Part shown: positions 1-48,269 of the stretch, one piece after another
Layout of the letters: the number at the start of each line of letters is the position of its first letter
How positions within the stretch are numbered: position 1 is the stretch's first letter
From: a virus
Taxonomy: Duplodnaviria > Caudoviricetes
Virus record (IMG/VR): IMGVR_UViG_3300005323_000056
Location: 1-48,269 of that record
Direction: 5' to 3' (one strand)
DNA length: 48,269 nucleotides
Made by a program: the position numbers and the translations under genes
Notes under the pieces: generated by a model
Seen by the model: only the letters and a program-made list of their open reading frames with translations
Told to the model about the DNA's origin: nothing
Databases searched by the model: none

Positions 1-123
1 AAGCCAATAACATTCAAGTTTGATGAAAAAAGAAAGTACGGAGAAAAGATAAAGAAAGGAAAATTCGCATGAACGAAAAAGAATACACATACACAGCTTC
101 AGAACGTGAAACAATCATTCGCT
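1..123. repeat. Terminal direct repeat, left copy (assembly overlap indicating a circular or complete genome)
   Basis: 1-123 is identical to 48147-48269, and ORFs run continuously across the junction. Confidence 0.95.
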
Positions 124-392
124 TTTCAGATGCTGATGACATTGCCAATGTTGAGTCATTCAATGAATCTATGAAACGTAAACTATTGAAACTGGTTGAC
201 GAATATCCTGAATCGGTACAATTTGTTCCCAATTGGGAAAAGCGCAAGAAGTACGGTGGAGTTGCTGTGGTCATGCCAAAGTCATGGATAAAGATCAGAA
301 CGCCAATGAAATTGACGGACGAACAAAGAAAAGTAATGGCCGATTCATTGCGCGACAGACTAAACACTAGCAAAGCCAATTCGTTGGTCTAA
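69..392 (+). CDS. Hypothetical phage protein
   Basis: 107 aa; ATGA overlap with the upstream ORF; ETIIRF...PKSWIKI...TDEQR pattern typical of small Bacillota phage proteins. Confidence 0.75.
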   Translation: MNEKEYTYTASERETIIRFSDADDIANVESFNESMKRKLLKLVDEYPESVQFVPNWEKRKKYGGVAVVMPKSWIKIRTPMKLTDEQRKVMADSLRDRLNTSKANSLV

Positions 393-471
393 AACCACAG
401 CAATGGGTGCAGTAAAACCAACTCGCTAGTGAAAGTTGATAAATTACCCTACCGCAGGAGGAACACGGCAA

Positions 472-654
472 ATGGTAGAAGATTTGCAAGACAAACAAGA
501 GATAGACGAACACAAACTGTTTAAGCAATTGTTGGTATACATGGTGCGAAAAGGTGTTAGTGAAGTTCAGGCAGACTATACCGGATATGGGCACAATACT
601 GCGACAATAAAAGTCAACATTATCAACATAAACGGCAGGGAGGTAACAACATGA
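472..654 (+). CDS. Hypothetical protein
   Basis: AGGAGG RBS upstream of ATG; stop overlaps the next start. Confidence 0.55.
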   Translation: MVEDLQDKQEIDEHKLFKQLLVYMVRKGVSEVQADYTGYGHNTATIKVNIININGREVTT

Positions 655-1046
655 GTAAACTAGACCAAGCCCTACAGGACATCAAGGACGCCATTGACCG
701 CGCCGAGTTCATGGAAGAGCGTTCTGTGCTGGTCAACGCGAAAACATTGCAAGCGGTGCCGAGTGCGCTGACAAGACCGGAACAGCCAGACGACATAAAC
801 GCCGATGGCTGGTGCAGGCATACAAGCATACACACACGGGTTAATTCTACCGTTAGAATATCGAGCATTTGGCGCGAGTACAGCAATCCGTATTTTCAAA
901 CGTGGGCATGGGAAACAATCGTGTGGCGCGGTGACAAAATCGCAGTACAAGTCGATTCTATGAAATCTATCAATGAAGTCATGAGAATACACAAACGACT
1001 ATATGACGAATATTCAAAAGAACAGGAGGAGCCAGATGGACGCTGA
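651..1046 (+). CDS. Hypothetical protein
   Basis: GGAGGT RBS; 131 aa; tightly packed operon. Confidence 0.7.
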   Translation: MSKLDQALQDIKDAIDRAEFMEERSVLVNAKTLQAVPSALTRPEQPDDINADGWCRHTSIHTRVNSTVRISSIWREYSNPYFQTWAWETIVWRGDKIAVQVDSMKSINEVMRIHKRLYDEYSKEQEEPDGR

Positions 1047-1500
1047 ACGACTGATGGAACTTCGCAAAAGCACGTGGGAAGATTTGCAAATAGTGACCAA
1101 GATAGATCCTTGCGAACAATCGGCAAAATATTATCAGGATGTTCTCGCCCTGATCGACGCCGCCCTATCCCGGCAGGCGGTGCAGGACGAAACGGTGCAG
1201 AGGCTAATTAAAAGTTACCAAGAAAGCATTGACCGGATTCCCCGTTATATTGAGGAAATAAAAAAATGGCATGATTCTAATCGGCAAAAGGAATATCAAA
1301 TCAAATGGCAGAACGAAAGACTGAAAGACGACAAGATCATTCTCGCCGCGCTTGAGCAATACCAGCCGAAACAGCCATGCGACTATTGTAAGGCAGACGT
1401 TGATTTTGTCGAATCGTCTTTCTATTACAAAAACGGGTTTCGTCATGTGACTAGGGGCAATTTCTGCCCAAACTGCGGCAGGGCGATAAAGGGGGACTGA
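1036..1500 (+). CDS. Hypothetical protein with C-terminal zinc ribbon
   Basis: AGGAGGAG RBS before ATG 1036; CDYC...NFCPNCGR. Confidence 0.7.
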   Translation: MDAERLMELRKSTWEDLQIVTKIDPCEQSAKYYQDVLALIDAALSRQAVQDETVQRLIKSYQESIDRIPRYIEEIKKWHDSNRQKEYQIKWQNERLKDDKIILAALEQYQPKQPCDYCKADVDFVESSFYYKNGFRHVTRGNFCPNCGRAIKGD

Positions 1501-1502
1501 CC

Positions 1503-1769
1503 ATGATCCATCAACTTAAATGCTGGCCTGAATATTTTCAAGCCGTGAAATATGAACTAAAGAAATTCGAGATCAGGAAAGAGGACGATCGGATTTATAC
1601 GACCGGTGACTTTCTTGATCTGCATGAATGGTCGCCAGAAACAGAGTCGTTCACAAACGAAAAGCCAATACGCCGAGTAGTGACCTACGTTCTGCGAGGA
1701 CAGCCATTCTTGCCGGATGGGTATGTTTGCATGAGCTTGGGATTTGTTTCCATGAAAGAGGGCGAGTGA
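1503..1769 (+). CDS. ASCH/DUF3850-like protein
   Basis: HQLKCWPEYFQAV...KKFEIRK.DDR.Y..GD.L.L.EW...VTYVL...GYVCMS signature. Confidence 0.85.
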   Translation: MIHQLKCWPEYFQAVKYELKKFEIRKEDDRIYTTGDFLDLHEWSPETESFTNEKPIRRVVTYVLRGQPFLPDGYVCMSLGFVSMKEGE

Positions 1770-1770
1770 C

Positions 1771-1962
1771 ATGAGCGCAAATGATTATTGTTGTTGGGTA
1801 AATGCACAACGGAACACGCTATGCCGATTATGGAGGGTTGAACCAGTGTTCACATCTTTGTACTGTGAGTGGGGAAAACAATGGATACCGTGTTTTGTCC
1901 ATCCCAAAGATGCCAACAGGACAACCATTAAGTCGCTTAGATTTGCACACAGGGAGTTATAG
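1771..1962 (+). CDS. Hypothetical Cys-rich protein
   Basis: 63 aa, starts immediately after the previous stop. Confidence 0.45.
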   Translation: MSANDYCCWVNAQRNTLCRLWRVEPVFTSLYCEWGKQWIPCFVHPKDANRTTIKSLRFAHREL

Positions 1963-1979
1963 AAAGAGGGCGAGTAAAG

Positions 1980-2192
1980 ATGGCAAGAGGTAAGGCAAAA
2001 ACAGACATCCCATCAGATAGGAAATGTTGCTTGAATTGCCGATTCGCAACAATAAGCATAACTGAGACTCACATTAAAAATTGCGAAAAGAAAAAGAGTA
2101 GGTTTTTCATGGCCAGAACTTACAAGTGCAAAGACTTTTATAACAAAGAATGGCCAGTACAGAAAGAGGAGCGAGTAAATGCTGACGATTGA
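1980..2192 (+). CDS. Hypothetical Cys-rich protein
   Basis: CCLNCRF...C...CKDF; overlaps the next gene. Confidence 0.6.
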   Translation: MARGKAKTDIPSDRKCCLNCRFATISITETHIKNCEKKKSRFFMARTYKCKDFYNKEWPVQKEERVNADD

Positions 2193-2433
2193 AGCAATCA
2201 AACAAATCGGGCTGTCTGTGGGATTCTACCCGGACAGCAAATGCACATTAATTAAGGTTGACACATTGAGCGAACTGAAAGAATATGCCATAACCCTAAC
2301 CGCCGAAAACGAGCAGCTCAAAGATAAATTGGCAAAGATTGTTGATCTGTGCAGGCATCCATCGGGAGTTGTCCGTTATGGAGAATTTGTAATGGTTGAA
2401 AATGTACGCAGAATCACAGAGGGGCGGGAGTGA
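2179..2433 (+). CDS. Hypothetical protein
   Basis: GAGGAG RBS; coiled-coil segment. Confidence 0.6.
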   Translation: MLTIEAIKQIGLSVGFYPDSKCTLIKVDTLSELKEYAITLTAENEQLKDKLAKIVDLCRHPSGVVRYGEFVMVENVRRITEGRE

Positions 2434-2434
2434 A

Positions 2435-3067
2435 ATGCTGACGAAGGAACACTGTGAATCGGTTTACCAAAACATTGAGGACGGTGGATATTTAGATGAT
2501 TGGGTGCTGAACTGTGCCAGAGCGGTTCGAGATCAAGCCATATCCGCCATAACCCTAACCGCCGACCTCGAGCTGCTTAAATCTGAGCACAAAGAACTTG
2601 CCATTGCTTATGGAAAGTTGTATGCCGACCTTGCCGAACTCAAGGCGTTTCATGACCGATACGCACAACTCGAGTCAGAGCAATACGCGAAGCTGGACGC
2701 CGAGATCGAACGGCTCAAGCAGGACATAGCCTATCGCGACATCCAGCGCATCGCGGACAATCAAGGCGAAATGTTCCGCATACAGCGCATATCGGACTTG
2801 CAAGCCGAGAACAACGAACTCAGGGCAGAACGGCGGTGGATACCGGTGAGCGAGAGACTGCCGGAATTTAACAAACCAGTTGCCTTGACGAATGAAAACC
2901 AATGGGTCAATGTCGATTTTGATTACCACGTGACGCAAGTGGGCTTTCTAGACAGCATTGGAGATCATAAGTTTTGGGATGTTTACGGCGAAAGAGCACA
3001 GAGCATTGATGCTTACACCCACTGGGGATTGTTGCCCGCAGCGCCAGAAAGAGAGGAATCAAAATGA
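2435..3067 (+). CDS. Coiled-coil protein with C-terminal DUF551-like domain
   Basis: RWIPVSERLPE...THW.LLP..P signature. Confidence 0.75.
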   Translation: MLTKEHCESVYQNIEDGGYLDDWVLNCARAVRDQAISAITLTADLELLKSEHKELAIAYGKLYADLAELKAFHDRYAQLESEQYAKLDAEIERLKQDIAYRDIQRIADNQGEMFRIQRISDLQAENNELRAERRWIPVSERLPEFNKPVALTNENQWVNVDFDYHVTQVGFLDSIGDHKFWDVYGERAQSIDAYTHWGLLPAAPEREESK

Positions 3068-3246
3068 AGTACGTCATTTCACTAGCTGGCAACGTATTTG
3101 CCGCAGGTTTTATTATCGCCCTTAGCATAGTCGCGTTTAGACAGGGCGAATCTCTTCATGGAGTTCTTGACCTTGCAATGGCATTTGGCAACCTGCTATT
3201 TGCCGGCCTGTGGTTCTGGATGATCAAGAAAGGCGGTGCGGTATGA
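3064..3246 (+). CDS. Small membrane protein (2 TM)
   Basis: Two hydrophobic stretches; ATGA overlaps at both ends. Confidence 0.6.
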   Translation: MKYVISLAGNVFAAGFIIALSIVAFRQGESLHGVLDLAMAFGNLLFAGLWFWMIKKGGAV

Positions 3247-3533
3247 GCAACTCAGTACACATCTGTTCCAGTGCCAGCCCTGTCTGCTACAACCCATTCG
3301 ACAGCTACGGCATGATCTGTGTCGGGTGCAACTGTTGCGGAAAGATCGACAAGGCGATTATGTACCAGTGCCGAATCGCCACAGACAAGCGCCAGTTGAT
3401 TGAAACCGCCAATCAGCTGACAGACAAGGACTATCAGAGCGAATTGCAACAGCGCAATATTCTGCTGGACATTGAGTATTCAATCAAGCGAATCCGACAG
3501 GCACAAGCAGATTTGAAAGGCGGTGCGGTATGA
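3243..3533 (+). CDS. Hypothetical Cys-rich protein
   Basis: CYNP...GMICVGCNCCG; flanked by identical 19-bp junction repeats. Confidence 0.65.
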   Translation: MSNSVHICSSASPVCYNPFDSYGMICVGCNCCGKIDKAIMYQCRIATDKRQLIETANQLTDKDYQSELQQRNILLDIEYSIKRIRQAQADLKGGAV

Positions 3534-4141
3534 AGGGGATAATATTCAGTGCAAGCATGGTTCAGGCGATTCTGGACGGCAGGAAGAGCATGACAAGAAG
3601 AGTGATTAAGGGCATTTTCCCAGAAGAAAAGCACGACCTTGATTATCCGCCACACAAACACGATGAAGGCGATTTTGCCTATCATTTTCAAACCGATGCC
3701 GATGATTACGTTGAACACCGGCTCAAGCCGCGCTACCAGACCGGCGATATCCTGTGGGTTCGGGAAACGTGGGCAGATGAAAGCGGGTATTTTTTATATC
3801 GCGCAGACGATACATCAGAAGTCATCACAGATTATAACGCTATCAAATGGCGTCCGTCCATCTTCATGCCGCGCGAAGCCGCCCGAATCTTCCTGAAAGT
3901 GACAGAGGTAAGGGTTGAGCGGGTGCAGGACATAACAAACGACGATGCCAGAGAAGAAGGCGCATTGACCACCGGACTCGTGAACACCATCATACGTAAC
4001 ACTGACGGCGGCATACCGCGGACACAGTTTCACATTCTCTGGGATAGCATCAACGCCAAGCGCGGCTACGGATGGGACACAAATCCCTGGGTCTGGGTGT
4101 ATTCGTTTGACCGCATCGACAAAGAAAGCGAGGGGAAGTAA
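3530..4141 (+). CDS. ASCH-related phage protein
   Basis: IIFSASMVQAILDGRKSMTRRV...GDILWVRETW...WRPSIFMPREAARIFLKVT.VRVER.QDIT..DA..EG...NPWVWV. Confidence 0.85.
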   Translation: MKGIIFSASMVQAILDGRKSMTRRVIKGIFPEEKHDLDYPPHKHDEGDFAYHFQTDADDYVEHRLKPRYQTGDILWVRETWADESGYFLYRADDTSEVITDYNAIKWRPSIFMPREAARIFLKVTEVRVERVQDITNDDAREEGALTTGLVNTIIRNTDGGIPRTQFHILWDSINAKRGYGWDTNPWVWVYSFDRIDKESEGK

Positions 4142-5001
4142 TGCTGATTGAACAGCGCATCATTGACGGCAAGATTGTCGAATACAGCAAGGTCGATGTG
4201 GCCATACAGCGATTGAAGTCGTTTGATCCGGCTGATGGGTACTATCTGGCATTCAGCGGTGGCAAGGACAGTGTTGTTATCAAGGCGCTGGCAGACATGG
4301 CCGGGGTCAAGTATGAAGCGCATTATTCACTGACCACGGTAGATCCGCCCGAATTGGTGCGATTTATTAAGACGTTCCCAGATGTGACGATTGACAGACC
4401 GTTAAAAACCATGTGGCAGTTGATTGTTGAGAATGGCCCACCAACAAGATTAAACAGATTTTGTTGTAAATATTTGAAAGAATCGCATGGGATTGGCTGG
4501 CCAACAATCACCGGTGTTCGATGGGCTGAATCAATAAACCGCAAAGCAAACAGGCACTTGGTAGATATCGGGAGCAAGGGCGACACCGTATTAAACGATG
4601 ACAATGACGAATCAAGGAGAATTGTTGAGAATTGTTATCGGACAAAAAAGACTTTGGTAAATCCAATTATCGACTGGTCAGATGACGATGTTTGGGAATT
4701 TATCCATCAAAACAAAATCCGCTATTGTTGCCTGTATGATGAAGGGTTTACGCGATTGGGCTGCATTGGTTGCCCAATGAACACAAGAGTGGCTGAACAA
4801 TTTGAGCGGTGGCCGACATACAAAACAGCGTACACTCGCGCCCTAGACCGGTTTATTGCCAGAAGAAAAGCCAAGGGGAACGACGGAAATATAAAGTGGA
4901 AAACCGGACAAGAATGTTTTGTCTGGTGCATCCAAAGGGGTTCGGACAAACCGGACACAATGGACGGACAGATAGAAATAGAAGAAAGCGAGGACACATA
5001 A
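4141..5001 (+). CDS. Phosphoadenosine phosphosulfate (PAPS) reductase family protein
   Basis: SGGKDS PP-loop, RFCCKYLKE, TGVRWAES..R, NPIIDWS..DVW, RLGCIGCPM. Confidence 0.9.
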   Translation: MLIEQRIIDGKIVEYSKVDVAIQRLKSFDPADGYYLAFSGGKDSVVIKALADMAGVKYEAHYSLTTVDPPELVRFIKTFPDVTIDRPLKTMWQLIVENGPPTRLNRFCCKYLKESHGIGWPTITGVRWAESINRKANRHLVDIGSKGDTVLNDDNDESRRIVENCYRTKKTLVNPIIDWSDDDVWEFIHQNKIRYCCLYDEGFTRLGCIGCPMNTRVAEQFERWPTYKTAYTRALDRFIARRKAKGNDGNIKWKTGQECFVWCIQRGSDKPDTMDGQIEIEESEDT

Positions 5002-5094
5002 ATGCTATTACTTATCGGCGCGCTTGTAATCGGCGCAATCGGCGCAATCGTGGCTGATGCGATTGTGCAATATGCGGGGGAGGAACAGGGATGA
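5002..5094 (+). CDS. 30-aa membrane peptide (not in ORF track)
   Basis: MLLLIGALVIGAIGAIVADAIVQYAGEEQG; GAGG RBS; fills the gap and overlaps the next ATG. Confidence 0.5.
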   Translation: MLLLIGALVIGAIGAIVADAIVQYAGEEQG

Positions 5095-5387
5095 GCAAAT
5101 GCAAACACTATGATTCATGCGGATTGGATTATTGCTCTCCAGAGATAGTGCGAGAGGGTATTGAATGTCCGCATTACGAGCCAAAAGAACGAAAGATCAA
5201 AATGATACAGCCTCAATTTGTGCAGACCAATGGCGACAGGATCAGGGCAATGAGCAATGAGGAATTGGACAAAGAGATAAGGCGCTTACGCGATTGGCTG
5301 ATCAATCAGTTTTATACACAACCAGACAAAACAGCAAGCGAAATATTATTGGCATGGCTGAACAAGCCGGTGGAGGGAGGAACATGA
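5091..5387 (+). CDS. Hypothetical phage protein
   Basis: TNGDRIRAMSNEEL...WLN.PV motif common in Bacillota phages. Confidence 0.7.
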   Translation: MSKCKHYDSCGLDYCSPEIVREGIECPHYEPKERKIKMIQPQFVQTNGDRIRAMSNEELDKEIRRLRDWLINQFYTQPDKTASEILLAWLNKPVEGGT

Positions 5388-5605
5388 GCGATCAAACATT
5401 ACTGCCCTGCCCGCATTGTTCCGGAGAAGTAAAAATGATCACCGCGCCGAAAATTGGTGTGCCGTCTGGTGATGATGGATATGAGTCAACAATTACTTGT
5501 TGGGAATGCCATTGCACAATGAGGTTTTGGGCGCTAAAAAAGGCATGGGTTACCGAAACAATTATAGCCGCATGGAACCGGCGCGAGAAGGGAGAGGAAA
5601 CATGA
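5384..5605 (+). CDS. Lar (restriction alleviation)-like zinc-ribbon protein
   Basis: LLPCPHCSGE...ITCWECH...IAAWNRR. Confidence 0.75.
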   Translation: MSDQTLLPCPHCSGEVKMITAPKIGVPSGDDGYESTITCWECHCTMRFWALKKAWVTETIIAAWNRREKGEET

Positions 5606-5778
5606 AAAAAATAGATAAATACGGCCCTATCATTTTTGTTGAGACAGCACTAATCGAACTTTGTTTGATTGCATTATTTGCGTGTTTAGGTTTGCTGTAC
5701 GCCACAATAATAACCATCATTGTTTCGGTATTAATTCAGGGTACAGTTTGCCTAATGAAACTCATGGAGGATATGTAA
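5602..5778 (+). CDS. Small membrane protein
   Basis: GAGAGG RBS; two hydrophobic segments. Confidence 0.6.
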   Translation: MKKIDKYGPIIFVETALIELCLIALFACLGLLYATIITIIVSVLIQGTVCLMKLMEDM

Positions 5779-5780
5779 TC

Positions 5781-6218
5781 ATGAATCGACCGATTGAGTT
5801 TAGGGCGTGGTACGAAAAAGAAAAAGTGTATGTTTATTTCTGCGGGATATTCAACGAGCGTCCGGTGGTATCGGAACAAAGCGAGATCCAGGGGACAACC
5901 CTTGTCACAACAAAATCATATGGCGCGTATGTTCTTGAACAATTCACCGGCCTACTCGATAAGAATTTCAAGAAGATATTCGAGGGCGATATTGTACGCA
6001 TAACCGATCTGTGCGCGCTTGAATCATTTGGTGACGGATTGTTGATGAAGGCATACACGCGAAACTGGATTATCGTGTGGCACGATTGCGGATTTAAGGC
6101 CAAATATCACGGCGACAAGTGCGGATATGACCATGAGATTATATGCGATATTCCGCTTACTGGGTGTGAGTTTGATGTCATCGGAACGATTCACGATGAG
6201 AAGGGAGCAAGCGAATGA
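5781..6218 (+). CDS. YopX family protein
   Basis: RPIEFRAW...EQFTGLLDKN.K.IFEGDIV...VIGTIHD. Confidence 0.9.
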   Translation: MNRPIEFRAWYEKEKVYVYFCGIFNERPVVSEQSEIQGTTLVTTKSYGAYVLEQFTGLLDKNFKKIFEGDIVRITDLCALESFGDGLLMKAYTRNWIIVWHDCGFKAKYHGDKCGYDHEIICDIPLTGCEFDVIGTIHDEKGASE

Positions 6219-6397
6219 GCGAGTGCAATCACGAATACTCTCACATATCAACACATTATAGACGGTCAAGTCATGGCGGTGGCGTGAAATACAGCCGATT
6301 AGATATTTATACTTGCCTTAAATGCCTTGACCAAAAGGAAATTCTAAGAGAAGAACCGTGTTACTGCAACGAAGCAGAACCAATCTGGTGGAAGTAA
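6215..6397 (+). CDS. Hypothetical protein
   Basis: CNHEY...YTCLKC; coupled start. Confidence 0.6.
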   Translation: MSECNHEYSHISTHYRRSSHGGGVKYSRLDIYTCLKCLDQKEILREEPCYCNEAEPIWWK

Positions 6398-6408
6398 GGT
6401 GATTCACG

Positions 6409-6672
6409 ATGACTGACGGCGAACTTGACCAGTTGCGCATGGAAAATGCGGCGTTACGGAATCAAATCGAATTACTCAAGCGCAGGGAAGCTACCCGCCA
6501 TCCGCCCACGATCAAGCTGCTTCCATGTAAGTGCGGATCAAAACGACCAGCGCGGTGGCATCACCTGCATAGGGTTTACAGCTTTCAGTGTTCCCGGTGC
6601 GGACACGAATCAGAACCAGATAAATACGACCGAGCCGCCCGGATTGAATGGAACAGGAGTGTGAGCGAATGA
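6409..6672 (+). CDS. Lar-like zinc-ribbon protein
   Basis: LLPCKCGS...QCSRCG...ARIEWNR. Confidence 0.6.
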   Translation: MTDGELDQLRMENAALRNQIELLKRREATRHPPTIKLLPCKCGSKRPARWHHLHRVYSFQCSRCGHESEPDKYDRAARIEWNRSVSE

Positions 6673-6857
6673 TAGTTGATGTCAGCTACAAAGACGGAAC
6701 AGCACATAAGTTTATCAGCATTTCTAGTTGTGGAGTATTGGACGGTCACCAAGATCAACTGTATATGCTGGCAATCGGGCGCGGCACATTTAGTGAGAAA
6801 TTCATCCCGCTTGCAAACATTAATAGCTACATGGTTAGAAAGGCGGGGAGCGAATGA
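6669..6857 (+). CDS. Hypothetical protein
   Basis: ATGA-coupled at both ends. Confidence 0.55.
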   Translation: MIVDVSYKDGTAHKFISISSCGVLDGHQDQLYMLAIGRGTFSEKFIPLANINSYMVRKAGSE

Positions 6858-7486
6858 CAAGAAATCACCTGGCAATGCCGTTGTACAAAAAGGCGATATT
6901 GGAAAATGCTGAAGCCAAGTCTGAAAGCAATCCACCATTGGGCTTTGTCGTTTGCGATGTGAACGGAGAGTACATTACACAGGCGCTTGACGAATCGGTG
7001 TGTGATGACATGATTGAAATTTGCAATAAGCATTATTACGCCAGCATACGCAACAATCATGACTTGCAGTATTTCAAGCAGGTGTGTTTTCTCAGGGTCA
7101 TGGGTGAGCCAATGGAAAAGCCTGATTCACAATGCGTAGGCGAGGACAAGAAAGGCAATCTCACAGTGTGCGATTCACCGGCATACGTCAAGTATGTCAA
7201 GGGTTTCAAGGACAAACTGGTCAATGCCCATGCCGTTGTTAATACGGACTTGCCAATAGAAGGAAAGTGCCAGCTAACCGCCGTGTTTTACTGCGGTGGC
7301 AAGGAAGGCAAGAGCATAGCGTCGTATATGGAATCGCTATTGGATTGCCTTGTCTATGCTGGTATAATCAGAAACAAAGGGCATAGGGTCATAAACAACA
7401 TAGACGGTAGCAGAATGTACTACGATTCAAAGCAGCCAAGAATAGAGATATTTATTAGGGAACGAAAAGTTGTTGGTGAAGCATGA
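6854..7486 (+). CDS. RusA-like protein, apparently catalytically degenerate, with N-terminal extension
   Basis: LPIEG...LTAVFY...LLDCLV.AGII...DGSRMYYD...PRIEIFI matches the RusA scaffold, but the acidic motifs are altered. Confidence 0.7.
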   Translation: MTRNHLAMPLYKKAILENAEAKSESNPPLGFVVCDVNGEYITQALDESVCDDMIEICNKHYYASIRNNHDLQYFKQVCFLRVMGEPMEKPDSQCVGEDKKGNLTVCDSPAYVKYVKGFKDKLVNAHAVVNTDLPIEGKCQLTAVFYCGGKEGKSIASYMESLLDCLVYAGIIRNKGHRVINNIDGSRMYYDSKQPRIEIFIRERKVVGEA

Positions 7487-8121
7487 GAACTGATTTGACG
7501 GGAAAGAAATACGGAAAATTATATGTTGCTTCTTGTTACAGGCACGTAAAACGAGGGTATTACTGGGAATGCAAATGCGATTGTGGAGCAACATGTTATG
7601 TTTTATCGTACCGATTAATAAGTGGGCATACCAAAAGTTGTGGGTGTTGGAAGAATAAATGTTGTGGATATTCAAGAACAGAGAAACTTTATAACATTTG
7701 GTCTGCCATGAAAAGTAGGTGTTATAATAATACATACAAGTATTATGCGTATTATGGTGGGCGCGGTATAAGTATATGTGATGAATGGAAATTAAATTAT
7801 ATGGAATTTAGAAAATGGGCGATAGAAAACGGATATTCAAACGGACTAACAATAGATAGAATTGATAACAATGGTAATTATTCCCCATCAAATTGCAGGT
7901 GGGCAACTAGATCGGAACAGTCAGAGAACCGAAGGAATAATATTTTTATTAATTTTGATGGTCAAACTTATACATTAACTAAGTGGTCAAGAATATTTGG
8001 TATACCAGATAATACTATGTGGTACAAATATCACAAGGGCGAAGAGATGGCAATAATAGCAAAGAAAGCCGGATATAATATAAGGGAACAGGAAACCAGC
8101 CAATGGGAGAAGCCACAATGA
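7483..8121 (+). CDS. HNH homing endonuclease-like protein
   Basis: DLTGKKYGKL.V, WECKCDCG, GHTKSCGC, LYNIWSAMKSRC, YGGRGISICDEW, LTIDRIDNNGNYSPSNCRWAT; AT-rich relative to neighbours. Confidence 0.9.
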   Translation: MRTDLTGKKYGKLYVASCYRHVKRGYYWECKCDCGATCYVLSYRLISGHTKSCGCWKNKCCGYSRTEKLYNIWSAMKSRCYNNTYKYYAYYGGRGISICDEWKLNYMEFRKWAIENGYSNGLTIDRIDNNGNYSPSNCRWATRSEQSENRRNNIFINFDGQTYTLTKWSRIFGIPDNTMWYKYHKGEEMAIIAKKAGYNIREQETSQWEKPQ

Positions 8122-8333
8122 CAGCAAGAGTGTTGGACGCCATGATGACCGTTGTAAAGTGGGCTGAACGCGACAAGATATGCGACGAGTTCAGGGGCAT
8201 ACGCTGTATTGAATGTCCATACTATGTTATCAAAGGCGTATGCGACAAGAAATCAACAAAATGGGTCTTGCATTACGCCGCCAGAGTTTTCCAGAAATAC
8301 TTTGAAGAAGTTTCCTGCAAAAGAATACGATAA
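8103..8333 (+). CDS. Hypothetical Cys-rich protein (last gene of the plus arm)
   Basis: C..CPY...C motif; ends at the terminator. Confidence 0.55.
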   Translation: MGEATMTARVLDAMMTVVKWAERDKICDEFRGIRCIECPYYVIKGVCDKKSTKWVLHYAARVFQKYFEEVSCKRIR

Positions 8334-8367
8334 AAAGAGAGCCGGAGGATAATCCGGCTTTCTCTTT
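8333..8367. terminator. Bidirectional intrinsic terminator between the convergent arms
   Basis: aaaagagagccgga-ggataa-tccggctttctcttt hairpin with A and T flanks. Confidence 0.85.
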
Positions 8368-9262
8368 ACTTGGAAACCATGTCTGCAAGATTGTTTGCAA
8401 TGGCTTGTAGCTCTCCGCTCCAGCCCCATATCTTGTTTTTCAATGCTTCATAAACGCTTTGAATTTCAAGAACCTGCAACTCAAGACCTTTGACAATAGC
8501 TTGAGAGCTTTCGTACAATGCCTTGTAATCAACAGGAGGAATTGTTGGAACATTCAATATGCCATTGATGACTTCCCATGACTTTGATCCGCAAATTCCA
8601 TCAACAGTAAGCGCATTGGCAGTCTGCATGGCTTTGACCGCCGTTTCTGTGTCCTTGCCGTAATAACCGTCAACAGGGGAAACGTTCAATGCCCTTTGCA
8701 CTCTTTTGACATCGGAGCCAATCATGTACAAAGGCTTGTCTTCAGGCCAGCCAGTTATCCTGATAACCTTCAATGTGCGGTATCCGCTTGCCGTATCCAA
8801 CAAGTCATCTTCATCAAGGAACTTCTGCCGGTTATCTTCGGATATGCAAAGACATTCCACAGGAACAACGTGCCATGGTTCCTTGCCGGTCGTTCCGCTC
8901 CACATAGGTATGCAGATGCCCCATTTGTACATCTGTTGTTTTTCCGGTGGCAACAGATAGTCCGCTTCCATTGTCGCAGGGTAATGCCCATTGGCAAGTT
9001 TCTTGATGTCTTTTGCAAGACCGCAGTTATGCCAGCTTTGCCCAGGATACGCTGCAAGGTTATGATGTGCAGGGTCATTCTGATAATCGAGCCATGCTTG
9101 CGCTTGCGCTTCAATTGTACGGTATCCCTGACCGTCTACAACCACGTTGAACGCTGTTGCATAGGAATCTAGTCTACGATTGAACTCAACGGCTGTGCCG
9201 GTCTTTGTAAGCACACTGGAGCCATTGCCTGTGTTTGGCAAAAGTATCTTTGCAAGTCGCAT
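8366..9262 (-). CDS. Endolysin: M15 peptidase plus peptidoglycan-binding domain
   Basis: GYRT...Q, AAYPGQSWHNCGLAKD (SxHxxGxAxD), EPWH; GSDVKRVQRAL..VDGYYGKDTETAVKAMQ....L.VDGICG. Confidence 0.9.
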   Translation of the reverse strand: MRLAKILLPNTGNGSSVLTKTGTAVEFNRRLDSYATAFNVVVDGQGYRTIEAQAQAWLDYQNDPAHHNLAAYPGQSWHNCGLAKDIKKLANGHYPATMEADYLLPPEKQQMYKWGICIPMWSGTTGKEPWHVVPVECLCISEDNRQKFLDEDDLLDTASGYRTLKVIRITGWPEDKPLYMIGSDVKRVQRALNVSPVDGYYGKDTETAVKAMQTANALTVDGICGSKSWEVINGILNVPTIPPVDYKALYESSQAIVKGLELQVLEIQSVYEALKNKIWGWSGELQAIANNLADMVSK

Positions 9263-9263
9263 A

Positions 9264-9500
9264 TTACTTTACCTCTGGCGGCGCGATTGTGGTTGCGCTT
9301 GTCGTTGTTTCTGTGGTTGTGGTAGTGTTCGCAGGCGGAACGGTTTGCTTCGTGAAAAAGTAAGTAAAAATCATGACGGCAATCACCATGAACTGATCCG
9401 CCGTAACCTTGCCTACAATGGCAAGATATGCCAGAACACCGGACATTAGAAGCGTTACAATTGTTTTAACATCAATCAGTTTGGATAATTGTTCTTTCAT
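9264..9500 (-). CDS. Holin
   Basis: 2 TM; LSKLIDVKTIVTL...FM.IA.MIFTYFFTK; adjacent to the endolysin. Confidence 0.8.
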   Translation of the reverse strand: MKEQLSKLIDVKTIVTLLMSGVLAYLAIVGKVTADQFMVIAVMIFTYFFTKQTVPPANTTTTTETTTSATTIAPPEVK

Positions 9501-9653
9501 TTACTTTTTACCTGCTTTCTTCTTTTTTACTTTCTCAGGCAATTTCTTGCCTTTAGTCGCAGTTTCCCATTCGTCTACTGTTTTCTTGGATATTTCACCC
9601 TTGTTCATCATAGCATAGAACTTACGTCTTTGCGATTTGGATTTGAAGGGCAT
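9501..9653 (-). CDS. Small basic phage protein (50 aa, not in ORF track)
   Basis: MPFKSKSQRRKFYAMMNKGEISKKTVDEWETATKGKKLPEKV; GAGGTGG RBS. Confidence 0.75.
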   Translation of the reverse strand: MPFKSKSQRRKFYAMMNKGEISKKTVDEWETATKGKKLPEKVKKKKAGKK

Positions 9654-9665
9654 AGAAACCACCTC

Positions 9666-10004
9666 TCACGAAAGATATGCAATGATAAGATTGACAATGC
9701 TTATAAGAGTTCCAACGCAAACGCCAACAATAATGCCTGTTTTAATGGCCCCTGGCTGAACAACCTTCTTTTCTTTTGCTGATTGAACGTCAAGACAACG
9801 CTGTTTTATCAGCTTAATGTCCGTGTCATGCTGAATCACCATTTCAACCTTTTGGGGATAATCTTTCACGCTTGTTTTAATTACTTCCACGTCTGTCTTA
9901 ACTGCTGATAAATCATCTTTCATGGACATGATCAGACTTTCCAGTCTTTCATATTGTGTCTCACTCATGCTGACAATCCCCCCGGTTTTTTCTGTTGTTT
10001 CCAT
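9666..10004 (-). CDS. XhlA/holin-like protein (coiled coil plus C-terminal TM)
   Basis: Position in the lysis cassette; single C-terminal hydrophobic helix. Confidence 0.6.
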   Translation of the reverse strand: METTEKTGGIVSMSETQYERLESLIMSMKDDLSAVKTDVEVIKTSVKDYPQKVEMVIQHDTDIKLIKQRCLDVQSAKEKKVVQPGAIKTGIIVGVCVGTLISIVNLIIAYLS

Positions 10005-10040
10005 GTTGTTCTCCCTATAATTTTATCATGCAATGCAAGG

Positions 10041-13000
10041 TTATTTTTTAGGATGCTTCTTTATATATTCAGCATTAGCAGTTTCTCTGGCGGTTGTATA
10101 AACCTTTGACAAGGCATTCGCTTTTTCATCATCCGTCATTCCCCTGTATTTCCCATTGTTAATTAACTGCTGAACACCAATTTTTGCAAGTTCCCCCCTG
10201 CGCTGGACATACCACGCATAATCCGTTGCGTTCAAATCCCAGGTATGCTTTTTGCCAGAAAGCGTTTCACCCGCTATTTTATTCGACGGTACCGGTGGCA
10301 GGGCTATACCGCCAACGCTTTGATAAGACGCTTCAAATACTTGCGCAACCTCTTTTGTTATGTGGTCTAGTTTCGTTTCCGACACAAGAAACGGGGAGAA
10401 CATATTTATGAACGTACGTTCCATGACCCCGATAACGCCCTTTGCTTGAACCTGTGTCGCTGGTTCTCCCCAAATATCGGTCTTTATTGGAGTGGCAAAT
10501 GTTCCAAACGGTACGCCAGTCATGAATTGTTTCGCAAACGATCCGATTGCGGTTCCGCTATACAGGTCGCGCTGATAGGGATCTATAACCTTGTTTAACT
10601 GTTTGACCATTTGTGGCAAACCTTGCAATACACCTCCCGTTACAATGTTTCCAAGAATATCAGACATATTCTTTTCTCCCATGCCCAGTTGAAGCGCCTG
10701 ATTGTCAAATATGCTATTGTTTAACAGAGAGTCTATAGATGCCTTGCCAGCCCCTAAAAACTTATTGGCAAGAGTTTCGTCAGAAGTAAACGACTGCCAC
10801 ACTTGAGCGCCAATTATAAGCCCGGGAGAAACTGGTTGCATCCAGTCTATGGAAAACGAACCAAGACCTTTTATGTATATTGAGTATGCCCTTTTCCCCT
10901 GTAACGCCCACAACTGTTTTTCTTTTTCATTGTCTGGGGCAGCCCCGGTAAGTATCCCAAGTCCGGCAAGTGCAAAACCAAGAACAAAAGAGGTCGATGT
11001 TCCGGCTACGGACTGAGCAAGTTTTTTGATTCTTATTGCTCTCTGGCCGTCAGATAATGCCTCATACTTAGTTCCCTTGATAAGACTCTTAACTTTTTCT
11101 CCGCCAAAGTCTATGGCAAGAACTTTTGCCATTGCTAATGGTGAATACTTGTATGACGTTGACGTAATTGCCGCCAACGTGTTTACAAACGGATAAACCA
11201 TTTTAAGTAATACCTTGCGTCTTTGTCCTTGCTTTCTAAGGTCTGAAGCCAACGCAAGATTAAGTCCATTATCTAGATCCGACTCAAGTTCTTTTATTCT
11301 AGCCATGTCTATAGCGCCTTCAATGCCCTTGTTTATCATATTGGAAATCCACACGTGATTTCTATATGTTCCCTCTTTCGCGGTTTCTGACGCCCTTTCC
11401 ACAGCTTTGCGAAGAATTTCGGCCTTTTTTGTTTCAGGCAAGGATTCGTCAAACCCGGCAACCTTGAGAAGGTTTGCCAAATCGGGTTTAAAATAGTTTT
11501 CAAACACCAATGTGTCACCCCATGCTGATATTTTGAATTTGGCAAGTTTCCCTTCCGTTGTTAATTGCCCGGTTTTTAATAATTGAGTAGCAGCTCTGCG
11601 TCCTGCTTCCAAAAGCTTGCTATTAAATATTGTGCGTTCCTGCCCCATAACTGGAGCAATTGACATTTTATCTGTGTTGTCTACAACGCGCCTTATTAAT
11701 TCTGGCGTGACGTATTTTTTAACAAACCGAACAACAGGATCATCCATTTTCATTGTAAGATACTTGTCTGCTGAAGAACGAACTTCCCCCGCTAGTTTCG
11801 CCCTCTTTTCGGCAAAGTGCTGTATCCGTCTTTCCAACTTAAATGGAATCATGCCGGCAAAATTTACAATGGCATTTCGGTTTAACGACTTCATGTTAAG
11901 CAGCATGGCAGTCATCAGAAAGGCAGTAACCTTTTCAGGATTGGTTGCCTTGATTTCTTTTGCTATGTTCTTAGTTATTTTGTCGTATATGGCATCCTTT
12001 TCCGTCTGTGTTTTTGCCCTAAAATAATCCGCAAGCATATCATGCGTTTCTTGCTCTAATTGTTGCGTGAAAATAGGTATTTTCAGACGCTTTGCCCACA
12101 TTTCCTGCAAGCGTCCAGAGTCAAACTCACCACGATAATCTGCTGTTGAAAGCATTTCAATCATCATTTCTTGTTCTGATTTGTATTGTTTTTCGACAGC
12201 ACCCTTCTCTAACCTTTTGTTTAAGGAATTTCTTAAGGCGTCACGTTGGTGTTCCATTTCCTTTTTATATTCTTTTTCCACGTACTTATCCAGATACGCA
12301 AACGACTGCTCATCCATGTCTGGCATATTTTCTCTAAGTTTAACAACAAATTCTTCAACCGATTCGTTTCCAGTAAAGAAATATTGTTTTGCCAGATCAT
12401 AGACTGATTTGTTCATGCTTTTAATATTGGCAGAAACCGCCTGTGATATGTATTTATTTGCGGAAATGGGATCAGCCATCTCGCTAAAATATTTCGCCAG
12501 GTCGGAACGGTTGGCTAAGTCTGGATTGTTCTTCAAAACATCCTGCACTGAGTTCCAAACAGAGGAATATGCTTTCCTGTTTGATATTATATCAGACAAC
12601 ACCTGATACGGGTTTTCTTTTGTCGCCTGGGTTCTTTTCAAAACCTCATTTGCTTTTGACATTAACCTTTTAATAAGTTTTTGGTTAAACTCATTAACTG
12701 GTTTATCTTTAACAGTAATCTTTGCAAACGCTTCTATCTGCTTTGCAACGCTTTTTGCAGCATATGCTGGAGTGTTCATAAATGATATTCTGTCAGCTTT
12801 AGCCTTTGCTTTCTTTGATTCAAGTTCAGCAAGTCTTGCCCGTCTTGCCTCTTGCGCTTTGAAATATGCGTCTATCAATGCCTGTGATTTATCGCTGCGC
12901 TTTGAATCGAAAGACTGTTCCACATATTTGCGTATATATGCAAGACCGGACTTGTAAATGCTTGGCATTTTGGTTTCCAGAAATTGCATTAACGTATCAA

Positions 13001-15878
13001 TTGAAGATTCTTTACCTGAAAGATACCTCTTTGCCTCTTCGTTCATGTTTATGTTGGCATCTTTCAATGCCGTAGTTACAAGCTTGTTAATGACACGTTC
13101 TGCCATAACCGGATCGGCAAGCAAATCAAAATAACCAGTCATTGTCTTTTTTTGTTCATCCGTAATGTCAATTGTCCCTTCAACAATGGTTTTCGCTTCA
13201 TCCCAAACACGGGCATATTCCGTCCTGTTGATAATGATGTCGGAAATGGCCTTGTATATGTCCGAATGTTTTTTAATGGACGGATTGGTTTCCTTATACT
13301 TGGCAAACAAGACGGATAACGCCTTCTGCAAATCCGTTCTTTCCGCCATGGGTTTTTTGTTAATGTCCTTTTCAATGCGTTTAGCAAGCAATTGTTCCCA
13401 TGACATTTCGTCTTCTGCATCATTCGATGGGGGATCATCAATGTTGTCAACAACATCTCTTGTTCCGTTTTCGGAAGGTGTCTTTAGCCCCTCGAAAAAC
13501 TTTTTATTTATATCTCCCAGTTTTTGTGCCGTAGTTTTTGCTCTGCTTTTGTATTTCTGCTTGTCAATTCCAGGAACGTCTTGAATATGATCAAACTTAT
13601 TCCTTAGTTTTTTCAAGTGAGAAGCAGGGAGATATTGTGCCAGCAATCTAAACGCTTGTGATTGCTGGCCACCCCTTGTAGCTATCTCACTAAGCATTGC
13701 GGAAACCCTGCCAAACTCGTAGTCAGCACTTTCTGAGTTTTCCTTTACAAGTCTGTCTGTGTATTCAAACATTTCAACAATCTGGTCTGGGCTTGCAATT
13801 TTGTTTTCATTATATAATTCGTTTATCAGTTTGATGGCTTGAGAATTTGCCTGTTCGCCATATTCTTGTATCCTACTCTGAGCAATGGAAACTGCGTCTC
13901 TGTTGGTAAACGTATTGTATAATAGTTCTCTTTCTGAGAACAATTTATCAAAACGCTTTTTAATGTTTGTTGGTTTTCCCTTTGTAACAGCGTCAATGAG
14001 TCTCACGAGATAACTACGTTGCCCCTGACCCTCAGGTGTGGTTATCTTTGCAAGGAATGACTTGTACGCAAGCAACTGTAAATTTATCTTGCCAAGTTTA
14101 TCAGTAGTATATTTGCCTTCCTGCAATTCCGTTTTAAGATCAGATATTTTCTCCATGACATCTTCTGATGTGTTCACATCAGCAACAAATACCTTGCCTT
14201 CGTCTGTTTCAATCCATGCGTTAACGTCTTTTGATACATCCTCTTTATTGGCAATACGTTCGATCAATGTTTCTTGCGTGACAGCGCCCTGTGCAATCGT
14301 TGTATCCCATTGCTGTGTCGCAATGGGTGTTACATCACTTTGCACGTTGGAAACGCTTGTAGCGCCTTGTAGCGTGGTTTTAGGGGCATTGGTTTGCTTA
14401 CCTTCGAATCCGTCAAACAAATTCTTTGCAGTTTCATTGGCAATGTTTTGAGTTGCCTGTTCTTCGCCGGTTTCTAAATACTCTTTGCCATCCTCCGCCA
14501 TTTTTAATAAATCATCTTCGCTGTTTGCCGATTCTATGACATTGGCAATAGTCTGTGTTACTGTCTTTTGGTTGGACGGCATTTTCATGTCTTTTTTAAC
14601 GGCATCAATATAGTTCCCGTAGTCTTCAACGGTAACTTCACCTATCGGCTTATCCAAGTATGTTGATGCTTTGCGGATATTATTGAATGTTGCCACTCCT
14701 GAAGGCACCCTTTGCAAACCAGCGGCAACAGCACCGGTAGCATAAGAATCAAGCAATGCCATTACACTGATAGCGGCAGTACCGTCATTCTTCCATGCAA
14801 GCCAATCTAAGTCCTTTTCCGTTGTCAGTTTAGCCAATATGCCAGAAGCGGCCGTTGCCAGCACTTCTTCCATGCCTTCCTCATTGGCAGTTTTTAACAT
14901 ACCTTTAGCCAAAGCCTTCACCGAAGTTTTCGCTGAATCGGCTATAACTTGCTTTGCAGATTTCTTAAAGATGCTTTCAATCAACCCTTTTGTAGCATTG
15001 GAAATAGAACCGCCCGCCCTGCTTCCAATAAGTTTTCCGAACTGACCAAACAGCATTTCTGTTTCAATGTCTATAGCGGCATTGCCCAATGCGTTAATCA
15101 ATATTGTATTATTATCCAACTTCTCGCCAGATAATTCCATTTGTTCTATTGTGCGTTCTACCGAGTTTCTAAACGCCATATTACCCATAAGGACATATCC
15201 CAATACCGGAACCTTTGTCATTTGCGATATTGGCATAGAAGATAAGACATTCGCAGTAAATCGCGTAACGCCAGATTGATTGGCAAGGTCTGCTTTTTCT
15301 GACAACCTTTTTTCAACAGCTTTTAGTTTTGTTCCAGAAGTCCATGCGGCGGTATAAGTATCTTTGATTGTCTTTGGCGCATTTGTCGCTTCGGCGACTT
15401 TTGCAAGATTAGTCATTCCGCCACGTTCAGATGATTGTTTTGCGGTTGATACAAGGAACTTTCCAATAGTAGAATTACCCAAGTCTTCAACCTTATCAGG
15501 AGTAGCGGTCTGCATTTCCGCAACTTCTTCCTCAGTCTTTAATCCTGGCGTGAGGTTTTGTCGAACATAGTTTATTACGGTTGATGCAACAGTACGCCAA
15601 ACAGCACCAAATGCGCTTGACTTTGCTTTTGGTTTTTCAGTTTCTTCCGTATCGTCCGTTTCAACAGGTTCAACAACCGTTGCCTTTGGCTTATCATGCT
15701 TATGGCTAAAGTCATAAAACAAGTCATTCACAACCGGGTTTTCTTCTTCCTTGCCAAAGTCATCAAACAAATGCGAAACAGACGTTTTTGAAAGCGTCTT
15801 TACTGGAGTATATGGCGTATAAGATGCGCTTGTGTTTGTTACAACAGGCGGTTTTGTCAGTTCTGTCCTTAACGGCAT
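10041..15878 (-). CDS. Large internal virion (DNA ejection) protein
   Basis: 1945 aa, helical; EEGMEEV motif; C-terminal FSIDWMQPV...IIGA, VIDPYQRD, KTDIWGEP, FSPF motifs typical of large podovirus ejection/polyvalent proteins. Confidence 0.75.
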   Translation of the reverse strand: MPLRTELTKPPVVTNTSASYTPYTPVKTLSKTSVSHLFDDFGKEEENPVVNDLFYDFSHKHDKPKATVVEPVETDDTEETEKPKAKSSAFGAVWRTVASTVINYVRQNLTPGLKTEEEVAEMQTATPDKVEDLGNSTIGKFLVSTAKQSSERGGMTNLAKVAEATNAPKTIKDTYTAAWTSGTKLKAVEKRLSEKADLANQSGVTRFTANVLSSMPISQMTKVPVLGYVLMGNMAFRNSVERTIEQMELSGEKLDNNTILINALGNAAIDIETEMLFGQFGKLIGSRAGGSISNATKGLIESIFKKSAKQVIADSAKTSVKALAKGMLKTANEEGMEEVLATAASGILAKLTTEKDLDWLAWKNDGTAAISVMALLDSYATGAVAAGLQRVPSGVATFNNIRKASTYLDKPIGEVTVEDYGNYIDAVKKDMKMPSNQKTVTQTIANVIESANSEDDLLKMAEDGKEYLETGEEQATQNIANETAKNLFDGFEGKQTNAPKTTLQGATSVSNVQSDVTPIATQQWDTTIAQGAVTQETLIERIANKEDVSKDVNAWIETDEGKVFVADVNTSEDVMEKISDLKTELQEGKYTTDKLGKINLQLLAYKSFLAKITTPEGQGQRSYLVRLIDAVTKGKPTNIKKRFDKLFSERELLYNTFTNRDAVSIAQSRIQEYGEQANSQAIKLINELYNENKIASPDQIVEMFEYTDRLVKENSESADYEFGRVSAMLSEIATRGGQQSQAFRLLAQYLPASHLKKLRNKFDHIQDVPGIDKQKYKSRAKTTAQKLGDINKKFFEGLKTPSENGTRDVVDNIDDPPSNDAEDEMSWEQLLAKRIEKDINKKPMAERTDLQKALSVLFAKYKETNPSIKKHSDIYKAISDIIINRTEYARVWDEAKTIVEGTIDITDEQKKTMTGYFDLLADPVMAERVINKLVTTALKDANINMNEEAKRYLSGKESSIDTLMQFLETKMPSIYKSGLAYIRKYVEQSFDSKRSDKSQALIDAYFKAQEARRARLAELESKKAKAKADRISFMNTPAYAAKSVAKQIEAFAKITVKDKPVNEFNQKLIKRLMSKANEVLKRTQATKENPYQVLSDIISNRKAYSSVWNSVQDVLKNNPDLANRSDLAKYFSEMADPISANKYISQAVSANIKSMNKSVYDLAKQYFFTGNESVEEFVVKLRENMPDMDEQSFAYLDKYVEKEYKKEMEHQRDALRNSLNKRLEKGAVEKQYKSEQEMMIEMLSTADYRGEFDSGRLQEMWAKRLKIPIFTQQLEQETHDMLADYFRAKTQTEKDAIYDKITKNIAKEIKATNPEKVTAFLMTAMLLNMKSLNRNAIVNFAGMIPFKLERRIQHFAEKRAKLAGEVRSSADKYLTMKMDDPVVRFVKKYVTPELIRRVVDNTDKMSIAPVMGQERTIFNSKLLEAGRRAATQLLKTGQLTTEGKLAKFKISAWGDTLVFENYFKPDLANLLKVAGFDESLPETKKAEILRKAVERASETAKEGTYRNHVWISNMINKGIEGAIDMARIKELESDLDNGLNLALASDLRKQGQRRKVLLKMVYPFVNTLAAITSTSYKYSPLAMAKVLAIDFGGEKVKSLIKGTKYEALSDGQRAIRIKKLAQSVAGTSTSFVLGFALAGLGILTGAAPDNEKEKQLWALQGKRAYSIYIKGLGSFSIDWMQPVSPGLIIGAQVWQSFTSDETLANKFLGAGKASIDSLLNNSIFDNQALQLGMGEKNMSDILGNIVTGGVLQGLPQMVKQLNKVIDPYQRDLYSGTAIGSFAKQFMTGVPFGTFATPIKTDIWGEPATQVQAKGVIGVMERTFINMFSPFLVSETKLDHITKEVAQVFEASYQSVGGIALPPVPSNKIAGETLSGKKHTWDLNATDYAWYVQRRGELAKIGVQQLINNGKYRGMTDDEKANALSKVYTTARETANAEYIKKHPKK

Positions 15879-15881
15879 ACA

Positions 15882-17381
15882 TTACTCCTCTTTTTGTTTT
15901 CTTGTCAGATACGATATAAGTAGATTGTAATTGGTAGTACCAATTGCATTTTTAAACTCTGTGGATTTGCCCATTACATAGGTTTTTATTTCATCCCAAC
16001 TTTTCCCGTCTCGATGATAACCTACAACTAAATTATAAGTAGCTGTATAATTTGAATCATAATTGGCTTGAGTTTGCGTGGTTGTGGTTGAATATGATGT
16101 TGACGATGACCCTGCTTTTACCGCTTCCAAAGCAAGCAAGTATGCTTCGTCATTTTCTACTTTTCTGGCATAAGCAACAAGTTCTGACGCACTCGCTTGT
16201 ATTGCACTGTATGCCTGATTGCGTTTTGTCGTTCCAGATGAATATGATGTTCCGGTAGCAACACCAAAGAAACTGGCAATTTCATAATCCGCCACATCAT
16301 TGCTTTTCCATCTTGCAACCAGTTCATTATATGTACTAACTGCCTGATCGTAATCAACCTGCATAATTCCAAGTTGACCTTCCGAATATTCCTGTTCTTC
16401 TGTGGCTTTTGAATACTGTCTGCTATATGCGGCATTTGCTTGTTGTATGGCAAGCTCTTTCATAGCAATGTTGTTTTCAAACTTCTGCTGGTCAAGATCG
16501 GCCTTAAATTTGTCCAATGCAAGGCTTTGTTCAAATGCGGTATCTTCACGATCGGCTACAAATGAAGCAAGCTCCATGTAGTAGTTTCTATCCTCGAGGA
16601 ACCGTTCATAGGCTTTTTCTTCGTATGAAACCTGTAATTCCATAAGCCGACTTGTCAATGCGGATTGCGCTACAGACGAATATAGACCGCCACGTCCAAC
16701 CATCATGTCTGTTACTTGCTGTTCCACTTGTGAAGCGGCAAGCTTGTAGGCATTGTCGGTAGAAGGGTCATAGGCAAACTCAAGACTGTTAGCCTTGTCA
16801 AAGTATTCCTTCCATGCCGGTGGTTGTTCCGCCGTTGTTTCTCCGCCTGCGCTGGTTGTAGTTGTCGTAGTGCTTGATGTTCCGTCTGTTCCACCATAAC
16901 CGCTTCCACCACCACCACCGCCTGATTGCTGTTGCGCCTGTGCTGTTTGCACACCAAGACTAGCGCCAGCGGCAGGGCCGTTTACGTCACCACCAGATAA
17001 CGTACCAGGATTATATGGCGTTACAATGGAATCAGAACCGGAAGGGCTAGGATATGGCGTGTTGTTTGGAACTTGACCGGCATTGGCTTGTACGGTTGAC
17101 GAAGGATACTGAGGATCAGGCAAACCCAATGTATTTGTAACAGGCGCAGTAGTAGGTGTTTCAGGAATGGGCTGTACAACAACCGGCTGGACAGTGCTAG
17201 GCGTATTGACTATTTGCTTGCCCTGAGAACTGATAACGCCAGCGGACAACGGAGTGCTTGTGGCGGTGTCCGTTGACTGGGTTATTGGATTTTGCGTATT
17301 TTGCTGTGCTAGATTTTTTAGCGTTTCGGAAGTTGTTGATGTTCCGTTATCGCCTATTTCAATACCTTTTACTAATGCCAT
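15882..17381 (-). CDS. Internal virion/DNA pilot protein
   Basis: Low-complexity Q/T/G N-terminus; FAYDPSTDNAYK...GRGGLYSSVA motif; position before the large ejection protein. Confidence 0.7.
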   Translation of the reverse strand: MALVKGIEIGDNGTSTTSETLKNLAQQNTQNPITQSTDTATSTPLSAGVISSQGKQIVNTPSTVQPVVVQPIPETPTTAPVTNTLGLPDPQYPSSTVQANAGQVPNNTPYPSPSGSDSIVTPYNPGTLSGGDVNGPAAGASLGVQTAQAQQQSGGGGGGSGYGGTDGTSSTTTTTTSAGGETTAEQPPAWKEYFDKANSLEFAYDPSTDNAYKLAASQVEQQVTDMMVGRGGLYSSVAQSALTSRLMELQVSYEEKAYERFLEDRNYYMELASFVADREDTAFEQSLALDKFKADLDQQKFENNIAMKELAIQQANAAYSRQYSKATEEQEYSEGQLGIMQVDYDQAVSTYNELVARWKSNDVADYEIASFFGVATGTSYSSGTTKRNQAYSAIQASASELVAYARKVENDEAYLLALEAVKAGSSSTSYSTTTTQTQANYDSNYTATYNLVVGYHRDGKSWDEIKTYVMGKSTEFKNAIGTTNYNLLISYLTRKQKEE

Positions 17382-17430
17382 ATAAGCACCGCCTTCACTT
17401 ACATTGTATCATGCTTGTCTAATACTATTG

Positions 17431-18669
17431 TCAATTAAGAAACTCATTCATGTACGCCAATGTCTGTGCTTCGTCATAAGACACAATCAACTTTACATAA
17501 CTGGCAATGGACATTTGCTTTGTGTATGTTCCGACAATCTCATTGCCAAAAATGTACGCATTAAAAATGTACTCCCCGGCCTGAGCATCGGAATACACCT
17601 GAATAGCAAACGGTTTTGCTACGGAATTACTGATCTTGTTTTTGTAGATCGCTCCGCTTGCATAGTTGAGCTTGATTATTCCTTCATTGATCGTGTTACC
17701 ACTGATGACTGTTCCCAGGTTCCGCAGAATCTCAATGTTCGAATTGGCAAGACGGTTATCACTAATGATTGTATGCAAGGGTTCGGCAGTATCAATGGCA
17801 AATATACCGCCGTTGGTTATGTCGTTGTTGTCGATAGTGGTACGGTCACCGTAAACTAGCGCAATACCGCCATCAATGGCATTGTCGTCAATCAATGTGT
17901 TTGTAGCGCCACGGTGAATCATGACGTCGGCTTTTTTGTTGTTATAGAACCTATTTCCGGAAATGCGAACGGAATCTATCGGCCAGCCAACTTCATTCTC
18001 CAAATCAATACCGCACATGGGATCGGTTCCGCCAACATTGCCGATGTTATAAATCTCATTGGCGGTTATGGCGCCATTGACCGCGCCCATGATGCTCAAA
18101 CCCTGTCTGCGATTGTCGTGCAGTTTGCAGTTCATGACAATAACGTCTTTTGAAACGCTGTTAAGGTCACTTGATATTCCGCCGATTAAAACAGAATCGC
18201 CGGTCATGTTATAGATATTGAGACTGATCAGCGACACGTTGATACCGCCGCGAATGTCTATACCGAACCCGTATTCGTGGGTAGATGCAGGCGCTCCGAT
18301 ATAAACATGGTTGAGTTTATCGCCAACAAGGATACCGTTTCGAATTGTGACATTGCTACTTCCAACAATGGTAAATATCGCATAACCCGGCTTGTCATTG
18401 GCAACTTGAATCAATGTAGAACTGCCAAGATCAAAAGTGATGTTTGACGGAATCTGTATAGACTTGTCTGAAACGGAATACACCCGATCATGCTTGCCGT
18501 CCACATAATACGTGTTCTTAGCAAACTTAACCAAAGTCAATCCGTTCTGGCTTGCAGACGCCAGCGCGCGATTGATTGCCGAAACATTTGACAATGCCTT
18601 GCTTGTACTCTTAGCCACAATGCCCCAGTACCGATTGATGATTGTTCCGTCTGATGTAAATCCGTTCAT
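17431..18669 (-). CDS. Right-handed beta-helix (pectate lyase-like) protein, putative polysaccharide depolymerase
   Basis: AINRAL..A, IQIPSNITFDL, THEYGFGIDIRG, GDSV.I, NRRQGLSI, P.CGIDLE, N-rich beta-helix rungs. Confidence 0.85.
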   Translation of the reverse strand: MNGFTSDGTIINRYWGIVAKSTSKALSNVSAINRALASASQNGLTLVKFAKNTYYVDGKHDRVYSVSDKSIQIPSNITFDLGSSTLIQVANDKPGYAIFTIVGSSNVTIRNGILVGDKLNHVYIGAPASTHEYGFGIDIRGGINVSLISLNIYNMTGDSVLIGGISSDLNSVSKDVIVMNCKLHDNRRQGLSIMGAVNGAITANEIYNIGNVGGTDPMCGIDLENEVGWPIDSVRISGNRFYNNKKADVMIHRGATNTLIDDNAIDGGIALVYGDRTTIDNNDITNGGIFAIDTAEPLHTIISDNRLANSNIEILRNLGTVISGNTINEGIIKLNYASGAIYKNKISNSVAKPFAIQVYSDAQAGEYIFNAYIFGNEIVGTYTKQMSIASYVKLIVSYDEAQTLAYMNEFLN

Positions 18670-18729
18670 ATAACTTCCTTTCTTAATAAGTAACTGTAGC
18701 TTTTGCCGCCAGTACCAGTTGATCAGTTA

Positions 18730-21075
18730 TTATATTGTTGCCAACGAATACCCCTCGTCAGCATCACAATACTTCAACAAGACTCCATCCGCATAAGACG
18801 TAGACCAAGCCTTGTTAGTGGTAAATTTATAACCATATAAAATCTGTTTGGTAACAAAGCCAACCATCAGTCGCGAATAATTTTTTGTATCGGTAGTATC
18901 TCCAGTATAAACGTTAAGTGCATCAGTGAATCTATATGTTGTCGCTTCTGTGTGATACGAAGATATTAAAACCATTGGTTCAATATATCCCTCACTAACA
19001 GCTACGTCTAAATCTTTTTCAACAGACCCGGCAAATATGAGTTTTACTGCCCCAATATTGAAAGCTGATGTATAGTTTATACCAACAAACAAAATACAGC
19101 AGAATTTCCCAACAGCGACCTGAGAGTCTAGCGTAAAAGTATTTGTACCGTTTGCAACAGCCATAACCTCCGGGCTTCCCGATGGATTGTCAGGAGTTTG
19201 AGGACATATTACACTAGCTGCCGCGCTAACAAGATCATATAAATGCGTTTTTATAGATACATTGCCCCTTGCAAAAGTAGTATATTTACTTACCGGAACA
19301 AAACCATTTGCGTCAACTGTCGCTGGTCTGTATATCAAATCAGTATATCCGTCTTGAGTTCCGTTTAGGCTTCCGTCACCATATTTCAATGTACTGGACG
19401 AGCCCGTAAGTGTTCCCAGAACACCAAGTATGGTAACACCGTCTTTAAAGTTTTCGGCAATCATTTTTGCCTGATCTGCCGCCGCAATTGAAATGCTACC
19501 AGCACCATTGTGATAACCCTGTGTAGGCACTATATTATCTGCAACAGCAGTTATAGTTGCTGTTTGAGCACCTACATTGACCATTGAACCGGTCAGTTTA
19601 ACTTCGGTATCGTTTGAATAGAATGTCTTGCCAGCCAATACCTCAGAAGCAATGGCATCACCATCAAGGATAGAGTTTCCAATATAATGCGTTAAAGAAT
19701 AATACTTCAACCGAAATTTGTCTAAAACCTTATTAGACAAATTACTTACAAAGGTATTTACACTTGTTGCAGATATAACGATCTGCGCTATTAACGTCTT
19801 ACTTATGGATTTTATAGCAAGACCAGAAATCACAACTAATGCAGTAAGCGTTTTGCTTATAGCTTTTAACACAGAAGAAGATATGCTTATATTTGCAGTA
19901 AGATTTTTCCCGGTCTGTTTTGTTACAGAAGATGAAATGGTGACATTAGCGATCAGTTCCTTCAATATCACCTTCATTGCAACAAGTGAACCGGTTATGT
20001 TCACGCTTGCCGTTAAACTTTTAGCAGTTTGCTTAATTGCCACAGATGCTATAACGATATTAGCAATCATGGTTTTTGCAATTGCTTTTACATTACTGCT
20101 TAAAACAGAAATATTTGCAACGAGTATTTTAGCTATTTGCTTTGTGGCACTGGACGAAACAGAAACGTTAGCAGTCAGGGTTTTGGTTGTCTGCTTAACT
20201 GCACTGGAAGATATAACAACATTGGCGATAAGCTCCTTGACATACTGATGCGCGCCGGAAGAATATTCATTAACGAATGACGAAACAATACTGATGGCAG
20301 ACGACAAGTATTTTGACGTTTGTTTTACCGCAGATGATGTAATAGAAACGGTTGCAGACAATGTTTTCGTGATTGCCCTTGAAATGCTTCCGGATATATT
20401 TGTTGTAGCCGTTAATATCTTGGCAATCTGTTTCACGAAAGATGATGAAACAGATACATTTGCTGTAAGATTTTTCCCTGTTTGCAATACCCTGCTAGAA
20501 GATATGGTGACATTTGCCGTAAGTTCTTTTGAATACTCGATTGTATAAGTGATGACCAACTTAGCCGGATAAGATGATCCATCCTCATACGGTCGTGCAA
20601 CACGAACGGCGTTATCACTCGATCCGTCATCTTTGTGCAGTATTAAAATATCATTCCCTGATGCCCAACCAACGCGGTCAACAATTTCCTGGATAACTGT
20701 GGTAATGTCAGGAGAATCATACCATGTACCAGCAGTCCAAGACCCTACGGAATCCCAGTCAACATATGCGGTTGTCAGTGCCTTAGCCGCGTATGTTCCC
20801 GCAGAGGTCGGAGCAGTCGCATCGTCGACATTATTTCCGTAAATCCGCGAGTATACGGTTGTTCCCGTTTGATTCGTCTTTGCTAAATACTGCAGTTTTG
20901 CCGCAGTTATTGTCGCTCCAACCGGAATTGTGGCATTCAAAAAAAGCAAGTAATTGCTTACAACACTTCCCGACGATTTCCCAAAAGCAACTACGTCAGT
21001 TGCAAGAAAGGTAGAGCCGTACAAAATGCCATCGTTTGCGCCCGCGCTAATCTGAAGGGTAATTGTCGTACTCAT
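18730..21075 (-). CDS. Fibre/adhesin: N-terminal DNRLRE-like domain, 18-aa repeats, phage fibre module
   Basis: IPVGATITAAKL...DITTVIQEIVDR.GWASGN...PAKLVITY; K.L.ANV.ISSS repeats; GDAIASEVLAGKTFYS...GYHNGAG...GVTILGVLGT. Confidence 0.75.
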   Translation of the reverse strand: MSTTITLQISAGANDGILYGSTFLATDVVAFGKSSGSVVSNYLLFLNATIPVGATITAAKLQYLAKTNQTGTTVYSRIYGNNVDDATAPTSAGTYAAKALTTAYVDWDSVGSWTAGTWYDSPDITTVIQEIVDRVGWASGNDILILHKDDGSSDNAVRVARPYEDGSSYPAKLVITYTIEYSKELTANVTISSSRVLQTGKNLTANVSVSSSFVKQIAKILTATTNISGSISRAITKTLSATVSITSSAVKQTSKYLSSAISIVSSFVNEYSSGAHQYVKELIANVVISSSAVKQTTKTLTANVSVSSSATKQIAKILVANISVLSSNVKAIAKTMIANIVIASVAIKQTAKSLTASVNITGSLVAMKVILKELIANVTISSSVTKQTGKNLTANISISSSVLKAISKTLTALVVISGLAIKSISKTLIAQIVISATSVNTFVSNLSNKVLDKFRLKYYSLTHYIGNSILDGDAIASEVLAGKTFYSNDTEVKLTGSMVNVGAQTATITAVADNIVPTQGYHNGAGSISIAAADQAKMIAENFKDGVTILGVLGTLTGSSSTLKYGDGSLNGTQDGYTDLIYRPATVDANGFVPVSKYTTFARGNVSIKTHLYDLVSAAASVICPQTPDNPSGSPEVMAVANGTNTFTLDSQVAVGKFCCILFVGINYTSAFNIGAVKLIFAGSVEKDLDVAVSEGYIEPMVLISSYHTEATTYRFTDALNVYTGDTTDTKNYSRLMVGFVTKQILYGYKFTTNKAWSTSYADGVLLKYCDADEGYSLATI
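19755..20535 (-). repeat. About 14 tandem 18-aa (54-nt) coding repeats
   Basis: e.g. TGKNLTANVSVSSSFVKQ, TTKTLTANVSVSSSATKQ, TGKNLTANISISSSVLKA. Confidence 0.85.
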
Positions 21076-21096
21076 ACGGCTCCCCTTTCAATCAAA

Positions 21097-21489
21097 TTAG
21101 GCTTGATTAAACACACTCTTTAATGTAAACGCGATAGAATCTAAAGATGATACGTTAATTGCCGAGAACGTACCATGAAACGCACATATCGCTCCGGAAA
21201 GTGTGGCTTGATTAAAAAAGCCAACTTCCGTTATAGCAAGCGCACCACCAGCAGTAATGGTATGAGTAACCTGAATTGTGTCGTCGGCAGTATTGGTCGT
21301 GGCCTTTGCCAGCGTTCCTGTTCCAGCAGTTGCGTTCGTCGGCGCGGCGGCAGTTTCCATGGCGTCATCATCAACTGCGGCTCCGGTCGCGCCCGTACCC
21401 CATGCGACGTACTTTAATACGTCGGCTGTATCTGCGAGTCCAATCAAATAAGCAATACCATTGTCTGTGAAATATGCTGCATCAGCCAT
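21097..21489 (-). CDS. Virion structural protein (fibre-associated)
   Basis: FTDNGIAYL...YVAWGTG...AITEVGFFN...FSAINV...DSIAFT motif. Confidence 0.7.
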   Translation of the reverse strand: MADAAYFTDNGIAYLIGLADTADVLKYVAWGTGATGAAVDDDAMETAAAPTNATAGTGTLAKATTNTADDTIQVTHTITAGGALAITEVGFFNQATLSGAICAFHGTFSAINVSSLDSIAFTLKSVFNQA

Positions 21490-21649
21490 TTTTCAAAATC
21501 CTCCTAATTTTATTCCAAAGAGTTACCTCTTTTGGTGTTTGTTCATGTTCTGAACCGCAAATTACCCCAAGATCAATTACCGTTCCATCTGCTTTTGTCA
21601 GAACTGCCGATACTGTACTTTTGACCATAACCTTGCCTACCTGTTCCAT
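21482..21649 (-). CDS. Small protein (55 aa, not in ORF track)
   Basis: AGGAGG RBS; MEQVGKVMVKSTVSAVLTKADGTVIDLGVICG... Confidence 0.65.
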   Translation of the reverse strand: MEQVGKVMVKSTVSAVLTKADGTVIDLGVICGSEHEQTPKEVTLWNKIRRILKNG

Positions 21650-21661
21650 ATTTTTCCTCCT

Positions 21662-21982
21662 TTATGCTACTATTGTTTTACCGCTGATATAATAATTTAC
21701 GGCACTTGCTGTTCCGCTTGAGCCTTCAATTATTTCCGATGCTTCAATAATCTGATCCATGAACGGTATTGTAATTGTGTCATTACCAAGAACAGTATAT
21801 CCTCCTATCACTTCCACCCCATCAAGTTTTATTGTAACTGTAGCCGCACTTGCAGTTTTGTTGCATAATGTTACCGCTTTTATTATAACATAGTCGCCAA
21901 CACCAGAAGGCGCCGTGTATAACGTTGCATTGCTGTCCGACAATGTTCCAGAGCATAACCGCTTGTCCGTTGTCGTAGCCAT
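21662..21982 (-). CDS. Small virion structural protein
   Basis: TLYTAPSG...IIKAVTLCN.TASAATVTI...AVNYYISG jelly-roll-like motif. Confidence 0.7.
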   Translation of the reverse strand: MATTTDKRLCSGTLSDSNATLYTAPSGVGDYVIIKAVTLCNKTASAATVTIKLDGVEVIGGYTVLGNDTITIPFMDQIIEASEIIEGSSGTASAVNYYISGKTIVA

Positions 21983-22489
21983 TTACAGATACCCCCAAAT
22001 ACTAGAAGTGGTTGAAGGGCCAATAAGTGCCTGAACCTGAGCCAGTGTTTTTACCGTCCATGAAAAGTCTGCTCCTGCCAGAATAAAATCGTTTTCGGCA
22101 GTTCCTTCCAGCATGGAATACGTTCCATCACCAGTCTTTTTCATAAGACCAGGGGCGTCTGACAAAACCGCAATAGCATCAAGTTCGTTGGAATGATCCT
22201 GCTTGCCGTTGAAGGTTCCCCAGTCTGTACTTGACAAAGCTCCGGAAGTCGTTGAGGAAGCAAGACCAAGCTGAACCGTTCCGGTTGTATCAACGGTAAT
22301 GCCGTTGGCAATGTCAGCTTTCAATATTTGTATCTGCTTGCTTAATATGTCAAGTAAGTAATTGTGTTTCTTTTGCAGTATAGTAAAATCCCTTTGCAAA
22401 GTATCTAACCGTTGTTGATCAGTCCCCTGTAAAGAACCAAATGCTTCTGTTACTTTTGCCGCATTAAATGTATTGACATTATTTTGCAT
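21983..22489 (-). CDS. Tail needle/fibre-like protein
   Basis: N-terminal coiled coil; ASSTTSGALSSTDWGTFNGKQ fibre motif; follows the nozzle gene. Confidence 0.6.
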   Translation of the reverse strand: MQNNVNTFNAAKVTEAFGSLQGTDQQRLDTLQRDFTILQKKHNYLLDILSKQIQILKADIANGITVDTTGTVQLGLASSTTSGALSSTDWGTFNGKQDHSNELDAIAVLSDAPGLMKKTGDGTYSMLEGTAENDFILAGADFSWTVKTLAQVQALIGPSTTSSIWGYL

Positions 22490-24442
22490 TTACCTGCTCC
22501 TTCCAATCTTCCTGTAGCGCATTTCAATGCTATATATGTCCAACTGGTATACTGAAGTATTTTCCAGTTTCAATCTGAAATGATGCTGTCTGCAGATTTC
22601 GGAACCAGTGGTATAAACGGTAACGACCTTGTATTCATCATCAAGATCGCTTGTAGTAAACGCCTTTAACAATACCCAGTCATCCGCGTCATACGTGGTG
22701 GTTGTGCTGTAATAGACATTAAGAGTTGAACCGCTGTATAACCGTCTGCAAAGTATATTTATCTGCGTAAGTGTACTGTCATCGGAAACGGAGTTAGCAA
22801 ATGCTTTTGTGCAAATATATGAAGTAGTATCATAGGTGGAACCCATGTATGTGCGAAGATACCATGTGGTTTCTGCTCCATCCCATTTTTCAGCAACAGC
22901 CCAAAGAGTTGAAGAACCCGGTCTGTTAAAATAATATGGATTCCATAAATAATTCAAATCCTCGTTTTCTTCTGCCAATCCTGCGCGTTTCCACCATGAC
23001 CGACGTTTAATGTCAAACATATAATAGTAATGCTGTTCTATTGTAGTAGAACCCGGTGTTTCTGGATCAGTGTCTATTAATGACAATTGCCTCCCACCCA
23101 TTACATATAAATTATTATTGTCTGCAATAAGATTTCCTTCATTTAATTTTATTCCACCATAGATACCATTGGATATAGAACCATTTGTGTAAATCGGGCA
23201 ATTTATTGGTTTTGGATAACTGGAACCATCAAACTCAAATATTTTACTATCATAATTAAAATATGCAGTATTATTAGAAACAGCAACTCCCGTGTCAGAA
23301 GTATATGACGTTGAAATGCCAATCCCCGAAATATATTTTGAAGAACTGAAAGTATCATATGAATAACCTTGAAACACCCAAATGCTTTCTTGCGCCCAAA
23401 TGAACAAAGAGTTTCCGAGTACGGCAAGGTTACCCAAATAACTTTCCTGTTCGTATGTCCAGTATCCTGCATCAGCCTGAACAAATCCGGTTACGGGAGC
23501 AATACCAATCTTGATATTATCAGCCGTTCCAGATGCCGTGTGTCCAGCGGCAGTTATGCTTGTAATACTTCCCCATGTATCCGGAGTAATGTACTTCCCT
23601 GTAATAGGCGTGTATGTTTTTGATTGAGCAACACCCAAAGAATCTGTTCCAACTACTGCAAGAGTGCCAAGAGCATCTGCCGTAACAACCGTGGTTATAG
23701 TAAACTCAAGAGGACGAGGAACGTCTGGTTGTGCGGCTATCGTGTATGCAGTAGAATTCAGCATTGCGGTACTGGTAACAATCTTATCGTCATCTTCCTC
23801 AAGTCCATACCATGAAAAAGGATCGCCAGCTTTGCACCACCATAACTTATTTGACATATCAATAGCAAATATCCGGTTATAATGTGAAACAATCTTTCTC
23901 GGGTAAAAAGGCAACGTAACGACCATTACGTTTGTATAATCATAAAGTAGTAAGGTCTTATTATTTTGCGTAGTGAAACAAACATACCGTTTTGCTTCTG
24001 TATAATACATACACATAGAAGTGATTCCAGCAGTACCAGTATGCACAAGGTTATATGCGGAAATATCTTTTATTGTTCTTGTATTTGACGTAACATTAAG
24101 ATCTACTAAATCATCAATAATAGTATCATGGTCTAATTCACCATCCATTTGAACTATTATAAGATGCTCATACTTTGTAGAACCAGAATAAAAATAATCA
24201 CCAATGCCGTCTACAACTTCGCCAGTGTTATACATCATTGTCTTATATTTGCTATTAGTTGCTATCGTCTGTAGACTTATAGTATCTCCGTCACTATTTG
24301 GTCTGGCATCCCACGCGTCAGAAAGTACGTTGTCATACAAAGATAAAGGATCATTATAATCATTTATCCCTAACATTGGTCTTGTCATGACGGTTTTTGT
24401 CTGACCAAAACCTGTTTTCCTATTGTACATACTACCAGCCAT
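22490..24442 (-). CDS. Tail nozzle/DNA stabilization protein (P22 gp10/T7 gp12-like)
   Basis: 650 aa; GIND...LYDN; SHYNRIFA...LWWCKAGDP.SW; beta-rich; synteny after the adaptor. Confidence 0.7.
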   Translation of the reverse strand: MAGSMYNRKTGFGQTKTVMTRPMLGINDYNDPLSLYDNVLSDAWDARPNSDGDTISLQTIATNSKYKTMMYNTGEVVDGIGDYFYSGSTKYEHLIIVQMDGELDHDTIIDDLVDLNVTSNTRTIKDISAYNLVHTGTAGITSMCMYYTEAKRYVCFTTQNNKTLLLYDYTNVMVVTLPFYPRKIVSHYNRIFAIDMSNKLWWCKAGDPFSWYGLEEDDDKIVTSTAMLNSTAYTIAAQPDVPRPLEFTITTVVTADALGTLAVVGTDSLGVAQSKTYTPITGKYITPDTWGSITSITAAGHTASGTADNIKIGIAPVTGFVQADAGYWTYEQESYLGNLAVLGNSLFIWAQESIWVFQGYSYDTFSSSKYISGIGISTSYTSDTGVAVSNNTAYFNYDSKIFEFDGSSYPKPINCPIYTNGSISNGIYGGIKLNEGNLIADNNNLYVMGGRQLSLIDTDPETPGSTTIEQHYYYMFDIKRRSWWKRAGLAEENEDLNYLWNPYYFNRPGSSTLWAVAEKWDGAETTWYLRTYMGSTYDTTSYICTKAFANSVSDDSTLTQINILCRRLYSGSTLNVYYSTTTTYDADDWVLLKAFTTSDLDDEYKVVTVYTTGSEICRQHHFRLKLENTSVYQLDIYSIEMRYRKIGRSR

Positions 24443-24454
24443 TTACAATACCTC

Positions 24455-25393
24455 TTAATGCCATTGTTTGTTATCTCTTGGCTTTCTTGGATAGACACGT
24501 TCCTTGTTCATTCTGTCCTTCCACAAAGCCGTGAGATAATTGTCATACTGCTGGTAGAACCTGTCAGCCTGGATGGTGTCAGGACTTGCGCCAACAGAAG
24601 CAAGCATATACGCTGCATAAACGGCAAGCATTTCATGAAACCTGCTGTCAAACTCAGGTGACGCGCTTGCACTGTCTGCCGACAAGTCTGTGAGATATTT
24701 GTGATAACGTATTCGAATATTATATCCAGAAGTGGCAGGAACAGGATACAGCACCATTGTCTTGCCACCAGCAGATGTGTAATTCTGCCTGAACGTGTTG
24801 GAATAACAGGTATCGTCATCCTTATATGAAGGCTCATATTTGGTGTAATTATACCGATCAGTCTGAACGCCAACTTTTATTGTATCCGCCGTACTTCCGG
24901 TAACCCATGACGAACCGGTAATGCTGGTTATTGCGGTATAAACATTGGTACTCCAGACCCTTGAATTTGCCAATGGCGTAATCGTTTCGGTAACAGTTGC
25001 GCCGTCTGAAGTGCCAACAAGTACAATAGTTCCCAAAGTGTCAGCAGTTGCAACCGTTGTAACAGTAAACGAAATCCTGCTTGCACTTGCCGGTTGATTG
25101 GCTATGGTATAAGATCCTACTTTCATATTTGTAGAAGCAACAACATAGTCAATCTCGTCAGCGTCCTTCTCTATCTCAAGATATTCAATCTGTGAAATGT
25201 CCTCAATGGTTGATGGATAGGTGTACTCATCATCATTTGCAATGGTTTCCAGTGTTTCATCAACTGCAATAAGCCCAAAACCTTCTGCTGACAGGTCTTT
25301 TTGAGCCATGTTCATGTATGTTACGACATTCGCAGACGTATCAGAGTGAGGATATAGTTTAAGAACTAAAGCCAGCAAGGCAGTAACATTCAT
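24455..25393 (-). CDS. Head-tail adaptor (P22 gp4/T7 gp11-like) with inserted beta-domain
   Basis: YMNMAQKDL...EYTYPS...LYPVP...IRIRY...PEFDSRFHEMLAVYAAY. Confidence 0.75.
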   Translation of the reverse strand: MNVTALLALVLKLYPHSDTSANVVTYMNMAQKDLSAEGFGLIAVDETLETIANDDEYTYPSTIEDISQIEYLEIEKDADEIDYVVASTNMKVGSYTIANQPASASRISFTVTTVATADTLGTIVLVGTSDGATVTETITPLANSRVWSTNVYTAITSITGSSWVTGSTADTIKVGVQTDRYNYTKYEPSYKDDDTCYSNTFRQNYTSAGGKTMVLYPVPATSGYNIRIRYHKYLTDLSADSASASPEFDSRFHEMLAVYAAYMLASVGASPDTIQADRFYQQYDNYLTALWKDRMNKERVYPRKPRDNKQWH

Positions 25394-25422
25394 AATATTA
25401 CCTGCTTTCTACTATTGCTTTA

Positions 25423-26043
25423 TCAACAAGGTCTAGGAATAGGCTCCCAAATGATTGCCCATAATGTACCGCCACCAGAATTGATAAAACTAAGTGTTTC
25501 ATCAACGGTAACATTCTGCCACGAATCCCCTGCAATCAAAGGAATGGATTGAGTAGCGGCGGCAGTAGCGGTTGTAATGGGATTAAAATAGGTTGTAGTT
25601 CCCGTAAGGATCTGAAAAGAAACGGCTAACCCAGGCGCATTGATTCCAATATCAGCAGGAACACCAACAACAATCGTATCATTTCCAGAACCAGCATCAA
25701 TAACCCAACCAGAGCCAGCAACAGCAGTTACAGTTTTAAAATACTTGGTTCCGCTTACTGTAGAACCAGCAACAGGAGTAATAACATCAGTAATTGTCCG
25801 ATCAAAAATATCTGTTCCTGTAACCGTAATTATTCCTTGAGTATCGGCGGTTCCACTTGCCGTTGTAGTTACCGTGATTTTGCTTGGCCCGTATGGTTGT
25901 GCGGCAACAGTATAAGCGCCAACCTTCATATTTGTGGTTGTAACAATCCTATTGGTAACGGCGGCACTATTGATTGTGGCAGTTGGAATAATCGCTCTAA
26001 CCTTCTGATTTTTACAGTCAAATACCATTTGCGTAACAGCCAT
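25423..26043 (-). CDS. Virion structural protein carrying the shared beta-domain
   Basis: T/V/G-rich; ITVTGTD...TDVITP.AGSTVSGTKYFKTVT. Confidence 0.7.
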   Translation of the reverse strand: MAVTQMVFDCKNQKVRAIIPTATINSAAVTNRIVTTTNMKVGAYTVAAQPYGPSKITVTTTASGTADTQGIITVTGTDIFDRTITDVITPVAGSTVSGTKYFKTVTAVAGSGWVIDAGSGNDTIVVGVPADIGINAPGLAVSFQILTGTTTYFNPITTATAAATQSIPLIAGDSWQNVTVDETLSFINSGGGTLWAIIWEPIPRPC

Positions 26044-26070
26044 GTTCTTACATCTCCTTTAATAAACTAT

Positions 26071-26110
26071 GGGGCAGTAATCTTGGTCGAACCATAAGTA
26101 TTACTGCCCC
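26071..26110. terminator. Intergenic stem-loop (terminator or mRNA-stabilising hairpin)
   Basis: ggggcagtaat...attactgcccc 11-bp inverted repeat; no good U-tract on the coding strand. Confidence 0.45.
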
Positions 26111-26162
26111 TTTCCCATGCTATTGATATGCCTAAATTGATTATATCATACAAGGCAAGACA

Positions 26163-27101
26163 TTATGAATCGGCATAACCAATCAACCAAGTAATCGTGT
26201 CACCAACATGGCACTTGATCCAACAGTTAGCCACGCCAACACTTGGGTCAGAGGTTGTTGCACCGCCAGAGCCAGTTGCAGCAAATTTGACAAAATCAGT
26301 TGTGGAACCGTCAACAGCAATCGCCGCGCCAACGGTAGCGCCAGTGTCAACAGCAATACGCAAACCAGCATCAAGGCAGGTGACATCGGGATAAACTTCA
26401 ATCATGACACCATCAAACATGGACGAAGTAACAGTTGAAGCACCTTCAATATGGAAGTGTCCTGCATTGACGGTAGTGGCTGTAAAGTTGCCAGTATTCA
26501 CGTCGCACTTTGCAGACAAACCAGACATGGCAGTAACGGCACCAGTGCCATAATGCGAAACCCACGGTTGTGAACCATACAGTTGCGATACGACAGTTGT
26601 TGAACCAGCGGCAGTACCGGCATATGCGCGAGAAGCATGACCAACAGCAGTAGTTCCGCTATCGCCATCACCAGACAATGCCACTTTGCAATATGAACCA
26701 AGCAGATCATCACAATCACCGGCGCCTGCGCTGTGAAGAATATTGACAACATGTCCACATACTGTAGCACCAGGATTTGTGTTTAGAACTTGAGGAACCG
26801 AAAGTGAACCAATTTGGAACAGACCAATACCAGTTGTCGTTTCGTCAAACTCAAGTGTGATTTTTGTAGCAGCAGTTGCCGTTGTCGTACCAAGAGTAAG
26901 AACAACATCATCAAGAATAGCAGATGCACCGCCAGCGGTGTTCATTTGTGCGGCGGTTGCAGTAACTTTTGTTCCATCCTGATAAAGATAGCCATCACTG
27001 TCATAAATCAGGTTTTCCGTTCCGTTCTCGTCCATAACATAAAGGCCATAAAGATTTGCTGAAACATATTTCCAGCCAACAATTCTCGGTGTAACAGCCA
27101 T
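26163..27101 (-). CDS. Virion structural protein (capsid decoration or fibre-like)
   Basis: GAAAGGAAG RBS before MAVTPR; A/G/T-rich beta content; directly after the capsid gene. Confidence 0.6.
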   Translation of the reverse strand: MAVTPRIVGWKYVSANLYGLYVMDENGTENLIYDSDGYLYQDGTKVTATAAQMNTAGGASAILDDVVLTLGTTTATAATKITLEFDETTTGIGLFQIGSLSVPQVLNTNPGATVCGHVVNILHSAGAGDCDDLLGSYCKVALSGDGDSGTTAVGHASRAYAGTAAGSTTVVSQLYGSQPWVSHYGTGAVTAMSGLSAKCDVNTGNFTATTVNAGHFHIEGASTVTSSMFDGVMIEVYPDVTCLDAGLRIAVDTGATVGAAIAVDGSTTDFVKFAATGSGGATTSDPSVGVANCWIKCHVGDTITWLIGYADS

Positions 27102-27121
27102 ATTCGTACTTCCTTTCAATT

Positions 27122-27157
27122 AAAAAAAGAGTGGAGCGGTTTAAAGACTCCACTCTC
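27122..27157 (-). terminator. Intrinsic terminator after the major capsid gene
   Basis: agagtggag...ctccactct followed by a T run on the minus strand. Confidence 0.8.
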
Positions 27158-27185
27158 GTTCGATTTATTCAGTTGTTTGTCAGTA

Positions 27186-28115
27186 TCAGCCCTGACTGGC
27201 AATAACTCCAAAGCCTGGTGATACGAAGGCAACGGCGAACTCTTCCTCACAGGTGCTTTCAGTATTCTTGTTCTTGAAGTTGAGTTCCGTCTCAATCTGC
27301 ATACCACCGCGATACTGGTGAACGCAACCGGCATCGGGAATGGTCTTGTCAAGCAGGAACCACGGCGAATAGGTATCTCCTTTGGTTGTATGGTCAATGT
27401 AGTCATTGAAGATAACGCCCAAGGGTTCTTTCTTCAAACTGTTGATGGTATTGGACAGCTGATGCGCCAGCAACGCGCTTTCCAAAATCTCATAAACATC
27501 GAACTGGTTCATGGTATTGGTCAGTAAATGCGTGGCACGAGTGGGATAGCGATTGCCAGCCTGGTTCTTGATAAGGCTGAACTGGATGATACCGGCTTTC
27601 AGGTTGTCAACGGAGATAGCGCCGGTAACGAGGTTGTCATTGTACTTGCCCGGAGCATTTGACAGAGGATGAGTGCTTGAAAACACATACACAGCATCAG
27701 CCATAGCCGTAGCGAACCCGTCATTATAAGCGTCAGCAACAACCTTTTCTTTTGTTTCGATCATAGAACGAATGAGTTTCGTGCCAAACATGCCATTGAC
27801 GGAAAGCGTCTGATCGTCCTTCATCTGCTTGCGAGTGGCAAACACGCCTTTGCCATACGTCTTGATGGTGATCTCGGTTTTCCAGTCTTCCGCAATGCCC
27901 TCAAAGGTATAATCATTGCCTTCAGTGTGCAACGCGGCGTTTCCAACGTCGCCTACGGTGAGATACGTGCCTACTTCCAGCGGTTGATTTACCTTGTGTA
28001 CGATCTGAGGCCACTGTTGTTCCTGCGGCACTTTTGCCGCTTCGTTGAAAACAAAGTTGATACTTGCCCTTGCCTTTTTAAGATTTGTAATGTCAGAACT
28101 TCTGCCACCAGCCAT
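27186..28115 (-). CDS. Major capsid protein (HK97 fold, Mu gpT-like)
   Basis: 309 aa; EGNDY.F...KTYGKG...TR..MKDD...ETKE..VAD..NDGF...D...FSSTHPL...PWFLLD. Confidence 0.85.
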   Translation of the reverse strand: MAGGRSSDITNLKKARASINFVFNEAAKVPQEQQWPQIVHKVNQPLEVGTYLTVGDVGNAALHTEGNDYTFEGIAEDWKTEITIKTYGKGVFATRKQMKDDQTLSVNGMFGTKLIRSMIETKEKVVADAYNDGFATAMADAVYVFSSTHPLSNAPGKYNDNLVTGAISVDNLKAGIIQFSLIKNQAGNRYPTRATHLLTNTMNQFDVYEILESALLAHQLSNTINSLKKEPLGVIFNDYIDHTTKGDTYSPWFLLDKTIPDAGCVHQYRGGMQIETELNFKNKNTESTCEEEFAVAFVSPGFGVIASQG

Positions 28116-28152
28116 TTATAATCATTCCTTTCAAATTTGCATGAATCTGCAA

Positions 28153-28584
28153 TCAGATATACAGCAATGACCGCAAGAAACGGCCAGTAGCCACGCGCCG
28201 GGTATTGTCATATTCATTGACGAAAATCGAACCAGTTGACGTATCGTTCAGGTCAAGATACATTTCGCCTTCGGCAGAACCGTCATCAACCGCACCATCA
28301 ACATAAATGTCATAGGCAATGCCAACCATAGCATCAGTGACTTCATCAACGGTACTACCCTGATACAGGTCAAACTCGAACTCCTGGTCAGGATGATACA
28401 TGGTAACAATGGAACCGCTGGCACAATCCTCAACAGCAACGCCAAGAATGATGGTCGTGGTAATGCTTTCCGTAGCGGGAGCCGCACTTGTGGAACTTAG
28501 AACAAGCAACTGCCCCTTGTTGATAGCGGCACCGGCAATCCATTTCACATAGCCGTGTTTATCAGGATTTACAGGTCTAATCAT
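28153..28584 (-). CDS. Capsid decoration/cement protein
   Basis: IAGAAINKGQLLVL...ILGVAVED; lies between scaffold and capsid. Confidence 0.65.
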   Translation of the reverse strand: MIRPVNPDKHGYVKWIAGAAINKGQLLVLSSTSAAPATESITTTIILGVAVEDCASGSIVTMYHPDQEFEFDLYQGSTVDEVTDAMVGIAYDIYVDGAVDDGSAEGEMYLDLNDTSTGSIFVNEYDNTRRVATGRFLRSLLYI

Positions 28585-28613
28585 TGATAATCATTCCTCT
28601 CTTTAACTATTAC

Positions 28614-29453
28614 TTACTCACTTAGTTTGATGACATCCTCATCGGTCAGTTTTTTATGGAACCTGCCTTCAAGGTAGCTTTTAATTTTCATTTGTTCAGC
28701 ATTGAGTTTCGTTCGTACAGGAGCCGCCGCAGACCTTATAGACTTGGCAACCGAATTGTCACCTGCAACAGCATCTTCTTTCAGGGCATTGATTGCACGT
28801 TTCTCTTTCTCAGTCATTTCAGAACCATACAGTCCTTTGCAAATCTGCTCTACTGTCATGACTCCTGTTTCCGATGCCCTCATGATCTTGTCCAGATCAT
28901 TGTCCGCTTCGGGATACTGAGAAAGCACTTTTCTATGCTTCTTTTCAAACAACAGGACTTCAACCTGCTTTTCCAAGACCGACTGCTTGACTTCTTTTGA
29001 TGCGCGTTTTGTCGCTTCCTTTTCGTCAAGACCTTCCTCATCCATGATCTGTTTTGCAAGATCCTTTACGGAATCGGCGGCGGCCTTATCTTCAAGCTTT
29101 TTCTGCAACTCTGCCTTTTCAAGATCACGTTTCTTGATCTCGTTTTTCAAAGCGCGGATTTTCCTCTGTTCCTTTGTCAGCTGTTTAGCCTTTGGCTGTT
29201 CAGGTTCATCTTCCGGTTGTTCGTCTTCCGATTCGTCCAACTCAACCGCAATGTCCTCTTCCGTATCCTCGGTTTCAGCGTCATTGTCATTGTCCGCAAC
29301 ATCTTCCACATCATCGTCATCAGCATCGTCAGCGTCTTCAACGTCCTCGTCATGCTTTTTCGATGGTGAAACCTCGATTGCAGACACTTCATTGTCAACA
29401 ACAGAGAATTTGATTTTGTCCTGTTTTTCAGGTTTTTCAAGGTTCTTTGCCAT
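28614..29453 (-). CDS. Scaffolding protein
   Basis: Very acidic N-terminus, coiled coil, position upstream of the capsid gene. Confidence 0.75.
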   Translation of the reverse strand: MAKNLEKPEKQDKIKFSVVDNEVSAIEVSPSKKHDEDVEDADDADDDDVEDVADNDNDAETEDTEEDIAVELDESEDEQPEDEPEQPKAKQLTKEQRKIRALKNEIKKRDLEKAELQKKLEDKAAADSVKDLAKQIMDEEGLDEKEATKRASKEVKQSVLEKQVEVLLFEKKHRKVLSQYPEADNDLDKIMRASETGVMTVEQICKGLYGSEMTEKEKRAINALKEDAVAGDNSVAKSIRSAAAPVRTKLNAEQMKIKSYLEGRFHKKLTDEDVIKLSE

Positions 29454-29520
29454 ATATATTCTCCTTCTTAACCGTCAGAAATGACGTATGTAAGGATTTC
29501 GGCTCCTTACCGGCCTTAAT

Positions 29521-29547
29521 AAACAAAAAGCATGATTGAATCATGCT
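29521..29547 (-). terminator. Intrinsic terminator upstream of the scaffold gene
   Basis: Minus strand agcatgatt-c-aatcatgct followed by ttttgttt. Confidence 0.5.
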
Positions 29548-29596
29548 ATCTGTCATCTTGAGTATATAACGCTTGTCAAGCAAATTATGAATATCG

Positions 29597-30208
29597 CTAT
29601 GCGTTTACCTCTGCAACAACTGCTTTCTTGCGCCTGTTTGCATTGCTTACCAGTTGTTTTGCCTTGCTTGCTTCTGCCGTAGCCTTGCGCTTCTCTTCCC
29701 TTTGCTCCTGAACCGCCTCATACCTTGCCGCCTTAACAAGCGACTGCAATGTTTCCGTTTCAGACTTGCCTATAAGCCGGTAGTCTCCGTTAAGAACATT
29801 GCACTCAACCGCTTCCTGCTCCAGTTTTTCACGATTTTTCACATCGACCTTCTCAACGGGGATTTCATCAAACATGATATAAAGAATTTCATTATCAGGG
29901 AAAACCTCTGCCAACACAGTCTTGCCAAGTTCCGTTATCAAGGTAGGATCTGGCAGATAAAACGCCCTGATCTTTTCGGGAACAATCTTATCCCGGCAAC
30001 CCCAGAACCCATACTCCTTGAAATAACCAAGCATCAGGCATCTTCCGCCAAGAAACTGATTAGTCTCATAGCCGAAAGCGCCAATGGCGCGAACGGACTT
30101 GTCGCCATCTGCATTGACATCATTCCATGTGTGAACCTTGCCGTTAAATGTGTTTGTAGGTATGAACATCGGGAAAACCAACTGCTTCTTGTTTTTCGGG
30201 TTAATCAT
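29597..30208 (-). CDS. Hypothetical protein
   Basis: 203 aa; AAGGAG RBS; basic coiled-coil C-terminus. Confidence 0.7.
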   Translation of the reverse strand: MINPKNKKQLVFPMFIPTNTFNGKVHTWNDVNADGDKSVRAIGAFGYETNQFLGGRCLMLGYFKEYGFWGCRDKIVPEKIRAFYLPDPTLITELGKTVLAEVFPDNEILYIMFDEIPVEKVDVKNREKLEQEAVECNVLNGDYRLIGKSETETLQSLVKAARYEAVQEQREEKRKATAEASKAKQLVSNANRRKKAVVAEVNA

Positions 30209-30687
30209 ACTGCTTTCTCCTTTATCCTTTTTTCAAGCCTGTAATTTGCCTGTCTTATCAACTTTTCAGCCAATGCGTCCGTAGCGATAATCAACTCATA
30301 ATCCACCGTTGCAGGTGCGCGTTTTCTCAGTTCCATCAAACACCAGTCATACAGGATAACCGGATCTTCCGTAACCGTTCCGCACTTCTTGCACTTGCAA
30401 ACGCCAATCAGCGAACCATCTTCCCTTTTCTTAAGTGTTCCATCCTCGTTCTTCGCACAATCAAAGTACATGGCAAGAGCTTCACAATGATTGCATACTG
30501 GATACTTCAAAATATCGAACGATGTTATTCCGCACATGGCAAGCTGTTCTATCAACGGATTGCCTTCAAAGATCTTCTTGGCAAACGCCGGATAATAATC
30601 TTTAAGTATTTTAAGAACGCCTATGGTATGTGCGTTTGACTGTGTCAAAAGGTTGTCCATTGCGTCATATCTTGTTTCCGAACTCAT
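30205..30687 (-). CDS. Hypothetical zinc-finger protein
   Basis: CNHC...CKCKKCG. Confidence 0.7.
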   Translation of the reverse strand: MSSETRYDAMDNLLTQSNAHTIGVLKILKDYYPAFAKKIFEGNPLIEQLAMCGITSFDILKYPVCNHCEALAMYFDCAKNEDGTLKKREDGSLIGVCKCKKCGTVTEDPVILYDWCLMELRKRAPATVDYELIIATDALAEKLIRQANYRLEKRIKEKAV

Positions 30688-30700
30688 ACTTATTCTCCCG

Positions 30701-32623
30701 TTATATAACTATATTACGATTGTCACCGCCAGCAACCGCAGGAACGGTTGACTGTAGGTTTTCAGGCTGAACCTGCTGTGGTTTTTGAACGGTATTGTTG
30801 TTGCCAACAGGGTTCATCCCTGTAAGCGCCTGTTGGTCGAACATGGCATTTTCCAAACTGCCCTCTTCTGTTTCAGTCCTTAGTTTGATTCCCAAAGTTT
30901 CTTCCATCAGTTCAATCCAGCGTTCAGGGGTTATGGCAGGAATGACTCCACCTTGAGCGGTCTTGAGCAACACGCCAGCAAGGCCCATGAGGATATTGTA
31001 CATATCCGTCTTGCCCCTTGCAATGCCCTTGCCAATGAATACCTTTGTGTCAAAGTCAATGTCAGTATAAATCAACTCGCCTTTGTCGTCTTTTGCAAGG
31101 TCTGTCTGCTGTTTGTTCCTTTTGAAGAACTTGAAGATATTGGAACGTTTCTCAATCTTTTCCACCACATCGTTTCTTGCAGGAATGGCAGACGGCCCCT
31201 TAATCATGCTTTGAGGATCTACAAACGTTCTGGAAGCGGCATAGTCATGACCCAGGTTAGACCAGAAAGGCTTGTCCCAGTACTGCATACAAAGTTTCAG
31301 GCAATACCTGTCAGTCCATTCCATAGCCCTTGCAATGTCCGATTTCTTGTCGTTGATTCCAACCGAACCCTGCATCATCTGGCTATTGATCTGAGTTGCG
31401 GTAGCTGACACTCCCTGCTGGTTTCCCGTCATGATCTGCGCAAACCTTGTCGCTTCGGGAGCAAAGTCCCTGATCATCTGGATCATCTGGATAACCACAG
31501 GATTGATGCCCATTGCCTGAAGAACCTTGATGTTCTCGTTAGGGTTATTGCATACGGCAATATCCGCAGGGTTGCTGGTAAGCTGGTCAACGCCCATCTT
31601 GCCCTTAGGGTCTACAATGACCTTGCCTTGAGCAGAAAACCTGCAAGCAAGCTCCATTTCGTCCATCAGGTTATTCAAGCCTTCCTGCAATTTCTTCAGC
31701 AAGGTTCCGTCACCATGACCGTAAAACTGCCCTTCAACAGGCATCATCCTTGAGAAGTAAAAAGGATACTCATTCTCAACATAAGTGTAATACGGCTCTT
31801 TAGGATCTGAATATCTCAGGACAAACCCGTCACTGGTCATTTCAATCAACTGAAGATTGCCCGGTTCGTTGCTTCTTGTCCACACATGAAGCAAGATGAA
31901 TGAATAACTGTCATCAAGGGATTCATCAGGGTCAGTACCCTCATAGCGGTTATAACCAATGGAAATGGCATTGCCCTTGTCCTCGCCATAAGTCCTTTTT
32001 GCCCAACCCAAAGTCTGAAAGCCTATTTCATGAATGATGTACTCTGCATACTGAATATCCTTAACGTCCTTAATTCTTCCGTCAACCATGACTGAAAGCA
32101 AAGGGCATACCGTCAGTTTGGGAAAACCAACAGGCTTTCCTTTAACAACGGCAAACCGGTTCTCCCATGCTGGAGTAATGCAGGCTGTGCCTATAAGGTC
32201 ATATTTCCTTGTATAGTCCTTGAAATAATCGAGAAATCGGTTCTGACGTCTGGCAAACTCGCTTGCGGCGTCATACTGAACCATAAACTGTGACTGACCA
32301 GGATTGTTGGTTGCGTGAGAAAACTCTATTCCGCCTTCTATGATAGATGCTGTCTGACCTTCCACGCAAGGCGTAATGATCGGGAAGAAGTTGTTTGGAT
32401 AGTCCTCGTCATCGGAAACGGCATCCCTCTGGCAACCATACAACTCCCAAAGCCTGTCCCAATAGTCCTTGTTTTTGGATATTTCTGCTTGACGTTGAGA
32501 GTACAAATCGCTGTAATACTTGCCCATTTCAAACTCTTCATCAGTCATCAGGTCTTGCCAAGCCTGAATACCTCGCTGATCATTCTGCTTTTCGGCATAA
32601 GTCTGAATTTCTTTGACTTCCAT
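30701..32623 (-). CDS. Portal protein (P22-like)
   Basis: 640 aa after TerL; N...P.VE...A, DP/DG..DIQYAEYIIHE, YPF, FYG.G...LKKLQ..LN, SATATQI. Confidence 0.85.
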   Translation of the reverse strand: MEVKEIQTYAEKQNDQRGIQAWQDLMTDEEFEMGKYYSDLYSQRQAEISKNKDYWDRLWELYGCQRDAVSDDEDYPNNFFPIITPCVEGQTASIIEGGIEFSHATNNPGQSQFMVQYDAASEFARRQNRFLDYFKDYTRKYDLIGTACITPAWENRFAVVKGKPVGFPKLTVCPLLSVMVDGRIKDVKDIQYAEYIIHEIGFQTLGWAKRTYGEDKGNAISIGYNRYEGTDPDESLDDSYSFILLHVWTRSNEPGNLQLIEMTSDGFVLRYSDPKEPYYTYVENEYPFYFSRMMPVEGQFYGHGDGTLLKKLQEGLNNLMDEMELACRFSAQGKVIVDPKGKMGVDQLTSNPADIAVCNNPNENIKVLQAMGINPVVIQMIQMIRDFAPEATRFAQIMTGNQQGVSATATQINSQMMQGSVGINDKKSDIARAMEWTDRYCLKLCMQYWDKPFWSNLGHDYAASRTFVDPQSMIKGPSAIPARNDVVEKIEKRSNIFKFFKRNKQQTDLAKDDKGELIYTDIDFDTKVFIGKGIARGKTDMYNILMGLAGVLLKTAQGGVIPAITPERWIELMEETLGIKLRTETEEGSLENAMFDQQALTGMNPVGNNNTVQKPQQVQPENLQSTVPAVAGGDNRNIVI

Positions 32624-32626
32624 AAT

Positions 32627-32854
32627 TTACTTCATCCCTTCATCTTTTGGGTGCATGGATTTGAAATACTTCATGTCGAAAAGCCCAGTATCAGGATTAA
32701 TGAAAGCTCCAGCGCCCTTTTCCGACACCTCAATTATATCATGATTATCAAGAGGTTTTAGACGCTGTAGCTCCGCAAGCAAAAGATTGACCTTTTCCTC
32801 AAGACTGATGATCCTTGTGAACACGTCCTTGATGTTTATCTCGTTATCTGGCAT
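32627..32854 (-). CDS. Hypothetical protein
   Basis: AGGAGGAG RBS; lies between TerL and portal. Confidence 0.6.
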   Translation of the reverse strand: MPDNEINIKDVFTRIISLEEKVNLLLAELQRLKPLDNHDIIEVSEKGAGAFINPDTGLFDMKYFKSMHPKDEGMK

Positions 32855-34547
32855 ACTTTGATCTCCTCCTCACTTCCTTCTTGAACCGGTTTTCATGCTC
32901 AAGCATATAGTTGTCTGCAACCTCTCTGTCAATCTTACCTTTTGCAACAGCTATCTCCAGTTCGCCTTTCGTCCAGTAACCCGTAATCACCTTGATTTCT
33001 GCTATCTCATAACCCACCTGCTGTTCTTTCGCCTTCAATAAGATCGACCATGCAATGACCAGATCGTCATGAGCACCAGGTTCTGCGCCCATGAAAATGT
33101 TCTTGTTCTTCTTGTCCTGCCTTGTAAACGACTGCATTTCCAGCAACGTTTCCACATCGTAATACTTATCCATGTTATGCTTTGACCATGCAATGTTATT
33201 GTCAATGATGGACTGCCTGTTACCGCTGGTAGTCCTGAACCCCAGTTTTTGCTCCATAGTATCGTGATAATCGTCCTTTGGAGACTCCCTTTGATAAATA
33301 TTCTGATAACCCCATTCCTTCAGCTTGAATATGGGATAATCCGAGAAGTTCACTTCAGGTGCTATCAAGGCGTCATTGTACAGTTTCAGCAAGCCATAAA
33401 CCTGTATCATGCAATGGTCTGCACTGTCAAAAGACCGGAACACGGCTACCTGCTCATCCGTGATATTATCGCAGACCTGCAAAACATACGGGTCAATGCC
33501 CTCGCCAGCGGTATCCAATGCCGCAACATAAGGATGCTTGGGATTGGGCATGAAATAAATGAGTGTTTCCCCAGTGTCGCTTTCCTCAGGATGAACCGTT
33601 GATATGACCGGCATGTCCCTGTCATCGGCAGTATACGCAAAATTGACTTTTGTTGGCGGATTATTCTGATGATAATCCTGCAAAAACTCAAGCCTTGCGG
33701 CAATCTTGTTGGCATTGAACACGGATTCTCCGGCAGTTCCAGGCAGACCAAGACATTCAGTACGGTACTTGTAAGGATTGGAATACTTCAGCCTTTCCAG
33801 TTTCGCAGCATACGCACCTGGCTTGGAATAATCGGCTGTTCCATCTTTGTTCAGCTTGAAATTCCATTTATTGTCCTTGTATGTTGAGTGATGAATCAGG
33901 CAGTCAGAAGTTACCATAACTCCTTCAACCAATGTTTCAATGGTATAAGTCCTTGTATTGGGCGTTCCGTCAAAGTTTAGGGCTGTTTTCATCCAATGAA
34001 AGATCCAGAAGGTAGCCAAAGGCGGGTTGAAGGAAACGATAACCCGGCATTTCATGCCATAAGAGCGAATGGACGTGTCCAAAGTGATCAGGTTTTCCTC
34101 AATGGGTTCCTCTGTAAGTTCTTCATACCATAAATCAGTTGCGTTCCCATGCTTGAAAGTCAATGACTTGACATTTTCAACCTTGTCCATTCCTGTAAAG
34201 ATGATCTCGCTGTGAGTGACCTTGTTGTACATGCGCATATCCGGGTTTTCGCGGATATCCCAAACGCCTTCCAGATGAAACTCATAAATGACCTTGTAAA
34301 TCTCGGCAAAGCACGAGTTTCTACAGTCAGTAGCCTGTTTCCTCATGGCTACGAGGTTCCTATGCTCCAATGTTGACAACTGCAACACCAATCGTTGCGC
34401 TATTACCTTTGACTTTCCGCTGCCACGGCCGCCCCAAAACACCTCATAATTAAAAATCTTATACAAATACGGATAAAACGCGGGATTGAACACATTCTCG
34501 CTGATATTTATCTCATATCTTGGGGCCATTGCCGAGGCTTTTGTCAT
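32844..34547 (-). CDS. terL: Terminase large subunit (PBSX-like N-terminal ATPase)
   Basis: Walker A GGRGSGKS, F.GMD..E..KS, WYEE.TE Walker B, SFNPP, HSTYKDN, nuclease LDTAGEG.D...HDDLVIA. Confidence 0.95.
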   Translation of the reverse strand: MTKASAMAPRYEINISENVFNPAFYPYLYKIFNYEVFWGGRGSGKSKVIAQRLVLQLSTLEHRNLVAMRKQATDCRNSCFAEIYKVIYEFHLEGVWDIRENPDMRMYNKVTHSEIIFTGMDKVENVKSLTFKHGNATDLWYEELTEEPIEENLITLDTSIRSYGMKCRVIVSFNPPLATFWIFHWMKTALNFDGTPNTRTYTIETLVEGVMVTSDCLIHHSTYKDNKWNFKLNKDGTADYSKPGAYAAKLERLKYSNPYKYRTECLGLPGTAGESVFNANKIAARLEFLQDYHQNNPPTKVNFAYTADDRDMPVISTVHPEESDTGETLIYFMPNPKHPYVAALDTAGEGIDPYVLQVCDNITDEQVAVFRSFDSADHCMIQVYGLLKLYNDALIAPEVNFSDYPIFKLKEWGYQNIYQRESPKDDYHDTMEQKLGFRTTSGNRQSIIDNNIAWSKHNMDKYYDVETLLEMQSFTRQDKKNKNIFMGAEPGAHDDLVIAWSILLKAKEQQVGYEIAEIKVITGYWTKGELEIAVAKGKIDREVADNYMLEHENRFKKEVRRRSKYAR

Positions 34548-34549
34548 AA

Positions 34550-34834
34550 TCAGACTACCGTTAACAGAACCCTGTCATCTTCCAGGTGCCGGACAATGCA
34601 TCTTGCAATGACGTGCCAGTCCGTTTCCCTGATGACCTCGCATGAAAGATGAACAATCTTAGTGAACCAATCGCCGGTTATTGTCCTGCAACCAATGGAA
34701 ATGTTTTCGTATGGAATGATTGAAGTATAGTCCCTTTTAACCTCAACATTGGCAAAATAGCCCTTGTCCTTCATGATCTGTTCTGTAACAACCGTCTGAA
34801 ACATCAGTTTATCCTTCGAGGTCATCTTCGTCAT
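34550..34834 (-). CDS. Hypothetical protein
   Basis: 94 aa between TerS and TerL. Confidence 0.55.
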   Translation of the reverse strand: MTKMTSKDKLMFQTVVTEQIMKDKGYFANVEVKRDYTSIIPYENISIGCRTITGDWFTKIVHLSCEVIRETDWHVIARCIVRHLEDDRVLLTVV

Positions 34835-35411
34835 CCACCCTTTCCAAAGGCGTAACGCCCGTATCCACTACATAAGGCTGGTTCTCAACTGTAATGTTCA
34901 CCTGAACCATGTTGACGCCGACTACAGGCGCGTTCTCCTTGTACTCAGGCATTCTTGCCTTCAAGCAAGCCAAAGCCACAGCATCAGCCCTGCTGTCGTT
35001 AATGGCCTTTGCCCACAGCTTGTCCTCAAGCATGCTTGCTTCCAGCTTCCTCAATGCTTCAACACAGCACACATAAACACTGTTCTTGTCGCATTCCTCT
35101 TCCCAAAGCATGGGTTGCATGGTGTCAATCTCCAAAGCCTTGCAAGCATCCTTTGTAGACAGCCCGGACATTCTCATGTTCAAATAAACGACCTGCTGAG
35201 AGGTTATCTCAACAGGTTCGCCATTAACTCCGTAAACCTCGTCAAGACCGCTTTTCAAGATCTTGCCGTTGTTCTTCCTCTTTTCATGAATCAGCATTCC
35301 ATAGCGAATCAAGGCGCTGGTATAGTCAACATAATCCTCAGGATTATGCGAAACCTCAGGTTCTTTTAAAGCAATCTCAACATCTGCGTCTTTCTTAGGC
35401 CATCTTGGCAT
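34809..35411 (-). CDS. Putative terminase small subunit
   Basis: HTH-like GLSTKDACKALEID...WEE, then LEDKLW..A...LKARMPEYKE; upstream of TerL. Confidence 0.65.
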   Translation of the reverse strand: MPRWPKKDADVEIALKEPEVSHNPEDYVDYTSALIRYGMLIHEKRKNNGKILKSGLDEVYGVNGEPVEITSQQVVYLNMRMSGLSTKDACKALEIDTMQPMLWEEECDKNSVYVCCVEALRKLEASMLEDKLWAKAINDSRADAVALACLKARMPEYKENAPVVGVNMVQVNITVENQPYVVDTGVTPLERVDDEDDLEG

Positions 35412-35443
35412 GATTCATAACCTCAGCAAAAATAAAAAGACAA

Positions 35444-35704
35444 TCACTTGTCTTTTCCATGAATGGGAACAACCTTGTCAACTGTTACATCTTTCATGTC
35501 AACCTCAGGCAGTTCGCCTGAACGAATAACCTGCTCTATAGCCGACCTGACGCCAAGAGCCATGCCCTCATATGCCACCTGATTAGTCATCAGCGTCTGA
35601 ATCTCTTTCTTCCTTTTGTCAATCGCTACAGCGCATTCGTCACGCTTTTGATAATAGCCCTTTTCCATCAGTTCCAGCTCTTGAACAATCTTCTCTTCCA
35701 TCAT
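35444..35704 (-). CDS. Hypothetical coiled-coil protein
   Basis: ATGA-coupled with the upstream gene. Confidence 0.6.
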   Translation of the reverse strand: MMEEKIVQELELMEKGYYQKRDECAVAIDKRKKEIQTLMTNQVAYEGMALGVRSAIEQVIRSGELPEVDMKDVTVDKVVPIHGKDK

Positions 35705-35970
35705 GCTTCCCCTTCCAAATCCGATTCATTGTCAATAAATTCTTTATTCAACTTGACATATCTGAGACTTGCCTCCAACTGAATGTACCCAGCGACCATA
35801 GACATATTACAAGGGCTTGCATTGACATAACCAGTAGAATACTTCCCATCTTTATAAACCATGCCAAAAACAAAACAATCCACATTTTCGCCATTTGGCG
35901 CACGCGATATGGAATCCAATACCGCCTCGATAATTTCAGAATGCTTGTCCTCTACCTGAAATACTTTCAT
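35701..35970 (-). CDS. Hypothetical protein
   Basis: 89 aa in the late operon. Confidence 0.6.
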   Translation of the reverse strand: MKVFQVEDKHSEIIEAVLDSISRAPNGENVDCFVFGMVYKDGKYSTGYVNASPCNMSMVAGYIQLEASLRYVKLNKEFIDNESDLEGEA

Positions 35971-35972
35971 GA

Positions 35973-36050
35973 TTATTCAACCCCATGAACCGGCTTGCGC
36001 TCAACTGGCTTATCTACCGGCTTTGCCACCGGCTTCCCTTTCTTTGCCAT
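35973..36050 (-). CDS. 25-aa KPV-repeat microprotein (not in ORF track)
   Basis: MAKKGKPVAKPVDKPVERKPVHGVE; GAGGTGAAAGGGA RBS; stop 2 nt before the next ATG. Confidence 0.55.
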   Translation of the reverse strand: MAKKGKPVAKPVDKPVERKPVHGVE

Positions 36051-36162
36051 TCCCTTTCACCTCTTTCTTTCCCCTGTAATACACACAGTCAGTCCTTGTA
36101 CACTTTCCATCCTCTCCCCTGAACGGACAAAACCTTATTTCTTCACATACCGCATACACCAT
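36010..36162 (-). CDS. Cys-rich 50-aa protein, possibly leaderless
   Basis: MVYAVCEEIRFCPFRGEDGKCTRTDCVYY...; ATG 7 nt after the -10 box. Confidence 0.4.
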   Translation of the reverse strand: MVYAVCEEIRFCPFRGEDGKCTRTDCVYYRGKKEVKGNGKEREAGGKAGR

Positions 36163-36169
36163 ACTTATC

Positions 36170-36197
36170 ATTCTATACCCATGACATCCCTTGTCAA
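36170..36197 (-). promoter_or_regulatory. sigmaA-like promoter of the packaging/virion arm
   Basis: Minus strand TTGACA-N16-TAGAAT. Confidence 0.7.
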
Positions 36198-36299
36198 TAC
36201 TTTTTCCGTACATGAAAACAATATGATATCATTTTCAAGGGAATTAATATTTTGTGGGTAATACATACAGAATAAACCGGTGGCCTAATGTCACTGGTA

Positions 36300-36735
36300 G
36301 CCCGTGGTCATGGCCATACCATGCCATGAATCATGACATAAATAAATAACAATAGCATGATGCCCTATAGATAAATATCATGGCCATGACATAGCACAAT
36401 CTGATCTGGATCTATCATGCAACATCTGCCTGGAGCTCCTTGGATACATCCATGCCTTGATCATTCATGTATCATGATGTATATAGATATCCACATCATG
36501 AGTTCATATGACCATGACATGTAATATTGAATATGACATGATATGATATTGATAATGATGATATATCATAATAGATATGCTTAGATATGATTATAAATAT
36601 CACGTCATATCATATCCTGGATAAATAGACATCACATAGAATAATAGATATATCATTAATCATAATCATGATACATGAGAACATGAGATATCAATAGATA
36701 TATATAGATATAATATATATATAGATAGATATCAA
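36300..36735. repeat. CATG/ATAT-rich non-coding block between the divergent arms
   Basis: About 18 CATG counted by hand in 36309-36686; no ORF of 60 aa or more. Confidence 0.8.
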
Positions 36736-36783
36736 GGAAATCAGGAGAATTATGAACAATTTATGAACATTTAATAAAATGGC

Positions 36784-36811
36784 TTGACTACTTATGAATA
36801 CATGATATTAT
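36784..36811 (+). promoter_or_regulatory. sigmaA-like early promoter
   Basis: TTGACT-N16-TATTAT with TGn extended -10. Confidence 0.7.
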
Positions 36812-36883
36812 TGGCTTATAGAGCATTTGAAATTATCAGATCAGGTTAAACGGGATACAGGCTAAGGCCGGGAGGAAATTATC

Positions 36884-37159
36884 ATGAAAAAAGTTATTGA
36901 TTTACGTTTAAATTATTTCGACCATAAAACCGATATGAATGACTTAATGAAACAAGAGTTTTATGCAGCAAAGAAATTTGTTTTTAGCTTGAGATATCCA
37001 GAATACTATGAAGAACAATCGTTGCCCTTAAGCCCTAAAGATCACAATGTATTTTACCCACTGGCAACCTATAGAGTAAAAACAGCTCGCGGCAATTTCA
37101 AATGGATCAATATTTATGCGCAAGGGTTAGGCGGGATGATAATAACAGATGAAATTTGA
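36884..37159 (+). CDS. Early hypothetical protein
   Basis: GGAGG RBS; first gene after the early promoter. Confidence 0.7.
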   Translation: MKKVIDLRLNYFDHKTDMNDLMKQEFYAAKKFVFSLRYPEYYEEQSLPLSPKDHNVFYPLATYRVKTARGNFKWINIYAQGLGGMIITDEI

Positions 37160-37166
37160 CCAATAA

Positions 37167-37216
37167 GCCCGAAACGCCGCAAGGCGTCTGACCGTTATGC
37201 GGTCACTGATGAGGGC
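37167..37216 (+). ncRNA. Hammerhead ribozyme (type II)
   Basis: gccc-GAAA-cgcc(gcaa)ggcg-UC-ugaccg(uuaug)cgguca-CUGAUGA-gggc; full catalytic core, three intact stems, GUC cleavage triplet ending at 37188. Confidence 0.92.
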
Positions 37217-37239
37217 AACAAATACAGGAGGGCAAAATC

Positions 37240-37464
37240 ATGAAAAAGCAATCATTCAATTTTTATCTGGTCAAAACTCAGTTTCACGGCGGCGGGTTGA
37301 TTAGCCGTCACGCAACGCTTGAAGCCGCAGAGAAGGCCGCTAAAAAATGGAGCGTGCCGGGCTGCACTTGTGGTTGTTGTGATGTTGTCACGCCGGCAGA
37401 ATATGAAAAGCTGCCAACTGTTCAGGCGTGCCGCTGGCCGGATATGCTCTGCCGGAAGGGATAA
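37240..37464 (+). CDS. Early hypothetical protein
   Basis: AGGAGG RBS; FHGGGLISRH.TLEAAEKA...CTCGCC. Confidence 0.7.
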   Translation: MKKQSFNFYLVKTQFHGGGLISRHATLEAAEKAAKKWSVPGCTCGCCDVVTPAEYEKLPTVQACRWPDMLCRKG

Positions 37465-37465
37465 G

Positions 37466-37496
37466 AAAAGGGAGCGGTTTGCTCCGCTCCTTTTTC
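37466..37496 (+). terminator. Intrinsic terminator within the early region
   Basis: ggagcgg-tttgct-ccgctcc followed by ttttt. Confidence 0.75.
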
Positions 37497-37570
37497 CTTC
37501 ATTTTTCGGTTATGAGTGCGTTATCAATCCAATATATCAGCTATGATTGAATAACAGAAATGGAGTTATT

Positions 37571-37792
37571 ATGCTAAAGAAATGGTACGCGAAAATTAAC
37601 GGGTCAGCCTATGGTAAGCCTGTCGAATGGATCAGAATAGGCATTATCAAGCGGGATGACGAATTGTATGACTTAATCGCCGACAATGGCGATGACGTGA
37701 GCAATTACCGCGGATATTATAGCATTGAGTCCGCGCTGAATGCTATTGATATTCAATGGCGCGGGCGTGATTGGAATTTAACCTTCATTTAA
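37571..37792 (+). CDS. Early hypothetical protein
   Basis: GGAG RBS before ATG 37571. Confidence 0.6.
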   Translation: MLKKWYAKINGSAYGKPVEWIRIGIIKRDDELYDLIADNGDDVSNYRGYYSIESALNAIDIQWRGRDWNLTFI

Positions 37793-37835
37793 TCGCTCTT
37801 ATATAATCCGATAAATTGAAAGGTGGTATATTGTC

Positions 37836-38219
37836 ATGAAAATTTATCAGGAAATTGCATCAACGACTGAAGCATTGAAAAATTGTGTCAAATCAGGCAA
37901 TGCAGAACAGGAAGACAAGCACGCGGAAACATTGCGCAAGATTGAAAAGAATTATCTGCCTTATGGATCTGGTTTCGATGCCGGCACAACTATCAATCTT
38001 GAAAAGTCCACAAGCTGCAAGATTGTCCTGCAAACATCATTTCATCATATGGATGAAAATGGATACTATGACGGATGGACTGAACACAATATCACAATCC
38101 GTCCCGCATTCAATGGCATCGATATTACCATCTCAGGCATCAACAAACGCGATATTAAATCATATATCGCGGAAACGTTTGACTATGTTTTGAATCAAGA
38201 ATATGTCAAAGGAGAATAA
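37836..38219 (+). CDS. Early phage protein
   Basis: LP.GSGFD.G...TSFHHMDENGYYDGWTEH motif recurrent in phage early genes. Confidence 0.75.
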   Translation: MKIYQEIASTTEALKNCVKSGNAEQEDKHAETLRKIEKNYLPYGSGFDAGTTINLEKSTSCKIVLQTSFHHMDENGYYDGWTEHNITIRPAFNGIDITISGINKRDIKSYIAETFDYVLNQEYVKGE

Positions 38220-38220
38220 T

Positions 38221-38388
38221 ATGAAAACATGTAAACATTGCGGATCTGAAATAATCAATGGCGTTAATGGAGCGTCATGCCTCGACAATTGTTTATCTTG
38301 CAATCCCGATCCGTATCCTTGCAAGCCGAGCAAGCTACAGGACAATAACGATTATGAATCACAAATAAATTATGATCTTGATTATTAG
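38221..38388 (+). CDS. Small Cys-rich early protein
   Basis: AAGGAG RBS; CKHCG...CLDNCLSC. Confidence 0.6.
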   Translation: MKTCKHCGSEIINGVNGASCLDNCLSCNPDPYPCKPSKLQDNNDYESQINYDLDY

Positions 38389-38475
38389 TCATTAGTCTGT
38401 ACGTCTATCTGCTGTCATTTCATCATGATAGCAGTCAAGGCTTGACAGCCTAATAATATCATGGAGGATAAAATC

Positions 38476-38730
38476 ATGTTACGCAAAGAGTATTTTTCAG
38501 TCAATGGGCAAGATTATCCGGTTTATTGTTTCGGTAACGATTTTAACGGCAATCCGCGCTATATAGTCCATTATTTAGATATTGGACTTGCGGATCACGT
38601 AGCATCCGAAAAGACGCGGGCTGCCGGCTTGCGCTTGTTTCACGGCAGAGCTTTTGGCGGCGGCTTTACTTTTACATCATATGATGTAAAAAGCGAATTG
38701 GCGTTTATCCTGAAAAAATTATCTGAATGA
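38476..38730 (+). CDS. Early phage protein
   Basis: NDFNGNPRYIVHY...FHGRAFGGGFTFTSY motif. Confidence 0.7.
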   Translation: MLRKEYFSVNGQDYPVYCFGNDFNGNPRYIVHYLDIGLADHVASEKTRAAGLRLFHGRAFGGGFTFTSYDVKSELAFILKKLSE

Positions 38731-38742
38731 GAGGCGGATAAC

Positions 38743-39024
38743 ATGGAAAATAAACACGAATTAGATAATTTTCTTAATTATCTTGAAAAAATTGCATCCG
38801 CCGATAAAATTACGTATTCATATGCTTTCGGCAAGCGCTGGGTAAAGGTCGTCCGTCATTCAGGCGTTCAATATAGCGTATATGCTTTTATTGATCCTGA
38901 AAACGGCAATATTTATAAACCGGCATCCTGGCAGACGCCAGCTAAAACGGCAAGAGCAAATTTGTTTGATCCCGAATCATGGAAAACCGGCTGCGGCCGC
39001 TATTCAATGGCATATCTGAAATAA
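38743..39024 (+). CDS. Early phage protein
   Basis: GKRW.KV...SVYAFID..NG.IYKPASW..PAK.ARANL motif. Confidence 0.75.
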   Translation: MENKHELDNFLNYLEKIASADKITYSYAFGKRWVKVVRHSGVQYSVYAFIDPENGNIYKPASWQTPAKTARANLFDPESWKTGCGRYSMAYLK

Positions 39025-39080
39025 TCTATCATGCGGTTCCTGCCGGTTCATCCATAAAGCCGACAAGAAGGCGTATTATT

Positions 39081-39254
39081 ATGACTTACGATGAAATGAA
39101 GCTGAAATATCCCAACAAAGAAATAAAACTGGTTCCCGCTGAATCAGAATATTTATATTTGAATTGGGGGTTCAAAACAATCGACACGTGTAAAATGCCT
39201 GCAAACGGTCGTGTATATTATTATTGTTTCATGATTGATATGGCACAAAATTGA
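39081..39254 (+). CDS. Early hypothetical protein
   Basis: 57 aa; AGAAGG RBS. Confidence 0.5.
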   Translation: MTYDEMKLKYPNKEIKLVPAESEYLYLNWGFKTIDTCKMPANGRVYYYCFMIDMAQN

Positions 39255-39282
39255 TATTTTGTATAGGAAGGCAGGTAATAAT

Positions 39283-39495
39283 ATGAGCAAAAAAGCAACT
39301 GTGGATGATTATTGGGATGAGTCATATGATCCGGATACTAGTGAAGAGCGGGTATGGAAATTTTTAGAGTGTTCGAGTTGTGAGCATCGCGTATCAATTA
39401 AAGACGTAATTTGCCGTCATTGTGGCGCAGAATTGGATTGGGAAAACTCGGAAATTGACAAAGAATATTGGGATGAACAAAGCGAAATGGACTAA
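39283..39495 (+). CDS. Acidic zinc-ribbon early protein
   Basis: CSSC...CRHCGAELDW; very D/E-rich. Confidence 0.65.
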   Translation: MSKKATVDDYWDESYDPDTSEERVWKFLECSSCEHRVSIKDVICRHCGAELDWENSEIDKEYWDEQSEMD

Positions 39496-39600
39496 AAACA
39501 TACAGCGTTTTTCAAGCGAAAAGCGAGGTGATGACATATGCTCCGGCACAAGTAATGCCGGATAATGCGAATAATATAATCAGGGGCGGTAACGTCTCCG

Positions 39601-39663
39601 CCCTGTAATGCAGCCAGGTTAGGTGACAAGCCCTATCAATGCAGAGTCATAATAATTATAGGG
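39601..39663 (+). ncRNA. Twister ribozyme
   Basis: cccugU^AAUGCAGC...P4 UAGG(UGACAAGC)CCUA...GCAGAGUCA...auaggg; loop UGAC pairs with GUCA (pseudoknot); P1 ccctgt/ataggg. Confidence 0.88.
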
Positions 39664-39674
39664 AAGGTGATATT

Positions 39675-39839
39675 GTGAAAATTGCGGTAACGACAAAAGA
39701 ACATGGTACATTTATTGTCAATGTTCATTCAGATGACATTTATCTGGCAATTTATGCGGCAAAATGGCACGTTGCCAATACTGAACACGTGCCGTATGCG
39801 GATATTGTATCCGTGAAACAAGTCAAGATGGGAGCGTGA
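39675..39839 (+). CDS. Early hypothetical protein
   Basis: GAAGGTGA RBS, GTG start right after the twister. Confidence 0.6.
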   Translation: MKIAVTTKEHGTFIVNVHSDDIYLAIYAAKWHVANTEHVPYADIVSVKQVKMGA

Positions 39840-39843
39840 TTTT

Positions 39844-39936
39844 ATGGCTTATGTCATTGTTTTTGTCATTTGGCTGTTCGCCTGTGCGCCGTTTGTCGCG
39901 CTATATTTGAAAGGCAGGTCGCAAAATGGGAATTAA
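39844..39936 (+). CDS. 30-aa membrane peptide (not in ORF track)
   Basis: MAYVIVFVIWLFACAPFVALYLKGRSQNGN; GGAG RBS. Confidence 0.45.
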   Translation: MAYVIVFVIWLFACAPFVALYLKGRSQNGN

Positions 39937-40138
39937 TGCGAAAAGGATCAAGAATTTGGACAACTTGCTCAAGTATGCCAACGATAAGGGATGGACAGCG
40001 CATCTGGATCAGTCCGGATATGACAAGGAGTGGAGATGCTATCTTTTCCCCGCAAAAGGGGGAGGCATGATTATGGGGGAAAGCAAGCCGACACCTTACA
40101 CCGCGCTTAAAGACGCATTAAGCAAGATAAATTTATAA
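39926..40138 (+). CDS. Early hypothetical protein (paralog of the C-terminus of 40845-41201)
   Basis: KNLDNLL...DQ...W...PTPYTALKDAL. Confidence 0.6.
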   Translation: MGINAKRIKNLDNLLKYANDKGWTAHLDQSGYDKEWRCYLFPAKGGGMIMGESKPTPYTALKDALSKINL

Positions 40139-40150
40139 GGAGTGAACATC

Positions 40151-40312
40151 ATGAAAAACACAATTAAACCGGCATCGTTGAAAATTGGCAATCTTGTCAT
40201 TCTTTGCGGCGTAAGAAACGAGCGCAAGCCTACATTCAGACTGCGCAAGCTAAATATCAGCCGTGAATCTGGCTCAAGCCGTGGCTCATATCCGTTTCAT
40301 GGAGGTAAATAA
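40151..40312 (+). CDS. Basic 53-aa protein (not in ORF track)
   Basis: AAGGAG RBS; MKNTIKPASLKIGNLVILCGVRNERKPTFRLRK... Confidence 0.5.
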   Translation: MKNTIKPASLKIGNLVILCGVRNERKPTFRLRKLNISRESGSSRGSYPFHGGK

Positions 40313-40314
40313 TC

Positions 40315-40848
40315 ATGAAAACCAATAAATCTTATGTTGTTGAGAGTGATTTTGTTTACAAAAACTTTCGCTGTGTGTGCCTTGGTATGGATATGGGTCA
40401 TCGTTGCGGATACGTTGGTCTACCTGAGGGTCATTCCCTTTATGGTAAGGACTATAGGGACGCTTGTCTGCCTAAAAAAGACGTTGAGGATCAGCCTATT
40501 GGAAAACGCGGAATAATCCCCTTGCTTTGCTCAAAGTTTTCACAAGACTTAATTTCTCCAGATGTTTATTTTGACGTACATGGTAGCCTAACATATTCTG
40601 GTGGTGGCAAGGATAGTAAATATCCGGTTGAATCTGATTTGTGGTGGCTTGGCTTTGACTGTTGTCATTCTGGAGATGGACAGGACGAACAGTTAATCCT
40701 TTCTCTTTGTGAGACAGACCTCGCCGCTTCTCGTCTATCATGGTCGAGACGATCCAGTGATCCAGCAAGAACACAAGACTATGTAGAATCAGAGCTTAAA
40801 AGCTTGGTTGACCAGATTATAACCGTTTCCAAAGGAGGAAATGTATGA
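40315..40848 (+). CDS. Conserved phage protein of unknown function
   Basis: GHRCGYVGLP..H.LYG...DVHGSLTYS...WWLGFDC.H.GD motif. Confidence 0.8.
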   Translation: MKTNKSYVVESDFVYKNFRCVCLGMDMGHRCGYVGLPEGHSLYGKDYRDACLPKKDVEDQPIGKRGIIPLLCSKFSQDLISPDVYFDVHGSLTYSGGGKDSKYPVESDLWWLGFDCCHSGDGQDEQLILSLCETDLAASRLSWSRRSSDPARTQDYVESELKSLVDQIITVSKGGNV

Positions 40849-41201
40849 AAACGAAAATAATCATATCAATTATGGGCAATAATGGCATGAAAATAGGCCA
40901 GAAATCAGTATCATCATCTTATGACAGGGCGTCAATCGGCTATGTCAATGCTCATGCCGTTGAAAGCAAGGAGCGCAAGCGTGATCCTGCGACAAAGAAC
41001 CTGGAATCGCTCATGAGGGCGATCAATCGCTCAGGATACTATTTCAGCATCGACCAATACGCCAGCACGAGCCGGAATTGCATCCGTTGGTCTGCCTTCA
41101 TTCATGAATACAAAACCGGCAAGGTTGCCGTTTATGTTGTTGACCATCCAACGGCTTTCATTGCCCTGAAAGAAGCTATGAAAATCGTTGAAAAAAATTA
41201 A
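40845..41201 (+). CDS. Early hypothetical protein
   Basis: AGGAGG RBS, coupled start. Confidence 0.65.
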   Translation: MKTKIIISIMGNNGMKIGQKSVSSSYDRASIGYVNAHAVESKERKRDPATKNLESLMRAINRSGYYFSIDQYASTSRNCIRWSAFIHEYKTGKVAVYVVDHPTAFIALKEAMKIVEKN

Positions 41202-41219
41202 GATTGCAGGTGATTTGCC

Positions 41220-41522
41220 GTGAAAATACCGGAGGATGATTACATTTCCGTCAAGGATTATCAGAAAATGTGCGGCTATGCTTCCAAATCTGCCGTTCTT
41301 GCAGCCATACATTCCGGGCGATTGGAGGCGCTCAACTTTTATGGAACGTATCTCATTCGTAAAAATGCCATATTGCAGACCAACCGCACAGGCTTGCAGT
41401 ACGGCAAGTTCCGCGCCAGCCAGGAATCAAAAAAGCGAACCATGCAACTGTTAGCCGTTCAGGGCTTAACATGGGAAGACGTTTATGGGAAGGATGATGA
41501 ACCGGATGACAATCCAGACTAA
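41220..41522 (+). CDS. Helix-turn-helix DNA-binding protein
   Basis: YISVKDY..MCG...KSAV..AI.SGRLEA....GTYLIRK. Confidence 0.7.
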   Translation: MKIPEDDYISVKDYQKMCGYASKSAVLAAIHSGRLEALNFYGTYLIRKNAILQTNRTGLQYGKFRASQESKKRTMQLLAVQGLTWEDVYGKDDEPDDNPD

Positions 41523-42138
41523 AATCAGGTTGCTTTTTATCTTTTTTATCATGGCTCTTTTTATTTGCGCTTGCATTGTACATGGAAGGCTCCTGCAAGC
41601 CGATTTAAGGCTTGGTCAACTTGAACAAAGGATATTTGACCTTGAATCACGGCAAAGCGATTGCAGGGGCTTGCAGGGGGCTACAGCCACAACTGCGACA
41701 ATGCAAACAACTATTATTGAGGATAACGCAACGTACAGCCTTGTCGATATGTCAAATCTGCCAACGGAATCAACCGTTGAAAGCATGGATTATGACAAGG
41801 AAGTTGCCCGGATTGTTTCGCTGGAATCGGACGGAAGTTATGAAGGTTCCCTTGCCGTAGCATCTGTCATTTACAACCGGCTGGAAAGCGGAAGATGGGG
41901 CAATACAATTCATGACGTAATATCCGCAAAGAATCAGTTTTCAACGTATGGAAGCACAAAGCAACGTGATCTGACCGACAATGTTATCCAGGCTTGCATT
42001 GACGCCTGTAACGGCAAGCGCAATCTGCCTTCATCCGTCATGTGGTTCTGTACTGAAAGCCATTATGCCAAGAGCGCATTTTTCAGGGGATTGACGTTAT
42101 ATGACCGGTTTGCCGGTTCCGTATGGTGTGAGGAATAA
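41506..42138 (+). CDS. Membrane-anchored cell wall hydrolase (SleB/Hydrolase_2-like)
   Basis: N-terminal TM; VARIVSLES.G...G.LAVASVIYNR..SG.WGNTI.DVI...NQFS. Confidence 0.85.
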   Translation: MTIQTKIRLLFIFFIMALFICACIVHGRLLQADLRLGQLEQRIFDLESRQSDCRGLQGATATTATMQTTIIEDNATYSLVDMSNLPTESTVESMDYDKEVARIVSLESDGSYEGSLAVASVIYNRLESGRWGNTIHDVISAKNQFSTYGSTKQRDLTDNVIQACIDACNGKRNLPSSVMWFCTESHYAKSAFFRGLTLYDRFAGSVWCEE

Positions 42139-42161
42139 TTTATGAATAGCTATGGACATAT

Positions 42162-42189
42162 GTGACAACATATGATAACATGGTATTAT
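42162..42189 (+). promoter_or_regulatory. sigmaA-like promoter of the recombination operon
   Basis: GTGACA-N16-TATTAT with TGn extended -10. Confidence 0.6.
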
Positions 42190-42219
42190 CAAATTTGCCA
42201 TTAAAAGGAGTGATTGATA

Positions 42220-42414
42220 ATGAGCAAAGCAAAATATCGGAAAGGGGGAAAGATAACATCACTGGATGAACTTGTAAAACAGGATTTTGTCTATTGGCGC
42301 GACAAAATAACACACAAGGGATGGTTTATGTCTTGGCAGTTTCGCATGACCTGCAATGCTATAAATCATGGTGTTATATCCTATGCGATTAAAAAGGAGG
42401 ATGAAATTAAATGA
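42220..42414 (+). CDS. Hypothetical protein
   Basis: AAGGAG RBS; KYRKGGKITSLDEL...HKGWFMSWQ. Confidence 0.65.
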   Translation: MSKAKYRKGGKITSLDELVKQDFVYWRDKITHKGWFMSWQFRMTCNAINHGVISYAIKKEDEIK

Positions 42415-43424
42415 ACGAGCTTATCAAGTACCAGACTGACCACGGTGAGGTTGAGCTTTCACCGTCTATCATCCGACAGTATCTCGTACCGTCAGGAACG
42501 GCGGTATCAGATCAGGAAATCAAGCTGTTCCTTGAGCTTTGCAAGTATCAGGGCTTAAACCCGTTCTTGCGCGAGGTTTATCTTGTCAAGTACGGAACTT
42601 CCCCGGCAAGCATGGTCACTGGCAAGGAAGTGTTCACAAAAAGGGCAATGGCTAACCCTAAGTTTGCAGGGCTAACCGCAGGAATAACCGTTGTTGGCAA
42701 GGAAAACAAGTTGTACCGGCGCGAGGGTTCTTTGCTGTTGCCCGGAGAAACGCTGATTGGCGGTTGGGCAAAAGTTCATATTAAGGAATATGCCGTTCCG
42801 TTCTTCGATGAAGTTTCATTGAACGAATACACCGGAACAGGCCCGCTATGGAAAAGCAAACCGGCTACGATGGTTCGCAAGGTCGCCATTGTCCATGCCT
42901 TGCGAGAAGCGTTCCCGGAACAGTTCGAGGGCTTGTATAGCCAAGAGGAAATCAATACCATTGATGCTTCTAAACTGCCAACAGGCGCGGTTCAGCCGGT
43001 TCAGCCGGTTCAGCCTGACAATGCAGATGATGCGTCCTATACGGACTATTTGGAACAGCCAGACGCGGCGGAAGATCCGGCTCCACAACAGAACGTTGCC
43101 CCTGCCACGCCACCGCAGCCAGCACAACCGGCAACCACGGCAAAAGCGCCGTATCCTCAGGCAACGGCTCCTGATGACGTTGGTTCGTTCAAGTCGCCGT
43201 TCTTCAAGAAGTATCCCGGCAAGACTTTGCGCGAGATTTACAATGCCAATTCCGGTTATGTCAAATTCATGGGTGAAAACGGCAAAGATCCTGCCATTCG
43301 TGAGATCATCAAGAAGTTCCTGGCTACGGTTGAAAAGGCGCAACCGGTCAAGGACATTACGCCCATAGAAGACGAGTACGGCGCTCCGCCACCGGACAAT
43401 ACCGATCTGCCGTTTAACATATGA
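42411..43424 (+). CDS. bet: Single-strand annealing recombinase (Red-beta/Bet, RecT superfamily)
   Basis: SDQEIKLFLELCKYQGLNPFLREVYLVKYG, LIGGWAKV, WKSKPATMVRKVAIVHALREAFP...GLYS.EE. Confidence 0.9.
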   Translation: MNELIKYQTDHGEVELSPSIIRQYLVPSGTAVSDQEIKLFLELCKYQGLNPFLREVYLVKYGTSPASMVTGKEVFTKRAMANPKFAGLTAGITVVGKENKLYRREGSLLLPGETLIGGWAKVHIKEYAVPFFDEVSLNEYTGTGPLWKSKPATMVRKVAIVHALREAFPEQFEGLYSQEEINTIDASKLPTGAVQPVQPVQPDNADDASYTDYLEQPDAAEDPAPQQNVAPATPPQPAQPATTAKAPYPQATAPDDVGSFKSPFFKKYPGKTLREIYNANSGYVKFMGENGKDPAIREIIKKFLATVEKAQPVKDITPIEDEYGAPPPDNTDLPFNI

Positions 43425-43439
43425 AATGAGGGATGAACA

Positions 43440-43640
43440 TTGAAAAAATCGTTATTGAAAGTGAAGGACTTGTGCGAGTTGTTCGGCATATCCTCAAGCA
43501 CAGTCCGCAGATGGGTCAAAGAGGGTATGCCCTGTGTCCGTGTGGGAACCCGTATTTTAAGGTTCAGGGAACCGGACGTTGTTGAATGGGTCATGAGCAA
43601 CAAAAAAGCCGACAAGAAGCATCATGAAAGAATGAATTGA
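43440..43640 (+). CDS. Excisionase-like HTH protein
   Basis: LLKVKDLCELFGISSSTVRRWVKEGMPCVRVG.RILRF. Confidence 0.8.
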   Translation: MKKSLLKVKDLCELFGISSSTVRRWVKEGMPCVRVGTRILRFREPDVVEWVMSNKKADKKHHERMN

Positions 43641-43646
43641 GGGGCG

Positions 43647-43841
43647 GTGAGTAGCGTGCTGACAAGTAATGCACATTGGCGTTGCGACTATTGTGGCAGG
43701 TTTATCAGCCAGTCTGACATTGATTCTAAAAAAGCAATCAGCAGCGAGGAACTTAACGTATTTGGATATGACCCACCAGACGCCGAATATGTGTGGGTGA
43801 ACTATCACGCCAGGTGTAAAGAGAAACATGAAGGACGGTGA
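43647..43841 (+). CDS. Hypothetical protein
   Basis: RCDYCGRFIS...HARC. Confidence 0.55.
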   Translation: MSSVLTSNAHWRCDYCGRFISQSDIDSKKAISSEELNVFGYDPPDAEYVWVNYHARCKEKHEGR

Positions 43842-43847
43842 GTAACC

Positions 43848-44084
43848 ATGATATTAACAGATTACGAAGCAAAGCAAGCGTATGACAGGACGTTGGGAGA
43901 ACCCGAAGAAAAGAAAAGCGATTGGGAAGTTGAGGTAACAATCACAAAGACATACACGGGATCATGCAATGGCACAAGGGCGCAAGCGGAAGCAAGCATG
44001 AAAGCATGGGCGATTGAGCAGGACGGCAACTATAACCCGGACGAGGATTACATTGAGATTGAATCATACGAGTTTGGAGGGTGA
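43848..44084 (+). CDS. Hypothetical acidic protein
   Basis: 78 aa, in operon. Confidence 0.6.
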   Translation: MILTDYEAKQAYDRTLGEPEEKKSDWEVEVTITKTYTGSCNGTRAQAEASMKAWAIEQDGNYNPDEDYIEIESYEFGG

Positions 44085-44088
44085 TTCC

Positions 44089-44664
44089 ATGTACACAAAT
44101 CTAGTGTCCATTGACAACGACTATCAAGCTGAGGAACTCATACGCCAGATCAAGGAAGAACAGTCCGAGAAAAACCGGCTTGTTGATGTATGCAAACATG
44201 AGATCCAGCAGTATCAGGACAAGATTGAGGAGTTGGAAGCCGGTTACGCCAAAAGCACGGAGAACGCCATGTTCATGCTTTCCGCATATTGCAGGGCAAA
44301 GGCAAACCACAAGACCAAGACATTGATAACGTATGCTTTGCCTTCAGGCAAGCTGCAATGGAAAAGGAAAGATCCCAAAGCGATACAGGACGCCGACAAA
44401 TTGCTTGCATTTGCCAAGAAATATTTGCCTTCATGTGTCAAAGTTGCTGAATCTGCTCAGTGGGAAGAAATCAAGAAAAAGATTGAGCTTGTCTATGAAA
44501 CTCATTATGAAACCGATGAGAACGGCGAACTTGTTACAGATGCCGAGGGCAACCCGGTCACAACAGAAAAGCCAGTCTATGTTTTCAAAACCGCAGACGG
44601 TGAGCCGGTTGCGGTTGATGGCGTTACCCTTGTGGAACAGCCAGATATGTTCGAGGTAAAATGA
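44089..44664 (+). CDS. Mu Gam-like host nuclease inhibitor
   Basis: IDND..AE..IR.I coiled coil; KTK....Y.LPSGKL.W; LL.F.K; ES..W.E.KK; VDGVT.VE.PD.FEVK. Confidence 0.8.
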   Translation: MYTNLVSIDNDYQAEELIRQIKEEQSEKNRLVDVCKHEIQQYQDKIEELEAGYAKSTENAMFMLSAYCRAKANHKTKTLITYALPSGKLQWKRKDPKAIQDADKLLAFAKKYLPSCVKVAESAQWEEIKKKIELVYETHYETDENGELVTDAEGNPVTTEKPVYVFKTADGEPVAVDGVTLVEQPDMFEVK

Positions 44665-44665
44665 T

Positions 44666-45919
44666 ATGGGAAGTATTTACGGTTCAGACGCAATAGTGTA
44701 TATTGCAGAAGAAGATATTAAGTGCGGTCATCTTGCCGTTGTTGACAACAAAACAAGACGGTTACGAAAGGCAGATGATATAGCGTTCAACTTTGTCATC
44801 CAAGAGCGTGATGCTGGTAAGAAAGCGTATGAGCAATACTTAACAGTTACAACAGAATCGCCAAAGTTCAAGAAAGGCGATACGGTACGGCTTATTGATT
44901 GCTACACGAAAGATCCAATATATAAGCGATTCAACCGTAAAGAACGCAAGATCATGTCGCAATTTGCAAACACCGATCTTGAAATAGAGTTTGGTTATGA
45001 TGGGTTTTGGGGCGTTAAACATATTCCCTTCATGCTTCCTGAATCTTTTCTTATCCATGCCGACAAAAAGTTCAAGACCGTTGTGTCCATCTCTGGCATA
45101 GACCAGAACGGCAAGCACGTTACGGAAGAGATACCATGCACTGGTGTGAGCAAGAACGTGTTCAAGACGGTTGGCAGACCAGCCCCGCAAGTGGCTTTCA
45201 ATCCGTTGCATACCGTTTGCCCTAACTGCCTGAAATCATTCCACAGGGACGAAGAACCCTATTGCACCCATTGTGGGTATCCGTCGCATCATAAAATGAA
45301 CGGAGAGATTACCAATTGGTGGCGTGACGAGTGCCGCGAACAGCCGGTAGGGCGTTACGATGACTGCACAGGGTGGGATACTCTATATTGCGGAGGACGC
45401 CAGAACGGGAAGTCTCTGCAAGCATTTGCAGCCGAGTTAAACAGAATTGCAACTAACTTTATGGCTGTCATTAAAAAGGATCTCACGGAAGAAGAATTTG
45501 AAACACTAAAAAGGCAACTTGAACAAAAATATTCCGATCTTATGGTTGGCAGAGGCACCTATAAGTCTGTGATTGTCGCGTCTTTTGACAAGCAGATTAC
45601 AGAACTCAAGAAGCGCATCATTCCCGAAAAGCGCAAATGGACGGAAGCGGAGATGCGGGAAGCCAAAGATATTGTCTATGGCTTGATGATTGACCGTTCG
45701 TTTTCGGCAATACAGGTTGATTCTACTCATAGTGAAAAGAGCAAGGTGATAACAGCCCATTATATCCAAAGGCAATATGACAATTCGTGGTCTATTATAG
45801 AGGGAGCATCGGCGAAATGTTCTGACGGCGACGAATACAACGAAGCAATAGGCATTATGGTTGCTGTGTGCAAACTGTGCAAAGAAAAACTTCCATCATG
45901 GATCAAAGGCGGTGCTTAA
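44666..45919 (+). CDS. Modular 417-aa protein containing virion/packaging-protein-like fragments
   Basis: KFKKGDTVR SH3-like module, zinc ribbon, GGRQNGKS, GRGTYKS, C-terminal AKCS.GDEYNE.IG..VA module. Confidence 0.8.
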   Translation: MGSIYGSDAIVYIAEEDIKCGHLAVVDNKTRRLRKADDIAFNFVIQERDAGKKAYEQYLTVTTESPKFKKGDTVRLIDCYTKDPIYKRFNRKERKIMSQFANTDLEIEFGYDGFWGVKHIPFMLPESFLIHADKKFKTVVSISGIDQNGKHVTEEIPCTGVSKNVFKTVGRPAPQVAFNPLHTVCPNCLKSFHRDEEPYCTHCGYPSHHKMNGEITNWWRDECREQPVGRYDDCTGWDTLYCGGRQNGKSLQAFAAELNRIATNFMAVIKKDLTEEEFETLKRQLEQKYSDLMVGRGTYKSVIVASFDKQITELKKRIIPEKRKWTEAEMREAKDIVYGLMIDRSFSAIQVDSTHSEKSKVITAHYIQRQYDNSWSIIEGASAKCSDGDEYNEAIGIMVAVCKLCKEKLPSWIKGGA

Positions 45920-46068
45920 TGGTAAAACTGTATTCGCTTACAGTACACGGAACAAACAAGACATGGGCGTTTGAGATTGAAGCGGAACCGGAATGGGTTG
46001 ACGATTGGCGCAATGACGGTCTTGAGATTGACGAGATAGTATGGCAAACGGAGGGGGCGGTTAAATGA
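45919..46068 (+). CDS. Hypothetical protein
   Basis: TAATG-coupled start; DWRNDGLEIDEI. Confidence 0.6.
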   Translation: MVKLYSLTVHGTNKTWAFEIEAEPEWVDDWRNDGLEIDEIVWQTEGAVK

Positions 46069-46538
46069 TACTGTTGGCGATTGATCCTGGGAACGAGAAA
46101 AGCGCATACGTTTCTGTTGATGTTGAAACATATAAGCCGATCCTGTTTGACAAAATAGAAAACAAGAAACTATTGCGCTTTATAAGGGATGCTGGATTCG
46201 ACTATTCATATGCGGTAATTGAGTCTGTTGCGTCGTATGGAATGGCTGTTGGGAAAGAAGTATTTGAAACTTGCATTTGGATTGGAAGGTTTGACATGGC
46301 AATTCATTACGAAATGTGGATAATACCTTCCCTTGTCTATCGCAAAGACGTTAAACTTAATTTGTGCGGATCACCTAGAGCAAAAGACAGCAATATCATT
46401 CAGGCATTGAAAGACAGGTTTGGCGACAAGGGTACAAAGGCAAATCCCGGCTGGTTTTATAATTTCAAATCGGATTGTTGGCAAGCCTATGCTCTTGCCG
46501 TTACATGGATTGACAATAACAAGGGGAAACAGCAATGA
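46065..46538 (+). CDS. RuvC-like Holliday junction resolvase
   Basis: ILLAIDPG...VIES...GMAVG..VFET..WIGRF...VK..LCG...AKD...D.WQAYALA. Confidence 0.8.
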   Translation: MILLAIDPGNEKSAYVSVDVETYKPILFDKIENKKLLRFIRDAGFDYSYAVIESVASYGMAVGKEVFETCIWIGRFDMAIHYEMWIIPSLVYRKDVKLNLCGSPRAKDSNIIQALKDRFGDKGTKANPGWFYNFKSDCWQAYALAVTWIDNNKGKQQ

Positions 46539-46870
46539 TAAGATCCGGTGACAATTCTCCGCTGTTTACCGTGTCGTTCGTCAAGCATGAGCTGCGAAAG
46601 GACGTTGAAGCAACCCTGTTTTCCATTCATGACAAGGTTGTTGACAGGAACGGCAAGCCAATAACGTACAAGGACAAGACCGGCGAGGTCAGAGAAAAAC
46701 TGTACTATCTGCTTGTAACCGTATGGGAAGACATTCCGCTGTTCGATGGCGATCAGGTACGCTTGCTGTCTTATTCTGACCTTTCCGTGTTCCAAATGAC
46801 AAACAAGGCCGGTTACACAAACACTTACTATTCCATATCCGCAACCGTGGAAATTGTAAAACAGTCTTGA
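46535..46870 (+). CDS. Putative OB-fold ssDNA-binding protein
   Basis: Beta-rich; FSI.DK...Y..VTVW....L.DGDQV.L; located in the replication module. Confidence 0.45.
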   Translation: MIRSGDNSPLFTVSFVKHELRKDVEATLFSIHDKVVDRNGKPITYKDKTGEVREKLYYLLVTVWEDIPLFDGDQVRLLSYSDLSVFQMTNKAGYTNTYYSISATVEIVKQS

Positions 46871-46894
46871 CAAAGACAATAATGACCGTATAAT
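46867..46894 (+). promoter_or_regulatory. sigmaA consensus promoter of the replication operon
   Basis: TTGACA-N16-TATAAT, then GAGGTGA RBS. Confidence 0.8.
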
Positions 46895-46912
46895 AGAAAG
46901 TGAGGTGATTGT

Positions 46913-47074
46913 ATGAAATTGTATAAGTTGAAGGAAGTTGCTGAACTTCTTCATGTAACATACAACACGGTTTACAACCTGATAAAAACCAACAAGATTA
47001 AGGCCGTGAAAATTGGCAGAACATTGCGTGTGTCACAAGAAGAGATTGACCGGCTGACGAAAGAAGGCACATGA
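46913..47074 (+). CDS. Excisionase-like HTH protein (53 aa, not in ORF track)
   Basis: MKLYKLKEVAELLHVTYNTVYNLIKTNKIKAVKIGRTLRVSQEEIDRL. Confidence 0.85.
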   Translation: MKLYKLKEVAELLHVTYNTVYNLIKTNKIKAVKIGRTLRVSQEEIDRLTKEGT

Positions 47075-47075
47075 T

Positions 47076-48050
47076 ATGGGGCAGTGTCCAATATCGGGAG
47101 GGTATATCCTTCTTGCGCGGCAATTACTTGAAAGCGGAATCATGTTAAAGCCACCAGAATACTTAAAGGCGTGGATATTTCTTCTTGGGAAGGCAAACTT
47201 CGCAGACGCCAATAATCTTCATAGAGGGCAGGGATTCACATCAATAAGCGAACTCATGGACGTTCTTTCATACAAGGTTGGATACCGGAAAGTGATACCC
47301 ACAAAGAAGAAAGTATGGGGAATAATTGACTGGTTGAGGGGGTCTTACGAAGGTCACCATGAAGGGTACAATGAAGGTTCTATGAAGGTAACGGCGAACG
47401 TACCAATGATTGAAACAACGAAGGTAACACATGGATTTGTCTACACCATCTGCAAATACGACGTTTACCAGAACTCTAACAACTACGAAGGTAACAAGGA
47501 ACAAACAAGCGAAGGTAACAACGAAGGTCTTGCGAAGGAATTACGAAGGGAACCGGAGGGGAACAATAAATATAAGAATGATAAGAATGATAAGAAAATA
47601 AGAAAGAAAGGTATCTCTTTTAGCGAGCAGGATATGGTCTTGTGCAAAGAGATAACGGAATCATGGAACACTATTGTTAAGTCATTGCCAAAAGTAAGCC
47701 AGTTGGGGAAATCAAGATTGTCGGCAATATTGGATCTGTATAAACAAGTTGGCAGCGTTGAGGAAATAGGCTATGGATTTTCAAAGGTTGAACAGTCTGA
47801 TTATTTGAAGGGGAAAGGCAGACAATGGAAAGCTACGTTTGACTGGGCTATAAAATATGACAACTGGCTAAAAGTGTTTGATGGGAATTATGACAATGGT
47901 GAGCCACTTAAAGAACCAAAACCGTTTAATCATTCTAAAACATCCAAACCTGCAAACATAGGAAACTTTGAGCAAAGAGAATACAGCCAGCAGGATTATG
48001 CACAGATGTATGAAAGCATTGAAATCAAAGATGATGGAAAGGCAGAGTGA
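47076..48050 (+). CDS. Phage replication initiator (replisome organizer)
   Basis: GYILLARQLLES...WIFLL.KAN...L.RGQ..TSI..L N-domain; iteron-containing linker; SDYL.G...WKATFDW.IK......V.DGNYDN C-domain. Confidence 0.85.
   Translation: MGQCPISGGYILLARQLLESGIMLKPPEYLKAWIFLLGKANFADANNLHRGQGFTSISELMDVLSYKVGYRKVIPTKKKVWGIIDWLRGSYEGHHEGYNEGSMKVTANVPMIETTKVTHGFVYTICKYDVYQNSNNYEGNKEQTSEGNNEGLAKELRREPEGNNKYKNDKNDKKIRKKGISFSEQDMVLCKEITESWNTIVKSLPKVSQLGKSRLSAILDLYKQVGSVEEIGYGFSKVEQSDYLKGKGRQWKATFDWAIKYDNWLKVFDGNYDNGEPLKEPKPFNHSKTSKPANIGNFEQREYSQQDYAQMYESIEIKDDGKAE
47345..47610 (+). repeat. Iteron-like repeats and A-rich tract: putative replication origin
   Basis: About ten GAAGG(T) units at roughly 11-12 nt spacing in two clusters, then ATAAGAATG/ATAAGAAA repeats. 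Confidence 0.7.
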
Positions 48051-48053
48051 ATT

Positions 48054-48218
48054 ATGAATCCAGCGGTGACAGAAACAATATGCAAATCAAACCCGGAAGA
48101 GCGTCAGGAAAGCCTTGCCAAGATAACGTCATTCATAGAAACATTCAAGCCAATAACATTCAAGTTTGATGAAAAAAGAAAGTACGGAGAAAAGATAAAG
48201 AAAGGAAAATTCGCATGA
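48054..48218 (+). CDS. Hypothetical 54-aa protein running into the terminal repeat
   Basis: MNPAVTETICKSNPEERQESLAK...; ATGA overlap with the ORF starting at 69. Confidence 0.55.
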   Translation: MNPAVTETICKSNPEERQESLAKITSFIETFKPITFKFDEKRKYGEKIKKGKFA

Positions 48219-48269
48219 ACGAAAAAGAATACACATACACAGCTTCAGAACGTGAAACAATCATTCGCT
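48147..48269. repeat. Terminal direct repeat, right copy
   Basis: Identical to 1-123. Confidence 0.95.

What the first reader, a model, noticed from the sequence alone, without database searches (positions are those of the whole stretch)
39601..39663. Twister ribozyme in the early region, directly upstream of an RBS
Seen: UAAUGCAGC, P4 UAGG/CCUA closing UGACAAGC, then GCAGAGUCA. Loop UGAC is complementary to GUCA, as the pseudoknot requires, and P1 ccctgt/ataggg ends at the RBS of ORF 39675. Two different self-cleaving classes within 2.5 kb suggest deliberate processing of the early polycistron (inference).
Basis: partly seen in the sequence, partly recalled or inferred. Interest (0 to 1): 0.75.

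Follow-up and report, generated by a model that had tools for sequence, protein, structure and literature searches.

The report
Phage twister ribozyme with stunted P1
This is a real copy of a known self-cutting RNA, the twister ribozyme, sitting just before a small gene of a bacterial virus, where it likely cuts the early message and gives both pieces protected ends; it has almost lost one normally present stem, but this is an ordinary example of a known layout.

Summary
The twister core at 39606-39649 is real. The catalytic A and G, P2, P4 and both pseudoknots are intact; 0 of 1500 shuffled genomes give such a match. Rfam's best hit is twister-P1, at 26.2 bits against a cut-off of 67.2; 21 of 21 hits in relatives also miss that cut-off. 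The true P1 is at most 2 bp, with a P0 hairpin directly upstream; P1 is known to be dispensable (PMC5408937, PMC11662667). A related phage carries the same ~150-nt cassette between different genes, with 1 of 44 core bases changed against 20 of 106 flank positions. A type II hammerhead lies 2.4 kb upstream, but a terminator-like hairpin separates the two. Ribozymes between phage genes, and the polycistron-processing idea, are in print (PMC3088659, PMC6765202), and this scan found the layout before in other phages. Cleavage is untested. New member of a known kind; low interest. A test RNA must include P0, or it risks a false negative.

The parts
39606..39649 (+). Type-P1 twister catalytic core, short form without P3 or P5 (predicted cut between U39606 and A39607; general-acid A39607, general-base G39644)
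   Evidence: Rfam twister-P1 26.2 bits; own model R1, 42.2 bits; 1 change in 44 nt in L150; residue roles from PMC5408937 passages
39609..39643 (+). P2 (39609-12 with 39640-43) enclosing T2 (39613-14 with 39630-31) and P4 (39620-23 with 39632-35)
   Evidence: sequence; alignment A1 pair counts
39625..39648 (+). Pseudoknot T1 (39625-27 with 39646-48)
   Evidence: fully paired in 115 of 118 family members across 7 triplet types; 2 of 3 pairs show changes on both sides
39604..39651 (+). Vestigial P1, at most 2 bp (G39605.U39650, U39604-A39651), after an extra A39649
   Evidence: the one-base offset is the better register in 34 of 47 distinct relatives with the same T1
39583..39604 (+). P0 hairpin directly 5' of the cleavage site; takes up the 5' strand of P1
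   Evidence: -13.9 kcal/mol, z -2.9; two compensatory pair changes in L150; similar hairpin in 90 of 118 family members vs 110 of 585 random sites
39601..39663 (+).
   Evidence: pair probability 0.92 in 39601-39663 alone, 0.33 / 0.011 / 0.024 in three constructs with P0; weak in L150
39661..39677 (+). Ribosome-binding site and GTG start of the downstream gene
   Evidence: RBS kept in L150 in front of a different gene
39675..39839 (+). 54-aa ORF of unknown family
   Evidence: no PHROGs or Pfam hit; no relative in viral contigs
39525..39562 (+). Upstream part of the shared cassette: SD-like site, 5-codon mini-ORF (39538-39555) and an overlapping 7-bp hairpin (39542-39562)
   Evidence: SD-led mini-ORF; hairpin z -4.0; start, stop and hairpin kept in L150
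37167..37224 (+). Type II hammerhead ribozyme upstream of the RBS of ORF 37240 (predicted cut after 37188)
   Evidence: Rfam 26.6 bits, cut-off 37; descriptor hit, 0 of 100 shuffles; three-way fold
37465..37496 (+). Intrinsic-terminator-like hairpin between the two ribozymes
   Evidence: -22 kcal/mol, z -4.9

Best explanation
39606-39649 is an intact type-P1 twister ribozyme core with a 2-bp P1 remnant and a P0 hairpin directly upstream; it likely cuts the phage early transcript in cis between U39606 and A39607, which would leave the upstream piece ending in the P0 hairpin and the downstream genes on a piece that starts with a 5'-OH inside the folded core, 68 nt before the GTG at 39675. Shown here: the core, its conservation, P0, the RBS, and that the cassette sits between different genes in two phages. 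From the literature: the chemistry, and that P1 is dispensable. Inferred: cleavage of this copy, and that the purpose is to set the ends and stability of early sub-messages. P0 is predicted to fold first and so to keep 39601-39604 from forming the 9-bp helix that would block the cut.
For: All core pairs and catalytic residues are present. Chance is excluded (0 of 1500 shuffles). A model built from 52 relatives without this copy scores it 42.2 bits, E 4e-11 (the relatives were found with a pattern taken from this copy, so this is partly circular). T1 was not constrained on its 3' side by the search, yet it is fully paired in 115 of 118 members. Related phage L150: 1 of 44 core bases differ against 20 of 106 flank positions (Fisher p 0.008, two sequences only), and P0 has compensatory changes. 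Family context: P0 in 90 of 118 vs 110 of 585 random sites; SD plus start within 70 nt in 82 of 115 vs 185 of 585; an SD-led ORF starts within 100 nt downstream in 60 of 104, vs 8 of 104 in the opposite-strand control, and only 1 of 104 lies inside an ORF. Literature: about 94% of natural twisters tested cleaved, and P1 flaws did not lower cleavage (PMC11662667, abstract and passages). P1-less twister cleaves at near wild-type rate (PMC5408937, passages). Clustered prophage hammerheads cut ~2-kb native transcripts in vitro (PMC3088659, passages).
Against: No cleavage or RNA data for this copy. It scores below all 21 twister-P1 hits in 19 related loci (35.2-65.8 bits). It also lacks the small C-G pair that 48 of 51 aligned rows keep. 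Twisters with P0 cleaved less on average (0.40 vs 0.85; PMC11662667 section 33). PMC8501958 calls P1-less cleavage inefficient (passage). An engineered twister cutting a 5' UTR in E. coli changed neither mRNA nor protein level when the SD was free (PMC5052635, passages). A 5'-OH end can be an entry for RNase J1 (PMC3997798, passages). A terminator-like hairpin separates the hammerhead from the twister.
Confidence: 0.6

Rival explanations
1. The ribozyme cuts, but the cut starts decay: the 5'-OH product is an entry for RNase J1-type 5' exonuclease, as with glmS, so the cassette lowers or times expression of the downstream early genes.
For: RNase J1 degrades glmS mRNA from its ribozyme-made 5'-OH (PMC3997798 passages). 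16 of 20 cellular genomes holding this twister type are Ruminococcus, Oscillospiraceae or other clostridial names (placing them in Clostridia is recalled). The host of this phage is not determined.
Against: The cleaved twister's 5' end stays next to a double-pseudoknot core. The family keeps a strong RBS close behind (82 of 115), which fits a message meant to be translated. The 5' end of a major early transcript of haloarchaeal phages maps at a hammerhead site (PMC3088659).
Confidence: 0.17
2. This copy is a decayed or attenuated twister: it has lost P1 and a small capping pair, folds poorly next to P0, and no longer cuts at a useful rate.
For: Lowest Rfam score among those compared. P1 of 2 bp or less in only 16 of 118 members. 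P0-bearing twisters cleave less. Competing folds are predicted around the core (pseudoknots not modelled).
Against: The core is more conserved than its flanks in L150, and the one change falls in the variable L2 loop. P4 carries a rare A-U pair in place of the usual C-G, so pairing was kept. P1 is dispensable in published tests.
Confidence: 0.15
3. One reading: it pairs the cleavage site with the region just before the RBS, so cleavage and translation initiation are coupled, as in engineered twister switches.
For: 9 bp, -11.2 kcal/mol; a helix this long over the cleavage site occurs in 2 of 118 members. Synthetic constructs with the SD in P1 exist (PMC5052635).
Against: Not kept in L150 (-4.0 kcal/mol, no compensatory change). 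Outcompeted by P0 (probability 0.33, 0.011, 0.024 in three constructs). Predicted SD accessibility is 0.54 both before and after the cut. A second RBS-covering hairpin (39647-39678, z -3.1) is also absent in L150 (z 0.26).
Confidence: 0.05
4. Hammerhead and twister together excise a 2418-nt piece with 5'-OH and cyclic-phosphate ends that is ligated into a circle.
For: The end chemistry fits; the possibility is raised in PMC3088659.
Against: The same paper detected neither spliced nor circular products. A terminator-like hairpin lies 280 nt after the hammerhead. In L150 the homologue of the hammerhead's downstream gene directly follows another gene's stop codon.
Confidence: 0.03

Closest known systems
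Type-P1 twister ribozyme (Rfam RF03160), short form without P3
   Same: Cleavage-site U-A-A, 4-bp P2, T2, P4 with its loop, T1, G-A before T1, same order of elements
   Different: P1 reduced to 2 bp or less; T1 triplet differs from the Rfam consensus; 26.2 bits against a cut-off of 67.2
P0-bearing natural twisters and P1-less twisters (PMC11662667; mini-twister in PMC5408937; Schistosoma T-variants in PMC8501958)
   Same: Hairpin directly 5' of the ribozyme; weak or missing P1
   Different: Here P0 takes up the 5' P1 strand, and this is kept in two phages. T-variants are tied to a retrotransposon, not to a phage gene junction. Whether this sequence or a close one was among those tested is unknown: that supplement could not be read.
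Self-cleaving ribozyme clusters flanking genes in prophages (hammerheads, PMC3088659; twister and hammerhead gene associations, RAGATH context, PMC6765202)
   Same: Intergenic, same strand as small early genes whose identity varies, a second ribozyme class nearby; 7 of 20 hand-picked related loci hold a second ribozyme hit
   Different: Only two ribozymes found in this genome, with a terminator-like hairpin between them

Membership tests
Twister, type P1 | Conserved A 3' of the scissile bond (U-A-A) and conserved G of G-A before T1 | tested here: met
   U39606 A39607 A39608; G39644 A39645; roles
Twister, type P1 | P2 stem of 4 bp | tested here: met
   39609-12/39640-43
Twister, type P1 | P4 stem with conserved loop L4 | tested here: met
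   4 bp, 39620-23/39632-35; 2 of 4 pairs show changes on both sides across the alignment
Twister, type P1 | Pseudoknot T1 (three Watson-Crick pairs) | tested here: met
   paired here; 115 of 118 members fully paired, 7 triplet types
Twister, type P1 | Pseudoknot T2 (two G-C pairs) | tested here: met
   39613-14/39630-31 complementary; invariant because fixed by my search pattern, so no covariation evidence
Twister, type P1 | P1 stem closing the termini (part of the consensus, dispensable for cleavage) | tested here: inconclusive
   only 2 bp possible, flagged unpaired by both models; PMC8501958 says P1 typically has at least two pairs; dispensable
Twister, type P1 | Rfam RF03160 gathering score of 67.2 bits (a curation threshold, not a structural feature) | tested here: not met
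   26.2 bits; 0 of 21 hits in 19 related loci reach it either
Twister, type P1 | Site-specific self-cleavage giving a cyclic phosphate and a 5'-OH | not testable with these tools
   needs a cleavage assay
Twister types P3 and P5 | Termini located in P3 or P5 (circular permutation) | tested here: not met
   element order is that of type P1; the L2 and P4-P2 linkers are continuous
Hammerhead type II (37167-37224) | Conserved core with stems I and III closed and stem II open | tested here: met
   Rfam alignment, descriptor hit, fold; score 26.6 is below the cut-off of 37

The most novel reading that the evidence does not exclude
The ~150-nt cassette (SD, 5-codon mini-ORF over a hairpin, P0, near-P1-less twister, RBS) is a portable punctuation module that moves between gene junctions of related phages; in it P0 has replaced P1 as the structural neighbour of the active site and guards it, and ribosome loading on the mini-ORF sets how the upstream piece is protected or when the cut happens, making it a translation-sensing natural mini-twister.
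Probability: 0.08. Interest if true: 0.55.

Novelty: new member of a known kind. Interest (0 to 1): 0.2.

Why it matters
The job of self-cleaving ribozymes between phage genes is still open (PMC6765202). This copy adds one more example but does not make the question easier to test: the phage is uncultured, its host is not determined, and no RNA data were listed. Three smaller points are useful. (1) A large phage twister subfamily (about 810 stored stretches estimated) seems to fall below Rfam's cut-off (0 of 21 hits tested reach it), so routine annotation would miss it. (2) P0 is far more common in this phage set (90 of 118) than in the published test set (about 10%), which fits a role in protecting the upstream piece's 3' end.

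Tried and rejected
Rfam at gathering score: 0 hits in the window. Rfam E-value scans of 38350-39100 and 39450-39720 gave no further ribozyme or RAGATH motif. An exact pattern with this copy's P4 found 0 viral contigs but 2 metagenome contigs. The upstream hairpin pattern found 0 viral contigs. The downstream 54-aa protein has no relative in viral contigs. Ten loci with relatives of the 177-aa gene at 40315 held no match to model R1 (0 of 10) and no Rfam ribozyme (0 of 7 scanned). Annotated phages gave only an 87-nt weak match. Sequencing runs: no RNA holder listed; this is no evidence either way. A type II hammerhead descriptor hit only 1 of 64 related loci, so the twister-hammerhead II pairing is not typical at 1.5 kb range. 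The nearness of twisters to upstream stop codons (66 of 104 within 150 nt) has no chance control, and I do not use it as support. Rows dropped: 9 of 127 pattern matches lacked the 3' half and were left out of counts; 10 of 63 short members with longer linkers were left out of alignments A1 and A2; flank-based counts use only loci with enough flank. The supplement of PMC11662667 could not be read; it may hold cleavage data for close relatives. The original twister and mini-twister papers were not read, only reviews citing them.

Full report
Setting. The window is a whole 48,269-base virus record, rated complete, with direct terminal repeats. It has terminase, portal and capsid genes on the minus strand, and Bet/RecT, Gam-like, resolvase and replication-initiation genes on the plus strand. 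From 36884 to about 41500 the plus strand carries small, mostly unknown genes. Calling them early genes is an inference from this layout. The finding lies in the gap between a 70-aa zinc-ribbon-like ORF (39283-39495) and a 54-aa ORF with a GTG start (39675-39839).

The observation. Rfam gives nothing at gathering score. In E-value mode twister-P1 matches 39602-39652 over the full model with 26.2 bits: E 0.19 for the genome, where it had the lowest E-value of 6 hits, 0.016 for 4.2 kb and 0.001 for 271 nt. The alignment shows every core element: U-A-A at 39606-08, a 4-bp P2, T2, P4 with its loop, G-A at 39644-45 and T1. A descriptor of this core finds one hit in the window and none with a 4-bp P2 in 1500 dinucleotide shuffles (1 of 1500 with 3 bp); it was written with the Rfam consensus and the window in view. 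A review of twister structures names the cleavage-site A and this G as the catalytic residues and gives T1 three Watson-Crick pairs (PMC5408937, passages).

The family. A pattern made of the 5' core and the P4 loop matched 138 loci in 10 of 64 parts of the viral collection, about 810 stretches by estimate. With the window this gave 127 distinct matches; 118 had the 3' half and 9 did not. The 3' side of T1 was not part of the pattern, yet it pairs fully in 115 of 118, in seven triplet types. On an alignment of 53 of the 63 short members (51 distinct), 97.3% of cells pair and 8 of 17 pairs change on both sides; 0 of 500 shuffles reach the covariation score, and slid partners pair 14-40% (the invariant columns were fixed by my pattern, and related sequences inflate the shuffle test). 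A model from the 52 relatives alone scores the window at 42.2 bits, E 4e-11, and finds nothing else in the genome; this is partly circular. Rfam scored 21 twister-P1 hits in 19 of 20 hand-picked loci at 35.2-65.8 bits, all below 67.2; the twentieth, L150, gave no hit at E 0.05. Missing the cut-off is thus normal in this sample, and the window's copy is at the low end. Seven of those 20 loci hold a second ribozyme hit (hatchet, pistol, hammerhead, twister). The same twister type occurs in 20 cellular genomes, 16 with Ruminococcus, Oscillospiraceae or other clostridial names. That hints at the host group but does not determine it.

In relatives, P1 starts at T1's end or one base later and is 3 bp or longer in 102 of 118. 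Among 47 distinct copies with this T1, the one-base offset is the better register in 34. In that register the window has two pairs only. Such a helix is incompatible with the active site. Just upstream lies a hairpin, 39583-39604 (-13.9 kcal/mol, z -2.9), which uses the same bases. With it present the 9-bp helix falls to 0.33, 0.011 and 0.024 in three constructs (ViennaRNA does not model pseudoknots). This hairpin is the known optional P0 element (PMC11662667 section 33). It is present in 90 of 118 members against 110 of 585 random sites.

A natural test. Two metagenome contigs carry this exact core type. L149 is nearly the same phage (1 mismatch in 3363). L150 is a related phage, 84% identical over neighbouring genes. 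It holds window 39526-39673 at 86.6% identity between a different upstream and a different downstream gene. Its core differs at 1 of 44 bases, in the variable L2 loop, against 20 of 106 flank positions (Fisher p 0.008). P0 is kept through two compensatory pair changes. The 2-bp P1 is the same. So the core, P0 and RBS appear to be under selection, and the long-range helix does not. This rests on two sequences.

Would it cut? P1-less twister cleaves at almost wild-type rate (PMC5408937, passages). In a test of natural twisters about 94% were active, and P1 flaws had no effect, while pseudoknot and catalytic-residue changes did (PMC11662667; abstract, passages, section 33 and part 2 of section 32). 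This copy has no flaw of the harmful kind. Against: P0-bearing twisters averaged 0.40 cleaved versus 0.85, PMC8501958 calls P1-less cleavage inefficient (passages), and a small C-G pair kept in 48 of 51 rows is missing here. I put activity at about 0.8.

What for? Family members are intergenic (1 of 104 inside an ORF) and point at a downstream gene (60 of 104 within 100 nt, against 8 in the opposite-strand control). A cut would leave the upstream piece ending two bases after the P0 hairpin, and the downstream piece starting with a 5'-OH in the folded core, 68 nt before the start codon. I infer end-setting and stabilisation of early sub-messages (0.6 overall). The opposite outcome, decay from the 5'-OH as for glmS (PMC3997798, passages), stays open (0.17). 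An engineered 5'-UTR twister had no effect in E. coli (PMC5052635, passages), a warning that cleavage need not change expression.

The second ribozyme. A type II hammerhead at 37167-37224 has a full core and sits before the RBS of ORF 37240. The two predicted cuts are 2418 nt apart. A strong terminator-like hairpin at 37465-37496 lies between them, so one shared polycistron is not established.

Against what is known. Clustered hammerheads flanking varying prophage genes, the processing idea, and in vitro cutting of such transcripts are in PMC3088659 (passages). The shared gene context of twister and hammerhead, near phage genes, with unknown purpose, is in PMC6765202 (passages). P0 and weak P1 are described. 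My literature searches were made; their listings showed no paper that settles the function in phages, but I read only passages of seven papers. Earlier notes of this scan report the same layout in other phages (unchecked AI notes) and nothing on this genome or look-alike stretches.

Verdict. Real, a new member of a known class in a known setting, with a mis-assigned P1. Interest 0.2.

Noticed in passing
window 39525-39562 +; L150 about 1549-1586 -: An SD-like site, a 5-codon mini-ORF (39538-39555) and an overlapping hairpin with a constant 7-nt loop are kept in both phages upstream of P0, though the upstream genes differ. No match in viral contigs or Rfam. Function unexplained.
   Followed up: partly
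window 38378-38462 +: Intergenic, strongly folded multi-hairpin RNA (-25 kcal/mol, z -3.9) ending just before an RBS; no Rfam ribozyme hit. It could be a third processing element.
   Followed up: partly
window 39020-39080 +: Short intergenic stretch with a possible hairpin before ORF 39081 (fold -11.5 kcal/mol); no Rfam hit.
   Followed up: no
window 36300-36780: Very AT-rich, repetitive non-coding stretch with long imperfect palindromes between the divergent gene blocks, followed by a promoter-like site at 36784-36811; candidate origin or control region.
   Followed up: no
window 37240-37464 vs L150 899-1105 -: The gene behind the hammerhead has a homologue in L150 at another position, downstream of the twister cassette and directly after another gene's stop codon: gene order in this region is shuffled.
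   Followed up: partly
window 39639-39675 +: An ATG inside the ribozyme's P2 strand is in frame with the downstream gene in both the window and L150; no SD found for it; probably incidental.
   Followed up: partly
L025 1423-2802: One related locus packs RAGATH-6, twister, RAGATH-7, RAGATH-7-assoc and hatchet hits in 1.4 kb.
   Followed up: no
L001, L051, L098, L130, L133, L137: Some matches stop right after the P4 loop and lack the 3' half of the twister, as if truncated copies occur.
   Followed up: no

Follow-up and report, generated by a model that had tools for sequence, protein, structure and literature searches.

A phage patchwork protein with probable fragments of terminase and virion proteins on a conserved C-terminal domain, a candidate immune bait

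A 417-aa protein of a tailed groundwater phage appears, by sequence comparison, to be a patchwork that contains true fragments of late phage proteins fused to a conserved C-terminal domain. The best reading of its role, to which we give a rough probability of 0.4, is that of an immune bait that would occupy host sensors. The gene (44666..45919, plus strand) is carried by a complete virus record with terminal repeats (IMG/VR record IMGVR_UViG_3300005323_000056), and the window is this whole stretch of 48,269 nucleotides. The protein has a patchwork N-terminal region (aa 1-320) and the C-terminal domain, referred to here as the anchor. We regard three of its pieces as well supported and four as weak. 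A preliminary description made by eye had named five short segments (a to e) that resemble late proteins; all five lie where it placed them, although segment d begins one residue earlier than quoted.

The reading frame starts 1 base past the stop codon of a Mu-Gam-like gene, with GAGGT upstream, and occurs once in the genome. It is on the plus, non-structural strand within a RecT-Gam-resolvase cluster. RecT and Mu-Gam-like genes precede it (42411..44664, plus) and a Holliday junction resolvase gene follows (46065..46538, plus; phrog_1770), a placement that the preliminary description had given and that the ORF call and profile matches confirm. The late genes are on the minus strand and encode a Terminase_3-type large terminase (TerL), a P22/SU10-type portal, a Mu gpT-like capsid, a cement-like protein, an adaptor and large unnamed proteins. 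Judged from gene position only, early or middle expression of the 417-aa protein is likely. Homologues of the capsid, the portal and a 499-aa late protein occur in prophage-like regions of genomes from the class of a Cellulosilyticum MAG, and therefore our guess is a Clostridia host. The window was found without variants in two DNA runs, which are possibly its source, and no RNA run was listed as containing it.

Segment c (aa 239-252; 45380..45421, plus) had been described as a Walker A motif like that of the phage's own TerL, and this reading stands. Among 25 phage proteins TerL gave the best score, which was reached by 0/500 shuffles. The module around it (aa 241-266) scored 29.9 against a Terminase_1-type TerL in hhalign, and the segment alone gave p=0.024 in a blind scan with position-specific matrices (PSSM). 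The preliminary description saw no Walker B, which was an error. A Walker B-like strand (aa 213-228; 45302..45349, plus) is found ahead of the Walker A piece. When its module (M36) was compared with 519 ORFs the top four matches were all TerL (E 0.002-0.014), and hhalign placed it (aa 206-231) on the TerL Walker B with probabilities of 85 and 79 and a score of 34.6. The corresponding regions of the phage's Terminase_3-type TerL (32844..34547) are at 34407..34451 (Walker A, aa 33-47) and 34104..34154 (Walker B, aa 132-148), both on the minus strand.

Local homology of both Walker strands to large terminases is thus present. In terminases and other P-loop ATPases Walker A is followed by Walker B about 90 residues on, an order not found in the 417-aa protein; there the Walker B-like piece comes first, which speaks against a folded ATPase. 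In Pfam, PHROGs and NCBIfam no terminase model matched the protein, so that a whole ATPase domain is not seen, and the Walker-type matches span only 11-19 columns. The earlier statement that there is no full ATPase fold is upheld, and the protein is probably not an ATPase. It differs from the large terminases in having no full domain and no nuclease, and its motifs are degenerate and out of order. The source types of the Walker pieces are those of PF04466 (Terminase_3), PF03354 (TerL_ATPase) and PF05894 (Podovirus_Gp16). Across the family both Walker motifs appear to be copied from at least two terminase families, Terminase_3-like and Terminase_1-like; relatives P0022 and P0025 carry a Walker B of the Terminase_1 type. 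A further strand-loop (aa 40-58; 44783..44839, plus) is a degenerate Walker A-like piece with a weak likeness to the Podovirus_Gp16-type packaging ATPase. As a cassette found in four members it placed gp16 first of 14 references (18.4 against 14.1 for reversed sequence), but a PDB sequence search with it gave no relevant match and the PSSM scan of the 417-aa protein with the gp16 profile gave p=0.18. Strings of this kind also arise from other sources, as an HNH-type gene of this phage that matches the Walker A profile (p=1e-4) shows.

The whole protein compared with the 25 phage proteins gave one clear match, to the 499-aa late protein (15882..17381; score 78, 0/300 shuffles), and a second, weaker one to a 1945-aa protein (p=0.013). 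The region involved is a helix-Gly loop-helix block (aa 270-320; 45473..45625, plus) that takes in segments d and e and is homologous to aa 200-253 of the 499-aa protein (16623..16784, minus). In a phmmer comparison with 75 proteins of the window, aa 271-317 matched this virion protein (E 6.5e-4), and the module at aa 296-321 matched it with an hhalign score of at least 25. The homology to the conserved core of the 499-aa family extends over a piece of about 50 aa only, and the cassette was missed by a virion-protein profile that was built from distant homologues alone, with the sequence of this phage left out. Segment e had been taken for a second terminase-style peptide. By itself it scores 32 on TerL and 31 on the 499-aa protein, a tie, with the TerL score reached by 1/500 shuffles. 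This was a misassignment, since the extended segment matches the 499-aa protein at the E value given above and the piece scores higher on that protein than on any TerL window in 8/9 family members. The spacing from the helix start to a conserved Tyr is 26 in 6/9 members, as in the 499-aa protein, 25 in two and 22 in one. These scores and this spacing suggest that segments d and e are, most simply, one fragment of about 50 aa from the 499-aa virion protein. We infer that the latter is an ejection-type or internal virion protein from its late-gene position and its homologues, present in 3/300 Clostridia-class genomes, and not from a named family. In locus L176 the gene just before the 499-aa homologue (459 aa) is read as nozzle-like from gene order only.

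Segment d had been assigned to a helix of HK97-type portals, and here the evidence is ambiguous. In a tblastn search of 50,697 phage records with the whole protein, the top two of three matches were portal proteins (aa 273-368; E 0.3 and 0.6); the two probably represent one event, and portal had been named before any search was made. Against this, a Clostridia portal profile from an independent choice of sequences reached only p=0.71 in the PSSM scan, segment d against the phage's own portal gave p=0.12 (500 shuffles), and the segment is in register with the 499-aa protein. The best ungapped scores of the helix were 54 on the seeded portal set, 38 on the independent Clostridia portal (the same helix) and 17 on the in-register 499-aa protein. 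The portal14 profile, the only one to reach p<0.01 for the 417-aa protein (p=3e-4), is circular because its seed came from the tblastn portal matches. The helix of segment d may therefore carry a portal-like overlay of the HK97 type (PF04860). The PVPFSKEYYG stretch of the family was considered as a copy of a P22-type portal and rejected, as it scored below reversed sequence.

The other pieces are weaker or unrelated to late proteins. Segment a (aa 11-27; 44696..44746, plus) was said to resemble the start of the decoration protein, and its putative model is a cement protein (28153..28584, minus; Phage_cement_2 at E 0.0033, under the cut-off). The cement protein ranks at the top of 519 ORFs for module M9, which holds segment a in 11 members (E 0.024), and first of 14 in hhalign for the cassette, but there only at 15.7 against 14.9 for the best reversed profile; the segment alone gave p=0.34 (25 proteins, 500 shuffles), and the cement profile scanned against the 417-aa protein gave p=0.18. 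Segment b (aa 138-169; 45077..45172, plus), also described earlier as virion-like, is a hairpin that weakly resembles a beta domain shared by three virion proteins, namely the 206-aa protein taken as its putative model (25423..26043, minus), the adaptor and a 650-aa protein; five natural copies of the domain are known here. As a cassette of four members it places the beta domain first of 14 (17.7, best reversed 12.6), but alone it reaches p=0.058 against the 206-aa protein, and a module of its type scores 18.2, inside the reversed range of the 40-module test described below. A four-cysteine zinc ribbon is found at aa 182-210 (45209..45295, plus; DZR_2 at E 1.2e-4 with the whole protein and 3.2e-6 with the segment). 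The module at aa 66-132 (44861..45061, plus; M0) is common to most of the family, with 35 members, and by eye we take it to be SH3-like. It matched none of 14 late-protein profiles (all scores <20). Module M11 scored 23.5 as a Terminase_3 copy and was set aside as a probable chance match because it ends the SH3-like module. The zinc ribbon, the SH3-like module and the conserved C-terminal domain had been overlooked in the preliminary description.

A phmmer search of 1.84 billion representative sequences returned 64 proteins, nearly all of which match aa ~315-417; with four more and one anchor-less ORF they form a family set of 69. Nine queried members present in the collection are all 1-member clusters, unnamed or 'hypothetical'. 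The anchor family was previously unnamed. Members with DNA to hand lie among recombination and replication genes. The L007 member is followed by a gene visibly like the resolvase of this phage, and the genes after the L006 and L008 members are presumably RusA-like. The anchor-less ORF (L003:140-529, minus) is a patchwork gene of 129 aa that a sister phage carries just behind RecT; in a comparison with 61 proteins it gave p 3e-6 for the virion protein and 3e-3 for the portal of that phage. Other searches were less productive. Word-indexed homologue searches found only the full protein itself, nothing with shorter pieces and no loci among viral contigs; the family was not found in genome contigs or in 400 Clostridia-class genomes, where one match at E 9e-4 had stops; the ESM Atlas gave no feature match to the 417-aa protein. 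Against phage records, tblastn returned nothing informative for aa 255-312, aa 134-172, P0066, the 206-aa protein, the virion-protein core or the L003 ORF.

Three tests blind to position were applied to the family. The late families to be included were chosen after the motifs had been seen by eye, and the tests are not independent because the members are related. In phmmer, with the 69 sequences against 75 window proteins, 4/6 best matches were to aa ~200-253 of the 499-aa protein (P0024 at 5.3e-6, the L003 ORF at 1.5e-4, P0002 at 5.8e-3 and the 417-aa protein itself). The PSSM scan used 14-residue windows, 11 profiles from natural loci and 60 shuffles per sequence on 65 sequences, four being too short. 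In the family 31/715 tests gave p<0.01, compared with 15/1243 for a control set of 113 natural early proteins; Walker A or B accounts for 15 of the 31 family matches. For the third test 45 modules were clustered de novo, five anchor remnants were dropped, and the other 40 were aligned to 14 late-protein profiles with hhalign. Scores of at least 25 were obtained in 7/560 comparisons and in 0/560 with columns reversed (best reversed 20.1). These seven come from five modules, three of which are in the 417-aa protein, and cover Walker B (Terminase_3, own-clade TerL), Walker B of Terminase_1, Walker A twice, the 499-aa protein and the FSxxHP stretch of the capsid. Most of the 40 modules are not late-like. 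When cassettes were cut by hand the predicted donor ranked first of 14 in 5/6 cases, four of them with low scores.

The preliminary description had proposed library profiles as the check on each segment, and on that check its segments fared poorly, with no terminase, portal or structural model of Pfam or PHROGs at E≤10, but the module tests beat their reversed controls. Scans of the segments against Pfam, PHROGs and NCBIfam found the zinc ribbon only and no late-protein family. Among 19 relatives the best Pfam/PHROGs matches to terminase, portal or structural models were at E 0.006-0.12. PDB sequence searches gave no relevant matches.

Motif content varies within the family. Descriptive patterns find at least one late-type motif in 27 of the 69 members, at least two in 17 and at least three in 10, in differing orders; these patterns were written from the members, so that comparing their counts with shuffles is circular and they describe the distribution only. 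The remaining 42/69 members have none by these patterns, and therefore the job of the anchor need not be anti-immune. The FSxxHP stretch of the major capsid protein (27660..27701, minus; M23, score 26.2) is copied in five relatives and absent from the 417-aa protein. A tree of the anchor (67 rows, 97 columns; bootstrap not settled) conflicts with cassette content. P0002 shares aa 231-320 with the 417-aa protein, yet its starred clade takes in P0003, P0010 and P0026 and leaves that protein out. P0004 and P0026 have near-identical N-termini and are split in the tree. The idea, raised at the outset, that late-protein fragments are swapped cassette-like on a conserved C-terminal scaffold survives comparison with reversed, shuffled and natural controls; the case is stronger in the relatives than in the 417-aa protein.

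The anchor (aa 319-417; 45620..45916, plus) consists of a helix, a three-strand sheet and a helix. Its model (pLDDT 93) has the alpha-beta-beta-beta-alpha arrangement with dsRBD-like topology and Z of 5-6 to many dsRBDs. It is predicted to form a symmetric homodimer, with an ipSAE of 0.72 (best control 0.09), runs agreeing in 100% of contacts and pLDDT of at least 82; the ipSAE mark is reached by 20/30 solved pairs and 1/23 single chains and is only roughly valid with a custom alignment. Among the matches listed, fold neighbours include T7 gp1.2 (7u65; Z 6.2, rmsd 2.7, 71 aligned), SECphi27 Gp77 (9y6u; Z 6.1, rmsd 2.9, 79 aligned) and SPO1 Acb4 (9e4w; Z 4.9), where Z under 8 denotes a common arrangement, below the level that implies kinship. 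The three share this broad arrangement with the anchor at only 6-14% identity, and no function is transferable. Gp77 is described as an Erf-like ring protein in the accessible part of PMC13017515. Foldseek gave no PDB match to the anchor at E≤0.001, and an ankyrin match was absent from 62 members. The full-length single-sequence model (pLDDT 36) is uninformative either way, and the cassette region is without a usable model.

Synonymous sites between cassettes and donors are saturated (pS 0.75-0.81) and the residues still match; the corresponding pN of 0.26-0.46 is biased, as the alignments were picked on residue match. No DNA-level repeat was found between the gene and the donor genes (best blastn E 0.18), and a recent copy of donor genes or a decoy acting at the DNA level is therefore rejected. 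In the one usable pair, L006 and L007, pN is 0.04 and pS 0.29 over the Walker B stretch (19 codons), and 0.09 and 0.36 over the 95 codons compared; the pattern is purifying, on few sites. In 4/6 cases (both TerL motifs, the capsid and the 499-aa protein) the donor window that was matched falls within the top 2-10% by conservation; the portal windows rank at 18% (P22-type) and 75% (HK97-type). Enrichment for such motifs is partly ascertainment, because only conserved motifs stay recognisable after divergence.

In the reading as an immune bait, the protein carries short, out-of-order copies of terminase and virion motifs fused to the C-terminal domain that the family shares and that is predicted to dimerise. 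The pieces may have been captured by recombination; that selection has kept them is suggested by the saturated synonymous sites and the one informative gene pair. Made before the real late proteins appear, the bait would occupy host immune sensors, and a dimer would display each peptide twice. Single pieces could be bound by Upx-, Lit- or CapRel-like readers of short motifs or unfolded strands, and the scrambled order and degenerate residues may allow binding without activation of the sensor. Several published points bear on this. Avs sensors envelop folded cores via broad shape-complementary interfaces (PMC13581612), which weakens an Avs-specific decoy; Lit and CapRel, unlike Avs, detect capsid through short motifs (PMC13581612). 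Upx has been modelled to thread unfolded core strands of terminase by beta-augmentation, and Avs2 can hold a lone helix of 11 residues (PMC13601566). Walker strands, normally buried, would suit such readers when displayed as free peptides. By analogy with these systems, readers of peptides or unfolded strands (Upx, Lit and CapRel types) would be likelier targets than the fold-reading Avs. The accessible text of PMC13581612 lists 13 targets, with no sensor of ejection or cement proteins among them. The stand-alone terminase-like protein vs.8 of T4 is toxic with EcAvs2 rather than protective (PMC13601566), and therefore free motifs could trigger rather than block. A fuller version of the proposal, in which cassettes are shuffled on a dimeric anchor so that one early protein titrates several unrelated sensors with peptides from catalytic and core motifs of the terminase, capsid, portal and ejection proteins of several phage types, seems doubtful to us.

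Other explanations account for parts of the data. The anchor could do the job, as a dimer or by binding a host protein or nucleic acid, and simply tolerate N-terminal additions that are near-neutral scrap picked up from co-infecting phages by the adjacent RecT system, with only the conserved-motif pieces being noticed. The gene does adjoin RecT, the motifs are degenerate, the majority of modules are not late-like, late-type motifs are missing in 42 members and the queried members are all 1-member clusters. We nevertheless hold this to be unlikely, for both Walker motifs recur from at least two terminase families, identities persist despite saturated synonymous sites with low pN/pS in the one usable pair, and an anchor-less gene with the same block follows RecT in a sister phage. 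Mere chance resemblance within a folded protein of a separate kind, an enzyme or a nucleotide binder, would agree with the individual weakness of segments a, b and d and with library scans that lack a late-protein match. It is mostly refuted by the position of Walker B ahead of Walker A, the varying order and content among relatives, the match of P0024 to the virion protein at E 5e-6 and the reversed controls at 0/560, and we give it very little credence.

The pieces might also act as dominant-negative peptides that interfere with assembly or packaging of competing phages or induced prophages, or that delay the phage's own assembly. Several resemble foreign types, such as the Terminase_1-like and gp16-like Walker A and the HK97-type portal helix, whereas the phage's own TerL belongs to Terminase_3 and its portal to the P22/SU10 type. 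The ejection and cement pieces, for their part, come from assembly components for which no sensor is known. Walker A and B, however, are active-site elements rather than oligomer interfaces, and the best-supported piece copies the phage's own clade at the risk of self-poisoning; such interference strikes us as distinctly unlikely. Chaperones and proteases read buried core strands. The protein could conceivably be a bait or adaptor for host factors outside immunity (proteases, chaperones, EF-Tu-like factors) that act on late proteins as these are made, or a tether that brings the anchor to them, and two small phage proteins with host targets, T7 gp1.2 and Acb4, are among the nearest folds of the anchor. 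Those Z scores below 8 reflect a common arrangement, and factors of this kind need no exact Walker residues, which makes this reading improbable.

The nearest known cases to the proposed immune bait are DSAD1, T4 vs.8 and the ankyrin fusions of Bodo saltans virus. DSAD1 of SPbeta, an anti-DSR2 protein, occupies the sensor cavity in competition with the tail tube protein and does not activate the sensor (PMC11263360). Such competition with a virion trigger at the sensor is the mode of action proposed for the 417-aa protein; DSAD1, however, is a structure-proven case of one trigger and one sensor, whereas the 417-aa protein has several short motif copies on a shared anchor, and DSAD1 is not among the listed matches in the anchor fold searches. 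T4 vs.8 is likewise a phage gene other than the terminase whose Walker A and B are of terminase origin, but it has a whole ATPase-like domain and conserved motifs in place of pieces of about 15 aa in reversed order beside unrelated cassettes. In Bodo saltans virus, according to the accessible part of PMC5871332, ORFs with ankyrin repeats carry fragments of essential genes 5' of the anchor, and its authors proposed a decoy role. The 417-aa gene is similar in that viral gene fragments are fused 5' of a conserved anchor. The Bodo saltans virus is a giant virus of eukaryotes with an ankyrin anchor, polymerase and MutS fragments and 148 paralogues, whereas the 417-aa gene is single, not part of a tandem paralogue array with ankyrin repeats, and has a dsRBD-like anchor with packaging and virion motifs; the decoy role is putative in both. 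No phage protein of this design came up among the records listed from the largely openly available literature that was searched. Passages from a catalogue of anti-defence proteins (10.1101/2025.06.06.658234) and from a review of 2026 (PMC13728456) likewise contained none.

Late proteins that a phage needs have little freedom to escape, by mutation, the sensors that read them, and how phages cope with this is largely open. Because the family repeatedly copies invariant motifs into an accessory gene, the decoy idea can be put to the test directly. Should the role prove non-immune, shuffled self-fragments retained by selection on a dimeric anchor would be an architecture that we have not found described for phages. 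Cassettes lend themselves to assays one by one with known sensors, and the ejection-like and cement-like ones could serve as baits for sensors yet to be found. If the multi-epitope version of the decoy were true, the list of cassettes would be a natural map of the epitopes that bacteria read, including those of unfound ejection and cement sensors.

The sister phage L003 carries a 129-aa patchwork gene on the minus strand directly after RecT (L003:140-529). It contains a zinc ribbon and the helix-loop-helix block as in the 417-aa patchwork protein of the window, and one piece resembles the P22-type portal of L003 itself (p 3e-3). The anchor, the conserved C-terminal domain of the family, is absent from this gene, which was seen in the L003 contig only. 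Four family members (P0027, P0051, P0030 and P0034) have no late-type motifs; what their family anchor carries instead is several SH3-like modules in tandem arrays, and these SH3-array members reach 602 aa.

The early region of the window also encodes a cell wall hydrolase (Hydrolase_2; 41485-42138, plus strand) with a hydrophobic segment at its N-terminus. Similar genes lie 5' of the recombinase in L003 and in the contig L005. The non-coding stretch separating the divergent gene blocks (36300-36700) holds several recurring promoter-like hexamers, whose even spacing hints at repeats. A 12/12 match to the sigma-70 consensus (46867-46894, plus strand) precedes both a helix-turn-helix-like ORF of 53 aa and the gene for the replication initiator.

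Among the virion genes, a beta domain of about 95 aa occurs in three copies (22490-26043, minus strand), inserted in the adjacent 206-aa protein, adaptor and 650-aa protein. Two virion proteins of the contig L043 likewise carry it. The domain is unnamed in Pfam, PHROGs and NCBIfam, and tblastn against phage records gave no match. The cement-like gene is single in the window, whereas the sister phages L003 (15477-16383) and L042 (8612-9515) have a tandem pair. The TerL open frames of L004 (1152-3971) and L042 (626-3502) are 939 and 958 aa long, compared with 567 aa in the window, which suggests large insertions, possibly inteins.
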